Positions 1-35,326 of a stretch of 35,326 nt of DNA are shown one piece after another. A model generated the notes under the pieces. The model did not search any database. It was not told the origin of the DNA and saw only the letters and a list, made by a program, of their open reading frames with translations. A program made the translations under genes and the position numbers. Position 1 is the first letter of the stretch. Each line of letters opens with the position of its first letter. This DNA comes from a bacterium (GTDB taxonomy: Bacteria > Patescibacteriota > Gracilibacteria > UBA1369 > GCA-2718715), in assembly GCA_030426295.1 (NCBI GenBank), contig JAUHYY010000002.1:1-35326 (forward strand), given 5' to 3'.

Positions 1-252
1 GATAATTATTTAGTTGCTGGTAAAACTGGTACATCCCAAACATATAGAAATGGAGTACCGTTAGAAGGTCTTGGTACTACTATTGCTTCTTTTGCTGGGT
101 TTGCTCCTGCGAGTGATCCGGAGTTTGTGATTCTTGTGAAAATAGATAAGCCAAGAACTTCTCAGTGGGGTTCTGATGTTGCTGCTCCTTTGTTTGGTGA
201 TATTGCTTCTTATATACTTCAGTATCAGAATATACCTCCGGATGATTTATAG
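1..252 (+). CDS. Penicillin-binding protein (class B / FtsI-like transpeptidase), C-terminal fragment; 5' end lies outside the window
   Basis: Frame 1 is open from base 1 to TAG at 250-252. Translation DNYLVAGKTGTSQ...FAGFAPASDPEFVILVKIDKP...GSDVAAPLFGDI carries the KTG(T/S) box and the conserved C-terminal transpeptidase signature. Not in the ORF track because it is open-ended. Confidence 0.75.
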   Translation, partial: DNYLVAGKTGTSQTYRNGVPLEGLGTTIASFAGFAPASDPEFVILVKIDKPRTSQWGSDVAAPLFGDIASYILQYQNIPPDDL

Positions 253-264
253 AATTTGGGTACT

Positions 265-292
265 AAAAAACCGAGCATTGCTCGGTTTTTTG
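265..292. terminator. Bidirectional rho-independent terminator between the PBP gene and rpmG
   Basis: aaaaaaCCGAGCattGCTCGGtttttt: perfect 6-bp GC-rich stem (271-276/280-285) flanked by an A-run and a T-run, sitting between two convergent stop codons. Confidence 0.7.
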
Positions 293-293
293 T

Positions 294-473
294 TTAGTTT
301 CCTTTTTTAGTATCTTTAGATACTGGAGTCACATGTTTGTGACATTTCTTACAATGTTTCTTATAGTTGATTTCACCAACTTTTGCATTTGCTTTGTTGT
401 AAGTACTGTTCCCGATTATGATGTCACAATCTGGACAGAAGTATGTGTTGTTTGTTCTTTTTCCTTTTGCCAT
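294..473 (-). CDS. rpmG: 50S ribosomal protein L33 (zinc-ribbon type), 59 aa
   Basis: Hand translation of the minus strand gives MAKGKRTNNTYFCPDCDIIIGNSTYNKANAKVGEINYKKHCKKCHKHVTPVSKDTKKGN. It has CxxC...CxxC, the Y.(T/N)KN and KK.C.KC.KH pattern and the size typical of L33. It is below the 60-aa cutoff of the ORF track; the 333..521 + ORF is its antisense shadow. Confidence 0.6.
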   Translation of the reverse strand: MAKGKRTNNTYFCPDCDIIIGNSTYNKANAKVGEINYKKHCKKCHKHVTPVSKDTKKGN

Positions 474-561
474 AGTTCTGTAGTTATTAGCTGCAAGAAT
501 TTATCAGATAGTTTTGTTTAAGTAAAGGGAATGTTGACTAATTAGTGGTGAGAATGGGATC

Positions 562-813
562 CTAGATTGCGCCTTCGGATTTTAGGAGTTTGATTTTTTT
601 GTCTTGGCCGCGGTTGTAGTTGCCGATTTTGCCGTCTGATCTGATTACTCTATGGCAGGGGATTTTTGGGTCGTAGTTTTTACTTATTATTGAGCCTACT
701 GCTCGGCATGCTTTTGGGCTGCCTGCTTTTTCTGCTACTTGTTTGTAGGTTAGGGTAGTGCCTTTAGGTATTTTAGAGACTACTTGTAGGACTTTTTCTT
801 TGAATGTTTGCAT
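562..813 (-). CDS. MGMT-family protein (methylated-DNA--protein-cysteine methyltransferase, DNA-binding/active-site domain only), 83 aa
   Basis: IPCHRVIRSDGKIGNY contains the PCHRV active-site motif preceded by the helix-turn-helix region (TYKQVAEKAGSPKACRAVGS). It starts 3 nt after the umuC stop. Confidence 0.8.
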   Translation of the reverse strand: MQTFKEKVLQVVSKIPKGTTLTYKQVAEKAGSPKACRAVGSIISKNYDPKIPCHRVIRSDGKIGNYNRGQDKKIKLLKSEGAI

Positions 814-816
814 GGT

Positions 817-2043
817 TTATTTAGCTATTGGTAGTTCTTTCCAATTAGTTGTGAATTCTTGTGAACGCATATTTGATTTCATTTGCCAGTGTTTTTTGAT
901 TCCGGTAGAAGCTGGATGTATTGCGTATTTGCCCCATTTTTCGTTTAGATAATCAATTGTTTGCATTAGTGGTTCTGTGTTTTTGACTTCTTCTGTTATT
1001 GATAGTTGAGTTGGATTTGCTGGTTTTAGGTTAGTGAATAATACACCTGCTTTTTTGTATTTTATATTTGGTTTGAATATTTTTTCTAGGTTTTCGTGAG
1101 CTAATTTGATTAAATCTGGGGTAAAGTTCGTTGCTACTAAAAGATCTGTTTCTTCGCTGTTGTAATAGCTTGTGCCGTATTGGCTTTTACCAGTATTTAT
1201 GAATGTTGTTACTCGACTAGTCACTAGATTTTCTGATCTGAGTTTACGAGCTGCAGTGTTAATGTATGTTGCTACTGCTTCTTTTAGTTCGGAGAGTGTT
1301 GTTACGGGTTTGCCAAAAGAGCGTGAGCTTAAGACAGATTTTCTGTGTGTATTTTTGGTTTTGAGGGTTTTGCATTCGGTTCCTCGAAGTTCGAATACAG
1401 TTTGTAGACCTGGTGTTTTCATTTTTTGGTGTATCCATTCGTCGGTTTTTTGAATTAGGTCGTAGGCAGTGTATACTTTGCATGCTTTTAAGTGCTTTGA
1501 GTATTGGCGTCCAACGCCCCAAACATCTTCGATTGGCAGAAGTTTTAGAAGGTTTAGGTCATTTATTTCTAAGACTCCTTTAAATTGAGGATATTTTTTT
1601 GCTATTTCATTCGCTGCTTTTGCTAGTGTTTTGGTTTTACCTATGCCGACTGATGTTGGGATTCCCGTCCATTGCATTATTTTCTTTTTAATAAAGTGCC
1701 CTTCTTGTAGGCAAGATATTGAGGTGAATGCTTCATCGATAGAGTAGGGCTCTATTTTGTCGCATAGTATTTGGAGTGAAATCATTACTCTTTTTGATAT
1801 ATCACCGTAAAGTCTAAAGTTTGAAGAGCATACTACTACGTTGTGTTGGTTTATTATGTCTTTGATCTTGAATAGAGGTATCCCCATTGGAATATTTAGG
1901 GCTTTTGCCTCATTTGATCTCGAGATAACGCATCCATCGTTATTTGATAGGACTATTACAGGTTTGTTATTTAGGCTTGGGTTGAAAGCTCTTTCGCAAG
2001 AGACAAAGAAGTTGTTGCAGTCAATTAGTGCATATTTAGGCAT
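817..2043 (-). CDS. umuC: Y-family translesion DNA polymerase, UmuC-like (Pol V catalytic subunit)
   Basis: N-terminus [51 protein letters not shown] is near-colinear with E. coli UmuC ([51 protein letters not shown]). Overlaps the upstream umuD-like gene by 8 nt. Confidence 0.85.
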   Translation of the reverse strand: [408 protein letters not shown]

Positions 2044-2335
2044 GTCTAATTATGTTAGTAACTGTTCCCCAAATAGAGGGTGTTTTGTTTGAAAATTTTT
2101 CGAGGTGAAATTCATTGTCCTTAATTGTTATTATTAGTTGATTTGCTCTAGGTGTTATTGATTTATCTATTATTAGTAAATCGTTGGTTAATACATCAAA
2201 CTTTGGGGAGCCTTTGAACTTTAAAAAGTAAGTTGCACTTGGATGTTTTATTATTAATTCATTTAAATTTAAATTTTGAGATATATAGTCATCAGCAGGG
2301 GAAGGAAAACCGGTATGTCTCATTAGCGAAGGCAT
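2036..2335 (-). CDS. umuD: UmuD'-like protein (S24/LexA-family fold) that natively lacks the cleavable N-terminal arm, 99 aa
   Basis: MPSLMRHT-GFPSPADDYISQNLNLNELIIKHPSATYFLK aligns with E. coli UmuD from Gly25 ([31 protein letters not shown]). Lies directly upstream of, and overlaps, umuC. Confidence 0.7.
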   Translation of the reverse strand: MPSLMRHTGFPSPADDYISQNLNLNELIIKHPSATYFLKFKGSPKFDVLTNDLLIIDKSITPRANQLIITIKDNEFHLEKFSNKTPSIWGTVTNIIRHA

Positions 2336-2361
2336 ACAATTTGATAGGTGAGTATGTCCTC

Positions 2362-2390
2362 ACTATATATTCTCTATTTCCTTTTTGCAA
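2362..2390 (-). promoter_or_regulatory. Candidate sigma70-type promoter of the umuD'-umuC-MGMT operon, with an overlapping palindrome
   Basis: On the minus strand: TTGCAA (2385-2390), a 17-nt spacer, TATAGT (2362-2367), about 27 nt before the ATG at 2335. Palindrome GTGAG-N6-CTCAC (2348-2363) overlaps the -10. Confidence 0.4.
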
Positions 2391-2413
2391 GGCTTTTCTC
2401 AGGTGTTTAAGCC

Positions 2414-2443
2414 TTGACTGTATTGCTTTCCATGATGTAGTAT
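2414..2443 (+). promoter_or_regulatory. Candidate promoter of the 1331-aa gene
   Basis: TTGACT (2414-2419), an 18-nt spacer, TAGTAT (2438-2443) preceded by TG. The ATG at 2459 follows with no visible Shine-Dalgarno, so the mRNA may have a very short leader. Confidence 0.35.
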
Positions 2444-2458
2444 TCGCACTCTTTATTT

Positions 2459-5400
2459 ATGGTTATGAATCGTTTTGGAAAAATTAGTTCCCCTGAGTGG
2501 AAAAAGCTTTCGTCTCTTGCTGCTTTAGAGAGATCTAATCACATTGATGCAATTACAGAAGGTTTGAAGCATAATCGTACAGCTTTAGCTGAGATTGGTT
2601 TGTTTGCAACATCTACTGATGCTGAAATCGAAGATTTTGTTTCCGCTACCGTTCATAATGCTTTTTCATTAAGAAGGCTAGAAACTGTTCATCCTGATGA
2701 TTATGATCAAGAATATATTGACGAAGTTGAAGCTTTTGGGCAGGCTATTAGTGGTAAAGAAACAAATTTGAAGGCATTGCAGCATCAGGTCGCTAATGAT
2801 TATCTTCGGTTGTTGGTTTATGCCGGAGTTGTACAGCCAGTTCTTGCTGATGATTGGGTTGTTGATAGGCGTTTAGACACTGCTTTGTCGCTTGGTCTTT
2901 TGAATGATACTGAAGGTGAAGATCCACTTGATGGGGCGCGTGCAGTAAATGAGATGGAAGCTAGAGTTCGAGATAGGTTAGATGATAATAAACCTAGTAT
3001 TTTTGTTTCTATGGTTAAAGGGTCTGGTAATGGTCGTTTTGTACAAGACAAGAGGCTTGCTAGAGCAGAAGAAGAATATGAGCGAAAGTATACAGAAATT
3101 GGTTACGGTGATAGGCTTTATGTTTCTATAGATGATGTCTTGAGTAAGTTTCTTAAGCCAGATACAGATTATGATATAGAGTCGAATTTAGTAGGTTATA
3201 AATATTTTGTTTCTGTTTTAAACAGTTTGTTTAGAAGGTATTTGCATAATGAAAGAACTTTGGAGGGTAGAGAATGGAATAAAGGTACAGACTTTTTTGA
3301 TTTTAATAAGTTGTATGAGTTGCTTAGAGAGCCGGAAAAACTTAGATCTTTCGTAGGTTTTACAGAGAATCCTTATGAGGCTTCTTTATCTATGCGTTTT
3401 GTGCAGGATAGGTATCAAGATTTGCAGCTTGCTTTGTATATTGGCTTAGCACGTTTTGTTAAAGATTTAGGTGTTTATGATACAGAGAATTGGTTTAGTA
3501 GAATGCGCGGATGTATTAAGGAAGTTCGAGATTTTTGTGCAATAAGAGTAGAAGATTTAGTTACTTTACAAGATGCTCCTATAAGTCAGGTTGATTTCTT
3601 ACTTCTTTATAATTATTTGGGTCAGCTTAAGTGGCTTCGCCCAAAGATGGATTTTTCAGATTATGAATTTGATGCACATGATCCTGAGAAAAAGAGGAAT
3701 TTATTGCAATTTTTGATTCAAAGTTTTCAAGAACTTGAAAGTAGTTTTACTGAGGCATCTAATCGTATTCAACATTTGACTGCAGACGAAATAATAGATT
3801 TGCTTCAATTAGATTTTGATTCAAATGAGATACTAAGAATTTTCTTTGAAGATGAATTTTTAGACTCTATAAATTCTGATACACCGATTGATCTTAATGA
3901 TATTGCTGCTAATACAGGTGATGAAAAACCATGCTATGCAGAAGGTTACATTAGGGGCTTATTTGAAGATATGGCAGAGGTAATGGTTGATCCAAGAACA
4001 ATGGAGCCTATTAGAGTGCATTCTATGCTTGATGTTCGAGCAGGTTCTCATGGTAATGCAGAGGCTTTGAAGAGAGATTTAGCTGCTAATCTTTGCGTAC
4101 TTGAATCTGGAGGAGTTATTGCTTCCGATGCAATTGTTGAATCTTTTACTATGATGATTCGTTTAGATGTTGTTGATGCTTTGGTAGATGATAGTGGTGG
4201 TCATAGGGCAAGAGTAGTTCTTAAAGGTAATGAGCCCCAAGCTGTTATTATACAGAAAGCAGGTGCAGAGAGATTTTTACCTGAAACATTTTTTAAAAAG
4301 AGCTTTGATGGTAGGCATGTAGTTGAGGTTCCAGTTGCTAGGCGTATACCTTTTGTAGCAGTTAGTAATGAAGTTCGTAGAGTTTTAGTAGAGCAAGGTG
4401 AGCATACTTATAGAGGTATACAACATTCGATTGATCAGTTTATTCGAGACAATTATTTAGATGTGATTTTAGAAGGAGAAGTTAATGATTACTGGATTGA
4501 AAATATTGAGAAAACCCCACAGTTAAATTTACTGTTTAGTCTTTACAGTTTCATGCTCTATGTATATTCAAATATTAATTTTAAGGAGCGAATGATTCTT
4601 GCTAGAATTTTCAATAAATTCTACGGGCGATTTTTTGGAACTTTCAGTCCTGAATTTTATCATAAGCATATTACTCAAGGGTTGAGTCTTACTGGTAAAA
4701 GCAAAGATGTTTTTGAGCTTTATAAGGAAGCTCCTTTCATTGCTATATATGCTTTGGGTGTACAATTGTTTAACTATATATGCAGAGAGGAAGGTAGTGA
4801 TGAAATTAAATTCACTGGGTTTGAAGAAAAGCTGTATCAGGGGTGCTTAGCGATTATGGAAGAGTTCGGTTCAAGTGATAACTTTAGTTTAATACTAGAA
4901 AAGTTGAGACAATTTTTATTAGAAAATTTAGATGAAGATTCAGTAGTAGAGTTTTTAACTCGTGATTTTGATTCAGACAAGGTAGATAGCGATGATTCTG
5001 ATTCTGATAAGATTGATCCAGATTCTGTTAGGCTTTTGATTCCTAAGTTTAAAATGTTATTTGAAGAATATATTTCTACCCGTAGCAATGAAAGATTATC
5101 ATCAGATATTAATAGAATTTTTTATGCGATTGCTAACAGGTTTGAAATTGCATCTATAGATCTAAGTTTTATTGATGAATATTTCTTGCAAAGCATTATT
5201 GATGGTGTAGGAGATAAACTCCTTCATGACACAGTTGAAAGAGAAGGCGATGTTTCTTATGGAATGACTCCTATGCAAATTAGTGAGGTAGTTAGTAGAG
5301 TTTTTAGAGATTTAAAACGGTACTGCGGTGTTGAGGTTGAAGGTTATCAAAGTGGAATAGAAGTTAATTTTGATACTCAGCTTGCTTCATTGCCAAGAGA

Positions 5401-6454
5401 GGGTGATCAAACTCCTTATAATACTTGTCATGTAATTGATAAATCCGAGTTACCTGATAATCATGGGGTTAAAGAGGTTAGGGATTCTGAGAAATTTAAG
5501 ATGCAAGCAGATTTATTAGAAGTCAGAGAACGTACAGGTCTTGAGAAGCCAATTTTCTTTTTGAATTTTACTGATTGCGTGACTAATAGGTCTTTCTTGG
5601 ATCGATTTGAAGAGTGGGGGCTTATGGACTATGTAAATGTTCTAGATTTTGATTTGAGAGAAGGTACTATAGATAAGGCTCGTTCTGTTCTTAGAAAGCT
5701 TCAGCCATATATTGGTGAGCTTGAGTTTGTTGATGGTGATATAAAGAAAGTTTCAGGAATCAAAGGTGGTGCCGGTGGAATAGTTATTGTTGGAGGGAAT
5801 TGGGATAATACTCCGAGTGAAGGAGGAAAGTTAATTAAGAAATTTGTTACGTATCCGATTATGGATTCTATGACTAAGTTTAGTCCTGAAAGCAGGGCCC
5901 TTAGAGCGCTATATGTATGTTTTGGTGCTCAAGAACATCATGATGCTCTTGTATCTAGACATAAGGCAGATGAAGATGGTGATTATTCTAAAGTTGGCGT
6001 GCAGCAAGGAATGTTTGAGTTTGGTATGTTCCCATTTGAGAAAACAGGTAATGAGTATGATGATATTATTTTTAATGGAGCAGGTGATCAGGTTTCAGTA
6101 GTTGCGACGCATGGAGGTCAGATTCCAGAAATTGATGATACGGGTGTTTGTGTTCCAGTAGGTAAAAATCTTGTTACTGGAATGGCTATGGGGCATGTTA
6201 GTTTAGATGGAAGAGTGTTGGCTTATCCAGTGCATCCTGAAGTGGCGCCGAAAGATATTCAGCGTGTTTTATTCGAGGCTGGAGCGTTTAAATCGCAAAT
6301 AGCAGCGGCCATAGGTGGTTTACCTTTTGCATGTATTGAATCTGGATTTGATGTTGAGGTTCAAGGTGATGCAGGTGCACGAATTTTGTACAATAGTTTA
6401 AATCACCACTTGCGAGGTATAATCAGTCAATTAGATGAGCTGGAAGCAGCTTAA
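2459..6454 (+). CDS. Giant acidic cytoplasmic orphan protein (1331 aa) with a C-terminal class I glutamine amidotransferase-like domain
   Basis: Uninterrupted 3996-nt ORF with no signal peptide or TM segment seen. The C-terminal ~250 aa show the GATase1 order of motifs: IFFLNF (beta1), GGIVIVGG, YVCFGAQ (nucleophile elbow, Cys codon 5918-5920), VATHGG, AYPVHPE (His/Glu, His codon 6233-6235). I recognise nothing in the N-terminal ~1000 aa. Confidence 0.8.
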   Translation: MVMNRFGKISSPEWKKLSSLAALERSNHIDAITEGLKHNRTALAEIGLFATSTDAEIEDFVSATVHNAFSLRRLETVHPDDYDQEYIDEVEAFGQAISGKETNLKALQHQVANDYLRLLVYAGVVQPVLADDWVVDRRLDTALSLGLLNDTEGEDPLDGARAVNEMEARVRDRLDDNKPSIFVSMVKGSGNGRFVQDKRLARAEEEYERKYTEIGYGDRLYVSIDDVLSKFLKPDTDYDIESNLVGYKYFVSVLNSLFRRYLHNERTLEGREWNKGTDFFDFNKLYELLREPEKLRSFVGFTENPYEASLSMRFVQDRYQDLQLALYIGLARFVKDLGVYDTENWFSRMRGCIKEVRDFCAIRVEDLVTLQDAPISQVDFLLLYNYLGQLKWLRPKMDFSDYEFDAHDPEKKRNLLQFLIQSFQELESSFTEASNRIQHLTADEIIDLLQLDFDSNEILRIFFEDEFLDSINSDTPIDLNDIAANTGDEKPCYAEGYIRGLFEDMAEVMVDPRTMEPIRVHSMLDVRAGSHGNAEALKRDLAANLCVLESGGVIASDAIVESFTMMIRLDVVDALVDDSGGHRARVVLKGNEPQAVIIQKAGAERFLPETFFKKSFDGRHVVEVPVARRIPFVAVSNEVRRVLVEQGEHTYRGIQHSIDQFIRDNYLDVILEGEVNDYWIENIEKTPQLNLLFSLYSFMLYVYSNINFKERMILARIFNKFYGRFFGTFSPEFYHKHITQGLSLTGKSKDVFELYKEAPFIAIYALGVQLFNYICREEGSDEIKFTGFEEKLYQGCLAIMEEFGSSDNFSLILEKLRQFLLENLDEDSVVEFLTRDFDSDKVDSDDSDSDKIDPDSVRLLIPKFKMLFEEYISTRSNERLSSDINRIFYAIANRFEIASIDLSFIDEYFLQSIIDGVGDKLLHDTVEREGDVSYGMTPMQISEVVSRVFRDLKRYCGVEVEGYQSGIEVNFDTQLASLPREGDQTPYNTCHVIDKSELPDNHGVKEVRDSEKFKMQADLLEVRERTGLEKPIFFLNFTDCVTNRSFLDRFEEWGLMDYVNVLDFDLREGTIDKARSVLRKLQPYIGELEFVDGDIKKVSGIKGGAGGIVIVGGNWDNTPSEGGKLIKKFVTYPIMDSMTKFSPESRALRALYVCFGAQEHHDALVSRHKADEDGDYSKVGVQQGMFEFGMFPFEKTGNEYDDIIFNGAGDQVSVVATHGGQIPEIDDTGVCVPVGKNLVTGMAMGHVSLDGRVLAYPVHPEVAPKDIQRVLFEAGAFKSQIAAAIGGLPFACIESGFDVEVQGDAGARILYNSLNHHLRGIISQLDELEAA

Positions 6455-8064
6455 AATTGAGACATTACGAGTTCGATTACTCGAGCGTATTTTTCGATAA
6501 ATTCGTTTTCGAATATTTCTAGTTTTCTATTTGGATTAGTATAAAGACTTAGAGTTCCAACTAGTTCATCTTTGAAAACTAAGGGTATAAGCATTAATGA
6601 ACAAAGATTGTTTTTCTTTGCTAGTGATTTTGATTCGTATTTTGGTTCTTTACCAACGTCGATTATTTTTAGTGCTTTTCTTTCGGTGAATGCTTTTTCG
6701 TAAAGGCTGTCTTTGTATTTTGCAGTTTTCTTGCCTTGCCAATCTTGTCCTACGCCAAAGCTTGAGACTAGTTCAAGTTTTTTAGTGTCTTTGTCAAAAG
6801 TTCTGAGTACGCAAGCATCTACTTTTGTTAGCATAATAATAGAACTTACAATGAAGTCAGCTAGGCTTTGTCTGTCTGATCTTTCGTTTGCAAGTTCTAG
6901 TAGGTCGAAAATATAGTCATTTTGACGTCTTAGAATACCGAATTGATTGTATGCATCTTTGATTTTTTCGTATTTTATAGTGAGTTCTTCTTCGTATTTT
7001 GCCTGGTTTGTAATGTCTCTACAGATAATTAAATGGTGATCTGATTTGTTTCCGTTTTCGTCGAAGATAGGCGTAAGAGTTGCGGATACTTTTATTGTTT
7101 CGCCGTTATTGTGGAATGCATCTATCTCTAGGTTGTATAGTACGCTTTCTGGTGCAGTCATTTCTTTTGCATCGTAATCATGGAAAAGTGTGTTTAGGTT
7201 TTGCCCAATTATTTCTTCTTCTTTATAACCAAATACCATTTTGGCTCCTTTGTTCCATGATGTGATTTTACCATCTGGGTTAAATACAATTATGGCATCA
7301 CTTGCGTATTTAATTGCACTGTTAAGGATTCTTTCAGTTTCTTCTTTTTCTTTGATTTGTGAAAGGTCAGTAAGTATTCCAATTGTTCCTCCTTCTGGTG
7401 AGGGGCTTCCACTTACTATAACTGGTATTTCTTCACCTTTTTTATTGAGAACTATTCCTTCATAGATTGAGCTAATACCATGTTTTCGTTCTTGTTCATT
7501 TATAGATCTAACTTTTTGTGCAGTTTTTTTCTCCCAAATAAATTCAGGATTAATGTCGATTAGTTCTTCTAATTCGTAACCAGTTAATTTACAGAACTCT
7601 GGATTTGCATAAACTGTTCTTTCGTTTTCGTCACCTACCCATACACCTTCTTTCATGTTTTCAATTAGGGTTTGGTACATTGATTCTTTTTTCTTTAGTT
7701 CGGTCATGTCTGTCATTATTCCGACTGTTCCTCCGTCTGGAAGGGGAGTTCCATTAAGAAATACAGGAATTAGTTCTCCAGACTTAGTTTTTAAGTTTCC
7801 TTCATAGCTAGAGCTTATTCCTTTTTTACGGTGATTTTGATTGATGTATTTTACTTTTTCTGTACTTTCTTCGTCCCAGAAAATGTATGATTCTTCGCCT
7901 ATCATTTCGTCTAGGGTATAACCTAGCATTTCTGCGAATCTTGGATTTGCGTAAACAGTTCTTTCGTTTTCGTCACCTACCCATACAGCTTCGGCCATAT
8001 TTTCAATCAGGCCTTTGTATACGTCCTCAGTATTTAATACTTTCTTCAATTTGTTTTCTTGCAT
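6451..8064 (-). CDS. Cytoplasmic sensor protein with three PAS domains and a C-terminal GAF domain, no recognisable output domain
   Basis: Two near-duplicate PAS units (…VWVGDENERTVYANP.F…GY…E…) and a third PAS (IIVFNPDGKITSWNKGAKMVFGYKEEEIIGQNL…ICRDITNQ). These are followed by a GAF-like segment (VDACVLRTFDKDTKKLELVSSFG…CSLMLIPLVFKDELVGTLSLY). No HisKA/HATPase, GGDEF, EAL or HTH seen. Confidence 0.85.
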   Translation of the reverse strand: MQENKLKKVLNTEDVYKGLIENMAEAVWVGDENERTVYANPRFAEMLGYTLDEMIGEESYIFWDEESTEKVKYINQNHRKKGISSSYEGNLKTKSGELIPVFLNGTPLPDGGTVGIMTDMTELKKKESMYQTLIENMKEGVWVGDENERTVYANPEFCKLTGYELEELIDINPEFIWEKKTAQKVRSINEQERKHGISSIYEGIVLNKKGEEIPVIVSGSPSPEGGTIGILTDLSQIKEKEETERILNSAIKYASDAIIVFNPDGKITSWNKGAKMVFGYKEEEIIGQNLNTLFHDYDAKEMTAPESVLYNLEIDAFHNNGETIKVSATLTPIFDENGNKSDHHLIICRDITNQAKYEEELTIKYEKIKDAYNQFGILRRQNDYIFDLLELANERSDRQSLADFIVSSIIMLTKVDACVLRTFDKDTKKLELVSSFGVGQDWQGKKTAKYKDSLYEKAFTERKALKIIDVGKEPKYESKSLAKKNNLCSLMLIPLVFKDELVGTLSLYTNPNRKLEIFENEFIEKYARVIELVMSQF

Positions 8065-9163
8065 GCTTTGTCTTAATTATTTTAAGCCAGTCTGGATGAA
8101 CTAAATCTTTATCAGATGTATTGATTTGAATTTTATCACCAGTTTGAATTTTATATTTTATATCTACTTCTTTTTCCCCAACTTTAGCAGATTTTGTTTT
8201 GTTTCCAAGTCCACTATGAATCCGGTATGCGAAATCTAATATGGTTGCGCCATCATCAAGTATGTATATGTCGTTGTCTTGCGAAAAGAAATATACTCCT
8301 TTTTTAGCGTCTTCTTCCATTTTAGAGAAGTGGTCTAATACTTTTTGTTCTTTTTCACTTCTTAGTTTTGATTTTTTGTCTTTTGCGTATATCCAATGAG
8401 CTGCTAGACCGTTCTGAGAAAATTCGTGCATAGTCTTGGTTCGTATTTGAACTTCTATTGGAATATCTAAGTCATCGATCACTTTTGTAAGTCCAGTATG
8501 AAGACTTTGGTATCCATTTATTTTTGGGATAGTTATGTAGTCTTTAAAGAACTCCGTAATTGGCATGAAATTATCATGAAGTATGTTTAATACTTCGAAG
8601 CAGTCTTCTTGGTTGTTGTTGTTTACAATTATTCTGAATCCGAAAATATCTTTTAATTTTAGTACTTCTTTTTCTTTCTTAATTATTTTTGTATATATGC
8701 TGTGTATAGTCTTGTATCTGCCTATTAATTCGTAGTCTATTTTTGTTTCTTTGAGTATTGTATGGAGTTTTTCTGTTATTTTATCGATGATTATTTGTTC
8801 TCCGGCTTGGAATATTTTGAGTTTTTTACTGATCTCTTCGTATTCTTTTGGATTTGTGATTTTGAAACATATGTCATCGAGTTCTCTTTTTAGCGCGTGT
8901 ACACCGAATCTGTCACATAATGGTGAAAGTATATTTAGATATCTTTCAGCAAGTATTTTTTGATTTTTAGCACTTTCTTTATGTATTTCTTTCTGTAGTG
9001 CGTTTAAGAAGTCGAAAAATTCTTCTTTATGGTTTTTAAATTCCTCAAAGAAGTAGTTTGATAAAACTTCACGGTTTTTGCCCTTCTTGCGTGTGTTAAT
9101 CAAGAACATGCTCCAAGCCTTCTTTTTGTCAGGACTTACCTTTGTCATGTTTTGATTATCCAT
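8027..9163 (-). CDS. RelA/SpoT-homolog (p)ppGpp synthetase with TGS domain, lacking the HD hydrolase core and the C-terminal regulatory domains
   Basis: Synthetase motifs GRYKTIHSIYTKI, DIFGFRIIV, DYITIPKINGYQSLHT, EVQIRTKTMHEFSQNGLAAHWIYA. TGS: IYILDDGATILDFAYRIHSGLG…GDKIQI. Only the tail of the hydrolase domain is present (AERYLNILSPLCDRFGVHALKRELDDICF) and no HD motif. I chose the start at ATG 9163 (MDNQNMTK); the ORF track's 9223 start adds 20 implausible residues. The 3' end overlaps the sensor gene start by 38 nt. Confidence 0.8.
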   Translation of the reverse strand: MDNQNMTKVSPDKKKAWSMFLINTRKKGKNREVLSNYFFEEFKNHKEEFFDFLNALQKEIHKESAKNQKILAERYLNILSPLCDRFGVHALKRELDDICFKITNPKEYEEISKKLKIFQAGEQIIIDKITEKLHTILKETKIDYELIGRYKTIHSIYTKIIKKEKEVLKLKDIFGFRIIVNNNNQEDCFEVLNILHDNFMPITEFFKDYITIPKINGYQSLHTGLTKVIDDLDIPIEVQIRTKTMHEFSQNGLAAHWIYAKDKKSKLRSEKEQKVLDHFSKMEEDAKKGVYFFSQDNDIYILDDGATILDFAYRIHSGLGNKTKSAKVGEKEVDIKYKIQTGDKIQINTSDKDLVHPDWLKIIKTKHARKQIEESIKY

Positions 9164-9313
9164 TATTATGGTGATTTTGTAAAATAGGCATATAAATGTA
9201 CTCTTTTCTATTTGATTAATCAATGTTTTATGGCTTATTGAAGAGTTTTTTAGGTCTGTTTACTTTTGTTAGTTATGCAGTTAAAATTTTTTTAGTTATA
9301 TAATCATAATATT

Positions 9314-9448
9314 ATGAAAAAGTTAGTAGGATTATTTTTGGCAGTTAGTGTAATTGCTGTTGTTGGTTGTGCTGATGCTGGTAAAGCGAGTATCTATGAT
9401 GAGCCAATTTTAGGTGGTGAGTCGGTTGGTGCTGAAGTAAGTGAATAA
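9314..9448 (+). CDS. Small putative lipoprotein, 44 aa
   Basis: MKKLVGLFLAVSVIAVVGCADAGK…: signal peptide with lipobox VVGC, followed by a terminator hairpin. Below the ORF-track size cutoff. Confidence 0.45.
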   Translation: MKKLVGLFLAVSVIAVVGCADAGKASIYDEPILGGESVGAEVSE

Positions 9449-9470
9449 CGAATGGCTATTAGCTTATGTG

Positions 9471-9496
9471 AGCCGTCCGGTTGGGCGGCTTTTTTA
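9471..9496 (+). terminator. Rho-independent terminator
   Basis: AGCCGtCCggttGGgCGGCT followed by TTTTTTAT. Confidence 0.6.
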
Positions 9497-9592
9497 TGTT
9501 TCGTAATGTTTTTGATTGGTTTGCAAGTTGACATATTTGCACCAACTGTGTGTTTATCGTATGTTTGCTTCTTGATAATTTAATTTTTTAAA

Positions 9593-9904
9593 ATGGGAAT
9601 GGAAGGATTTGAGCAGTCAGATTCAGGTGCATATGTTGCAAGTTTTGAAGGCGTAGCTGATGCAGGTGAAGTTGCAGAATTAGCAGCACAAGAAGTAGGA
9701 CTTCAACTTACTGCTGTGCCAAGTGAAAGTAATAATGGTTATACTTACAGTAGGAGATTCGGCGGATTAGGTAATTCTGTAAGGCTACGAGTTACTGGTG
9801 ATCAAGTGAGAGTTGAAGCTACTCACGCACCGATGCAAGAGCCATCAGCTGTAACTAAGGATACTGCACAGAAAGTTAGATCTGTTTTGGTTGAATTGAC
9901 TTAG
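9593..9904 (+). CDS. Hypothetical acidic protein, 103 aa
   Basis: ORF with its own terminator. It looks richer in G/C-containing codons than its neighbours by eye. No recognisable motif. Confidence 0.55.
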   Translation: MGMEGFEQSDSGAYVASFEGVADAGEVAELAAQEVGLQLTAVPSESNNGYTYSRRFGGLGNSVRLRVTGDQVRVEATHAPMQEPSAVTKDTAQKVRSVLVELT

Positions 9905-9907
9905 TAC

Positions 9908-9940
9908 TAAAAAGCCGCCCTTTATCAGGCGGCTTTTTTA
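9908..9940. terminator. Bidirectional rho-independent terminator shared by convergent genes
   Basis: taaaaAGCCGCCctttatcaGGCGGCTtttttat between the stops of 9593..9904 (+) and 9961..10212 (-). Confidence 0.75.
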
Positions 9941-9960
9941 TTTAGTCGTTGAGAATGAAA

Positions 9961-10212
9961 CTAGTCTCTTGGTTTAGCTTCGTTTACTGTAAGCTCTCTT
10001 CCGTCTAGTTCTGTACCATTCATTGCTTCGATAGCTGCATCAGCTTCTTCGTCGTTAGTGAATGTTACGAAACCAAATCCTCGAGATCTTTTAGTTTCTC
10101 TGTCTTTAAGAACGTAAGCGTCCTCAACTGTACCGTATTCAGCAAATGCGTCTCGAAGCATATCGTCAGATACGTTCCAAGAGATATTACCTACAAATAG
10201 TTTTTTAGCCAT
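9961..10212 (-). CDS. RRM-type (RNP-1/RNP-2) RNA-binding protein, 83 aa
   Basis: RNP-2 KLFVGNI and RNP-1 RGFGFVTF in canonical spacing. Single-RRM architecture, as in bacterial Rbp proteins. Confidence 0.9.
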   Translation of the reverse strand: MAKKLFVGNISWNVSDDMLRDAFAEYGTVEDAYVLKDRETKRSRGFGFVTFTNDEEADAAIEAMNGTELDGRELTVNEAKPRD

Positions 10213-10307
10213 GAAATCTTGGGTTAAATAATATGGAGATCATGCGCGGGCCGTTAACTCCATATAATATTTAACTGGAAATAACTGTCCTAACTGCACT
10301 GAACCTA

Positions 10308-11102
10308 CTACTTTTTGCTTGGTAAAGCAATATTTCTTTTGTAATAAAGGTTTCCGGCGATGAATAATCCAACCACTCCAGTGAGCATTGTAATTTCTGG
10401 GTTATATGTTTCTGGGTTTACATTTCTTACCATCACTCCAATTAAAGCCCATAAAATTGTTAGTCCGTATATTACGCTGTATCTGTTCTTATTGATTACG
10501 TATGTAGCTAAAGTACCAAGTCCGAGTAAGATTAAGACTGTCCAAACCTTTTCTGGTAAAAGCCAATTAGCGTAGCCTGTCGAGCTCATAACGGCTTGTA
10601 AGTTTACGAATGTTGCAGCCGTTAGCCATCCTGCGAAAAGGCTGAAGGGGATCAGAATGTAGTAGGCTTCTTGGTCTTTTAGTTTTTTCTTTTTGTTTAT
10701 GTCGAAGAAAGCAGTTAGAGCAGATATTAGAATTACGACTATACAAGCAAATGTAAGCCATAGCTGATCATTACGAGCTAGTACTAGCCAAAGTGATGTT
10801 CCAAGGAAGCAAATTGCTGTAAAAAATCCGATTTCTCTAAGGAGTTTGTTTTTTCTTTGTTTTTTTCCAGCTTGGTAGATCCCGTAAATTATCGTTGCTA
10901 GGTAGATAGGTCCCCAAATTGAGAATGCGTAAGTTGCTGGAACAATTGGAGGATCTACGAATCCGTCTGCTGTTGATGCTCCGAAATCCATTCCGTTACC
11001 GAATAAAATTATGCTTACTACTACTTGAAAAATGGCTAGTAGTAGGTTTGCGTACTGTCTTAGGTAGTCATGAAATTTTTGTTTTTGTGCTTTTTTAAAC
11101 AT
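10308..11102 (-). CDS. Polytopic integral membrane protein, possibly TspO/MBR-related
   Basis: About 7 hydrophobic segments. PATYAFSIWGPIYLATIIYGIYQ and FSLFAGWLTAATFVNL resemble TspO/MBR-type Trp-rich helices. The family assignment is tentative. Confidence 0.6.
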   Translation of the reverse strand: MFKKAQKQKFHDYLRQYANLLLAIFQVVVSIILFGNGMDFGASTADGFVDPPIVPATYAFSIWGPIYLATIIYGIYQAGKKQRKNKLLREIGFFTAICFLGTSLWLVLARNDQLWLTFACIVVILISALTAFFDINKKKKLKDQEAYYILIPFSLFAGWLTAATFVNLQAVMSSTGYANWLLPEKVWTVLILLGLGTLATYVINKNRYSVIYGLTILWALIGVMVRNVNPETYNPEITMLTGVVGLFIAGNLYYKRNIALPSKK

Positions 11103-11263
11103 ATCTAAAAGTCAAAGTTGCAGAAATTATATCAGTAGATTGGCTAGGGTATAAGGTTTATCCGATTGACAAATTGCTGTGTCTAGTTCTTGGTCGTTCG
11201 CTAAGTTCTTCAGTTTTGTCCTTATTTGTGCTATAATTCTTGGATATATTTGATTAAGAGCCC

Positions 11264-12127
11264 TTGAAACGACATCTTAAAAATTTATTTATTCCGCATC
11301 ATGGAAATGGATTTCATCCGCATTTGTTTCATAGAAAGCGTTTGATAGGTTATGGTCTTTCGCTAGCCTTTATAAAAGTTTTTTTAGTTTCTTTAGTGCT
11401 GTTTGTGCCTATGGATGTTTATTCTTCGCCTGTTTTTCTTCAGGAGGAAAAAATGAGAATTATTGAGCTTATTAATGAAAAACGTGATGAATTAGGGGTG
11501 CCGAAAGTTGATATCCACGATAAGTTGAATAGATCTTCTTATGCCAAAGCTAAAGATATGTCTGCAGAGAGCTATTTTAGTCATAAAGGACCAAATGGTG
11601 AAAGCTTGAAAGGTTATCTTGATTATGTAGGTTATGATTTTATTTTAGCAGGTGAAAATTTGGCAGTTGGTTTTTATAACGCTCAAGATATTGTTGATGC
11701 CTGGGTGGATAGTCCAAGTCATTATGAAAATCTTATTGAAGAGGGATATCAAGACACTGGTTTAGCAGTACATAGTGGGGTTTATAAGAATAAGCAGACT
11801 TTTTTTGTGGTTAGTCATTATGGGCAACCTGTTGATGGTAACTGGCATTCTTCTGCTACATCTAACGAGGGTAGTTATGTTTTAGGTGAAGAAATTTCTA
11901 AGCCTGGATTCTATGCTAAGACGAAATATTACTTAGCTAAGAACACATTCTTTGAACCAATTAAAAAAGTTGTTGATACAAGTAATATTTTAAGTCTGAT
12001 TTTTATTATAATTTTTGGAGTTACATTTATGTTAAACATTATTGTTGAATATAAAACTCAGCATATACATGTTATTCGTGATTCTGCTTTGCTTATTATA
12101 ATGCTTTTTATTCTGTATATGCTTTAA
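11264..12127 (+). CDS. CAP/SCP (PR-1-like, YkwD-type) domain protein with N- and C-terminal TM anchors
   Basis: INEKRDELGVPKV…SAESYFSHKGPNGES…AGENLAVGF…DIVDAWVDSPSHYENL matches the CAP-domain signature (…GEN…W..S.gH..N…). TTG start as given by the track. Confidence 0.75.
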   Translation: MKRHLKNLFIPHHGNGFHPHLFHRKRLIGYGLSLAFIKVFLVSLVLFVPMDVYSSPVFLQEEKMRIIELINEKRDELGVPKVDIHDKLNRSSYAKAKDMSAESYFSHKGPNGESLKGYLDYVGYDFILAGENLAVGFYNAQDIVDAWVDSPSHYENLIEEGYQDTGLAVHSGVYKNKQTFFVVSHYGQPVDGNWHSSATSNEGSYVLGEEISKPGFYAKTKYYLAKNTFFEPIKKVVDTSNILSLIFIIIFGVTFMLNIIVEYKTQHIHVIRDSALLIIMLFILYML

Positions 12128-12157
12128 ATATAATAAAGGTAAAATTTATTCGAAATC

Positions 12158-12625
12158 ATGGATCATAAGATTTTTTTAGAGAAAAGTTTAGATATTGCTC
12201 TTGCAAGTGCAGAGCAGGGAAGCGGTCCCTTTGGTTGTGTAATAGTTAAGGATGGCGAAATAATTGCTGAAGGCCACAATCAGGTAACTGAACTTAATGA
12301 TCCAACTGCTCATGCAGAAGTTCAAGCGATTAGAGCTGCGTGTAAGTATTTAGGTTCTTATCAACTTGATGGGTGTGTGGTCTATTCTAGTTGTATGCCT
12401 TGTCCTCAATGTTTAGGCGCACTTTATTGGGCTCGTCCAGAAAAGGTTTACTATGTTAATACAGCAGAAGAGGCTAGTGCGGCTGGATTTGATGATTCAT
12501 TTATATATGAGGAAATGTGTGGAGCTGGCATGGGTGGTAAGTTCGATTTAGAGCGGTTGTTAGTTGATAATGATCTGAGAGCGTTTGAAGCCTGGGAATC
12601 TAATCCTGATAAAAAATTATATTAG
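12158..12625 (+). CDS. CDA-fold nucleoside/nucleobase deaminase (GuaD / TadA-like, guanine deaminase-type)
   Basis: Zinc motifs HAEVQAI and PCPQCLGAL. The 155-aa size and FGCVIVKDGEIIAEGHN fit the GuaD-like subgroup. Confidence 0.85.
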   Translation: MDHKIFLEKSLDIALASAEQGSGPFGCVIVKDGEIIAEGHNQVTELNDPTAHAEVQAIRAACKYLGSYQLDGCVVYSSCMPCPQCLGALYWARPEKVYYVNTAEEASAAGFDDSFIYEEMCGAGMGGKFDLERLLVDNDLRAFEAWESNPDKKLY

Positions 12626-12688
12626 TTGCGTGAAATTAAGATGATTGAGCTTAAGAAGAAGAGTGGTGAGAATTTAGAGTAGGGTGAT

Positions 12689-13594
12689 TTATAGCAGTTT
12701 TATTATCAAGGGCACAGTGCCTATACACATTATTGTGCTAATTAGAATAGAACTGGCTGGCTGTTGATCGTCGATTCCAAAAAGTATAGCAAATGTAGCA
12801 GTGTTTGCAGCTATTGGTGCAGTTGATAGAATTAGAAGAAGCATGTGAGTTTCTTGTGTATATAAATTTAAGAAAGATTTATCGAGTTTTATTAATAATA
12901 ATATTATTGCCGGCCAGAGTATGAATTTATTTATTAGGCTTAAAGATATGAACTTATAATCAAGTTTTTTAAATCTAGTTTTTGTTAAAACTATTCCTAT
13001 TATCATCATTCCAAGTACTGAATATGTGGCTTTGAATATGTTGGAGAGTTCAAGAATATTAGAGCTAAGTCTTATGTTTAGTTTCTGAAGTATTAGAGCA
13101 AAAGTTATTGAATATATTAGAGGGTGTTTTATTACTTTCTTTAGTGCATCTTTTGGTTCTGAATGCCCCATAGCTGTTATATAAAAACCTATGGTGTTTT
13201 CGTATAATACGAATCCAGTTATACATATAATGGCGATTGAAAATGCTTGTTCTCCAAGAAGGGAAAGAATTACTGGTAGTCCAAAGTAGCCTACATTTCC
13301 TGTTCCGGCGCTAAAGCTAAGGATGTTTTTTAGCGGATCGTTTTTGTATATTTGTGAGGTTATTTTTAATGAAGTTATCGCGATTATGCTTGAGGTACAA
13401 AATATTGTTAGGCTTAGTAATATATATTTTGGGCTGAATTCCATTGTGTAAATTCCAAAGAAACTTACCGCTGGAGTTAGTATATAAACTAGGATTTTAC
13501 TTATTGTTTCTTTGTCTAGGTTTAGATGTTTTGCAGATATGTAGCCAAGTAGTATAAGCAAATAGAACGGAATTAATTTTGGTAGAAGATTCAT
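12689..13594 (-). CDS. AEC (auxin efflux carrier) family transporter
   Basis: About 10 TM segments, an N-terminus (LIPFYLLILLGYISAK) typical of AEC/membrane transport proteins, and a two-halves organisation. Confidence 0.75.
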   Translation of the reverse strand: MNLLPKLIPFYLLILLGYISAKHLNLDKETISKILVYILTPAVSFFGIYTMEFSPKYILLSLTIFCTSSIIAITSLKITSQIYKNDPLKNILSFSAGTGNVGYFGLPVILSLLGEQAFSIAIICITGFVLYENTIGFYITAMGHSEPKDALKKVIKHPLIYSITFALILQKLNIRLSSNILELSNIFKATYSVLGMMIIGIVLTKTRFKKLDYKFISLSLINKFILWPAIILLLIKLDKSFLNLYTQETHMLLLILSTAPIAANTATFAILFGIDDQQPASSILISTIMCIGTVPLIIKLL

Positions 13595-13595
13595 A

Positions 13596-14195
13596 TTATT
13601 GGGAAGTTACAAGTGGATATCTTCTATTGAACTGAGTTTCGATGTGCTTTGCTGCATAGAATTCTGCGAGTTTTTTCAGTAGTACGCCCACGAGTGTTGG
13701 GGTGTCTGGGAGTTCTTCGTTTTGTTTCATGGTTGCAAGTTCCTCTAGAATTGTTGCGAGGTTTGCACGATCAAAACATTCGCTATAAAGTTCGATTTCA
13801 TCTTGGCGACTTAGGTCGAATTTTTCTTTTAAATTTTTGTAGTTTTCGCCAGAAGTGCTTATTTGCGTGTGTTTGGCATAAGTGAAAGGGTTTAGAATTT
13901 CTGTGATATTGAATATCCCATATTTACCTTTGGGAAGGGTCGCGTTTAGAAGTAGTATCGCGTATTCTTCAAGGGGGGTCAGTGCTTCTAGATGTAGTTC
14001 TCTAAAGTATGTCCAAGCCATTTCTGCTTTGGTAGGTTCTCGTTCTAGAGACGACCCATTTGCTTCGATTCGATTTCGAGTCATTGCTGAAATCTCAGCA
14101 ATATTTTTTTGCTCGAATTTTTCAATAGTTCGAGCAGTGAGTTCTTGTGCTTCGGCTTCTAGTCTTTCTAGTGCCTTCTTTGTTCTTCTTTTCAT
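13596..14195 (-). CDS. Hypothetical soluble helical protein, 199 aa
   Basis: ORF ends 1 nt before the AEC transporter start, so it is probably co-transcribed. No recognisable motif. Confidence 0.55.
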   Translation of the reverse strand: MKRRTKKALERLEAEAQELTARTIEKFEQKNIAEISAMTRNRIEANGSSLEREPTKAEMAWTYFRELHLEALTPLEEYAILLLNATLPKGKYGIFNITEILNPFTYAKHTQISTSGENYKNLKEKFDLSRQDEIELYSECFDRANLATILEELATMKQNEELPDTPTLVGVLLKKLAEFYAAKHIETQFNRRYPLVTSQ

Positions 14196-14285
14196 ATTAA
14201 AAAGATTAAATGTTACGTGGACATATAATCTTAATGCTGTTAATGTTTCAATGCGGCGGTCGTTTTCGCCAGTTTAATTATCAAA

Positions 14286-15050
14286 ATGGAGTCAGTAGAT
14301 AAAGTTTTAGCGGGGATTGGTTTGCATAGATTTGAAGTTAAGATCTACCTATATCTGCTTAGCAAAGGTGAGCAGCCAGCTTCGGTGGTTTCGAAAAGTT
14401 TAAAGATACCAAGGTCGACTAGTCGAGGTATACTTGATCGCTTATGTGAAAGAGGTTTCGTTGAAAAGGTGTATAAAAAGAACACTCAATATTACTTGTG
14501 TAAGCCGCCAGAATATTTAGTTGGTTATTTAGAAAGAAGCATTGAAAAATCGAAGTCGAGTATAGAAAAAGTTAAAGAACAGATGCCGCTTTTGAGTTCG
14601 TATTTTGAAAAAAGTAGTATCGCCCCTAAGGTAAGGGTTTTTGAGGGGCCTGATCAGGTTATTGAAGCTTTTAATTTGAGTCTATTTGAAGAAGGAGTTG
14701 AAGAGATTTTGATTTTCACTTCATATGAGTTTTTAAAGAATCCTTTGATTCGAAAAAATGATGATGATTTTTATATTAAGCAGCGTGTAAAAAGGGGGAT
14801 TCAAGCACGTGTTTTAGTTGGTAAAACTAATGAATCTTCTAAATTGGTAAAAGTAGCGCCCAAAGAGTTACGTGAAAGAAGGTTTATTCCTGATAAGTAT
14901 CAGCTGCCGGGGAACATCCATATTTATAGTGATTATGTTTTGTATTTCTCGACTATTGATGATGAGTATATTGCAGTGCTTGTTGAGGGGGCTATGATGG
15001 CAAATACTATGAAGACCTTATTTGAGTTTATGTGGGATAATGTTGGGTGA
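14286..15050 (+). CDS. TrmB-family transcriptional regulator
   Basis: N-terminal winged HTH LHRFEVKIYLYLLSKGEQPASVVSKSLKIPRSTSRGILDRLCERGFVEK plus a C-terminal effector-type domain. Divergent from 13596..14195. Confidence 0.75.
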   Translation: MESVDKVLAGIGLHRFEVKIYLYLLSKGEQPASVVSKSLKIPRSTSRGILDRLCERGFVEKVYKKNTQYYLCKPPEYLVGYLERSIEKSKSSIEKVKEQMPLLSSYFEKSSIAPKVRVFEGPDQVIEAFNLSLFEEGVEEILIFTSYEFLKNPLIRKNDDDFYIKQRVKRGIQARVLVGKTNESSKLVKVAPKELRERRFIPDKYQLPGNIHIYSDYVLYFSTIDDEYIAVLVEGAMMANTMKTLFEFMWDNVG

Positions 15051-15247
15051 ATAGAGTGAGGTACTTAGATTGTTGTATATGTAATTGCTACTCTAAATTT
15101 TTTTGGAGGTAGGTTTAGAGTTTAAGAAAAGGCACTATTTGAAAGATTTGGGTGATAGGAGGTGGTTGGTTGAGGAGGTTTATTTGGTGGAGAGGTAGAT
15201 AATTAGATAATTAGTTATAATTATTTGATACATTTTAATACAAAACT

Positions 15248-15547
15248 ATGGGAACACCAGAAACAAGAAGCAATTTTGAAGATAATGTTGAGTTAAATAA
15301 AAGGATGACTTTTGATGAGGCGGTAGAAGTACTAGCTGATTTTCATGGAGCTCCTTCGGAAAATGTCGTTCGTGCATTTACTTTCACTTTAGGAAGAGCT
15401 GAAGATGGGGATCAATTTGAATATCAGGAATCTTTTTATAGAGGTGAAAATCATTTAAAAATTGTTGCTTTTTCTTCGGATGGTACTAAGAGAGCAGATA
15501 CATATATATATAAATATACGGGTCAGCCAATGGCTAAAATTAGCTAA
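15248..15547 (+). CDS. Hypothetical acidic protein, 99 aa
   Basis: ORF preceded by TATAAT (15216-15221). No recognisable motif. Last gene before the island boundary. Confidence 0.5.
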   Translation: MGTPETRSNFEDNVELNKRMTFDEAVEVLADFHGAPSENVVRAFTFTLGRAEDGDQFEYQESFYRGENHLKIVAFSSDGTKRADTYIYKYTGQPMAKIS

Positions 15548-15565
15548 ACTAAGACAAAAACTATG

Positions 15566-15611
15566 TGGAGCCACCGACGAGAGTTGAACTCGTGACCTTC
15601 ACCTTACCATG
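15566..15611 (-). repeat. Distal att repeat: displaced 3' part of tRNA-Thr (anticodon loop to CCA)
   Basis: tggagccaccgacgagagttgaactcgtgaccttcaccttaccatg is identical to 21940-21985 and lacks the tRNA 5' half. Confidence 0.85.
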
Positions 15612-15711
15612 TATAAAGGGTCTATTTAATAACTAGTATTTACCTTTAGTAAGCCGATATGTAGGCTCGGGTGGTAGAAATTGAGTTCTGTCTCGAGGGG
15701 TACACCCGTGT
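15603..15711. repeat. 109-nt direct repeat, copy 1 (att core CTTACCAT plus ~100-nt arm)
   Basis: Aligns without gaps to 17087-17195 with about 10 substitutions by hand alignment. Starts with the anticodon-loop core and ends with GAGGGGTACACCCGTGT. Confidence 0.8.
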
Positions 15712-15769
15712 TGAAATTAGCTTAGTTAAAAATGAGTGTAATTTCAAACTAAACTGGTAAACTTATATT

Positions 15770-15907
15770 ATGAATAATTCACCTAAGAAATTAGATAGAA
15801 AAGTAGTTTACGAAAGTGATTGGGGTATTGGAGGTTCGATATTGACTATATTTGTTTGCTCTGGTTTTTTATGCAATGTAGTATTCTTTCGTATTGATTT
15901 ATTTTGA
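15770..15907 (+). CDS. Possible 45-aa small ORF upstream of fic (one hydrophobic segment)
   Basis: ATG 15770, TGA 15905-15907, ending 2 nt before the fic ATG. MNNSPKKLDRKVVYESDWGIGGSILTIFVCSGFLCNVVFFRIDLF. No homology recognised. Confidence 0.2.
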   Translation: MNNSPKKLDRKVVYESDWGIGGSILTIFVCSGFLCNVVFFRIDLF

Positions 15908-15909
15908 TT

Positions 15910-16998
15910 ATGAAACCATTTAAATTATCGAAATTACCGCTTAACAGTTTAGATTGGGAGAAATTTGTTCATCTTATTGGTAAGGCTAATGCAGAGGTGG
16001 CTAGATTTGATGGTTTACTTCAAAGTATGCCAAATCCTGCAGTTTTACTTTCACCGCTAAGTACAAGAGAGGCGGTTTTGTCTTCCAAAATTGAAGGTAC
16101 ACAGGCGACCTTACGAGAAGTATTTGAGTATGAAGCTCAGATGGAAGGTGATGTACGTCGATATGGTGACATTCAAGAGGTTTTGAATTATAGGAAAGCT
16201 ATGAATTTTGCAATTCAAGAGTTAAAAAAAACGCCTTTGTCTACTAGGGTTATAAAGAAAATACATGAGATTCTTATGAATAGTGTTAGAGGTGAAAATA
16301 AGAATCCAGGTAACTTTAGAAAGATTCAAGTTTGGATAGGTAAATCTGGTACAACTCTTGAAACTGCAAGTTATGTTCCTCCTAGTCCTGATGATTTGCC
16401 TGATCTAATGTCTGATTTAGATAAATATTTTCATATTGATGAAAAAGATGTTCTTGTACAATTGGCAATTGTTCATGCCCAGTTTGAGTTAATTCATCCA
16501 TTTTTAGATGGTAACGGTAGAGTTGGTCGTATTCTTATGCCTTTATTTCTTTACTATAAAGATATTCTTTCGTCACCAATGTTTTATTTGAGTGAATATT
16601 TTGAAAGTGATAGAGATGGTTATTATAGTGCTCTTCAAGGTATTTCAGAAAATGGTGATTGGGAAGGATGGATAGAGTATTTTTTGAATGCAGTAATAGA
16701 TCAATCGAAACAAAATATTGAAAAGGCAAAAGCTATACATAAATTGTATGATGTTAAGAAAGAGAAGATAGCAACTTTAACTAGATCAAGATTTGCTATC
16801 AAAACATTGGACTTTATTTTTTCAGTTCCAATTTTTACAACTACTCAATTTAGGGAAAGTTCTGGCGTTCCAAAAGCGAGCACTTCTAGAATGTTAGATG
16901 CTTTAGAAAAGGGTGCAGTTCTCAAAGTTATTCGAGAAAGTGCTGGTAACCAACCTAAGACGTATGCATTTACAAAGTTATTGGACTTAGTTAACTAA
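15910..16998 (+). CDS. fic: Fic-domain protein (AMPylase-type; Fic_N + Fic + C-terminal winged helix), class II auto-inhibited
   Basis: Canonical Fic motif HPFLDGNGRVGRIL (HxFx[DE]GNGRxxR). N-terminal inhibitory motif SSKIEG (S/TxxxE[GN]). C-terminal wHTH (SSGVPKASTSRMLDALEKGAVLK). ATG at 15910 preferred over the track's TTG at 15904. Confidence 0.85.
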   Translation: MKPFKLSKLPLNSLDWEKFVHLIGKANAEVARFDGLLQSMPNPAVLLSPLSTREAVLSSKIEGTQATLREVFEYEAQMEGDVRRYGDIQEVLNYRKAMNFAIQELKKTPLSTRVIKKIHEILMNSVRGENKNPGNFRKIQVWIGKSGTTLETASYVPPSPDDLPDLMSDLDKYFHIDEKDVLVQLAIVHAQFELIHPFLDGNGRVGRILMPLFLYYKDILSSPMFYLSEYFESDRDGYYSALQGISENGDWEGWIEYFLNAVIDQSKQNIEKAKAIHKLYDVKKEKIATLTRSRFAIKTLDFIFSVPIFTTTQFRESSGVPKASTSRMLDALEKGAVLKVIRESAGNQPKTYAFTKLLDLVN

Positions 16999-17086
16999 AT
17001 TCGTGACTTTTCTTGCGTATCATCTATGGAACGCAAAATAAACCGTGTTCCACTTTAGTACATATGTGGAACGCACAGTGAATATA

Positions 17087-17195
17087 CTTACCATTTATAA
17101 AGGGTCTGTTTGGTGAGTAGTATTTACCTTTATTAAGCCGATATGTAGACTTGGGTGGTAGAAATTTAGTTCTGTCTCGAGGGGTACACCCGTGT
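17087..17195. repeat. 109-nt direct repeat, copy 2 (internal att-like site)
   Basis: cttaccatttataaagggtct…gaggggtacacccgtgt is about 91% identical to 15603-15711. It is not preceded by tRNA sequence. Confidence 0.8.
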
Positions 17196-17203
17196 AGAGT
17201 ATA

Positions 17204-17788
17204 TTAGCATATTTCTTTTTGTATTTCTGATAAAGCCTCTTCGTATTTAGTGGTAACTTTATGAAAAAGATTCTCTTTATTATAGTATTTTTCGAGAAAC
17301 TTTAAAAATTCTGGTGCAACCTCCGAATCTTTCTTTATTTCGTTTAAAATATTCTTGAAATTTTTTTTGTTAGAAATTGAGTTTAGGAAGCAAATTGCGT
17401 CTATATTTCGCACTTTTTCTTGTTCAGTTAGCATCGTGAGAGTGATTTCCATGTCATAAAATTCCTTTACAGCTTTTTTGAATTCTAATACTTTTTTGTA
17501 TACATTATTTGAATTGAATATTTTAAATTCTTCTAAATAATCCAATTTTAGTATTAATTCATATTGGAGTGCTGTAGCTTCTGCTTCGCTTTTGATGTTA
17601 GTTTTTAATGTTTCTAAAGTAGTCTTTGCAACAATATTTGCCCCAGTTTGAATGAATTTCTTTAAAAGAGATATTTTTATTTCTATTTTATGTTTATTAA
17701 TATCAAGTTTATATGAAAACCAAGCTGTATATACTCTTGTGAATATACCTGCTAGATATGAAATGAGGGCAATTATGAGATATTCCAT
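17204..17788 (-). CDS. Hypothetical protein with an N-terminal TM helix and a long helical region, 194 aa
   Basis: MEYLIIALISYLAGIFTRVYTAWF (TM) followed by a Lys/Glu-rich helical sequence. Island cargo; no recognisable motif. Confidence 0.55.
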   Translation of the reverse strand: MEYLIIALISYLAGIFTRVYTAWFSYKLDINKHKIEIKISLLKKFIQTGANIVAKTTLETLKTNIKSEAEATALQYELILKLDYLEEFKIFNSNNVYKKVLEFKKAVKEFYDMEITLTMLTEQEKVRNIDAICFLNSISNKKNFKNILNEIKKDSEVAPEFLKFLEKYYNKENLFHKVTTKYEEALSEIQKEIC

Positions 17789-18222
17789 ATGAGTTCAAAA
17801 ATTGAATATAGTGATCATTGAAAATGATATAGGTGTCCAAGTTAATTTTACTCTAACTAAAATGGAGTCTATTCTCAATGTGTAGTAAGTATGGATGCAG
17901 CAAAGATAAAGATGAGTTATTTGGATTTATAAATTTATGGATTTTAATTTTGTGATTTAGAGAAAAAGGTATTAAAGGGTAAGGCTTTAGCGCGTGAGCA
18001 GGATAATGTTAATCGAGTGGCAGATTTCCAGTTGGCTAAGCGTGGAGATGTTGATGATAAATTGAAATGGCTTCACTATGATCATGAAAAACAAATTTTT
18101 CATATGGTTCATTTAATGACAATTATAACATATTTTCCAGTACTACTTATTATACTGAGTCAAGTTATTGATATTTCATTCCTTAGATTGCTTATTGCAG
18201 GTCTTTGAGGTACTTTTGAATC

Positions 18223-18341
18223 GTACCCCATATGCCGTTTTGCACGAATTCCTGATTTATTCACTTCACCCGATAGCGGGTAGAGGCGGGTAGGTCAGGT
18301 CCGCTATCTTAGGTCTTCGTGATCGATGGTATGTGGGGTAC
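18223..18341. other. About 120-nt inverted-repeat / highly structured element (candidate ncRNA, MITE-like element or recombination site)
   Basis: 11-bp terminal pairing GTACCCCATAT (18223-18233) / ATGTGGGGTAC (18331-18341). Inner 8-bp pairing GATAGCGG (18272-18279) / CCGCTATC (18301-18308). Tandem GCGGGTAG x2 (18276-18283, 18285-18292). CCTACCC (18347-18353) is complementary to GGGTAGG (18287-18293). Confidence 0.5.
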
Positions 18342-18377
18342 ACCTGCCTACCCACTTTTGTTATTTAATTAAAATTT

Positions 18378-18623
18378 ATGAAGTTTAAATTTAGGCCTGC
18401 TAAAAAGTTTTTTATATATTTCTACTTAAGTATCTTGATTGTAAGTAGTTTTTATTGGTTTGAGTTTAGGCCAATTCATATAAGGGTTGAATGTTCTAAT
18501 GAGACTCGAGAAGCTATGAAGGAATCTTTACAGGGACTTGATTCTAATGATATTCAAGGTGTAGCTACATTTATAAGTTTATATTTTGACCTTTGTTTAG
18601 CTGACCATGGTCTTGAAAGGTAG
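18378..18623 (+). CDS. Small membrane protein, 81 aa
   Basis: One TM segment (FFIYFYLSILIVSSFYWF). Island cargo; no recognisable motif. Confidence 0.4.
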   Translation: MKFKFRPAKKFFIYFYLSILIVSSFYWFEFRPIHIRVECSNETREAMKESLQGLDSNDIQGVATFISLYFDLCLADHGLER

Positions 18624-18760
18624 TTGTTTCAGAGGGGCATTAAACTATTATGTCATTGTTTTATATATTAGTATTTATTGATTCTTTTAGTTTGTAAGAG
18701 TTATCTTTTCGTACTTAAACAATAATAAAGTTCTTACTGCAATGCTGTAGCATGAGCATT

Positions 18761-18790
18761 TTGCATTTTTGTAATGTGATATAGTATAAT
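18761..18790 (+). promoter_or_regulatory. Candidate promoter of the internal recombinase gene
   Basis: TTGCAT (18761-18766), an 18-nt spacer, TATAAT (18785-18790), 36 nt before ATG 18826. Confidence 0.4.
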
Positions 18791-18825
18791 TTAGTTACAT
18801 ATCAACAGGCGAAATTTTATTTATT

Positions 18826-19803
18826 ATGAATAAAGGTTTGCCTATAACTATTTATAAACAGAGTGATAGTTCTAAAGATGGTAAGAGATCCATTTGGTTC
18901 TTTTGGGATCAATTTTCTTATATGTATTTAAGGACAGGTAGAAGTGAAGTTACTGTTAAGTCTGTTAAGAGTACTTTAAAGTTTATCACTTCAAATACTT
19001 CTATTTTTTCTATAGAAGACTTGAATAACCCGAGATTGGTTGAAGACTCGTTATTCCATTTAAAGGAAGTGAGAGGGTTTTCAAATTGTACTTATAATTC
19101 GTACAGGAAGAATATTGGTATATTTCTTAATTGGCTCGAGAAGTATGATTACTTGTCTGTAAATAACATTCATAAGGTTGAAAAGTGTAAGTCTAGAATT
19201 GTTGAACAGTTAGTATTAAAGGATGAGGATATTGCTTTAGTTATTACACATATAAGAACTCAATGTGGTTCTAGATTATTAAGATTACGAAATGGTTTCT
19301 TTATTGATTTACTTAGATTTACTGGAGCTCGTTTATGTGAGTTGATGGATTTAAAAGTATCTAATATAACAAAACTTAAAAATGGAGAGTATCGTTTGGT
19401 TATCAGTGGTAGAAAGCAGAAAGGTAGAAATAGATATTATAGGTTAGATTCTTGGGTGCGTGATTCTTATCTAGAGTATATGGAGTACAGAAATAAGCTG
19501 GGTAGAAAAGAAGATAATTTATTTATATCTCAGTCTAAGAGAACGGGATGGACCTCTAAAGGAGTGACAAAATTTTTAAGGAGGATGTCAAAAGAAATTG
19601 GAGTTAATGTTACTTCTTATGGTTTTCGACGGTATGTAGCTACAAAACTGTATTTACGAGGTGTAGAGTTGAGGCAAATAGCTGACTATCTAGGTCATAC
19701 TAGGCTAACAACTACTATGAGGTATGTTGAGAGATGCAGTTTATTGACTGAAAATTGTGGGAAGGTTCTTTTAGGTTGTGTTGATGAGTATGAAGCTAGT
19801 TGA
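18826..19803 (+). CDS. Tyrosine recombinase / phage-type integrase (divergent)
   Basis: Catalytic-domain landmarks: LLRFTGARLCEL (Arg I), YGFRRYVAT (box II with Tyr in place of the usual first His), LGHTRLTTTMRYV (His and Tyr nucleophile). The N-terminal SAM-like core-binding region is plausible. Confidence 0.8.
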   Translation: MNKGLPITIYKQSDSSKDGKRSIWFFWDQFSYMYLRTGRSEVTVKSVKSTLKFITSNTSIFSIEDLNNPRLVEDSLFHLKEVRGFSNCTYNSYRKNIGIFLNWLEKYDYLSVNNIHKVEKCKSRIVEQLVLKDEDIALVITHIRTQCGSRLLRLRNGFFIDLLRFTGARLCELMDLKVSNITKLKNGEYRLVISGRKQKGRNRYYRLDSWVRDSYLEYMEYRNKLGRKEDNLFISQSKRTGWTSKGVTKFLRRMSKEIGVNVTSYGFRRYVATKLYLRGVELRQIADYLGHTRLTTTMRYVERCSLLTENCGKVLLGCVDEYEAS

Positions 19804-19885
19804 TTTGTTGTTCTTTGAAATATTATTTAAAAATCTGTAATATCTAATACTTATTGTGTGTTTTAGATATAACTCATTCGTGTTT

Positions 19886-21001
19886 ATGGATATTCAAAAG
19901 TGTATAGATTGTGAATCTGACTTAGTTGGCGCAGATGTAATCCCTGATTTTTCTAATAAACATATGGATTTAAAATGTCCAAAATGTGGTTATACTATCC
20001 AGTATTCGTTACCAGAGTTAGATAGAAAGGTAATATATTTAGATTCAAATTTTTTAATTAATGCATCGCATGGTGATGTAAATTATTTAAGAATTTATGA
20101 AAAATTGAAACATCTCACTTATACAAAACAAATGGTTATATGTCCTAATTCAGAAGTTCATGAATATGAAGTTTATGGCAGTCCAGCAGGTGATTTTTTA
20201 TTTACTTTGAATGCAGGTATTGGTTTTTCTTATACAGATTCATTATCTAAACTTCAGATTTTTCGTGCTTTTAAAAATTTTCTTTTAGAAAGTAAATCTC
20301 CGTTATATTTGAAAGAAGATTTTTTAGAATCTTCCCCTCAATGGAACTTGCTGAGACGTGGAGGTGCGTGGTCTCATACAAAAATTGTAAAAGACAAAGA
20401 TAAGATTGTAAGAGAATTAGCATCCATTCGTGATGGAAGGTGGTGCAAAGGTGCGGTTATGGAGGATATATTTCAGCATGAGTATTTAGGTTTTTTAAAG
20501 CTCGAAATTGATCGATATGCGCAAAATAGAAGTGGAATGTGCTCTCCAAGTGCGCGTATTTATTCTATAGTCGATTTATTACGGACTAATGGTTATATCC
20601 AAAAGGATATAGTCCATGCATTGAATTCGTTTTGTATTTATATTGGTTATAATTATATCCCTAAATTATTAATAGAGGCAGCATTATTTACTGGTTATGC
20701 TTATGATTATGTGAAAGGAAGTAAGACTAGTATAGATGGAAATACACTTTATGATATCTGGTTTTTAGGTTCTTATTTACCTTTTTGTGATGCAATGTTC
20801 ATAGATAAGCCAATGTTTAATTTGATAAATCAGATAAAAAGTAATCCAGGTAGTCGAGGAGTTCCAGATATAGATGAATATTGTTGCACGAATCTTTTTA
20901 TCCACTCAACTTTGGATGAATTTGAAAATTACTTGGATGATTTAGAGTCAGGATATAAGTATCAAGAAGTTTCAGATAAAATAGGTGTATATTATCCTTA
21001 A
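19886..21001 (+). CDS. Orphan protein with an N-terminal CxxC…CxxC zinc ribbon, 371 aa
   Basis: MDIQKCIDCES…LKCPKCGYTIQY, then VIYLDSNFLINA… and near the C-terminus LGSYLPFCDAMFIDKP, which is reminiscent of PIN-like acidic positions (tentative). ATG 19886 preferred over the track's TTG 19856. Its stop overlaps the stop of the convergent integrase (TTAA). Confidence 0.7.
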   Translation: MDIQKCIDCESDLVGADVIPDFSNKHMDLKCPKCGYTIQYSLPELDRKVIYLDSNFLINASHGDVNYLRIYEKLKHLTYTKQMVICPNSEVHEYEVYGSPAGDFLFTLNAGIGFSYTDSLSKLQIFRAFKNFLLESKSPLYLKEDFLESSPQWNLLRRGGAWSHTKIVKDKDKIVRELASIRDGRWCKGAVMEDIFQHEYLGFLKLEIDRYAQNRSGMCSPSARIYSIVDLLRTNGYIQKDIVHALNSFCIYIGYNYIPKLLIEAALFTGYAYDYVKGSKTSIDGNTLYDIWFLGSYLPFCDAMFIDKPMFNLINQIKSNPGSRGVPDIDEYCCTNLFIHSTLDEFENYLDDLESGYKYQEVSDKIGVYYP

Positions 21002-21894
21002 TTCAGCAAATGCATTTCAATAGATTTACTCATCTGATGGTCAGAGCAGTATAGATATATTGTAGTCGTTGTTATTTTGCTGTGTCCCATGATTTTAGAC
21101 AAAGTGTATATATCGCATCCACCTTCAAGCATAAGAGTTGCGAAAGAGTGCCTGAGAGTGTGAGCTGAGAAGTCTAGTTTTGTTTTGTCTCTTAGTTTCT
21201 TTATCAGGTTGTTGATTCCTTTGTTACCGAAAGGTTTTGGTTTGTGAAGAGATAAAAAGAAGTAGGTTAGTTCTGCATACTTTAGTTTATCTCTGTGTTT
21301 AGTAAATTCTTTTAGGTAAGTATATAGTTTCATGTTCATAGGAATCATTCTATCTTTTCCTCCTTTACCTTGATTAATGAAGATAGTTCGTTTTTCAAAG
21401 CAAATATCATTCATCATTAGATTGCCTACCTCTGACTTACGTAATCCTGCAAAGAGCATAATTGCGATTACAGCTCTATTCCTTATACTTTCGTATTTGT
21501 ACCTATATCTCATGTGGTAGCTAGTATCTAGTACTAATTGTGCCTGTTCTCGTGATAACGTTCTTGGTAGTTTCTTTTCAAGTTTAGGTTTTTCTATAGA
21601 AGCTACATGGTTCTCTTCGATGTAGTTTTTCTCTACTAACCATTTAGCAAAACAGTTTAAATGTTTGTGGTGACTTCTAAAAGTCTCTGCTTGCCATTTT
21701 CGATTAAGTCTTCCTTTGTAGAACCATTGTTCAATGACTTCTTGGTTTAGTTCGCTAATATATTTGATTCCTTGGTCTTTCAGGAATAGTTTAACCGTGC
21801 ATTTGTAGCCATTGGTAGTGTGAGGGCTATAGTTTTTGATGATTGAGCAGTAGTTGAGGTAATTCTCAAATACTTCCATAAGTGAAATTTCCAT
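20998..21894 (-). CDS. int: Tyrosine recombinase / integrase (XerC/D-like), adjacent to tRNA-Thr
   Basis: AGLRKSEVGNL (Arg I), HTLRHSFATLML (H-x-x-R), MGHSKITTTTIYLY (His, Tyr nucleophile). It starts 46 nt from the 3' end of the tRNA. Confidence 0.88.
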   Translation of the reverse strand: MEISLMEVFENYLNYCSIIKNYSPHTTNGYKCTVKLFLKDQGIKYISELNQEVIEQWFYKGRLNRKWQAETFRSHHKHLNCFAKWLVEKNYIEENHVASIEKPKLEKKLPRTLSREQAQLVLDTSYHMRYRYKYESIRNRAVIAIMLFAGLRKSEVGNLMMNDICFEKRTIFINQGKGGKDRMIPMNMKLYTYLKEFTKHRDKLKYAELTYFFLSLHKPKPFGNKGINNLIKKLRDKTKLDFSAHTLRHSFATLMLEGGCDIYTLSKIMGHSKITTTTIYLYCSDHQMSKSIEMHLLN

Positions 21895-21939
21895 AATACG
21901 TAGGTTATATATTATGGATGCACGCCCTAGATGGCTTTA

Positions 21940-21985
21940 TGGAGCCACCGACGAGAGTTGAACTCGTGACCTTCACCTTACCATG
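21940..21985 (-). repeat. Proximal att repeat (inside the functional tRNA-Thr)
   Basis: Identical 46 nt to 15566-15611. Identity ends inside the anticodon loop (…cttaccatg). Confidence 0.85.
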
Positions 21986-22015
21986 GTGCTGCTCTACCAA
22001 CTGAGCTACGGCGGC
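21940..22015 (-). tRNA. tRNA-Thr (anticodon GGU), CCA encoded
   Basis: Minus strand GCCGCCG-TA-GCTC-AGTTGGTA-GAGC-A-GCACC-ATGGTAA-GGTGA-AGGTC-ACGAG-TTCAACT-CTCGT-CGGTGGC-T-CCA. It folds as a cloverleaf with one G4:U69 wobble and a 27:43 G/A mismatch. Loop ATGGTAA gives anticodon GGT. Confidence 0.9.
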
Positions 22016-22132
22016 TTATTTTTGAAGAGTCGATAGGTACTCTTCTTCGGGGGTGTGTTATTGACTAGTTTTCAATGTCCGATTATACTGATTGGTTAGG
22101 GACGGAAGCTACTTTGAGTGGAGGGGTACTCC

Positions 22133-22172
22133 CTTACCATGGGAACGCTCTACCAACTGAGCTACGGTGGCT
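22133..22172 (-). pseudogene. Orphan 5' half of a second tRNA-Thr(GGU) (positions 1 to ~43), no T-arm or 3' acceptor strand
   Basis: Minus strand GCCACCG-TA-GCTC-AGTTGGTA-GAGC-G-TTCCC-ATGGTAA-GGGAG, followed by unrelated TACCCCTCCACTCAAAG…. It lies 117 nt upstream of the intact tRNA. Confidence 0.7.
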
Positions 22173-22267
22173 TTTGGTTTTCCGCTATTTGCTAGGGGAA
22201 TATACCTTTTAATCTAAGGGTTTTTCAACTTAAAAATCCTTGACTATAAAACTTAAAGCAAGATACC

Positions 22268-22296
22268 TTGCATTACATAGTACTGTGTGATAACAT
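22268..22296 (+). promoter_or_regulatory. Candidate padR promoter with a palindromic operator in the spacer
   Basis: TTGCAT (22268-22273), a 17-nt spacer, TAACAT (22291-22296). The spacer contains the near-perfect palindrome ACATAGTACTGTGT (22275-22288). ATG at 22303. Confidence 0.4.
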
Positions 22297-22302
22297 GTAG
22301 TC

Positions 22303-22647
22303 ATGGATTACTTAGAAAACATACAGGCGCAGATTAAAAAAGGCTTACTGGAGTACTCAATCCTACTTATTATTAAGAAGGGTAAGGTGTATGCTTCAGA
22401 TATTATTGAGAAGCTTAAAGATACAGAGCTGATAGTTGTAGAGGGGACTTTGTATCCGCTTTTGAGTCGTCTTCGAAAAAATGAACTTGTTGAGTATGAG
22501 TGGAAGGAGTCAAAAAGTGGTCCTCCTAGAAAGTATTATAAGCTTACGAAAAAAGGTGAAACTGCGCTTAAGAGTCTGACTAAGACTTGGGGTGCTTTGC
22601 ATAAATCAATTAACTCTCTAATAAAGAAAAATGAAAAAAGTAGTTAA
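22303..22647 (+). CDS. PadR-family transcriptional regulator
   Basis: LEYSILLIIKKGKVYASDIIEKL…VEGTLYPLLSRLRKNELVEYEWKES…PRKYYKLTKKGE is the typical PadR winged HTH. Confidence 0.88.
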   Translation: MDYLENIQAQIKKGLLEYSILLIIKKGKVYASDIIEKLKDTELIVVEGTLYPLLSRLRKNELVEYEWKESKSGPPRKYYKLTKKGETALKSLTKTWGALHKSINSLIKKNEKSS

Positions 22648-23797
22648 CATAACAATAGGGGGCATAGTCTTTAATGTTGAAGAAGATGCTTACAAGAAGC
22701 TTTCAAAATACTTAAGTGATATCTCTGAACATTTCAGTAAAGATGATGATAAAGATGAAATTATTTCAGATATCGAAATAAGTATCGCTGAAAAATTTAA
22801 TGCTAAAAAACGACCTGTGAATTCGGCTATTACAGTTAGCGATGTTGATAAGGTGATTGATGAAATGGGTGCAGCAAAAGATTTCAAAGAGGTAGCTGAT
22901 CAAGATCCAGGTAATCAAGAAGAAGACTTTGATGGTTTTGAGAGTAAGAAGCTTTATAGAGATACAGATGATCAGATTATTGCTGGGGTTGCCTCTGGTT
23001 TGGCAGCATATTTTGGGATTGATACTGTGATTGCTAGATTGATTTTCTTTATTTCTGTGTTCTTTGGAGGATTTGGTGTGATTTTATATATTGTGCTTTG
23101 GATTATTGTGAAGCCTGCAAATACTACTGCCCAAAAGTTAAATATGAGAGGTGAGAAGATTACTTTGAAAGAGATTGAAAAGTCAGTAAAGAAAGGGGTA
23201 GATAATCTAAAAAAAAACGATGGTAAATTCCTGAAAGAGGTGAGAGGTTTTTTAGATAGATTTTTTAGACTTCTGGGTCGTTTAGTTGGGCCTTTCGCTG
23301 AATTTTTGAGAATTGTTGTAGGTCTAGGGTTTGTGATTGCTGGTGTGTCAGGAGTATGTGTGCTGAGCTTTGGTATGGCTTGGATGCTTTCTGGCGCAGA
23401 GATTCCATTTACTCAGTATGTTTTGACTGATTTTTTGGTGCTCAATGAATATATGTATTCTTTATTTAATTTCTCAGTTTACTATTTGGTGCTGTTTCCC
23501 TTGATTCTGTTGTGTGTTGTAGGGGTAAGTATGCTTAAAAAGAAGCTTGTGACTAGTGGAGCTCTTATGATGGTGCTGCTAATTATGTGGTTTGCTGTTA
23601 TTGGGTTTATTGGTTCTGTGTTCATGCAGAATGCAGAGAATATTGAAGAGCAGGTTAAGATTATTGAGCAGCTTAATGAAAAGAATATTACAGTTGAGAT
23701 TGATGAGGGTGGTCAGGTTAGAAGGGTAGAGATTAAGGCTCCTGACGTTCCTGATAATTTAGTTTTACCACCTAATCCAGATTCCCCAGAATTATAG
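22631..23797 (+). CDS. PspC-domain membrane protein
   Basis: KKLYRDTDDQIIAGVASGLAAYFGIDTVIARLIFFISVFFGGFGVILYIVLWIIV is the PspC domain, followed by further TM segments. Overlaps padR by 17 nt (the common padR-pspC pairing). Confidence 0.82.
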   Translation: MKKVVNITIGGIVFNVEEDAYKKLSKYLSDISEHFSKDDDKDEIISDIEISIAEKFNAKKRPVNSAITVSDVDKVIDEMGAAKDFKEVADQDPGNQEEDFDGFESKKLYRDTDDQIIAGVASGLAAYFGIDTVIARLIFFISVFFGGFGVILYIVLWIIVKPANTTAQKLNMRGEKITLKEIEKSVKKGVDNLKKNDGKFLKEVRGFLDRFFRLLGRLVGPFAEFLRIVVGLGFVIAGVSGVCVLSFGMAWMLSGAEIPFTQYVLTDFLVLNEYMYSLFNFSVYYLVLFPLILLCVVGVSMLKKKLVTSGALMMVLLIMWFAVIGFIGSVFMQNAENIEEQVKIIEQLNEKNITVEIDEGGQVRRVEIKAPDVPDNLVLPPNPDSPEL

Positions 23798-23853
23798 ATT
23801 TGACAAGTAGCCGTAAATGTTTTATGGTGCCTGCTCTAAATTTAAATAAATAA

Positions 23854-24351
23854 ATGCTTGATAGTAAATACTTGAAACCAGAAGAATATTTTGTATTAAG
23901 TGCTGAGGAAGCTTTGGAACAGTTTGTAAGAGCCCAGTCTGATCGTGGTATGCCTGGTGAAGATATGAGAGCTGAAGGAGCAAGATTGATTGCTTCTTTA
24001 CAAAGGCCAAAGACTGACGAAGAATTCGAAATCTTTGTAGCTGTTATTCGTCGTAAATTAAAACAATGTTACGAGTTTGCTAAGAAAGGTAATAAAAGAA
24101 GAGAAAAGAAGTTTAATAAGTATCCAGAATTAATGGAGCATCTTTACTCTATTGAAAGGAGTGGCGAGTTTGATTATGAGCAGTTGTATGAATTGATGGA
24201 TACAGTTGTATATAGACTTAGTATGGTTGTTGATTTGGAATTTTATTCAGATGGTCAGAAGGTTGAGACTATTCCTTTAAGTAGATTTAAAAAAGGTGGT
24301 AAACAAAGAGCAAGGTATACTGAAAATGGAAGAAAAAGAACTTCCAATTAA
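23854..24351 (+). CDS. Hypothetical protein with a Lys/Arg-rich C-terminus, 165 aa
   Basis: ORF with an ATG start. No recognisable motif. Confidence 0.5.
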   Translation: MLDSKYLKPEEYFVLSAEEALEQFVRAQSDRGMPGEDMRAEGARLIASLQRPKTDEEFEIFVAVIRRKLKQCYEFAKKGNKRREKKFNKYPELMEHLYSIERSGEFDYEQLYELMDTVVYRLSMVVDLEFYSDGQKVETIPLSRFKKGGKQRARYTENGRKRTSN

Positions 24352-24677
24352 TTTTATTTAAATTAAAAAAATAAGAGCAAGACTGATGTTTGCCTTACTC
24401 TTACTTTTTAAGAAACTCCGTTCAGACGTATGCTAAAGCATATTGTTTTTCCCAATTTTTAAGTGGGTTGCCGCGGCCTTAATCCTCGAACCAAAGCTAT
24501 TAGGCGTCCCTTAGGAAACGTGATTGAAAAGATAATATTCCTTCGACTAACTAAAAGAACAGAGTAGATAAACTCTAGAACTAATCAGTCTTAGTTGCAA
24601 ATAATAGTTATTGATACAAAGAGAGCTTTATGCTCTAGTTTAAGCCGTTGTTTGACTAGTCGATTTTCGTCAACTAG

Positions 24678-25316
24678 CTATGTGCCAAGGAAAATTACTG
24701 TTTTAATTATTCCGGTCAGAAACTGGATTACTGAGTGTGTTAATGATAATCCAATTATTGATTCAAGCACATATAAGTCAAATAAGAAGAATATGATTAT
24801 GTAGGCTAGGTTTCCTTGTATGAATTCGTTGTATTTGTAGTAGAGGTGTTTTGGTAGGAGGATAGCCGCGATTTTTGATCCGTCGAGTGGAGGTATTGGT
24901 ATTAAGTTAAATGCACAGAGAAGAACGTTAAGTTCGAAGTGAATTAGTGCTATGGCAGTTAATGGGTGCGTTGGAGCAAAGATTATTGGAAGAGCGAATA
25001 ATATCGCGAGTAAGAAGTTTGAGACTGGTCCGGCTAAAGCTACTAGTGCGTGGTCTCGTTTTGGGTTCTTGAAGTAGGTTGGATTTACTGGGACTGGTTT
25101 ACCCCATCCGATACCTACGAATAAAAAGAGGAGTGATCCCCACATGTCTAGGTGTTTGGCTGGATTTAGGCTTATTCTACCTAGTTTTTCGGCAGTATGA
25201 TCACCTAGCCATTTTGCGACTAATGCATGTGAAGCTTCGTGGATAGTCAATGCTAATAGAATGGCTATAATAAAGTGAAAGAAGGCGGTTGGGCTAGCTG
25301 TAAGTAAATTCATCAT
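24678..25316 (-). CDS. Site-2 protease family (M50) membrane zinc metalloprotease
   Basis: [14 protein letters not shown] (HExxH inside a TM helix) and [13 protein letters not shown] (NxxPxxxLDG) motifs. Polytopic. Confidence 0.85.
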
Positions 25317-25386
25317 TTTCTCTTGTGTATTAAAAGTTCGTTTGCTATATTACGCGGGCTTTATTCTAGCATATAAACGAAAAAGA

Positions 25387-25662
25387 ATGTCACAAGTTTG
25401 CGAATATACAGGAAAAAGACCTACAACTGGTCATAACGTAAGTCATTCGAATAGAAAGACTAAAAGAAGATTCCTACCTAATCTGTTTGATGTTAAATTA
25501 ACTGATCCAGAAACTGGTAAGAAGTTTAAAGCTAGACTATCTACAAATGCTATTAAGACTTTCCAAAAGAATCCAAGCAAATTACTTCAATTCGCTAGAA
25601 AGAAAAGAAAACAATTGGAAAGAAAAGCTGAAAGACTAGCAAAGAGAGGGATAACTAGTTAA
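25387..25662 (+). CDS. rpmB: 50S ribosomal protein L28 with a Lys-rich C-terminal extension
   Basis: [33 protein letters not shown] closely parallels E. coli L28 [33 protein letters not shown]. The start is at ATG 25387, not at the track's 25342. Confidence 0.88.
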
Positions 25663-25691
25663 TGGCTAGTAGCTAATGGCTAAATGTGAAA

Positions 25692-25719
25692 AGCAGTGGT
25701 TTTACACCACTGTTTTTTT
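25692..25719 (+). terminator. Rho-independent terminator after rpmB
   Basis: aaGCAGTGGTtttaCACCACTGttttttt. Confidence 0.7.
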
Positions 25720-25766
25720 GTTGTGAAGATATGTTAAGATTTCTTCGTAAATTTAATAATAAAATT

Positions 25767-26168
25767 ATGTTTGAAGTTAATTATGTGGCTGTTCTTGTGG
25801 CAGGGCTTGCTTCTTATGCAGTTGGATTTTTATGGTATTCTGACATGATCTTTGGTAAAGCTTGGCGAAAATATACAGGCATGAAGGAGTCAGATATAGA
25901 GAAAGGTGGAATGATGAAACCTATGCTTCTCGGATTTGCTGGGACTTTAGTGATGATGTTTGTTTTTGCTAATGTTATTAACCTTATGGGAGCTGTAGAT
26001 TTTTCTGAAGTCTTAACTTATGCTTTCTGGGTGTGGCTTGGGTTTGTTGCAACAGCGCATTTTTCTAGTTGGGTTTGGAGTGGTAAATCATTTAATCTCT
26101 TTTTGATTGAGTCACTTAATACTTTGGTTGGTTTAATGGTTGCAGGAGCTGTTCTTGTAATGTGGTAA
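25767..26168 (+). CDS. DUF1761-family membrane protein, 133 aa
   Basis: MFEVNYVAVLVAGLASYAVGFLWYSDMIFGKAW is the typical DUF1761 N-terminus. The track's GTG start at 25686 would run through the rpmB terminator, so ATG 25767 is preferred. Confidence 0.7.
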   Translation: MFEVNYVAVLVAGLASYAVGFLWYSDMIFGKAWRKYTGMKESDIEKGGMMKPMLLGFAGTLVMMFVFANVINLMGAVDFSEVLTYAFWVWLGFVATAHFSSWVWSGKSFNLFLIESLNTLVGLMVAGAVLVMW

Positions 26169-26205
26169 GAATTGATTATTAATTGTTGATTGTTAATTTT
26201 AAAAT

Positions 26206-26463
26206 ATGAAGAATTTTGGGTTGTTGATGATGATTGTTGGGCTACTTGTGGTTGTAGGTTGCCAGAAACCAAGTGTTCCAATTCAGAGTCAAACAGATAA
26301 TAAAGTTGTTTATTCGCTTTCAGAAGGGTATACGATCGATGATCTTAAGAGGCATTGTTATGATATACATGGTGTATTTAATACTTGTGGTTCGCCTTGT
26401 GAAGAAGGTGCTGATCAGTGTATACAAGTTTGTGCATATACATGTCAGACATTTCAAAAATGA
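26206..26463 (+). CDS. Small Cys-rich lipoprotein, 85 aa
   Basis: MKNFGLLMMIVGLLVVVGCQKPS (lipobox VVGC). Seven Cys in the mature part. The stop overlaps the next gene's start (ATGA). Confidence 0.6.
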   Translation: MKNFGLLMMIVGLLVVVGCQKPSVPIQSQTDNKVVYSLSEGYTIDDLKRHCYDIHGVFNTCGSPCEEGADQCIQVCAYTCQTFQK

Positions 26464-26927
26464 TTGTAGTTTTAGATAATATTAGAAGTTGTCACAATGT
26501 AGGTTCTATATTTAGAACAGTAGATTGTGCAGGAGGATCAGGTGTTTATTTATGTGGCTACACGCCTGGTCCTTTGAATAAGTATGGGTTTGAGAATAAC
26601 AAGTTAACTAAAGTTTCTTTAGGCGCTGAACAATCTGTTAAATGGCAGCATTTTCAAAGCACAGTTGATGCTGTTAATAAGTTGAAAGAGGATGGCTATA
26701 AGGTTTATGCAGTTGAGCAAACTGAGGATTCTATAGTGATACAGGATGCTAGATCTGAGATAGGAGATTCAAAAAAAACTGCTTTTGTTTTCGGGAATGA
26801 AAAAGATGGAGTGAGTGAAGACGTTCTAAAAGTTGTAGACAAAAAAATAGAGATTCCTATGCATGGGCAGAAGAAATCTCTAAATGTTGCTACTACAGTT
26901 GGTGTAGTTTTGTTTATATTGAATTAG
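26460..26927 (+). CDS. SpoU/TrmH-family RNA 2'-O-methyltransferase (SPOUT)
   Basis: IVVLDNIRSCHNVGSIFRTVDCAG, FVFGNEKDGVSEDVL and IPMHGQKKSLNVATTVGVVLF are the three SpoU motifs. Start at ATG 26460. Confidence 0.85.
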   Translation: MIVVLDNIRSCHNVGSIFRTVDCAGGSGVYLCGYTPGPLNKYGFENNKLTKVSLGAEQSVKWQHFQSTVDAVNKLKEDGYKVYAVEQTEDSIVIQDARSEIGDSKKTAFVFGNEKDGVSEDVLKVVDKKIEIPMHGQKKSLNVATTVGVVLFILN

Positions 26928-27052
26928 AAGGCAAAAGTAGTCTCTAACATCGCCGAAATAGTAAAGCTAAGAATTAGAATGAATGCTGCGATAATAGCTA
27001 CGGCATTCTGTTTAAAGTTCTTTTTTAGTTTTCTTGCTAGAGTTTTTCCCAT
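26924..27052 (-). CDS. Possible 42-aa single-TM peptide
   Basis: MGKTLARKLKKNFKQNAVAIIAAFILILSFTISAMLETTFAF. Convergent with, and overlapping, the trmH-like stop. No other support. Confidence 0.2.
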   Translation of the reverse strand: MGKTLARKLKKNFKQNAVAIIAAFILILSFTISAMLETTFAF

Positions 27053-27187
27053 AAAAGTTTTTAATGATTAACATACTATTTTGACATATATACACTTATT
27101 TGTCAAGTAGCTAAGTACTCTTTTTGCGTAGTGTTTTGTTGAATATCAGGTTTTAAGTGGTAGTATATCTCAGTCTAACTAGTCAAA

Positions 27188-27640
27188 ATGACCTCTGTTA
27201 AAGTAATTGCAAAAAATAAGAAAGCATTTTTTGATTTCGAAATAATCGATAAATTTGAAGCAGGAATAATTTTGAATGGTGCAGAAGTTAAGTCTATTAG
27301 GCATGGTAACGTTAATTTGAAGGGGTCGTATGTTCTTGTTACTGAAAATGCTGCCTTTGTTAATGCTATGCATGTTGGTAGATATGAAAATGCGACTTTA
27401 AGTGACTATGATCCAACGGCTCAACGTAAACTTTTGCTTAATCTAAAGGAGATTGATAAGCTAAGGCGCGCTGAGAGTGATAGTGGTTTGACTGTTGTTC
27501 CTTTAGACCTTTATCTAAAGAAAGGATTAATCAAAATGACAATCGCTATAGTGCGAGGTAAGAAGCAGTATGATAAGCGTCAAACTGTTAAAAAGAGAGA
27601 TCAGGATAGGCAAATTAATAGAATTATGAAAAATAGATAG
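27188..27640 (+). CDS. smpB: SsrA-binding protein SmpB
   Basis: IAKNKKAFFDFEIIDKFEAGIILNGAEVKSIRHGNVNLKGSYV… and a C-terminal basic tail, the typical SmpB pattern. Confidence 0.9.
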   Translation: MTSVKVIAKNKKAFFDFEIIDKFEAGIILNGAEVKSIRHGNVNLKGSYVLVTENAAFVNAMHVGRYENATLSDYDPTAQRKLLLNLKEIDKLRRAESDSGLTVVPLDLYLKKGLIKMTIAIVRGKKQYDKRQTVKKRDQDRQINRIMKNR

Positions 27641-27676
27641 AAGTTTGTAATTAGTTATTAGTTATTAGTAATTAAA

Positions 27677-28456
27677 ATGGAAAGTATTTATAAACAATTA
27701 GTTAAGGGGATTCAGGATTATTTTGAAGAAGCAGGGTTCGAGAGAGGAGTGGTTGGTTTAAGTGGAGGAATTGATTCTTCACTAACTTTAAAGTTAGCAG
27801 TCGACGCCCTTGGGGCTGAGAATGTTACAGGTATATTAATGCCCGATCTTGGTTTAACAAAGCGTGAAAATATTGATCATGCATCTAAGTTAGCTGCTTA
27901 TTTTGGTGTAGAAACTTTGAAAGTTCCTATTAATGGATTTTTATCTAAGTTTGATGAGTTGCCTTGGAATCAAGTAAGTGATGATTATGCTAAGGGACTT
28001 AGACTTGCAAATATAAATGTGAAGGCTCGAACACGGATGATGATTCTTTATCATTTTGCTAATACTTTTAATGCTTTGGTACTTGGAACATCTAATTTGT
28101 CTGAAGCTTTGCTTGGTTATGGTACAAAATATGGTGATGTTGCTGCTGATCTACATGTGTTAGCTGACTTATATAAAACTGAAGTTCGAGAGTTGTCTAG
28201 ATTCTTGAATTTACCTCCAGAAATAATAAATAAGAAACCAAGTGCTGAGCTGTATAAAGATCAAACTGATGAAGCTGAGCTTGGAGCTGAGTACGAGGAG
28301 CTTGATAAGATTTTGATGCGTCGAGAAGAGGGAGTTCTTAGGTTGATCGATAGTGGGTTAAATTCTGATTTAGTTCATGAGATTTTTAACAGAATGAAGC
28401 TGCATAAGCATAAGTGTGAGTTCCCACATATTATTAAGGTGAATCGAAATGTTTGA
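27677..28456 (+). CDS. nadE: NH3-dependent NAD+ synthetase
   Basis: PP-loop VVGLSGGIDSSLT, NINVKARTRMMILY, GTSNLSEALLGYGTKYGD. Confidence 0.9.
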   Translation: MESIYKQLVKGIQDYFEEAGFERGVVGLSGGIDSSLTLKLAVDALGAENVTGILMPDLGLTKRENIDHASKLAAYFGVETLKVPINGFLSKFDELPWNQVSDDYAKGLRLANINVKARTRMMILYHFANTFNALVLGTSNLSEALLGYGTKYGDVAADLHVLADLYKTEVRELSRFLNLPPEIINKKPSAELYKDQTDEAELGAEYEELDKILMRREEGVLRLIDSGLNSDLVHEIFNRMKLHKHKCEFPHIIKVNRNV

Positions 28457-28958
28457 TGCCTTGTATATCGGAAGATTCCAGCCATTTCATAATGGTCATC
28501 TTCATGCTTTGAAATCTATTTTAGATGATAATGAAAGTGTGATTATTGCTTTGGGTAGTGCTGATAAAAGCTTTGAGAAAGATAATCCGCTTAGAATTGA
28601 GGAGCGAGAAGAGATTATTGAAGGAGTTTTGAAAGCTGAGGGGATTGATCATAATCGGTATATATTGATGCCAGTTGATGATATAGGTGATGATGAGCGA
28701 TGGGTCAAGCATGTTGAGATGTGTCTGCCTCCTTTTAAACGTATTTATTCAGGGACTCCACTTGTTCAAGACTTGTTTAAAAAAGATGGTTCTCATGAAG
28801 TATTAGATGTAAGTTTTTTAGAAGGACATAATGCTACTATGGTGCGAGAGAGAGTATTAAGTGGGGAAGATTACTCTGATTTAATTTATGGCTATACTCG
28901 TGAGTATTTAGAGAGGATTGGGTTTAAGGAAAGGATGGAGGGGATAGTTAATTCTTGA
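28449..28958 (+). CDS. Nicotinamide/nicotinate mononucleotide adenylyltransferase, archaeal (NadM) type
   Basis: YIGRFQPFHNGHL (GxFxPxHxGH nucleotidyltransferase motif) and about 170 aa in size. Overlaps nadE by 8 nt. Confidence 0.8.
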   Translation: MFDALYIGRFQPFHNGHLHALKSILDDNESVIIALGSADKSFEKDNPLRIEEREEIIEGVLKAEGIDHNRYILMPVDDIGDDERWVKHVEMCLPPFKRIYSGTPLVQDLFKKDGSHEVLDVSFLEGHNATMVRERVLSGEDYSDLIYGYTREYLERIGFKERMEGIVNS

Positions 28959-29037
28959 TTGTTAATGTTGGGAATCTTAATCTTAAGATTAATCTTGTGA
29001 TGCTGTATTGTATAATCCGTATTAATTATCAACATTT

Positions 29038-30450
29038 ATGGAAATCAATCGAAATATATTTAGGGCTTATGATATTAGAGGTATAGCGATGGGGGAGAGT
29101 CCAGATTTAACTGTGGAGGCAGCTCTTCATATTGGTAAAGCTACAGGTACACATTTTGTGCGTTTAGGTCGAAAGAATCTTGTTTGTGGACGTGATGGAA
29201 GAATGACAAGTGATGATCTTACAAGTGCTTTTATTGAAGGTGTGTTAAGTACTGGTTTGAACGTGCATGATATAGGTTTGGCTACTTCGCCTATGCTCTA
29301 TTACGCAGTGAGTATTGATGCCTATGATTGTGGTGCGTGTGTGACAGCTTCGCATAATCCAAAGGAATATAATGGGTTTAAGATTGTTGATGATTGGGCT
29401 CATAGTGTTTGTGGTGATGAGTTGCAGGAGGTTTATGAGCTGACTGTTAGAGAAGATTATGAAGTTGGTGAGGGTAAGAGATTCGATGCCAAAGTGCTTG
29501 ATAGTTATATGGAAAAGCTTCATTCAATGGTAAATATTGATAAGCCTTTGAAGATTGTTGTGGATTCGGGTAATGGAGTTACTGGTCCTTTTGTTGAAAG
29601 ACTTTTTTCATTGCCGGGAATTGACCTCCATACGCTTTATACAGACATTGATGGTGATTTCCCTAATCATATTGCTAATCCTGAGAAGCCTGAGAATCTG
29701 GTCGATTTGAAAGCTAAGGTTATAGAACTTGGTGCTGATTTAGGTCTTGGATTTGATGGTGATGGTGATAGGGTTGGTATTCTTGATGAGAATGGTGAGC
29801 ATTATAGTTGTGATCTTTTGTTAATGCTTCTGGCGCGTGATGCTTTGAGTAGAAATCCAGGGCGTAAAGTAGTGTTTGATGTTAAGTCGTCTAAGGTTGT
29901 AGAGAACGATATTAAGGCGCATGGGGGAATCCCAATTAGAACAAAGACTGGGCATTCACATATTGAAAAGGCGATTAAAGAAACCGATGCGATCATAGGT
30001 GGTGAAATTAGTGGTCATATGTTCTTTGCTGAGAATTATTTTGGTGTAGATGATGCGTTTTTAGCTGCATTGAAATTATTGCAAATGGCTTCACTTGCTG
30101 AACATAAGTTTTCTGGATTTTTTGATGACTTACCTAAGGTGTATAATACTCCAGAGATTCGTTTAAGTTGTGATGATAATCGTAAGTTTGAGTTGGTAAA
30201 GGAGTGTGTTCATGCATTCAAAGCTAGAGGCCTTGATGTATTGACTGTCGATGGAGCCTTTGTAGAGCTTAATGACTTTACATGGGGAGCCTTAAGAGCT
30301 TCTAATACAGCTCCACAATTAACATTAAGGTTTGAGTCAGACTCAGAAGAAGGTTTGCAAAAAGTTTTAGCAGTATTTTTAGAGGTTCTGGATGGTAAGG
30401 GAATTGAGCTTGCCAAAATAGCGAAATATGCTGGCTGGAGCTCGGTGTAG
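29038..30450 (+). CDS. Phosphomannomutase / phosphoglucomutase (alpha-D-phosphohexomutase)
   Basis: Active-site loop TASHNPKEYNGFK, metal loop GFDGDGDRVG, sugar loop GGEISGH, phosphate loop RASNTAP. Confidence 0.9.
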   Translation: MEINRNIFRAYDIRGIAMGESPDLTVEAALHIGKATGTHFVRLGRKNLVCGRDGRMTSDDLTSAFIEGVLSTGLNVHDIGLATSPMLYYAVSIDAYDCGACVTASHNPKEYNGFKIVDDWAHSVCGDELQEVYELTVREDYEVGEGKRFDAKVLDSYMEKLHSMVNIDKPLKIVVDSGNGVTGPFVERLFSLPGIDLHTLYTDIDGDFPNHIANPEKPENLVDLKAKVIELGADLGLGFDGDGDRVGILDENGEHYSCDLLLMLLARDALSRNPGRKVVFDVKSSKVVENDIKAHGGIPIRTKTGHSHIEKAIKETDAIIGGEISGHMFFAENYFGVDDAFLAALKLLQMASLAEHKFSGFFDDLPKVYNTPEIRLSCDDNRKFELVKECVHAFKARGLDVLTVDGAFVELNDFTWGALRASNTAPQLTLRFESDSEEGLQKVLAVFLEVLDGKGIELAKIAKYAGWSSV

Positions 30451-30505
30451 GGGCTCTCTTATGTTATAATGGCTAGATTTATTTAAAAATTTAACCATTA
30501 AACAA

Positions 30506-33500
30506 ATGGATATACCACTTCAAAATCTTAAGAAAAGGCTACAAAAAGTCGTTTCTATCTTTGCGATGGTGACGCTACTTGCGACATCTTTGCCTTTAAA
30601 TATTTATACAGCTTTAGCTCAAGGTGCGCCTCCGAAGTATGAAAGTGTTACTGTTACTCAATCAGCTGCTACAGATGCAATGGGGCCTAACATGGTTCTT
30701 TTGATGTTTGATCAGGTGCTTGATACTGAGAACGCAGATGCTTCAATGTTTAGTATTAAGGACGTTTCAATTCAGTCTATTAGTACAGATGTGTGGAATA
30801 ATAAAGGTATATTATTATTTACTGATGTTCTTGTGAATAAGGGCGATACTGTTTCTGTTAAAGATCTTCCTTTTTTAACCACTTCTAATCTTTTAACTAA
30901 AGATGTTGTTGTAGGTGATTTTAGCAAGCTCAATACTGGTGATGAAAAGCTTCAAAATGTAACTTTCAGTGGCCAAGATATTGTAATTAAATCGGAAAAC
31001 GGTGGTACTTTTGATTCTAAATCAAGTATTAATCCGCTTGTACATGGTGACTTTGGTGAAGGCTTGGTTACATATCAAGGAGTAGTTGCAAATACCGTTA
31101 TTAGTGGTGATACAGTTACTCTTACTCCCATTGCTGATGTGTCTGCAATGAATTTAACTATTTGTTTAGATGGGCTTCAGTTAAGTAATGGAACTTATCT
31201 TCTTGATAACTGTACAGATGTTAATGATGGTATAGATGGCGGAAACGAAGGCGGAGGAGGTGGCGGTGGTAACCAAGAAGGGATTACAGGATTTTATTAT
31301 GAAGTTAATACCCCTCTTGATTATGATCCAAAAACGAATAAAATAACTATTAGATATGGTATTGGAATTAATAATACTCAAAATGCAGAGTACTTAGGGT
31401 TTAATTATTATTTTGATGATAATGGTCAAGGTATAAGTTCAATTGATATTTCTGACCCAAAGTTAATTGAGTCTAATGTTTTAGATATTAATAATACTAC
31501 TGTTGCTCAACTTGGTGGACCACATAGTATTACTTTTTATCAGTCAGGAGGTATTCCATCAGGGGAAGGGTATGTTGATGTTTCGTTTATAGTTGATGAT
31601 GGGAATTTCCCTGATGTTTATTATGGAGCCTTCGTATTTACTGATCCTAATGATGTTTATAGTTCTATAGTTGGTGGTACTGAGTATAGTTCAGGTGGAT
31701 TTGGTATTGGTCAAAATCCACAAGGGGGAGGTGGTGATCCAGAGGTTTCTGATCTCAGTATTGCATACTTTAATGCGATTGATTCGAATACAGTTGAATT
31801 GAGTTTTAACCCTACAATTGAGGACCCTGATAATGCTGGTAATTTAGCTCTTCAATTTAGTGATAGCAAAAATAATGTTGTTACTCCTAGTAATGTTACT
31901 TTAACTGATACGAATTTAGATCCTTTGGATGGTATTGCAGTTGTAGGTGATTATATAGTTTTATCTCGAAGTAGTGGAATGACTAGTGGTGGCGGGTATT
32001 TCACTATTCGGTTTGATATGTCCCTCACGGATGGTGATAATGTTAATGTGTTTGGGGTTTTAGTTTCAGATGCTCTTGATCCTGACAATTCACATAATGG
32101 TTCTAACGTTACTAGTTCTGGTGTGATTGGATCATTTGGAGGTCAAGGTGGTGGTGGCGATGAAGGAGCAGATGCTCTTTCTGGAGCTACTATTGGATCG
32201 TTTACTACGAGTTCAGCTACATTAACGTTTACGCTCGGTGATAGTGGTCTACCTGCTAATCATTATATTAAATATTCATTCACATCTAATGCTGTTTCTC
32301 TTGTTCCTGCGGATGGGACAGTAAGTAGTGTTGTAGCTACTCATGCTGAAGGTAATAGTGGTTCTATTAATTTTAGCAATCCAGACTTTTACTTCAGTGA
32401 TGGTAGTGATATTTCTGCAGGTATGGATCTTTCTTTCGTTGCAGATGGTGGATTCAGTAATGCTCAAGAGGGTAGTCAAGTTGATATGACTGCACAATTA
32501 TTTGGCAATGGTAAAGATGGCATCCCAGGTACTGGTGATGATATTGCATATGGAGATGCTGTTTCAGGGTCAGCGGTTATTGCTCCTGATCAAGTACAGA
32601 AAGCTGTTCTTAATAAGATGATTACTTCAAATGTTTCTGAAGCTATCAAGGCAACAGATGTAAGTCAAAATGAGCTTAGAGCTTCATTCAGTCTTGCAGA
32701 TTCTGCAAGTCTTGAAAATGGTAGATTCAGATTTTATGTGATGCAGCAAGATTTAAGTGCTCCATATAATATTACGGATGCTACATTAGTGGGCACAAAC
32801 TTAACATGTGATGAAAGTATTTCTGCAGTTGTATCTGATGATAATTCATATATAGATGTTTCGTGTCCAGGTACACTTGAGCAAGCTAATTACACTTCAG
32901 GTTTGAGTTTCTCATTTAGCCTCACGTTCGGTGAAGGAGCTCCTTCACCTTTAGATGCTGTTAAAGTAGGTGTTATGGCACTTGATTCTCAGAAACAACA
33001 AATTGGTAATACATTAATTACTGATGATATTACGGTTGGAAGTAAAGGTAACTTAGGTGTTGCTGATGAAGAAGGTGCTACTCCAGTTAGTGGTCCTTGT
33101 GATCTTGATAATGCAAATCAGCCTCCGTTCTTGCTTTATACAAGTCCACAACATAATGTTCCTGTTAATGCACCGATTTATCTGTACTTTAGTGAATGTA
33201 TTAGTTTAAATGAAAACGATATTAAACTTGAGTCAGGTGGGCAAGATATTGAGTTCGAAGTTGCACTCGATTCTCAGCCTGATGGGGAAAGTGGTGAAAC
33301 TATAGCTGCACTTGCGATTACTCCAACCTCAGGATTACCTGCTAATTCGCCGGTGGTACTTTATATTAAGGGTGCTAAAGATGCAGATAATAATCCTATT
33401 CCAATTAATGGATCTGTAAATATTGATGGTATTGATACTCAAATATTTGTAATGGATATGTTTACAGGTGTTGGTGCTGACTTTACTTTCGATTTTGGTA

Positions 33501-35326
33501 ATCCGCCATGGCTTGAAGGTACTGCTCCAAGTCTTGAAGAAATTATTCCAAGAAATTCTAAGTTGCTGCTTAAATTTAATGAGCCAATTGATTCTTCAGT
33601 GATTAGTACTGATAACTTTGTTGTGTATAACTTTGGTACAGGGCAAGCTCTAACAGGAGATAACTATCAAGTAGTTCAGTCTCAGAGAGATCCTTCTGTG
33701 ATTATGATTAGACCTGCTGTGCCTAAAGGAAGTCAAGATACTCCTTTGTGGCCTGCAAATACAGAGTTAGAAGTTAGAATTGGTGGAGAGGTTAAATCTG
33801 AGTTTGGTTTCCCTCTTGGAGGTGATGGGATTTCTGTGACCTATAATATTAATGGTGCAACTGATGATACTGCTCCAACAATTAAAGCTGCATTGTCAGG
33901 GTTTGCTGCTTCTGAGCCAGCGACATTTACTGATGGTGAAATCAATGTTGCAATTTCAGCTCCAATTTTAACGTTAGTACCTAGTGAAGGTATTGACCCT
34001 ACAACAATTCTAAATGGTATTACTTGTAGTAATAATGTGGATTGTGCGTTTGAATATAATGTTGAAGAGAACCTAATTCAGGTTTACTTCGAAAATGTGA
34101 CAGGGTCTTCGCCAGATGATTCGTTTACAATTACAGCTTCTGGTCTGCAAGATCTTGCTGGTAATACAATTACTGAAAGATCAGCAAGTGTTACATTTAC
34201 AAGTGCTACAGATGATGATGTTCATGTAGTTGATTTCTTTGCTAATCCGTTTGAGGTTATGCTTAAGTTTGATCAATTGATGAATGATTCTACTCTGAGT
34301 CTTACTAACAGTGTCCTTAATAAGGCAAACTACAGTATTAAAGATTCGAATGGAGTGACTGTAAGTATGGATAACGTAATTATTGATTATGATAGAGCTA
34401 CTTCTGAGCTTTACCTTAGAGGTCTTGACCTCGTAGATGCAGGTAGAGTTGATGTAGTTCTAAACTCAAATATCCTATCTAAATTTGGTGATAATTTACT
34501 TGATAATGCTGTATATAAATTAGGTATTGAATCAGCTGATTCATTTGGTGCTCACTTTGATGATGAATTTGATAAAAATTTCTGGTCGACACCAGTTATT
34601 GTTGAGCCGCTAAATAGATTAGCTGGTCAAACTGGAGTACTTCATGTTGAGTTCACTCTTGGTTCTGGTCAAACTATTGAAGATGGTGATCAAGTGATTA
34701 TTACTATGCCAGCTGGGTTTACGACAACTGGAGACCTAGCAGAAGATCCTTTTAGTCCATTTACATCTAATAAATCATTTGATGATAGCAAGAGATTAAA
34801 TTTTGATTCATTCTCTGAATCAGATGCTATTCAAAATAGAGGTGCTCAGACAGCTGATGGTGTATTTGCTAACGGTGGAGTTATTGTAGTTGTTCTTGAT
34901 ACTGAAGATAGTTTCTCTGAAGGTGATGTCATTGCATTTGATTTGAAGGGTATTAAGAATTCATCTGTTGATGGTGATTATGAATTTGGATTAAAAGTTA
35001 AGACTGGTAATGATAATGGTGATATCGTTAAGTATACGCTTTCTCCTCTAGGATTTGATATTCTTGGTGGAGATAGTTATTATAAAGCTGATGTACAAGT
35101 TGTAGGTGGATCTGATCTGGAAGGTGTCACAGTTAATGTTGTAGCAAGAACTCATGCTGGAGACGTTCCAATGAGTGGTGTATTTGATGAAAATGGTGTA
35201 GCAGACTTAGATATTATTATTCCAGTTGCTGGAGAATTTGAAGTGTTTGTTGCTGACCCAACTGTTGGACCTAATGGTGAATATAGGCCACCCAGACAAG
35301 GTCTTAGAATGTATATCGATGATAAC
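30506..35326 (+). CDS. Giant secreted cell-surface protein with repeated Ig-like (SbsA/Big_5-type) modules; 3' end outside the window (at least 1607 aa)
   Basis: ATG 30506. I read the frame codon by codon to 35326 and saw no stop; it is absent from the ORF track because it is open-ended. Signal peptide MDIPLQNLKKRLQKVVSIFAMVTLLATSLPLNIYTALA/QG. Repeated segments of the type SPQHNVPVNAPIYLYFSECISLNENDIKLE and IIPRNSKLLLKFNEPIDSSVISTDNFVVYN. Gly-run linkers. Confidence 0.8.
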   Translation, partial: MDIPLQNLKKRLQKVVSIFAMVTLLATSLPLNIYTALAQGAPPKYESVTVTQSAATDAMGPNMVLLMFDQVLDTENADASMFSIKDVSIQSISTDVWNNKGILLFTDVLVNKGDTVSVKDLPFLTTSNLLTKDVVVGDFSKLNTGDEKLQNVTFSGQDIVIKSENGGTFDSKSSINPLVHGDFGEGLVTYQGVVANTVISGDTVTLTPIADVSAMNLTICLDGLQLSNGTYLLDNCTDVNDGIDGGNEGGGGGGGNQEGITGFYYEVNTPLDYDPKTNKITIRYGIGINNTQNAEYLGFNYYFDDNGQGISSIDISDPKLIESNVLDINNTTVAQLGGPHSITFYQSGGIPSGEGYVDVSFIVDDGNFPDVYYGAFVFTDPNDVYSSIVGGTEYSSGGFGIGQNPQGGGGDPEVSDLSIAYFNAIDSNTVELSFNPTIEDPDNAGNLALQFSDSKNNVVTPSNVTLTDTNLDPLDGIAVVGDYIVLSRSSGMTSGGGYFTIRFDMSLTDGDNVNVFGVLVSDALDPDNSHNGSNVTSSGVIGSFGGQGGGGDEGADALSGATIGSFTTSSATLTFTLGDSGLPANHYIKYSFTSNAVSLVPADGTVSSVVATHAEGNSGSINFSNPDFYFSDGSDISAGMDLSFVADGGFSNAQEGSQVDMTAQLFGNGKDGIPGTGDDIAYGDAVSGSAVIAPDQVQKAVLNKMITSNVSEAIKATDVSQNELRASFSLADSASLENGRFRFYVMQQDLSAPYNITDATLVGTNLTCDESISAVVSDDNSYIDVSCPGTLEQANYTSGLSFSFSLTFGEGAPSPLDAVKVGVMALDSQKQQIGNTLITDDITVGSKGNLGVADEEGATPVSGPCDLDNANQPPFLLYTSPQHNVPVNAPIYLYFSECISLNENDIKLESGGQDIEFEVALDSQPDGESGETIAALAITPTSGLPANSPVVLYIKGAKDADNNPIPINGSVNIDGIDTQIFVMDMFTGVGADFTFDFGNPPWLEGTAPSLEEIIPRNSKLLLKFNEPIDSSVISTDNFVVYNFGTGQALTGDNYQVVQSQRDPSVIMIRPAVPKGSQDTPLWPANTELEVRIGGEVKSEFGFPLGGDGISVTYNINGATDDTAPTIKAALSGFAASEPATFTDGEINVAISAPILTLVPSEGIDPTTILNGITCSNNVDCAFEYNVEENLIQVYFENVTGSSPDDSFTITASGLQDLAGNTITERSASVTFTSATDDDVHVVDFFANPFEVMLKFDQLMNDSTLSLTNSVLNKANYSIKDSNGVTVSMDNVIIDYDRATSELYLRGLDLVDAGRVDVVLNSNILSKFGDNLLDNAVYKLGIESADSFGAHFDDEFDKNFWSTPVIVEPLNRLAGQTGVLHVEFTLGSGQTIEDGDQVIITMPAGFTTTGDLAEDPFSPFTSNKSFDDSKRLNFDSFSESDAIQNRGAQTADGVFANGGVIVVVLDTEDSFSEGDVIAFDLKGIKNSSVDGDYEFGLKVKTGNDNGDIVKYTLSPLGFDILGGDSYYKADVQVVGGSDLEGVTVNVVARTHAGDVPMSGVFDENGVADLDIIIPVAGEFEVFVADPTVGPNGEYRPPRQGLRMYIDDN

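Follow-up and report, generated by a model that had tools for sequence, protein, structure and literature searches.

The locus and its conserved neighbours

The window, that is, the whole 35,326-nt stretch of bacterial DNA analysed in this work, carries a giant gene at 2459..6454 (+) coding for 1331 aa from its ATG; the public gene call (P0001) starts two codons downstream, at the second ATG (2465), and gives 1329 aa. As the first-pass annotation had claimed, the open reading frame is real and its product acidic, D+E (228) exceeding K+R (145) with a net charge of about -83. The top 19-residue Kyte-Doolittle mean of the protein is 1.43 and therefore no transmembrane segment is indicated, as had also been claimed. 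The gene is not an assembly artefact, since its sequence recurs almost verbatim in a number of independent metagenomes, from algae, biofloc, aquaculture and wastewater.

Two genes lie divergent from the giant gene, umuD (2036-2335, (-)) and umuC (817-2043, (-)). Convergent with it is a gene for a PAS/GAF sensor (6451..8064, (-)), which shares the 4 nt at its 3' end with the giant gene and whose product has the organisation PAS-PAS-PAS-GAF, without an output domain. Upstream of the PAS/GAF gene, and overlapping it, is a RelA_SpoT-TGS gene (8027..9223, (-)) lacking the HD hydrolase domain. These coordinates agree with the earlier description of a divergent SOS-type operon and a convergent alarmone/sensor pair. 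The co-occurrence with neighbouring genes that had been suggested as a check is observed: the convergent PAS/GAF gene abuts the giant gene in all 11 loci with DNA past the 3' end of the gene, and is followed by the Rel-TGS gene in 9 of the 10 loci that extend far enough. The upstream neighbours of the giant gene vary between most loci. Because the partner genes are convergent, and not co-transcribed with it, conserved adjacency is the one argument for a functional link. A search for transcript data yielded none. We found no description in the literature of an arrangement in which an output-less PAS/GAF protein, a hydrolase-less Rel-TGS protein and a giant protein of this type occur together.

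A rare and fast-evolving protein family

The window's copy gave no Pfam, NCBIfam or PDB sequence match, even at E<=10, and in a word-indexed search the giant protein matched itself alone. An exhaustive HMMER search recovered 56 distant relatives (E<1e-3), so the protein is not the orphan that it had been taken for. The family is rare, fast-evolving and uncharacterised, and belongs to candidate-phyla-radiation bacteria of the Peregrinibacteria/Gracilibacteria type. Local jackhmmer searches placed an N-terminal module in 56 of 57 proteins and a C-terminal module in 43 of 57. One relative of 704 aa has the N module only, without the amidotransferase domain described below, and retains the PAS, Rel and TrmB neighbourhood. 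Between loci the giant proteins are 21-24% identical, while the PAS proteins there share 48-58% and the Rel proteins 39-48%; the N part of the closest relative reaches 27.6% identity, against 72% for UmuC. Since the sequence of the window's copy matches no Pfam, NCBIfam or PDB entry of its own, the domain assignments given below reach it by transitive homology.

Fast evolution of the giant protein is a trait that would fit a conflict system of the anti-phage or toxin type, with the Rel-like protein as a toxic alarmone synthetase and the giant protein as its sensor or antitoxin, and the Rel-like protein does match the PADLOC candidate defence model PDC-S33 (E=4.4e-18). However, this match spans the generic synthetase domain, neither the giant protein nor the PAS/GAF protein has any PADLOC match, and the Rel protein, besides having a TGS domain, can be aligned with housekeeping Rel/RelA along 315 residues (E=1.7e-54 against Bacillus subtilis Rel). 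Moreover, in most loci the trio sits among housekeeping genes, including one on a 724-kb contig. We thus regard a role in conflict as very improbable.

The C-terminal amidotransferase domain

Alignment, profiles, Pfam, AlphaFold and Foldseek delimit a class I glutamine-amidotransferase domain at aa 1007-1331 (5477..6451, (+)). An N-terminal helix is followed by the strand IFFLNF (aa 1032-1037) and, downstream of it, by a DCxTN motif with Cys1040. Then come GGIVIVGG (aa 1106), GGNW (aa 1112-1115; GGSW in the family) and the nucleophile elbow YVCFGAQ, which starts at aa 1152 and bears Cys1154 (nt 5918-5920), with Gln1158 on the helix side; in the AlphaFold model, Cys1154 stands between a strand (1148-1153) and a helix (1155-1168). 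VATHGG starts at aa 1215 (THGG, aa 1217-1220) and AYPVHPE at aa 1255, the latter with His1259 (nt 6233-6235) and Glu1261 (nt 6239-6241), and a helical extension (aa 1264-1330) closes the protein. The C-terminal motifs quoted in the first-pass annotation were all found in place in the translated frame, and the spacing of 105 residues from Cys1154 to His1259 is as it had reported. When 30 C-domains of the family were aligned, no columns other than Cys1040, Gly1113, Cys1154 and His1259 proved invariant, and Gln1158 and Glu1261 showed a conservation of 90% or more; because the catalytic columns are invariant or nearly so, these motifs are more than a chance resemblance.

Compared with PDB sequences, the family C-domain profile matches GuaA amidotransferase subunits (E=2.8e-9), and in this alignment the Cys of the family ICFGxQ falls on that of the GuaA GICLGHQ and the family HPE on the GuaA HPE. 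Such agreement with solved enzymes in their motifs gives indirect support to a putative Cys-His-Glu triad. Pfam GATase (PF00117) is matched by 25 of the 30 family members (best E=1.6e-10), two of the members are named 'GMP synthase-like glutamine amidotransferase' in IMG, and for the window's copy membership is transitive, through the family profile and the Pfam matches of its relatives. AlphaFold modelled aa 1007-1331 with a pLDDT of 89 and a pTM of 0.91, and when this model was searched with Foldseek against the PDB the best 50 of 61 matches (E<=0.001) were all of the class I amidotransferase fold, including MetA, PabA/ADCS, TrpG, GGP1, CTPS, GuaA and CarA. Three independent tests, by profile, by Pfam and by AlphaFold/Foldseek, thus agree that the C-terminus of the giant protein is a true class I glutamine-amidotransferase domain, and they bear out the earlier proposal of a GATase1-like C-terminus with ordered Cys, His and Glu motifs. 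A DJ-1/PfpI-like identity had been offered as an alternative; no such structure or Pfam family is among the matches listed, which leaves that reading unsupported. The other alternative offered, an enzyme of gamma-glutamyl-hydrolase type, remains plausible in view of the GGP1 matches described below.

By Foldseek E-value, MetA/HTS structures rank best (2vdj, 9e-9; also 2ghr and 7cbe), as could be expected if the C-domain were not a glutaminase at all but an acyl-transferring Cys-His-Glu enzyme of the homoserine O-acyltransferase (MetA) type. Against this, profiles followed down to E=10 give just amidotransferases and a gamma-glutamyl peptidase, with no MetA entry, the Pfam matches are to GATase and not to the HTS family, and the GuaA-type motifs ICFGxQ, THSGH and QxHPE are retained. 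There is, in our opinion, very little chance that the domain is of the MetA type.

The N-terminal methyltransferase-like module

The first-pass annotation had considered the front ~1000 residues impossible to assign to any family. A large part of them (aa ~125-625) can now be read as a methyltransferase-like fold split in two, on the evidence of AlphaFold, Foldseek and constructs from which the insertion had been deleted. AlphaFold modelled residues 20-680 with pLDDT mostly of 85-95. According to the predicted secondary structure, the module begins with a helical region (aa 12-122; 2492..2824, (+)), after which comes a near-invariant DWxVxR motif (D132, W133, R137). The first half of the fold (aa ~125-232; 2831..3154, (+)), delimited by AlphaFold, conservation and profile alignment, contains strand beta1 (aa 182-187), the Gly-rich motif I loop KGSGNG (aa 187-192; family consensus HLHKGPGNG) and Asp218, the conserved acidic residue that ends strand beta2; G188, G190 and G192 are conserved in 39-41 of 46 sequences and D218 in 38 of 46. 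AlphaFold and conservation place next a mostly helical insertion of ~260 residues (aa 235-490; 3161..3928, (+)), with near-invariant D281-x-N283, F463, F467 and D478-L479-N480. The second half (aa 495-625; 3941..4333, (+)), defined by AlphaFold, conservation and profiles, supplies strands beta3-beta7, a motif II-like RAGSHG (aa 527-532; RSDSHE in the family) and a motif III-like LESGGVIASDA (aa 548-558; LxPGGVLxTDG in the family), and in it S562 is invariant and R568 nearly so. The resulting order, beta1-alphaA-beta2-[insert]-beta3-beta4-alphaD-beta5-alphaE-beta6-beta7, fits the class I methyltransferase fold.

With the native model as query, almost every one of the 50 top-ranked Foldseek matches is a class I methyltransferase, at E>=0.1 and with a best probability of 0.94, and native homologues give weak matches to Methyltransf_25/11/12 (E~0.01, below the Pfam thresholds). 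The assignment is significant solely for insertion-deleted constructs, and for few homologues. The insertion-deleted form of one homologue, P0030, matches Methyltransf_11 with 26.9 bits (gathering cut-off 21.2; profile positions 1-93 of 95; E=7.7e-6), and each of its seven matches among PDB sequences is a methyltransferase in which motifs I, post-I and III line up; motif I and post-I align to those of PDB 9fcx. A Methyltransf_11 match was obtained with just 3 of 26 insertion-deleted constructs, the window's own not among them, and a profile built from such constructs found no methyltransferase among PDB sequences. At the level of the fold, these results indicate that aa ~125-625 form a class I SAM-methyltransferase-like domain split by a ~260-residue helical insertion. 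The family-specific invariant polar residues probably form the substrate site.

The variable linker and the relationship between the modules

Between the modules lies an acidic linker (aa 690-1006; 4526..5476, (+)), recognised by composition, family comparison and AlphaFold, which is modelled with low confidence, poorly conserved and variable in length (~110-330 aa across the family). It contains the Asp/Ser tract DSDKVDSDDSDSDKIDPDS at aa 838-856; the first-pass annotation had correctly reported the tract, with bounds (~4964-5033) that are here corrected to nt 4970-5026.

The linker bears on whether the protein may be a true glutamine-dependent amidotransferase, in which ammonia released at Cys1154 would be channelled to the N module as a new type of acceptor ('synthase') domain. 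In favour of this, the C-domain is closest in sequence to established amidotransferase subunits (such as GuaA, PabA and TrpG), the layout is like that of large PurL (a weak profile match, E=1.1), and the N and C modules are fused in 43 of 57 family members. If this were true, the N-only relatives would be ammonia-dependent versions, comparable to the NH3- as opposed to the glutamine-dependent NAD synthetase. However, tunnel-forming enzymes usually have tight interfaces, and here the modules are separated by 110-330 variable residues of low model confidence. Furthermore, profile searches detected no known synthase or acceptor domain in the giant protein, and no ATP-grasp, PP-loop or AIRS-type activating domain, and we know of no amidotransferase with an acceptor domain of methyltransferase fold. 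We therefore consider ammonia channelling unlikely, although less so than the other alternatives.

At several positions the window's copy has residues other than those of the family consensus, on the amidotransferase side (GGSW to GGNW, THSGH to THGGQ, QxHPE to PVHPE) as well as on the methyltransferase-like side (RSDSHE to RAGSHG, PGG to SGG). Judging from the sequence, either active site could be weakened by these second-shell substitutions. Taken with the extremely fast divergence of the protein, of its N part relative to UmuC in the closest relative, and with the loss of the amidotransferase domain in one lineage, they would fit a catalytically decayed scaffold, a pseudo-enzyme serving only for interactions with the PAS/GAF and Rel proteins. 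Yet the window's copy has kept Cys1154, Gln1158, His1259 and Glu1261, as well as the glycines of motif I, despite that divergence, a pattern that is produced by purifying selection on active sites, and we think it quite unlikely that the window's copy is decayed.

Proposed function

On these results, the giant protein combines known folds in a new domain architecture. We propose, with moderate confidence, that it is a two-module enzyme, in which a split methyltransferase-like N module is joined to a GuaA/COG0518-type amidotransferase and which is linked to the PAS/GAF and Rel-TGS proteins. The core is formed by the N-terminal ~680 residues, present in nearly all family members, with a methyltransferase-like Rossmann fold that may bind SAM or a related nucleotide-like cofactor and modify a substrate. 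In the C module, a GuaA/COG0518-type domain with an intact nucleophile elbow, the putative triad Cys1154-His1259-Glu1261 and a predicted glutamine-binding Gln1158, Cys1154 would attack the gamma-amide of glutamine, or a gamma-glutamyl-linked substrate, to form a thioester, while His1259 and Glu1261 may serve as general base. The amidotransferase domain would be an accessory, lost in some lineages. Together with the PAS/GAF sensor and the Rel-TGS synthetase, the giant protein could act as a nutrient- or stress-signalling module. To our knowledge, no enzyme pairs methyltransferase and amidotransferase folds, and the joint chemistry of the two would be without precedent.

Comparison with known systems

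With the GuaA/COG0518 amidotransferases (the Pyrococcus GMP synthase subunit A, 1wl8, and TM1158, 1o1y) the family C-domain has in common the fold, an ICFGxQ-type elbow and QxHPE, and the family THSGH presumably corresponds to the SHGD motif of GuaA. Unlike in GuaA, the domain stands at the C-terminus behind ~1000 non-GuaA residues, without an ATP-pyrophosphatase domain. It also differs from the GuaA type in an additional helix at its start, an insert that is modelled poorly (aa ~1090-1105), a helical extension of ~65 residues at its end and the family-specific invariant Cys1040 in the DCxTN motif, and the window's copy is too divergent for a direct PF00117 match. The fold and the putative triad are shared as well with Arabidopsis GGP1 (9k7i) and the gamma-glutamyl hydrolases of the Peptidase_C26 type. 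GGP1, in contrast to the giant protein a stand-alone enzyme of ~250 residues, is matched by the family profile with E=3.3e-5 and has the highest query-normalised TM-scores (0.54-0.56) among the Foldseek matches listed; Peptidase_C26 itself is matched weakly by one of 30 family members (E=0.097). This subfamily shows that hydrolysis of gamma-glutamyl conjugates is possible without an ammonia acceptor.

lgPurL (~1300 aa) resembles the giant protein in size and in layout, with a class I amidotransferase domain that comes after a long catalytic region and ends the protein. The likeness goes no further than the layout, as searches of the N-terminal part of the giant protein gave neither AIRS/AIRS_C nor PurS-like domains; AIRS/AIRS_C domains were found neither in the window's protein nor in 46 relatives.

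With the class I SAM methyltransferases (Methyltransf_11/23/25/12; 9fcx; and by fold NNMT, METTL18 and NRMT) the N module shares a predicted beta1-beta7 order, the Gly-rich motif I, an acidic position following beta2 and a motif III of the form LxPGG. In contrast to them, it has the ~260-residue helical insertion after beta2/alphaB, the acidic residue of motif I is replaced (HLHKGPGNG), and the family has invariant residues of its own (D132/W133/R137, D281/N283, N480, R527/S530/H531, S562, R568). Finally, the neighbouring Rel gene shares with long RelA/SpoT homologues the RelA_SpoT synthetase domain and the TGS domain and, unlike them, lacks the HD hydrolase domain and everything past TGS, is translationally coupled to an output-less PAS/GAF gene and is consistently found as a partner of the giant protein.

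Results

The longest ORF in the window (2459-6454, forward strand) translates into 1331 residues, with 228 Asp and Glu against 145 Lys and Arg, an Asp/Ser tract at residues 838-856 (nt 4970-5026) and a mean hydropathy of at most 1.43 in every 19-residue window. All the motifs on which the first-pass annotation had based a class I glutamine amidotransferase-like C-terminus are found in this giant protein: IFFLNF (residue 1032), GGIVIVGG (1106), YVCFGAQ (1152), which places the cysteine at position 1154, VATHGG (1215) and AYPVHPE (1255), which supplies His1259 and Glu1261. The gene was found in no RNA-seq run; near-identical copies of its sequence occur in several independent metagenomes, which indicates that it is real.

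The same annotation considered the protein an orphan, and word-based searches would agree. The whole protein and three segments of it gave no Pfam, NCBIfam or PDB sequence match, even at E≤10; a word-indexed search of 5.8 billion proteins recovered only the protein itself, as did the same search with a 46-sequence alignment, and a scan of genome contigs returned no relatives. When 1.84 billion cluster representatives were searched exhaustively with HMMER, however, 56 relatives emerged at E<1e-3, mostly of 1000-1450 residues, with matches to two distinct parts of the query. A degenerate DNA pattern for HLHKGPGNG had 18 matches in metagenome contigs, 6 of them real family members. Local iterative searches among the 57 proteins (query plus 56 relatives) defined the family architecture: an N module (query residues ~60-680) conserved in 56 of the 57 proteins, then a variable linker, roughly 110-330 residues long, and a C module (residues ~1010-1331) conserved in 43.

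In the C-module alignments the most conserved columns are exactly those picked in the first-pass annotation. Cys1154 and His1259 are invariant and Gln1158 and Glu1261 at least 90% conserved (alignment A1, 30 sequences); Cys1040 in DCxTN, GGSW (GGNW in the window copy, 1112-1115) and THSGH (THGGQ in the window copy) are also conserved. The best PDB matches of the C-module profile were the amidotransferase subunits of GMP synthase (E=2.8e-9), with the family ICFGxQ aligned to GICLGHQ and HPE to HPE, followed by PabA, TrpG, HisH, PurQ/PurL and Arabidopsis gamma-glutamyl peptidase 1. Pfam GATase (PF00117) is matched by 25 of 30 family members (best E=1.6e-10), and two relatives had already been labelled 'GMP synthase-like glutamine amidotransferase' by IMG. 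In the AlphaFold model of residues 1007-1331, built from the family alignment (pLDDT 89, pTM 0.91), Cys1154 lies between a strand (1148-1153) and a helix (1155-1168), as in a nucleophile elbow. Foldseek found 61 PDB matches to this model at E≤0.001, and the best 50 of the 61 all have the class I amidotransferase fold: MetA/HTS, ADC synthase/PabA, TrpG, GGP1, CTP synthase, GuaA and CarA. Taken together, the profile, Pfam and structure-prediction evidence supports the predicted class I amidotransferase-like nature of this region, and the domain belongs, as a divergent member, to a known superfamily. The DJ-1/PfpI alternative offered in the first-pass annotation was rejected, no such structure being among those best 50 of 61 matches. 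Assignments to the large PurL and to the PP-loop ATP-pyrophosphatases were considered and rejected as well. The presence of MetA/HTS among the matched folds would also allow a MetA-type acyltransferase, which we regard as less likely. The window copy is off the family consensus at several second-shell positions, which is why it has no direct PF00117 match, and it keeps the catalytic residues; that it is a decayed scaffold is likewise the less likely reading.

The first-pass annotation left the ~1000 residues in front of this domain unassigned; part of them can now be read. In the AlphaFold model of residues 1-1014 (46-sequence alignment), residues ~20-680 mostly reach pLDDT 85-95, while residues 690-1014 are modelled without confidence. 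The first half of the fold has a strand (182-187), a Gly-rich loop, a helix (193-204) and a second strand (211-217); a largely helical stretch follows at residues 235-490, and the second half comprises strands 497-499 and 520-525, helix 534-547, strand 548-556, helix 569-579 and a hairpin (582-589/592-600). The resulting order, beta1-alphaA-beta2 ... beta3-beta4-alphaD-beta5-alphaE-beta6-beta7, is that of class I SAM methyltransferases. Foldseek with the N-module model gave no match at E<0.1, and the top 50 matches beyond that value are nearly all class I methyltransferases (NNMT, METTL18, NRMT1/2, METTL6, DnrK and others). Pfam has no family for the N module; native homologues match Methyltransf_25/11/12 weakly (E~0.01).

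When the insertion was deleted, joining the columns of query residues 120-235 to those of 488-685 (alignment A3), 3 of 26 constructs matched methyltransferase families. The construct of relative P0030 scored 26.9 bits on Methyltransf_11 against a gathering threshold of 21.2 bits, covering profile positions 1-93 of 95 (E=7.7e-6), and also matched Methyltransf_23 (E=7.7e-6) and Methyltransf_25 (E=2.6e-5). All seven of its PDB matches at E<10 are methyltransferases, and they align motif I (LHLGGGSG with LDLGAGTG), motif III (LKPGGI with LRPGGI) and the beta2 Asp. The window copy retains G188/G190/G192, D218, S530/H531, G551/G552 and D557; polar residues invariant and specific to the family are D132, W133, R137, D281, N283, N480, R527, S530, H531, S562 and R568. 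When A2 and A3, the N-module alignments, were used as profiles against the PDB, no significant structure emerged for the N part, and the N-terminal helices, insertion and linker matched no structure or family. With moderate confidence, we assign the N module to a methyltransferase-like Rossmann fold that an insertion of ~260 residues divides in two.

The giant gene points away from umuD/umuC, the SOS-type operon of the first-pass annotation, and runs towards a PAS-PAS-PAS-GAF gene (6451-8064, reverse strand), the sensor of its alarmone/sensor pair. This convergence recurs in 11 of 11 distinct loci with DNA past the 3' end of the giant gene (window, L006/L007, L008, L009, L011, L012 (=L028), L013, L014, L015, L022, L029 and L034). 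The two 3' ends usually overlap, by 4-39 nt (6451-6454 in the window, with equivalents in L006, L008, L009, L011, L012 and L015), and are separated by 75 nt in L013 and 34 nt in L034; where they overlap, no terminator can lie between the genes and the transcript ends must be mutually antisense. A RelA_SpoT-TGS gene (8027-9223, reverse strand) precedes the PAS/GAF gene and overlaps it by 38 nt, which suggests translational coupling; of the 10 loci long enough to show it, 9 have it as the next gene and L011 does not. The alignment of the window Rel-TGS protein with Bacillus subtilis Rel begins only at residue ~154, so the HD (p)ppGpp hydrolase domain is absent, and the protein ends after TGS. 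A scan of genome contigs with this Rel returned only distant relatives (30-36% identity), with no synteny. A TrmB-like regulator is adjacent in four of these loci and 5 kb away in the window, and the upstream neighbours of the giant gene vary among most loci. A conflict system is a less likely reading of this arrangement, and PADLOC found no defence-system match for the giant and PAS/GAF proteins.

The relative P0019 (704 aa, locus L034) consists of the N module alone. It retains the PAS, Rel and TrmB neighbourhood, and no amidotransferase is encoded in the surrounding 14 kb; thus, it is the N module that constantly accompanies the sensor/alarmone pair, the amidotransferase domain being an accessory. 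Unannotated proteins of 713, 693 and 600 aa beside relatives (L015, L013) have no BLASTP similarity to the N module. A glutamine-dependent amidotransferase in which ammonia is tunnelled from the C-domain to the N module is, in our opinion, unlikely: the linker is long and variable and one relative has the N module only, both of which tend to speak against an obligatory tunnel, although a tunnel is compatible with domain loss, as exemplified by the NH3-dependent and glutamine-dependent NAD synthetases. Alternatively, the C-domain may be a stand-alone hydrolase like GGP1, and we keep both readings under consideration.

Compared with seven other loci, the window giant protein is 21-24% identical, against 48-58% for PAS/GAF and 39-48% for Rel. 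In the locus of the closest relative found (L010), UmuC, UmuD and a methylguanine-methyltransferase-domain protein are 69-72% identical to those of the window, while the giant protein shares 27.6% in its N part and 41% in its C part. In that locus, a run of Ns (11100-11180), a scaffold gap, accounts for the apparent split of the orthologue P0002, or its truncation where the amidotransferase domain starts; the ORF at 11181-11906 is the remainder of its amidotransferase domain (41% identical to the window). One of the cluster members carries the label Candidatus Peregrinibacteria. Six relatives (P0035, P0012, P0024, P0029, P0031, P0033) have Trp in place of conserved Gly, for example WWSW for GGSW, and the gene of P0035 (L014:4868-8389) has 58 in-frame TGA and 7 TGG codons, a ratio indicative of the UGA=Gly code (code 25) of Gracilibacteria/Absconditabacteria. 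These organisms therefore use UGA as Gly, their public proteins having been mistranslated with UGA=Trp. TGA is the stop codon of 5 of 29 window ORFs. From the label and the codon evidence, the family belongs to the candidate phyla radiation.

Elsewhere in the window, the segment 15904-22015 may be an integrated element adjoining a tRNA gene (21943-22015, reverse strand). It contains a Fic/DOC protein (15904-16998), two tyrosine recombinases (18826-19803, forward; 20998-21894, reverse) and unannotated ORFs, and GC content is 0.30-0.32 at 17-21 kb against ~0.35 in the rest. A protein with a CAP/SCP domain (cysteine-rich secretory protein family; 11264-12127) adjoins a cytidine/deoxycytidylate-deaminase-type protein (12158-12625), which has a further match to the MafB19-like deaminase family. 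Over almost the whole contig (1-35326) the GC skew has strongly positive values, whatever the gene orientation, and the cumulative skew climbs steadily to 8.4, which suggests that the contig lies wholly on one replichore.

Discussion

Both modules of the giant protein are conserved in fold and motifs, and so is their gene neighbourhood. Here a fast-evolving protein seemed an orphan in word-based searches, yet it belongs to a conserved family and gene module. The methyltransferase and amidotransferase folds are each well known, and their fusion is apparently new: our literature search found no description of the split methyltransferase-like module, nor of its fusion to a GuaA-type amidotransferase, nor, in candidate-phyla bacteria, of a constant link to a PAS/GAF sensor with, usually, a truncated Rel after it. 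This strict pairing points to an undescribed form of nutrient sensing or control of alarmone synthesis, in host-dependent bacteria of ultra-small size, in which the Rel gene of these loci encodes no HD hydrolase domain and nothing after TGS.

What could such a protein do? Cys1154 would form a gamma-glutamyl thioester with glutamine or a gamma-glutamyl conjugate, His1259/Glu1261 acting as general base, and the N module may bind SAM or a related cofactor and act on some substrate, the whole presumably operating together with the PAS/GAF sensor and the Rel synthetase. Once defined, this substrate would bring a new reaction type to the amidotransferase or the methyltransferase superfamily.

A more speculative proposal, which we consider improbable, is that candidate-phyla bacteria have a novel stringent-response circuit in which the giant protein serves as the arm for covalent modification. 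The output-less PAS/GAF sensor would be modified, or supplied with its ligand, by a methyltransferase-like domain and a Cys-His-Glu domain that deamidates or senses glutamine, and the sensor in turn would control the hydrolase-less Rel-TGS alarmone synthetase. The logic of such a circuit would be analogous to the CheR/CheB/CheD adaptation of chemoreceptors; unlike that system, it would use unrelated folds and feed into (p)ppGpp synthesis rather than a kinase.

Follow-up and report, generated by a model that had tools for sequence, protein, structure and literature searches.

An island at tRNA-Thr(GGU) in a Peregrinibacteria genome and its probable membership in a family of elements that split the host tRNA gene and carry a complete tRNA

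Overview

The genome of an uncultured member of the Peregrinibacteria contains an island inserted at a threonine-tRNA gene, which we studied in a stretch of DNA of 35,326 nucleotides (GCA_030426295.1 JAUHYY010000002.1:1-35326; the window). We consider it likely that the island belongs to a widespread family of integrative elements at tRNA-Thr(GGU), small in size (5.4-8.9 kb), in which the host tRNA gene is split and a complete tRNA is carried by the element. A family that combines a replacement tRNA with paired Xer-like recombinases and with cargo that looks like anti-phage defence is apparently undescribed. The following features were recognized in the window (related loci are numbered L005, L010, etc. 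in the text):

15566-15611, minus strand: distal 3′ tRNA-Thr fragment, positions 31-76, attR side (identical over 46 nt to 21940-21985)
15612-15714, minus strand: X arm, the element arm beside attR, with the motif GGGTGTACCCCTCGAG at 15692-15707 (motif search)
15770-15907, plus strand: 45-aa ORF, cassette cargo
15904/15910-16998, plus strand: Fic-domain protein, SoFic-like (Pfam Fic_N and Fic)
17087-17198, minus strand: internal copy of core and arm (repeat search, repeat family D1), 90% identical to 15603-15714
17087-17095, minus strand: O′ (AATGGTAAG), core part of the internal copy
17096-17198, minus strand: X′ arm, arm part of the internal copy, with the motif at 17176-17191
17204-17788, minus strand: 194-aa ORF with hydrophobic N-terminus
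18017-18208, plus strand: small 63-aa ORF
18378-18623, plus strand: small 81-aa ORF
18826-19803, plus strand: Rec325, second Xer-like tyrosine recombinase (Pfam, 6e-21)
19856-21001, plus strand: 381-aa (371-aa) ORF with N-terminal zinc ribbon, in the slot between the recombinases
20998-21894, minus strand: Int298, Xer-like tyrosine integrase of 298 aa (Pfam Phage_integrase, PF00589, 3e-34)
21940-22015, minus strand: intact tRNA-Thr(GGU) (ARAGORN, Rfam)
22016-22131, minus strand: spacer S, the element arm beside attL (homologous to the X arm)
22132-22171, minus strand: 5′ tRNA-Thr fragment F5, positions 1-40 (repeat search, repeat family D3; relatives)
22199-22228, minus strand: promoter-like site TTGAAA-18-TATATT, 27 nt upstream of F5 (conserved in L084)

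The Integration Site and Its Direct Repeat

The repeat search returned the pair 15561-15611/21935-21985, the exact part of which, also read directly, comprises 46 nt (15566-15611 and 21940-21985); an exact repeat of this length within 35 kb is far beyond chance. ARAGORN and Rfam both called a single intact tRNA-Thr(GGU), on the minus strand at 21940-22015 (Rfam score 62.9 bits versus a gathering score of 29), and the repeat therefore spans tRNA positions 31-76, from the last anticodon-stem pair, across the loop, to CCA. The copy at 15566-15611 represents a 3′ fragment only, the sequence from 15612 onward not being tRNA-like. The intact tRNA and the integrase gene both lie on the minus strand at the right end of the interval, the latter starting 45 nt past the 3′ end of the former, and the GC content of 15612-21939 (0.320) is below that of all 82 flank windows of equal size (0.342-0.372). 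With an integrase beside an intact tRNA and a displaced fragment in direct orientation at the far end, as also found in the relatives, the locus is a tRNA-integrated genomic island in the sense of Islander (PMC4383910). The initial annotation, which had proposed a site-specific integrative island in tRNA-Thr(GGU) from the perfect repeat, the adjoining tyrosine integrase and a far copy reduced to the 3′ part, was correct in each of these respects.

The crossover had also been placed in the anticodon loop, and the comparison agrees: TGGTAA (positions 33-38) is the only sequence always common to both junctions in 13 family members. Junction identity in the family may be as short as positions 32-38; the core common to all three tRNA-derived pieces in the window is 15602-15611.

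The Two Halves of the Host tRNA

The third of these pieces, F5, had been missed. It is located about 150 nt upstream of the intact tRNA, its anticodon stem is completed by 22129-22131, and because the window holds F5 and the spacer, the locus extends beyond 21985. An equivalent 5′ fragment (positions 1 to about 40) occurs in about 35 loci, 127-190 nt (mostly 146-176) upstream of the tRNA, and at tRNA-Lys loci the upstream 5′ fragments are fragments of tRNA-Lys. Distal 3′ fragments of the same kind are found in the relatives 5-9 kb from the integrase. Combined with the distal 3′ fragment of its own locus, the 5′ fragment forms all acceptor (7/7) and anticodon-stem (5/5) pairs in 11 of 12 relatives and 11 of the 12 pairs in the twelfth, and the host halves of a thirteenth locus (L095) pair in the same way. 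Only 3% of the cross-locus combinations of fragments pair equally well, and 0 of 100,000 permutations reached the observed pairing; the intact 5′ half combined with the distal fragment gives a mean of 9.4 of 12 pairs in the relatives. Host halves rejoined in silico were called tRNA-Thr(GGU) by ARAGORN in 14 of 14 loci, and the classical hybrid of intact 5′ half and distal fragment failed or was aberrant in seven of the 13 relatives.

Since the pairing partner of the 5′ fragment in these 13 relatives is the distal 3′ fragment rather than the intact tRNA, the host tRNA was split in the anticodon loop and a complete replacement tRNA was carried in; their intact tRNA is no hybrid of host and element, and both host halves have been displaced. 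F5 represents the relic that a split host tRNA left at attL, and by analogy with the family, the intact tRNA at 21940-22015 would be the replacement copy borne by the element. In the window itself the pairing is not discriminating, both combinations giving 7/7 and 4/5 pairs. The anticodon-stem strand of its distal fragment (GGTGA) fits GCACC of the intact tRNA, not TTCCC of F5, and given that this fragment equals the 3′ part of the resident tRNA and misfits the F5 stem, the last event in the window may have been classical recombination at the resident element-type tRNA, or gene conversion.

Arms, Cargo and Composite Structure

The motif GGGTGTACCCCTCGAG occurs three times in the window (0.05 expected). 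The copy in the X arm of the window precedes the anticodon-loop core by about 98 nt, a distance kept in every relative with a distal fragment; in every locus the motif follows the loop by 6 nt at attL and precedes it by about 99 nt at attR. In each of L010, L027 and L028, both arms carry an identical motif variant. Spacer S starts with the variant GGGAGTACCCCTCCAC (22118-22133). The repeated arm motif is a putative binding site. Spacer S also contains a promoter-like site, TTGACT-17-TATACT (22061-22089, plus strand), and the site at 22199-22228 probably served the original host tRNA gene as its promoter. A third, weaker copy of the motif was observed at 18333-18345 (minus strand).

The internal copy at 17087-17198 is the boundary between the main element and a cassette with the Fic gene. 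The island is composite, a SoFic-like cassette being bounded by a duplicated arm-plus-core site, and the same layout (X′-core-cargo-X-core-fragment) recurs in L010 with unrelated cargo. The Fic protein matched the PADLOC SoFic profile (PDLC03963) over its full length (1e-120; residues 3-363 on profile positions 6-358 of 361) and scored 181 bits with NCBIfam SoFic, under the equivalog cut-off of 550. It resembles the single-gene anti-phage defence protein SoFic in this full-length match and in its Fic_N and Fic domains; its anti-phage role is putative. For the 194-aa ORF, no family match was obtained in Pfam, NCBIfam, PHROGs or PADLOC. The 381-aa ORF, without a match in Pfam or PDB, belongs to an uncharacterised family with about 300 remote homologues, and its structure model is weak. 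The slot that it occupies between the recombinases is variable in the relatives (7-3000 nt) and holds other genes there, e.g., HEPN_AbiU2 in L095. Cargo is different in every relative and often defence-like, and across the family it looks like anti-phage defence. No excisionase, replication or transfer gene was recognizable in the element; PHROGs matches were confined to the two integrases and the Fic protein, which does not characterize a prophage or phage satellite, and no relative was found among viral contigs (IMG/VR).

These results bear on a first alternative, namely a classical single island of 6.37 kb (15612-21939), whose attP held the 3′ part of the tRNA only and restored the host tRNA by fusion, with F5 and the spacer as an unrelated older scar. 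We regard this as unlikely. It is favored by the perfect 46-nt repeat, which starts exactly at position 31 and ends with CCA, by the fit of the distal fragment to the intact tRNA described above, by L023, which shows the same pattern without a 5′ fragment, and by junctions of arm, core, 3′ half and integrase in L005, L016, L052 and L066. However, it does not account for F5, for the homology and common motif of the spacer and the X arm, or for the host-type promoter before F5; moreover, in 13 relatives the host's original tRNA was not the classical hybrid, and the island is not a single unit. The textbook tRNA restoration assumed at first thus fails for the family, in which the 5′ fragment is the partner of the distal fragment, but may apply to the last event in the window. 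The accessory nature of the cargo was confirmed, whereas 15566-21985 cannot be taken as one whole island, with F5 and the spacer lying beyond 21985 and the arm-plus-core copy inside.

The Recombinase Pair

Int298 belongs to a large clade, mainly from Peregrinibacteria and Gracilibacteria, whose members are encoded almost always just 3′ of tRNA-Thr(GGU). A tRNA on the same strand was present at most 400 nt upstream in 54 of the 80 fetched loci encoding Int298 relatives (gaps of 26-254 nt), in 36 cases tRNA-Thr(GGU); close loci without a called tRNA still contain Thr-derived pieces at that place, and distant relatives adjoin Lys, Val, Met or Ala tRNAs. The Int298 clade is specific for tRNA-Thr(GGU). 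R152, K177, H245, R248, H271 and Y280 are shared without exception by 24 clade members, which assigns Int298 to the tyrosine recombinase superfamily. Its identification as an integron integrase was rejected (TIGR02249, 101 bits versus 265; NF011946, 62 bits versus 435).

The Rec325 gene converges on that of Int298, and homologues occupy the same convergent position in all close-clade loci with enough sequence. Its closest structures are XerA and XerD, and R169, K197, R268, H291 and Y300, invariant in 23 of 23 sequences, place it in the same superfamily; the His-II position is Tyr in 20 of the 23, and the catalytic signature is therefore a variant one. Rec325, initially listed among the cargo, belongs to the conserved core as the partner of the integrase, and the two presumably act together.

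Inheritance, Mobility and Assembly

A second alternative, about as doubtful as the classical island, is that the fragment, spacer, tRNA, Int298 and Rec325 constitute an old, immobile insertion which is vertically inherited while the cargo beside it is gained and lost in the ordinary way. This module occupies the same locus in the window and in L084, the relative closest to it, and F5, spacer, tRNA and integrase have diverged between the two about as much as host genes, suggesting that vertical inheritance of the tRNA-proximal module may go back a long time. None of the relatives fetched through either flank had an empty site, nor did the Logan contigs (31-letter words), which break inside the 46-nt repeat, contain a circular junction or the 15611-to-22142 joint; the absence of relatives among viral contigs points the same way. 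Against a fixed insertion stand the catalytic residues of both recombinases, kept across the clade, the perfect 46-nt repeat, tandem copies in one chromosome (L005/L006), and the identity to L084, which is 76% for the integrase but 39% for the partner recombinase. In addition, the host tRNA halves, neither of which is functional alone, still pair perfectly in 12 of 13 relatives, which argues for young insertions or regular rejoining. The element, at first thought to be recent and possibly still excisable, may still be mobile. The tandem in L005/L006, with two integrases and only one 5′ fragment, is not predicted by a pure whole-tRNA mode.

It is very improbable that the recombinases are a housekeeping XerC/XerD pair, i.e., host chromosome-dimer resolvases that merely lie beside a tRNA gene, even though both proteins are Xer-like over their full length, form a pair and occupy the same locus in most of the close genomes. 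Their genes are enclosed by the halves of a split host tRNA, with variable genes between and beside them, two pairs occur 20 kb apart in one chromosome, and distant relatives are at other tRNAs. Both are also below the NCBIfam equivalog cut-offs for XerC and XerD, Int298 far so (173 bits versus 335 and 162 versus 330, respectively) and Rec325 with 69 and 66 bits.

That the repeat is an assembly artefact, produced by a chimeric join of two strains at conserved tRNA sequence, is extremely improbable. In its favor, run X1 contains several related strains and tRNA alleles, and the Logan contigs, breaking inside the repeat, cannot phase it. However, the metagenome contig from which the window comes (JGI 3300036198, Ga0401691_0034) spans the two copies, sequencing depth is even (4.5-7.5x) across the island and its two flanks in X2 and X3, which are independent public runs, and the same architecture recurs in >12 independent genomes.

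Comparison with Known Systems

Islands and prophages that integrate into tRNA genes with a crossover in the anticodon loop were reportedly described by Williams in 2002 (Nucleic Acids Res 30:866). The family shares with classical tRNA islands the integrase beside the tRNA, a far end marked by a displaced, direct-oriented 3′ fragment, the crossover in the 7-nt anticodon loop, and tandem stacking at the same tRNA. Classical islands, however, carry the 3′ part only and regenerate the gene by fusion, whereas the elements of this family carry a complete tRNA with an upstream spacer and leave both host halves behind, the 5′ fragment marking the near end; they encode two Xer-like recombinases instead of one integrase with an arm-binding domain.

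The tycheposons of Prochlorococcus (bioRxiv 10.1101/2020.12.28.424599) are likewise small cargo elements at few tRNA genes, including Thr(GGU), with one tRNA per integrase clade, tandem accretion with partial tRNAs between elements, and adaptive or defence-related cargo. By their description, tycheposons have partial tRNAs on their flanks in the classical way and many of them contain replication or PICI-like modules, whereas here no replication gene is recognizable, a Xer-like protein of 298 aa acts as the integrase and has a partner recombinase, and the tRNA is replaced. At the tRNA-Thr(GGU) locus of Caldiarchaeum subterraneum (PMC3293823), a 5′ fragment lies upstream of a second intact gene and a recombinase-encoding mobile element was held responsible. 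This differs as a single archaeal case with a 1.8-kb recombinase element between fragment and intact gene and the involvement of introns, and its description included neither a matching 3′ fragment nor paired recombinases nor a pattern across a family.

With XerC/XerD and other Xer proteins (PDB 1a0p, 4a8e, 5hxy), Int298 and Rec325 have in common the two-domain architecture and the catalytic residues, and, as with the XerC/XerD heterotetramer, the genes of two distinct recombinases occur together. Unlike Xer genes, those studied here are element-borne, their target is a tRNA anticodon loop and not dif, and Rec325 mostly has Tyr at His-II. For the integrase-less Fic module, the comparison is with cis-mobilisable elements, accretion at the att sites of ICEs, and integron cassettes. 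Bounded by two arm-plus-core copies and without an integrase of its own, this module could be inserted or excised by the recombinase of its neighbor; unlike in integron cassettes, the site is a 100-nt arm with a tRNA-loop core, not an attC hairpin.

A Model of Integration by tRNA Replacement

In the replacement reading that we prefer, the attP of the circular form would consist of arm X, the 7-nt anticodon-loop core and arm S, followed in order by the complete tRNA-Thr(GGU), Int298, the variable gene slot, the converging Rec325 and cargo. Recombination within the anticodon loop would split the host tRNA gene, its 5′ part staying upstream with the host promoter (here 22132-22171) and its 3′ part being moved to the far end (here 15566-15611), while the element's own tRNA (21940-22015) would take over the function. 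In the window, the main element would comprise S, the tRNA, Int298, the 381-aa ORF, Rec325, the small ORFs, the 194-aa ORF and X′, and the integrase-less cassette (Fic, the 45-aa ORF and X) would have been inserted at the distal core. By carrying a whole tRNA, elements of this family might become independent of the stem sequences of their host, a match in the loop alone being needed for integration.

Organization of the tRNA-Thr locus

The window derives from JGI metagenome 3300036198 (contig Ga0401691_0034), and its assignment to the Peregrinibacteria comes from the names on homologues of the TrmB-like gene in the flank. Its sole well-supported tRNA gene is a tRNA-Thr(GGU) (ARAGORN; Rfam, 62.9 bits), around which the locus is arranged as follows:

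15566-15611, distal 3' fragment of the tRNA
15612-15714, X arm, beside the distal fragment
17087-17198, internal core copy with a second arm, X'
18826-19803 (+), Rec325, a second Xer-like recombinase
19856-21001, 381-aa ORF between the recombinases
20998-21894 (-), Int298, a 298-aa tyrosine integrase
21940-22015 (-), intact tRNA-Thr(GGU)
22016-22131, spacer S
22132-22171, 5' fragment of the tRNA

The initial annotation described a tRNA-restored integrative island bounded by a perfect 46-nt direct repeat, with the intact tRNA adjoining the integrase and only a 3' fragment at the far copy. A repeat search of the window returned the pair 15561-15611/21935-21985, and the exact repeat read from the sequence is 46 nt (15566-15611 and 21940-21985), which in tRNA numbering extends from position 31 to the end of the encoded CCA. 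The 5' tRNA half is absent from the left copy, and Int298 begins 45 nt past the tRNA 3' end, so that the anatomy of site and integrase stands (ARAGORN, Rfam and ORF calls), as does the list of ORFs (a Fic protein, a 194-aa ORF, small ORFs, Rec325 and the zinc-ribbon 381-aa ORF). The GC content of 15612-21939 (0.320) is below that of all 82 equally long flank windows (0.342-0.372). Overlooked was the 5' fragment at 22132-22171. ARAGORN also called a 90-nt tRNA-Ile(AAU) at 25630-25719, overlapping the end of the L28 gene, which lacks Rfam support and is probably a false positive; a sub-threshold Rfam S15 leader match inside a 99-aa ORF (15435-15551, -; 25.7 bits vs 39.5) is most likely due to chance.

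A clade of tRNA-specific integrases

Int298 is Xer-like by family models and solved structures, far under the XerC and XerD cut-offs. Its homologues number in the thousands; the best 120 show 52-76% identity and mostly have 297-300 aa, and the few named ones are mostly Peregrinibacteria, with single matches to Gracilibacteria and the Patescibacteria group. So many uniform 298-aa proteins prompted the idea of a housekeeping Xer, for which 80 loci of relatives were fetched from species-representative genomes, and which was set aside on account of the split host tRNA and the tandem copies. A same-strand tRNA lies within 400 nt upstream in 54 of the 80 loci (gaps 26-254 nt), and is tRNA-Thr(GGU) at 36 of these; in more distant relatives the tRNA is one for Lys, Val, Met or Ala, and close relatives without a called tRNA still carry Thr-derived pieces in that place. 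The group is thus a clade of tRNA-specific integrases.

Three loci of relatives deserve separate mention. On one Gracilibacteria chromosome (OY760177.1; L005 and L006, ~20 kb apart), two integrase-partner pairs stand in tandem, the second preceded by an arm, core and 3' half only. At L006 (7656-7937), the integrase-adjoining tRNA-Thr(GGU) is broken by ~207 nt (7691-7897) directly 3' of the anticodon (ATGGT/.../AA); ARAGORN made no call there and the insert matched no Rfam intron family at E <= 0.01, so the label of group I intron was withheld. A chromosome labelled Wenzhouxiangellaceae (L020, OZ245999.1; local GC 0.37-0.48) has an integrase of 55% identity together with tandem Thr fragments: either the taxon label is wrong or the element crossed phyla.

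Probable replacement of the target tRNA gene

The 5' fragment is a 40-nt copy of tRNA positions 1-40, 156 nt upstream of the intact gene, and the three bases after it complete its own anticodon stem. About 35 loci, drawn from many species, have an equivalent fragment at a distance of 127-190 nt (mostly 146-176) upstream of the tRNA, and at tRNA-Lys loci it is tRNA-Lys derived. In 13 relatives a relaxed search also recovered a distal 3' fragment, 5-9 kb past the integrase; element sizes across the family are 5.4-8.9 kb.

Under the classical mode of integration, the original host gene would be made up of the 5' half of the intact tRNA and the distal fragment. Paired with the distal fragment, the intact 5' half reached a mean of 9.4 of 12 stem pairs, whereas the 5' fragment formed all 7 acceptor and all 5 anticodon-stem pairs in 11 of 12 relatives (11 of 12 pairs in the twelfth), and a thirteenth locus, found independently (L095), also paired perfectly. 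Cross-locus combinations gave 12 of 12 in 3% of cases, and 11 perfect loci were obtained in none of 100,000 permutations. When the two fragments were rejoined, ARAGORN called a tRNA-Thr(GGU) in 14/14 loci; the classical hybrid failed or was aberrant in 7 of 13 relatives. Because of these pairing and rejoining tests, the upstream and distal fragments appear to be the two halves of the host tRNA gene, and the intact tRNA between them appears to belong to the inserted DNA. Textbook tRNA restoration is therefore contradicted as the mode of the family, as the intact 5' half is not the partner of the distal fragment in the relatives.

Core, arms and promoter-like sites

TGGTAA (tRNA positions 33-38) is the only sequence always common to both junctions, and the shared block can shrink to 32-38. 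Judged from this invariant identity, strand exchange must take place inside the anticodon loop, where the initial annotation had already placed the crossover.

Spacer S, which separates the 5' fragment from the intact tRNA, aligns with the X arm as a homologue from a 16-nt motif onward. The motif, GGGTGTACCCCTCGAG, has three copies in the window vs 0.05 expected. Across loci, the near junction has it 6 nt past the loop, and the far junction about 99 nt ahead of the loop; three relatives (L010, L027, L028) carry the same motif variant on both arms. S and the X arm thus resemble the two arms of one attP, and since arm homology and shared motif fit a single attP, they provide further evidence that the spacer is part of the element. 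A third, weaker motif copy, (A/C)GGTGTACCCCAC, was seen some distance beyond the partner recombinase (18333-18345, -), and likewise in L025, about 4 kb after the integrase start. An Rfam scan of arms and spacer yielded no family match.

Ahead of the 5' fragment stands a good promoter-like site (TTGAAA-18-TATATT, 22228-22199), which is kept in L084, the closest relative of the window; it is what would be expected of the former host tRNA promoter. A strong promoter-like site within the spacer (TTGACT-17-TATACT, 22061-22089, +), also kept in L084, is directed outward from the element, to the 5' fragment and the PadR-PspC genes, and in the circular form would read over attP towards the Fic cassette.

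The partner recombinase

Rec325 had been listed as accessory cargo, a second, divergent recombinase. Homologues of 28-51% identity, however, lie convergent and downstream of the integrase in all close-clade loci with enough sequence, across gaps of 7 to about 3000 nt occupied by unrelated genes; Rec325 is a core gene of the element. All 23 members of its family keep R, K, R, H and the nucleophile Y, and 20 of the 23 have Tyr at the His-II position; the nearest solved structures to Rec325 are XerA and XerD, as for Int298. We infer that Int298 and Rec325 act as a XerC/XerD-like heterotetramer; the half-sites flanking the loop are asymmetric, which would fit a pair of different proteins. The recombinase genes have not always travelled together, because in L084 the integrase is 76% identical to that of the window vs 39% for the partner (L084:7633-8586 vs window 18826-19803), which stands there directly against the integrase, without the gene found between them in the window. 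That gene, the 381-aa ORF, is a member of an unannotated family with about 300 representatives and has a CxxC...CxxC zinc ribbon, conserved acidic residues and the PIN-like start motif VIYLDSNFLI. As to its function, nothing usable came from a homologue search, Pfam and PDB profile searches, an AlphaFold model (pLDDT 61) or Foldseek; Foldseek listed a PIN domain only at rank 8 (E 0.8), and the motif is only a hint.

Composite structure and cargo

The 112 nt at 17087-17198 are 90% identical to 15603-15714 and comprise a slightly decayed core (AATGGTAAG) and the second arm X'; no tRNA 3' half comes after this core. L010 shows a parallel layout with unrelated cargo (X', CATGGTAA, 1.1 kb of cargo, X, core, fragment). 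Because of the internal copy and this parallel, the Fic gene and a 45-aa ORF form an integrase-less cassette between two arm-plus-core sites, which in the simplest view would have entered the main element through recombination at its distal core. The 6.4-kb stretch remains an integrative island, but not the single unit it had been taken for. Just within the cassette, beside the internal core, two direct repeats CATNTRTGGAACGCA (17021-17042 and 17061-17082, 40 nt apart) may be a binding site.

The SoFic defence model fits the whole length of the Fic protein (1e-120), and by annotation the cargo at other loci seems likewise defence-like.

Cargo at other loci
L017: NsnB/AriA-like ATPase
L019: PLD nuclease
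L023: type III restriction-modification
L028: PDC-M68A/B
L084: ResIII and DUF2779
L092: reverse transcriptase and HTH protein
L095: HEPN_AbiU2

The last event in the window

In the window itself, the distal fragment equals positions 31-76 of the resident tRNA without a difference. Its anticodon-stem strand GGTGA suits the resident GCACC, and the TTCCC of the 5' fragment is paired by its own next bases, GGGAG; for this reason the distal fragment does not appear to be the original partner of the 5' fragment. Either a later classical recombination would have occurred at the resident, element-type tRNA, or the distal fragment would have been converted by the resident copy. Junctions of arm, core, 3' half and integrase, of the kind that classical events need or make, are present in L005, L016, L052 and L066, and L023 has a pattern like that of the window. 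The classical model of the initial annotation may thus be right for the last event in the window, inside a replacement-type locus.

Mobility and relatives

A replacement-mode empty site would read 15601/CCTTACCATG/22142, the distal fragment fused to the 5' fragment, and the corresponding circle, with spacer and tRNA, 22131/CCTTACCATG/15612; the classical counterparts would be 15565/46-nt repeat/21986 and 21939/46-nt repeat/15612. Neither empty site nor circle was found in the Logan contigs of the public runs, which break inside the 46-nt repeat, and no joint of distal core and 5' fragment was seen in them. Coverage in runs X2 and X3 is even from the flanks through the island (~5-7x). The depths in run X1 (left flank 208x, island 55-100x, right flank 5-9x) were rejected as a sign of a half-empty population, as depth in X1 swings from 1x to 740x throughout the window. 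Also present in X1 are a second tRNA allele, bearing a compensatory 28-42 change, and a 4.4-kb Logan contig (161x) touching the window at 15107-15193, 15565-15592 and 22303-22343. This contig combines a diverged copy of the sequence downstream of TrmB with the beginning of the tRNA 3' part and, 2.2 kb away, a PadR-like start, which points to a related strain with another gene order around this tRNA.

A metagenome scan with the left-flank TrmB protein returned four short, distant contigs only. Three loci reached via TrmB homologues (L092-L094) have other genes between TrmB and the site, and L092 and L093 are occupied as well; no empty site was found among the three. Between the window and L084 the tRNA-proximal module has diverged as host genes have, so that its long vertical inheritance is possible; no step in divergence was seen at either candidate boundary, and the partner recombinase and cargo of L084 are unlike those of the window. 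A viral contig scan gave no relatives, and no replication, transfer or excisionase genes were recognisable in the island.

Discussion

Taken together, the locus can be read as a replaced tRNA target, a XerC/XerD-like recombinase pair working on an attP with homologous arms, and cassettes added at the distal core, a joint reading that we offer tentatively, at slightly less than even confidence. The family would be common across candidate-phyla-radiation bacteria and would replace its target tRNA, not repair it: the element would recombine in the universal 7-nt anticodon loop, abandon both host halves and bring a whole tRNA, which would release it from host-specific stem sequences and allow a broad host range. 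Two different element-encoded recombinases would act on an attP whose arms bear the repeated 16-nt motif, and integrase-less cassettes with the same arm and core would join at the distal core, so that the locus would grow like a defence-gene cassette array. Islander-type classical tRNA islands work alike and tycheposons share some habits, but here the tRNA would be replaced and a recombinase pair is involved. The nearest precedent comes from one archaeal locus, where a 5' fragment lies displaced beside a second tRNA-Thr(GGU). Full-text literature searches found no description of this element family, which is not proof of absence.

Methods that locate islands by tRNA fragments presume that the gene is regenerated as a hybrid and that a single 3' fragment is displaced; such methods would set the near boundary ~190 nt too far in (in the window, 21985 instead of 22171) and would call the element's own tRNA a host gene. 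That a single integrase clade occurs across lineages with differing tRNA-Thr stems would have a simple explanation, if the anticodon loop alone must match. The conserved Xer-like pair and its defined short target are directly testable in a heterologous host. The findings also point to a vehicle by which defence genes such as SoFic, AbiU2, PARIS-like ATPases and restriction-modification systems could move among bacteria with small genomes and a mostly episymbiotic life, whose mobile elements have been little described.

Follow-up and report, generated by a model that had tools for sequence, protein, structure and literature searches.

A SoFic-type Fic gene between direct repeats next to a tRNA-Thr island of a Gracilibacteria genome, a probable relic of serial integration

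Introduction

Xer-dependent dif modules, such as those of Acinetobacter plasmids, and integron cassettes are short units, often of a single gene, that encode no recombinase themselves and lie between repeated sites for tyrosine recombinases of the Xer-like or integron type. The dif modules use 28-bp XerC/D sites, and the attC sites of integrons are folded hairpins. CPR bacteria have tiny genomes, in which few mobile elements have been described.

Tandem accretion of integrative elements and CIMEs, as in ICESt1/ICESt3 of Streptococcus thermophilus, proceeds by integration, decay, and a second integration; the formation of such tandems through accretion and decay has been documented (PMC5704250). 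Islands in tRNA genes, found on the Islander principle, can also form tandem arrays, of which 125 are known in Islander (PMC4383910). Here, we describe a Fic gene lying between two direct repeats beside a tRNA-Thr island in the window, i.e., the whole analyzed stretch of 35,326 nucleotides of contig JAUHYY010000002.1 from a member of Gracilibacteria, and compare the locus with these systems.

Results

Direct repeats and the Fic module

The window contained a gap-free direct repeat of 112 nt with 90% identity (15603-15714 and 17087-17198), for which BLAST gave 109 nt, 10 mismatches, and 0 gaps. These values agree with the first-pass annotation, which had aligned about 109 nt by hand with some 10 substitutions and no indels, and had placed the repeat start at the complement of an anticodon loop and half of the substitutions in a single patch. 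Indeed, both copies start with the loop complement of tRNA-Thr(GGT), CTTACCAT, and end in GAGGGGTACACCCGTGT / GAGGGGTACACCC, and 5 of the 10 substitutions sit in the patch ATTTAATAAC / GTTTGGTGAG. The repeat copies, hereafter called arms, and the features at and between them are as follows:

15561..15611, minus strand, displaced tRNA-Thr(GGT) 3' half (tRNA positions 31-76 plus 5 nt), outer island boundary
15603..15714, minus strand, arm copy 1, outer, complete attR-type site (arm profile E=8e-18), with the loop complement CTTACCAT at 15603-15610 and a 16-nt box at 15692-15707
15770..15907, plus strand, 45-aa ORF, hydrophobic at its C-terminus, annotated as a gene on the source contig
15910..16998, plus strand, Fic gene, class II, with a wHTH tail, SoFic-like (Pfam Fic_N 2.5e-27, Fic 1.1e-22)
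17087..17198, minus strand, arm copy 2, internal, with the loop complement at 17087-17094 and the box at 17176-17191

Only the 45-aa ORF and the Fic gene were identified between the arms, with no integration or transfer genes and no recombinase, so that the earlier description of a recombinase-less Fic module was confirmed. The stop codon of the 45-aa ORF, which had no family match, lies 2 nt before the Fic ATG. The Fic protein carries HPFLDGNGR (HPFLDGNGRVGR) and, in its translated N-terminus, SSKIEG (SxxxEG). Class II Fic proteins are recognized by HxFx(D/E)GNGRxxR together with an N-terminal (S/T)xxxE(G/N) inhibitory motif; both were present in addition to the Fic_N and Fic domains, which supports the class II assignment made at first reading. 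By its sequence, the predicted protein matches the SoFic anti-phage model: it matched the PADLOC SoFic model over its full length (1.4e-120) and scored 181 bits, under the 550-bit cut-off, against the NCBIfam SoFic equivalog.

The closest homologues of the Fic protein (67-69%) lie in type I R-M operons, between hsdM and hsdS. The gene was nevertheless rejected as a fragment of such an operon, as tblastx revealed no hsdM or hsdS remnant around the Fic gene of the window. A phage or plasmid origin was also rejected, since the matches were short and covered the Fic core only.

tRNA-Thr pieces and the resident island

On the far side of arm copy 2 lies the resident island, with two recombinases next to a tRNA gene:

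17204..17788, minus strand, hypothetical 194-aa cargo gene of the resident island, no family matches
18826..19803, plus strand, IntB, second Xer-like tyrosine recombinase (Pfam Phage_integrase 6e-21)
19856..21001, plus strand, hypothetical 381-aa gene between both recombinases, no family matches
20998..21894, minus strand, IntA, 298-aa Xer-like tyrosine recombinase (Pfam Phage_integrase 3.2e-34)
21940..22015, minus strand, resident intact tRNA-Thr(GGT) (ARAGORN; Rfam tRNA 62.9 bits)
22016..22117, minus strand, spacer X, from the attL box to the resident tRNA, alignable with related locus L010
22118..22133, minus strand, box GGGAGTACCCCTCCAC, attL junction, directly 3' of the anticodon loop of the upstream half
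22134..22171, minus strand, upstream tRNA-Thr 5' half (positions 1-38; repeat family D4)

Positions 15566-15611 are identical to 21940-21985 (46/46 by BLAST; alternatively 51 nt at 96%), and this identity stops at the anticodon loop of the intact tRNA-Thr(GGT), as the first-pass annotation had stated. Its overall layout held in part: the far-end 3' fragment, the arms, and the two recombinases in the rest of the island were all found in place, but the near end is not a plain core followed by a tRNA, because an additional 5' half lies upstream. This half, a third tRNA-Thr piece that the first-pass annotation had overlooked, has the acceptor strand GCCACCG, the anticodon-stem strand TTCCC, and the loop ATGGTAA, and the box following it, GGGAGTACCCCTCCAC, is the same box that ends the arms. 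Upstream of the half, a putative promoter (TTGAAA-N18-TATATT) was read by eye. Another box-like sequence, GAGTACCTATCGAC, is located within spacer X.

IntA lies 45 nt 3' of the tRNA-Thr gene and has more than 2000 homologues, usually adjoining a tRNA among the genome loci fetched. IntB is encoded on the opposite strand, and a partner gene was found at its position in nearly all relatives with downstream sequence; the 381-aa gene is missing from its position in L010 and L012. Both recombinases scored far under the cut-offs of the XerC, XerD, and IntI models, and against integron-integrase models IntA reached 101 and 62 bits (cut-offs 265 and 435, respectively) and IntB 28 bits. A housekeeping Xer function of IntA was considered because of its many homologues with 55-60% identity. 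It was rejected as the only interpretation on two grounds: IntA is enclosed by the two halves of a split tRNA, and one genome (L014/L015) has two paralogous copies.

The island family in related genomes

We compared the window (WIN) with about 30 related loci (L-numbers), each with 10 kb on either side, a span beyond which many far ends lie. The arm was the standard far-end piece of an island family in Peregrinibacteria and Gracilibacteria, with fixed landmarks: the 16-nt box GGGTGTACCCCTCGAG, a spacer of about 82 nt, and CATGGTAAG, after which a tRNA-Thr 3' half normally comes. At the far ends of WIN, L019, L024, L032, and L038, the box is followed after about 80 nt by ATGGTAAGG and the 3' half, and arm copy 1 thus has the same architecture as the far ends of the other four. 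The offset from box to loop was constant (97-99 nt). An nhmmer profile detected about 20 arms in 14 islands. They always lie on the integrase strand, downstream of the cargo, and a tRNA-Thr 3' half came next in approximately 17 of the 20. At attL, the box directly followed the loop in 18 of 29 loci with at most 5 mismatches, and the exact 16-mer was present in the distant L012/L015 and in L035. A group I intron in the tRNA-Thr of L012 was also considered and rejected, with no support from Rfam.

A typical island begins with the host tRNA 5' half, the loop, the 16-nt box, a spacer of about 100 nt, a complete tRNA-Thr, and IntA. It continues with an opposite-strand IntB within 0.8-4 kb, the cargo, the arm (box, 82 nt, loop), and the host tRNA 3' half. 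These islands are small (about 6 to more than 10 kb) and carry two Xer-like tyrosine recombinases. By comparison of these loci, the 112-nt repeat is identified as the predicted element-side arm of the right-hand attachment site of the family, and the family itself is common in Peregrinibacteria and Gracilibacteria, where it is predicted to recombine in the anticodon loop of tRNA-Thr(GGT). Literature searches returned no match for it, and it is apparently undescribed as well as widespread.

At least 10 relatives have, about 150 nt upstream of the resident tRNA, a 5' half that pairs with the far-end 3' half, indicating that these islands interrupt the host tRNA and supply a copy of their own. 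In 10 relatives, this pairing was 5/5, against 2-3/5 Watson-Crick pairs with the resident tRNA, which fixes the insertion boundaries at the two loops. The history of the window is less clear than that of its relatives, since its far-end 3' half pairs about equally with the resident and upstream 5' halves and is 46/46 identical to the 3' half of the resident tRNA; gene conversion or an older element of the classical type must be invoked. In addition, two upstream 5' halves would be expected from simple nested integration, but the window contains just one.

L010 shares the host flanks of the window (PadR 95%, M50 84%) and has unrelated cargo; its IntA is 76% identical to that of the window, like the host proteins, and its IntB only 41%. 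L103 is another island with different cargo. Together, L010 and L103 show island turnover at the same chromosomal site.

Islands with more than one arm

Two or more arms bracketing short recombinase-less modules were found in 5 of the 14 islands with a detected arm (WIN, L019, L021, L030, and L036). In L019, the arms are spaced 1123 nt apart around a gene with a methyltransferase domain (Pfam), and the internal arm ends with the loop followed by unrelated DNA, the same internal junction as in the window. In L021, L030, and L036, full 3' halves come after the internal arms. Read by eye, the two 3' halves of L036 differ in both T-stem strands, which suggests two once-functional tRNAs. Module orientation varies, the L030 ORF lying on the sense strand.

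The 17-arm alignment bears on whether the arm was simply copied within one island by unequal crossing-over or replication slippage, leaving the Fic gene as ordinary cargo between the copies. Such an origin would accord with the 90% identity of the two copies in an island in which nothing else is repeated, with the single position at which the L019 arms differ, and with the identical 3' halves of L021. Nevertheless, arm pairs ranged from near-identical to visibly very divergent, a range that fits independent elements and not one local duplication. The arm pairs of L021 and L030 are very divergent and the 3' halves of L030 differ, so these are not recent local copies, and it is improbable that, by chance, a duplicated stretch of arm and loop would have its end precisely at the loop in two islands that are unrelated. 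We therefore regard local duplication as very unlikely.

Constraint on the arm

The first-pass annotation had attributed the near-invariance of the arm to protein-binding sites or to an RNA. For the latter, i.e., a small RNA or a 5' leader of the cassette gene, one could cite the conserved blocks of most arms, including a short GGCTT-N4-AAGCC dyad, and the position of the arm upstream of Fic in the gene orientation. However, RNAalifold predicted no pairs on the 17 arms, folding z-scores of -0.7 to +0.3 on both strands did not differ from those of shuffled sequences, and Rfam gave no match at the gathering threshold or at E<=1. Moreover, the arms of the window lack the 3' partner of the dyad, and the one promoter-like site upstream of Fic (15743-15771) is not within the arm. 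A structured RNA is thus hardly credible. The box and the GGCTT/AAGCC dyad most likely serve to bind proteins of the recombination complex.

The internal arm and searches for variants

The outer arm of the window leads into a complete tRNA 3' half, whereas arm copy 2 has no adjoining 3' half and retains only the 8 nt of tRNA-derived core, CTTACCAT. To the right of its loop, we found no tRNA or box half-site and no box, spacer, or tRNA of its own, and an A replaces the near-invariant C immediately 5' of ATGGTAAG. These features speak against the earlier view that the Fic module is flanked by two recombination-competent-looking sites. A decayed tRNA 3' half beside the internal loop was considered and rejected: the 8-mer TCCACATA was the only match, and 414 of 5000 shuffles scored equally well (p ~0.08).

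No variant lacking the Fic module, no circle junction, and no other cassette between the same arms was found by exact-protein look-ups or arm pattern scans. The look-ups (Fic, IntA, PadR, the 194-aa gene, and a 99-aa flank gene) yielded only this arrangement, or else unitigs that break off at the tRNA repeat. One Logan unitig crosses arm copy 2 unbroken at 100% identity, and two others, from different samples, stop within it at 17139/17140. Arm pattern scans gave nothing in genome contigs, for which the pattern was too specific, or in viral contigs, and one further true arm (L095) plus one chance match in JGI metagenomes.

Discussion

Serial integration followed by decay best accounts for the locus, with a probability of roughly 0.68; on this account, the Fic gene would be the remnant of an older island beside which a newer one landed. 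The tRNA-Thr site would have been used at least twice. What remains of an older related element would be the displaced tRNA half, an arm, and, as distal cargo, the SoFic-type Fic gene. The present island, which comprises IntA, IntB, arm copy 2, and the genes of 194 and 381 aa, would have integrated later, on the tRNA side. The recombinase genes of the older element and whatever came after the internal loop would then have been lost. The break lies exactly at the loop in both the window and L019, suggesting a deletion made by the recombinase itself. Such a two-step history with loss would make the Fic module an accretion relic. Of the tandem accretion proposed at first reading, the duplication of att-site arms by more than one element is retained, but not present-day mobility, given an internal core of 8 nt and the lack of a Fic-less variant; the module is probably no longer excisable on its own. 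In the lineage of the window, the searches recovered no empty site, single-arm variant, or Fic-less variant that would separate the integration events, and no remnant of the older element's integrase or tRNA was detectable.

The main competing explanation treats arm plus loop as functional, with IntA and IntB excising, capturing, or shuffling the Fic module and similar single-gene modules in trans, much like integron cassettes, Xer-dependent dif modules, or CIMEs. In 5 islands, discrete arms of constant length are arrayed around one- or two-gene modules, the internal junctions of WIN and L019 end exactly at the loop like a recombinase-made junction, two Xer-like recombinases are encoded next door, and the two broken unitigs come from different samples. 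We nonetheless consider an active, cis-mobilizable module rather unlikely: the internal site lacks a right-hand half-site and is substituted at the near-invariant position beside the loop, and the internal arms of most relatives have whole tRNA 3' halves, for which serial integration into tRNA genes is simpler. Furthermore, neither a circle, a deletion junction, nor an alternative cassette between the same arms was found, the unitig of another sample passes copy 2 unbroken, and the modules, as in L030 with its sense-strand ORF, are not uniformly oriented.

A broader proposal, which we hold to be decidedly improbable, is that the arm is a working cassette boundary at which the two recombinases capture, stack, and exchange single defence genes, SoFic among them, at the tRNA-Thr of CPR bacteria. 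If true, this would be a gene-shuffling platform, integron-like or dif-module-like, built on a tRNA anticodon loop, and its IntA-tRNA part would be semi-resident, in line with the contrast between WIN and L010 (IntA 76%; IntB 41%, cargo unrelated).

The family usually leaves the host tRNA-Thr split, supplies its own tRNA, and carries defence genes. The repeated arms suggest reuse of the site and survival of older cargo as relics, in this case a SoFic-type gene, by which the site may act as a hotspot for the accumulation of defence genes. In addition, the conserved 16-nt box and the fixed 98-nt spacing are concrete biochemical targets in a two-recombinase, Xer-like integration system.

Comparison with known systems

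The Fic gene resembles the SoFic single-gene anti-phage system (PMC12249575) in its full-length model match, Fic motif, and SxxxEG motif, but differs in lacking a downstream AS1-like small gene and having the 45-aa ORF upstream instead.

Like classical tRNA islands, the family has a tyrosine recombinase by the tRNA, a crossover in the anticodon loop, and a displaced 3' fragment at the far end. Classical islands regenerate the tRNA by fusing island sequence to the host 5' part (PMC4383910), whereas in at least 10 relatives the host tRNA stays split and is replaced by the complete tRNA-Thr carried by the island, the window being ambiguous in this respect. The two recombinases and the conserved 106-nt arm also set this family apart.

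In contrast to the sites of dif modules and integrons, those of this locus are direct repeats of 112 nt linked to the anticodon loop of a tRNA. Neither an IntI-type integrase nor attC-like imperfect hairpins (no consensus pairs) were found.

The locus shares with CIMEs and ICESt1/ICESt3 a recombinase-less module beside a related recombinase-bearing element, a single tRNA-type site, and repeated att sequences. Compared with ICESt1/ICESt3, the window has no conjugation or mobilization genes, and the hosts are CPR bacteria. A CIME keeps both of its own att sites, whereas the Fic module keeps only the outer one, and its inner boundary is the arm of its neighbour with 8 nt of core.

Layout of the repeats and the island

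The direct repeat reported in the first-pass annotation was recovered as two gap-free copies of a 112-nt arm with 90% identity (109 nt with 10 mismatches by BLAST). Both copies open with CTTACCAT, which is complementary to the tRNA-Thr(GGT) anticodon loop, and finish with GAGGGGTACACCCGTGT, and a 16-nt box, GGGTGTACCCCTCGAG, forms the distal end of both. The window, which is contained in a 42-kb JGI metagenome contig, carries the following features.

15566-15611, exact second copy of the 3' 46 nt of the resident tRNA (BLAST)
15603-15714, arm copy 1 (outer)
15770-15907, plus strand, 45-aa ORF
17087-17198, arm copy 2 (inner)
18826-19803, plus strand, recombinase IntB
20998-21894, minus strand, recombinase IntA
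21940-22015, minus strand, intact (resident) tRNA-Thr(GGT)
22118-22133, minus strand, near copy of the box, GGGAGTACCCCTCCAC
22134-22171, minus strand, tRNA-Thr 5' half

The exact 46-nt tRNA repeat marks the boundary of a 6.4-kb island. As previously proposed, the module between the arms lacks a recombinase and contains just the 45-aa ORF and the Fic gene; two tyrosine recombinases and hypothetical genes make up the remainder of the island. The earlier layout required two corrections. In the inner copy, the 8-nt loop is all that remains of the tRNA-derived core. A decayed tRNA end was suspected beside this loop, but the match was not significant. In addition, the earlier account lacked the tRNA-Thr 5' half, which precedes the resident tRNA by ~150 nt on its upstream side and is directly followed by the nearly identical box GGGAGTACCCCTCCAC.

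Elsewhere in the window, ARAGORN predicted a 90-nt tRNA-Ile (AAT) at 25630-25719 (plus strand) that shares its first 33 nt with the 3' end of the ribosomal protein L28 ORF; this call is probably a false positive because it was unconfirmed by Rfam. A 119-nt direct repeat (7559-7677 and 7901-8019, 74% identity, spaced 342 nt) within a multi-PAS-domain sensor gene most likely reflects repeated PAS domains.

Cargo and recombinases

The Fic protein contains Fic_N and Fic domains with the motifs HPFLDGNGR and SSKIEG, the latter being the SxxxEG motif noted earlier. It gave a full-length match to the PADLOC SoFic model (1.4e-120) and fell under the cut-off of the NCBIfam SoFic equivalog; SoFic has been described as an abortive-infection toxin (PMC12249575). 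The closest homologues (67-69% identity) are encoded within type I restriction-modification operons, between hsdM and hsdS (L097, 6339-11322; L098, 790-5937; L100, 462-5025), and no hsdM or hsdS remnant flanks the Fic gene of the window. The 45-aa ORF, which has a hydrophobic tail and stops 2 nt short of the Fic start codon, had no family match and is missing upstream of the closest Fic homologues. Both recombinases are Xer-like; their scores against the XerC, XerA, and XerD models were all under cut-off, and the best PDB match was 4a8e.

Relatives and turnover at the integration site

More than 2000 IntA homologues (~298 aa) were found, named in Peregrinibacteria, Gracilibacteria, and other Patescibacteria. 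Among 80 loci compared around homologues from species-representative genomes, the integrase gene was in most cases just 3' of a tRNA. Members of the Peregrinibacteria/Gracilibacteria clade have Thr-GGT at this place; the more distant ones have Lys, Met, Val, or Ala. The closest relative, L010, has host flanks in common with the window (PadR 95%, M50 84%, PspC 73%), with 76% identity in IntA, only 41% in IntB, and unrelated cargo. In a related genome (L103), the TrmB side carries reverse-transcriptase cargo together with a divergent arm and a tRNA-Thr 3' half. These comparisons mark the integration site as a turnover hotspot.

Anatomy of the island family

Within the 29 loci of the Peregrinibacteria/Gracilibacteria clade, a tRNA-Thr 5' half was located 125-190 nt upstream of the resident tRNA in 24 (25 when L015 is counted by eye), and the box (<=5 mismatches) directly followed the loop of this half in 18. 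In 24/29 loci, among them all those with at least ~9 kb of downstream sequence, a second recombinase (IntB) was encoded on the opposite strand within 0.8-4 kb. The far end, where inside the fetched 10 kb, always consisted of the box, ~82 nt, CATGGTAAG, and a tRNA 3' half, with a constant box-to-loop offset of 97-99 nt. A search with a profile made from these arms identified ~20 arms in 14 islands, every one on the integrase strand and ~17 followed by a tRNA 3' half, as well as one more arm in an unrelated metagenome. These results support the earlier reading of the repeats as att arms: since every arm seen is an att-site component, the sequence is not a generic repeat widespread outside att contexts. 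The arm was not found in viral contigs, and no counterpart of the window island was found among phage or plasmid records.

Conserved blocks of the arm are the box, a GGCTT-N4-AAGCC dyad with an A-run after it, and the loop; the box also occurs at attL (the junction on the tRNA side) and, at several loci, a short way upstream of the resident tRNA. This pattern fits putative protein-binding sites. The arm was also considered as an RNA, and this reading was rejected: 17 arms had no consensus pairs, fold energies were no better than those of shuffles on either strand, and there was no Rfam match. Constraint on the arm, argued earlier from the near-invariance of the two copies, holds at the family level but is weak for the pair alone, because their ten differences are mostly in family-variable columns.

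Origin of the two arms and present mobility

Two or more arms were present in 5 of the 14 arm-bearing islands (the window, L019, L021, L030, and L036). In L021, L030, and L036, a full tRNA 3' half follows every arm; in the 17-arm alignment, the paired arms of L021 and L030 can be seen to differ strongly, and the two 3' halves of L036 differ on both T-stem strands (by eye). The arms of these three islands appear to be what is left of separate elements, which used tRNA-Thr copies one after another. L036, a single-cell genome contig (18560-20240, 9633-9750, and 5251 on the minus strand), has at least three arms in an array: two complete ones, 564 nt apart and with distinct tRNA 3' halves, and an interrupted third. 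It also has an arm-like unit with a good tRNA 5' half upstream of attL, and a lone box on the opposite strand with the same upstream context. L019 matches the window exactly, with two near-identical arms 1123 nt apart and one gene between; after its inner arm come CATGGTAA and, beyond it, unrelated DNA.

Serial integration followed by loss of the recombinases of the older element is a documented route to tandems (PMC5704250). Such accretion, as proposed in the first-pass annotation, is the best explanation and fits all five multi-arm islands. If a newcomer entered at the resident attL, the internal attP-like site so created could be resolved against the tRNA of the older element, which would account for the single upstream 5' half. 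The break exactly at the loop in the window and L019 suggests a deletion made by the recombinase against a secondary site. The two-armed Fic locus itself is a further case of an already established process.

The further claims of two recombination-competent sites and mobilization in trans gained no support. The inner site has neither a box nor a tRNA half-site right of the loop, it has A 5' of ATGGTAAG where 93% of the other aligned arms have C, and nothing shows the module to be mobile at present. Exact-protein look-ups for variant arrangements in four datasets returned the same arrangement each time, and one unitig runs through copy 2 into Fic with 100% identity. The Fic unitigs of SRR24442557 and ERR3420974 (Logan) both stop at 17139/17140, inside copy 2. 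No repeat of at least 30 nt explains this stop, which the unitig of a third sample passes; it could be a graph branch or population variant, or low coverage.

Fate of the host tRNA

In 10 loci (L017, L019, L021, L024, L026, L028, L030, L034, L036, and L038), the upstream 5' half forms 5/5 Watson-Crick pairs with the anticodon-stem strand of the far-end 3' half, against only 2-3/5 for the 5' half of the resident tRNA, and the acceptor strands were consistent with the former pairing. This indicates that the host tRNA was split by the islands, which carry a replacement. In L022, L023, L034, and L038, the box after the upstream loop showed no covariation with the host half, indicating that it is element DNA and that the crossover is in the loop. 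Hence the 10 islands enter the anticodon loop, the host gene stays split, and a complete tRNA-Thr of their own lies between the junction and IntA. L032 is a classical member without the upstream half. The window itself is ambiguous in this respect: its far-end half is identical to the 3' half of the resident tRNA, and pairing with either 5' half is of about the same quality.

A promoter-like TTGAAA-N18-TATATT is located just upstream of the tRNA 5' half of the window (22190-22240, minus strand) and is kept in L010 (by eye). If it is active, the promoter of the host tRNA would drive the island-borne tRNA through the half, the box, and the spacer. Separately, the resident tRNA-Thr of a Gracilibacteria locus (L012, 9662-9945, the same as L015) was missed by ARAGORN and has a ~210-nt insertion in its anticodon loop (CCCATGGT before and AAGGGAGGGGTC after), for which Rfam returned neither a group I intron nor another family even at E<=1.

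No description of this island family was found in the literature searched. The family is an unusual variant of tRNA-targeting islands: whereas the rule for such islands is that the split gene is regenerated by island sequence (PMC4383910), the host gene of the 10 relatives stays split and the islands carry their own complete tRNA-Thr.
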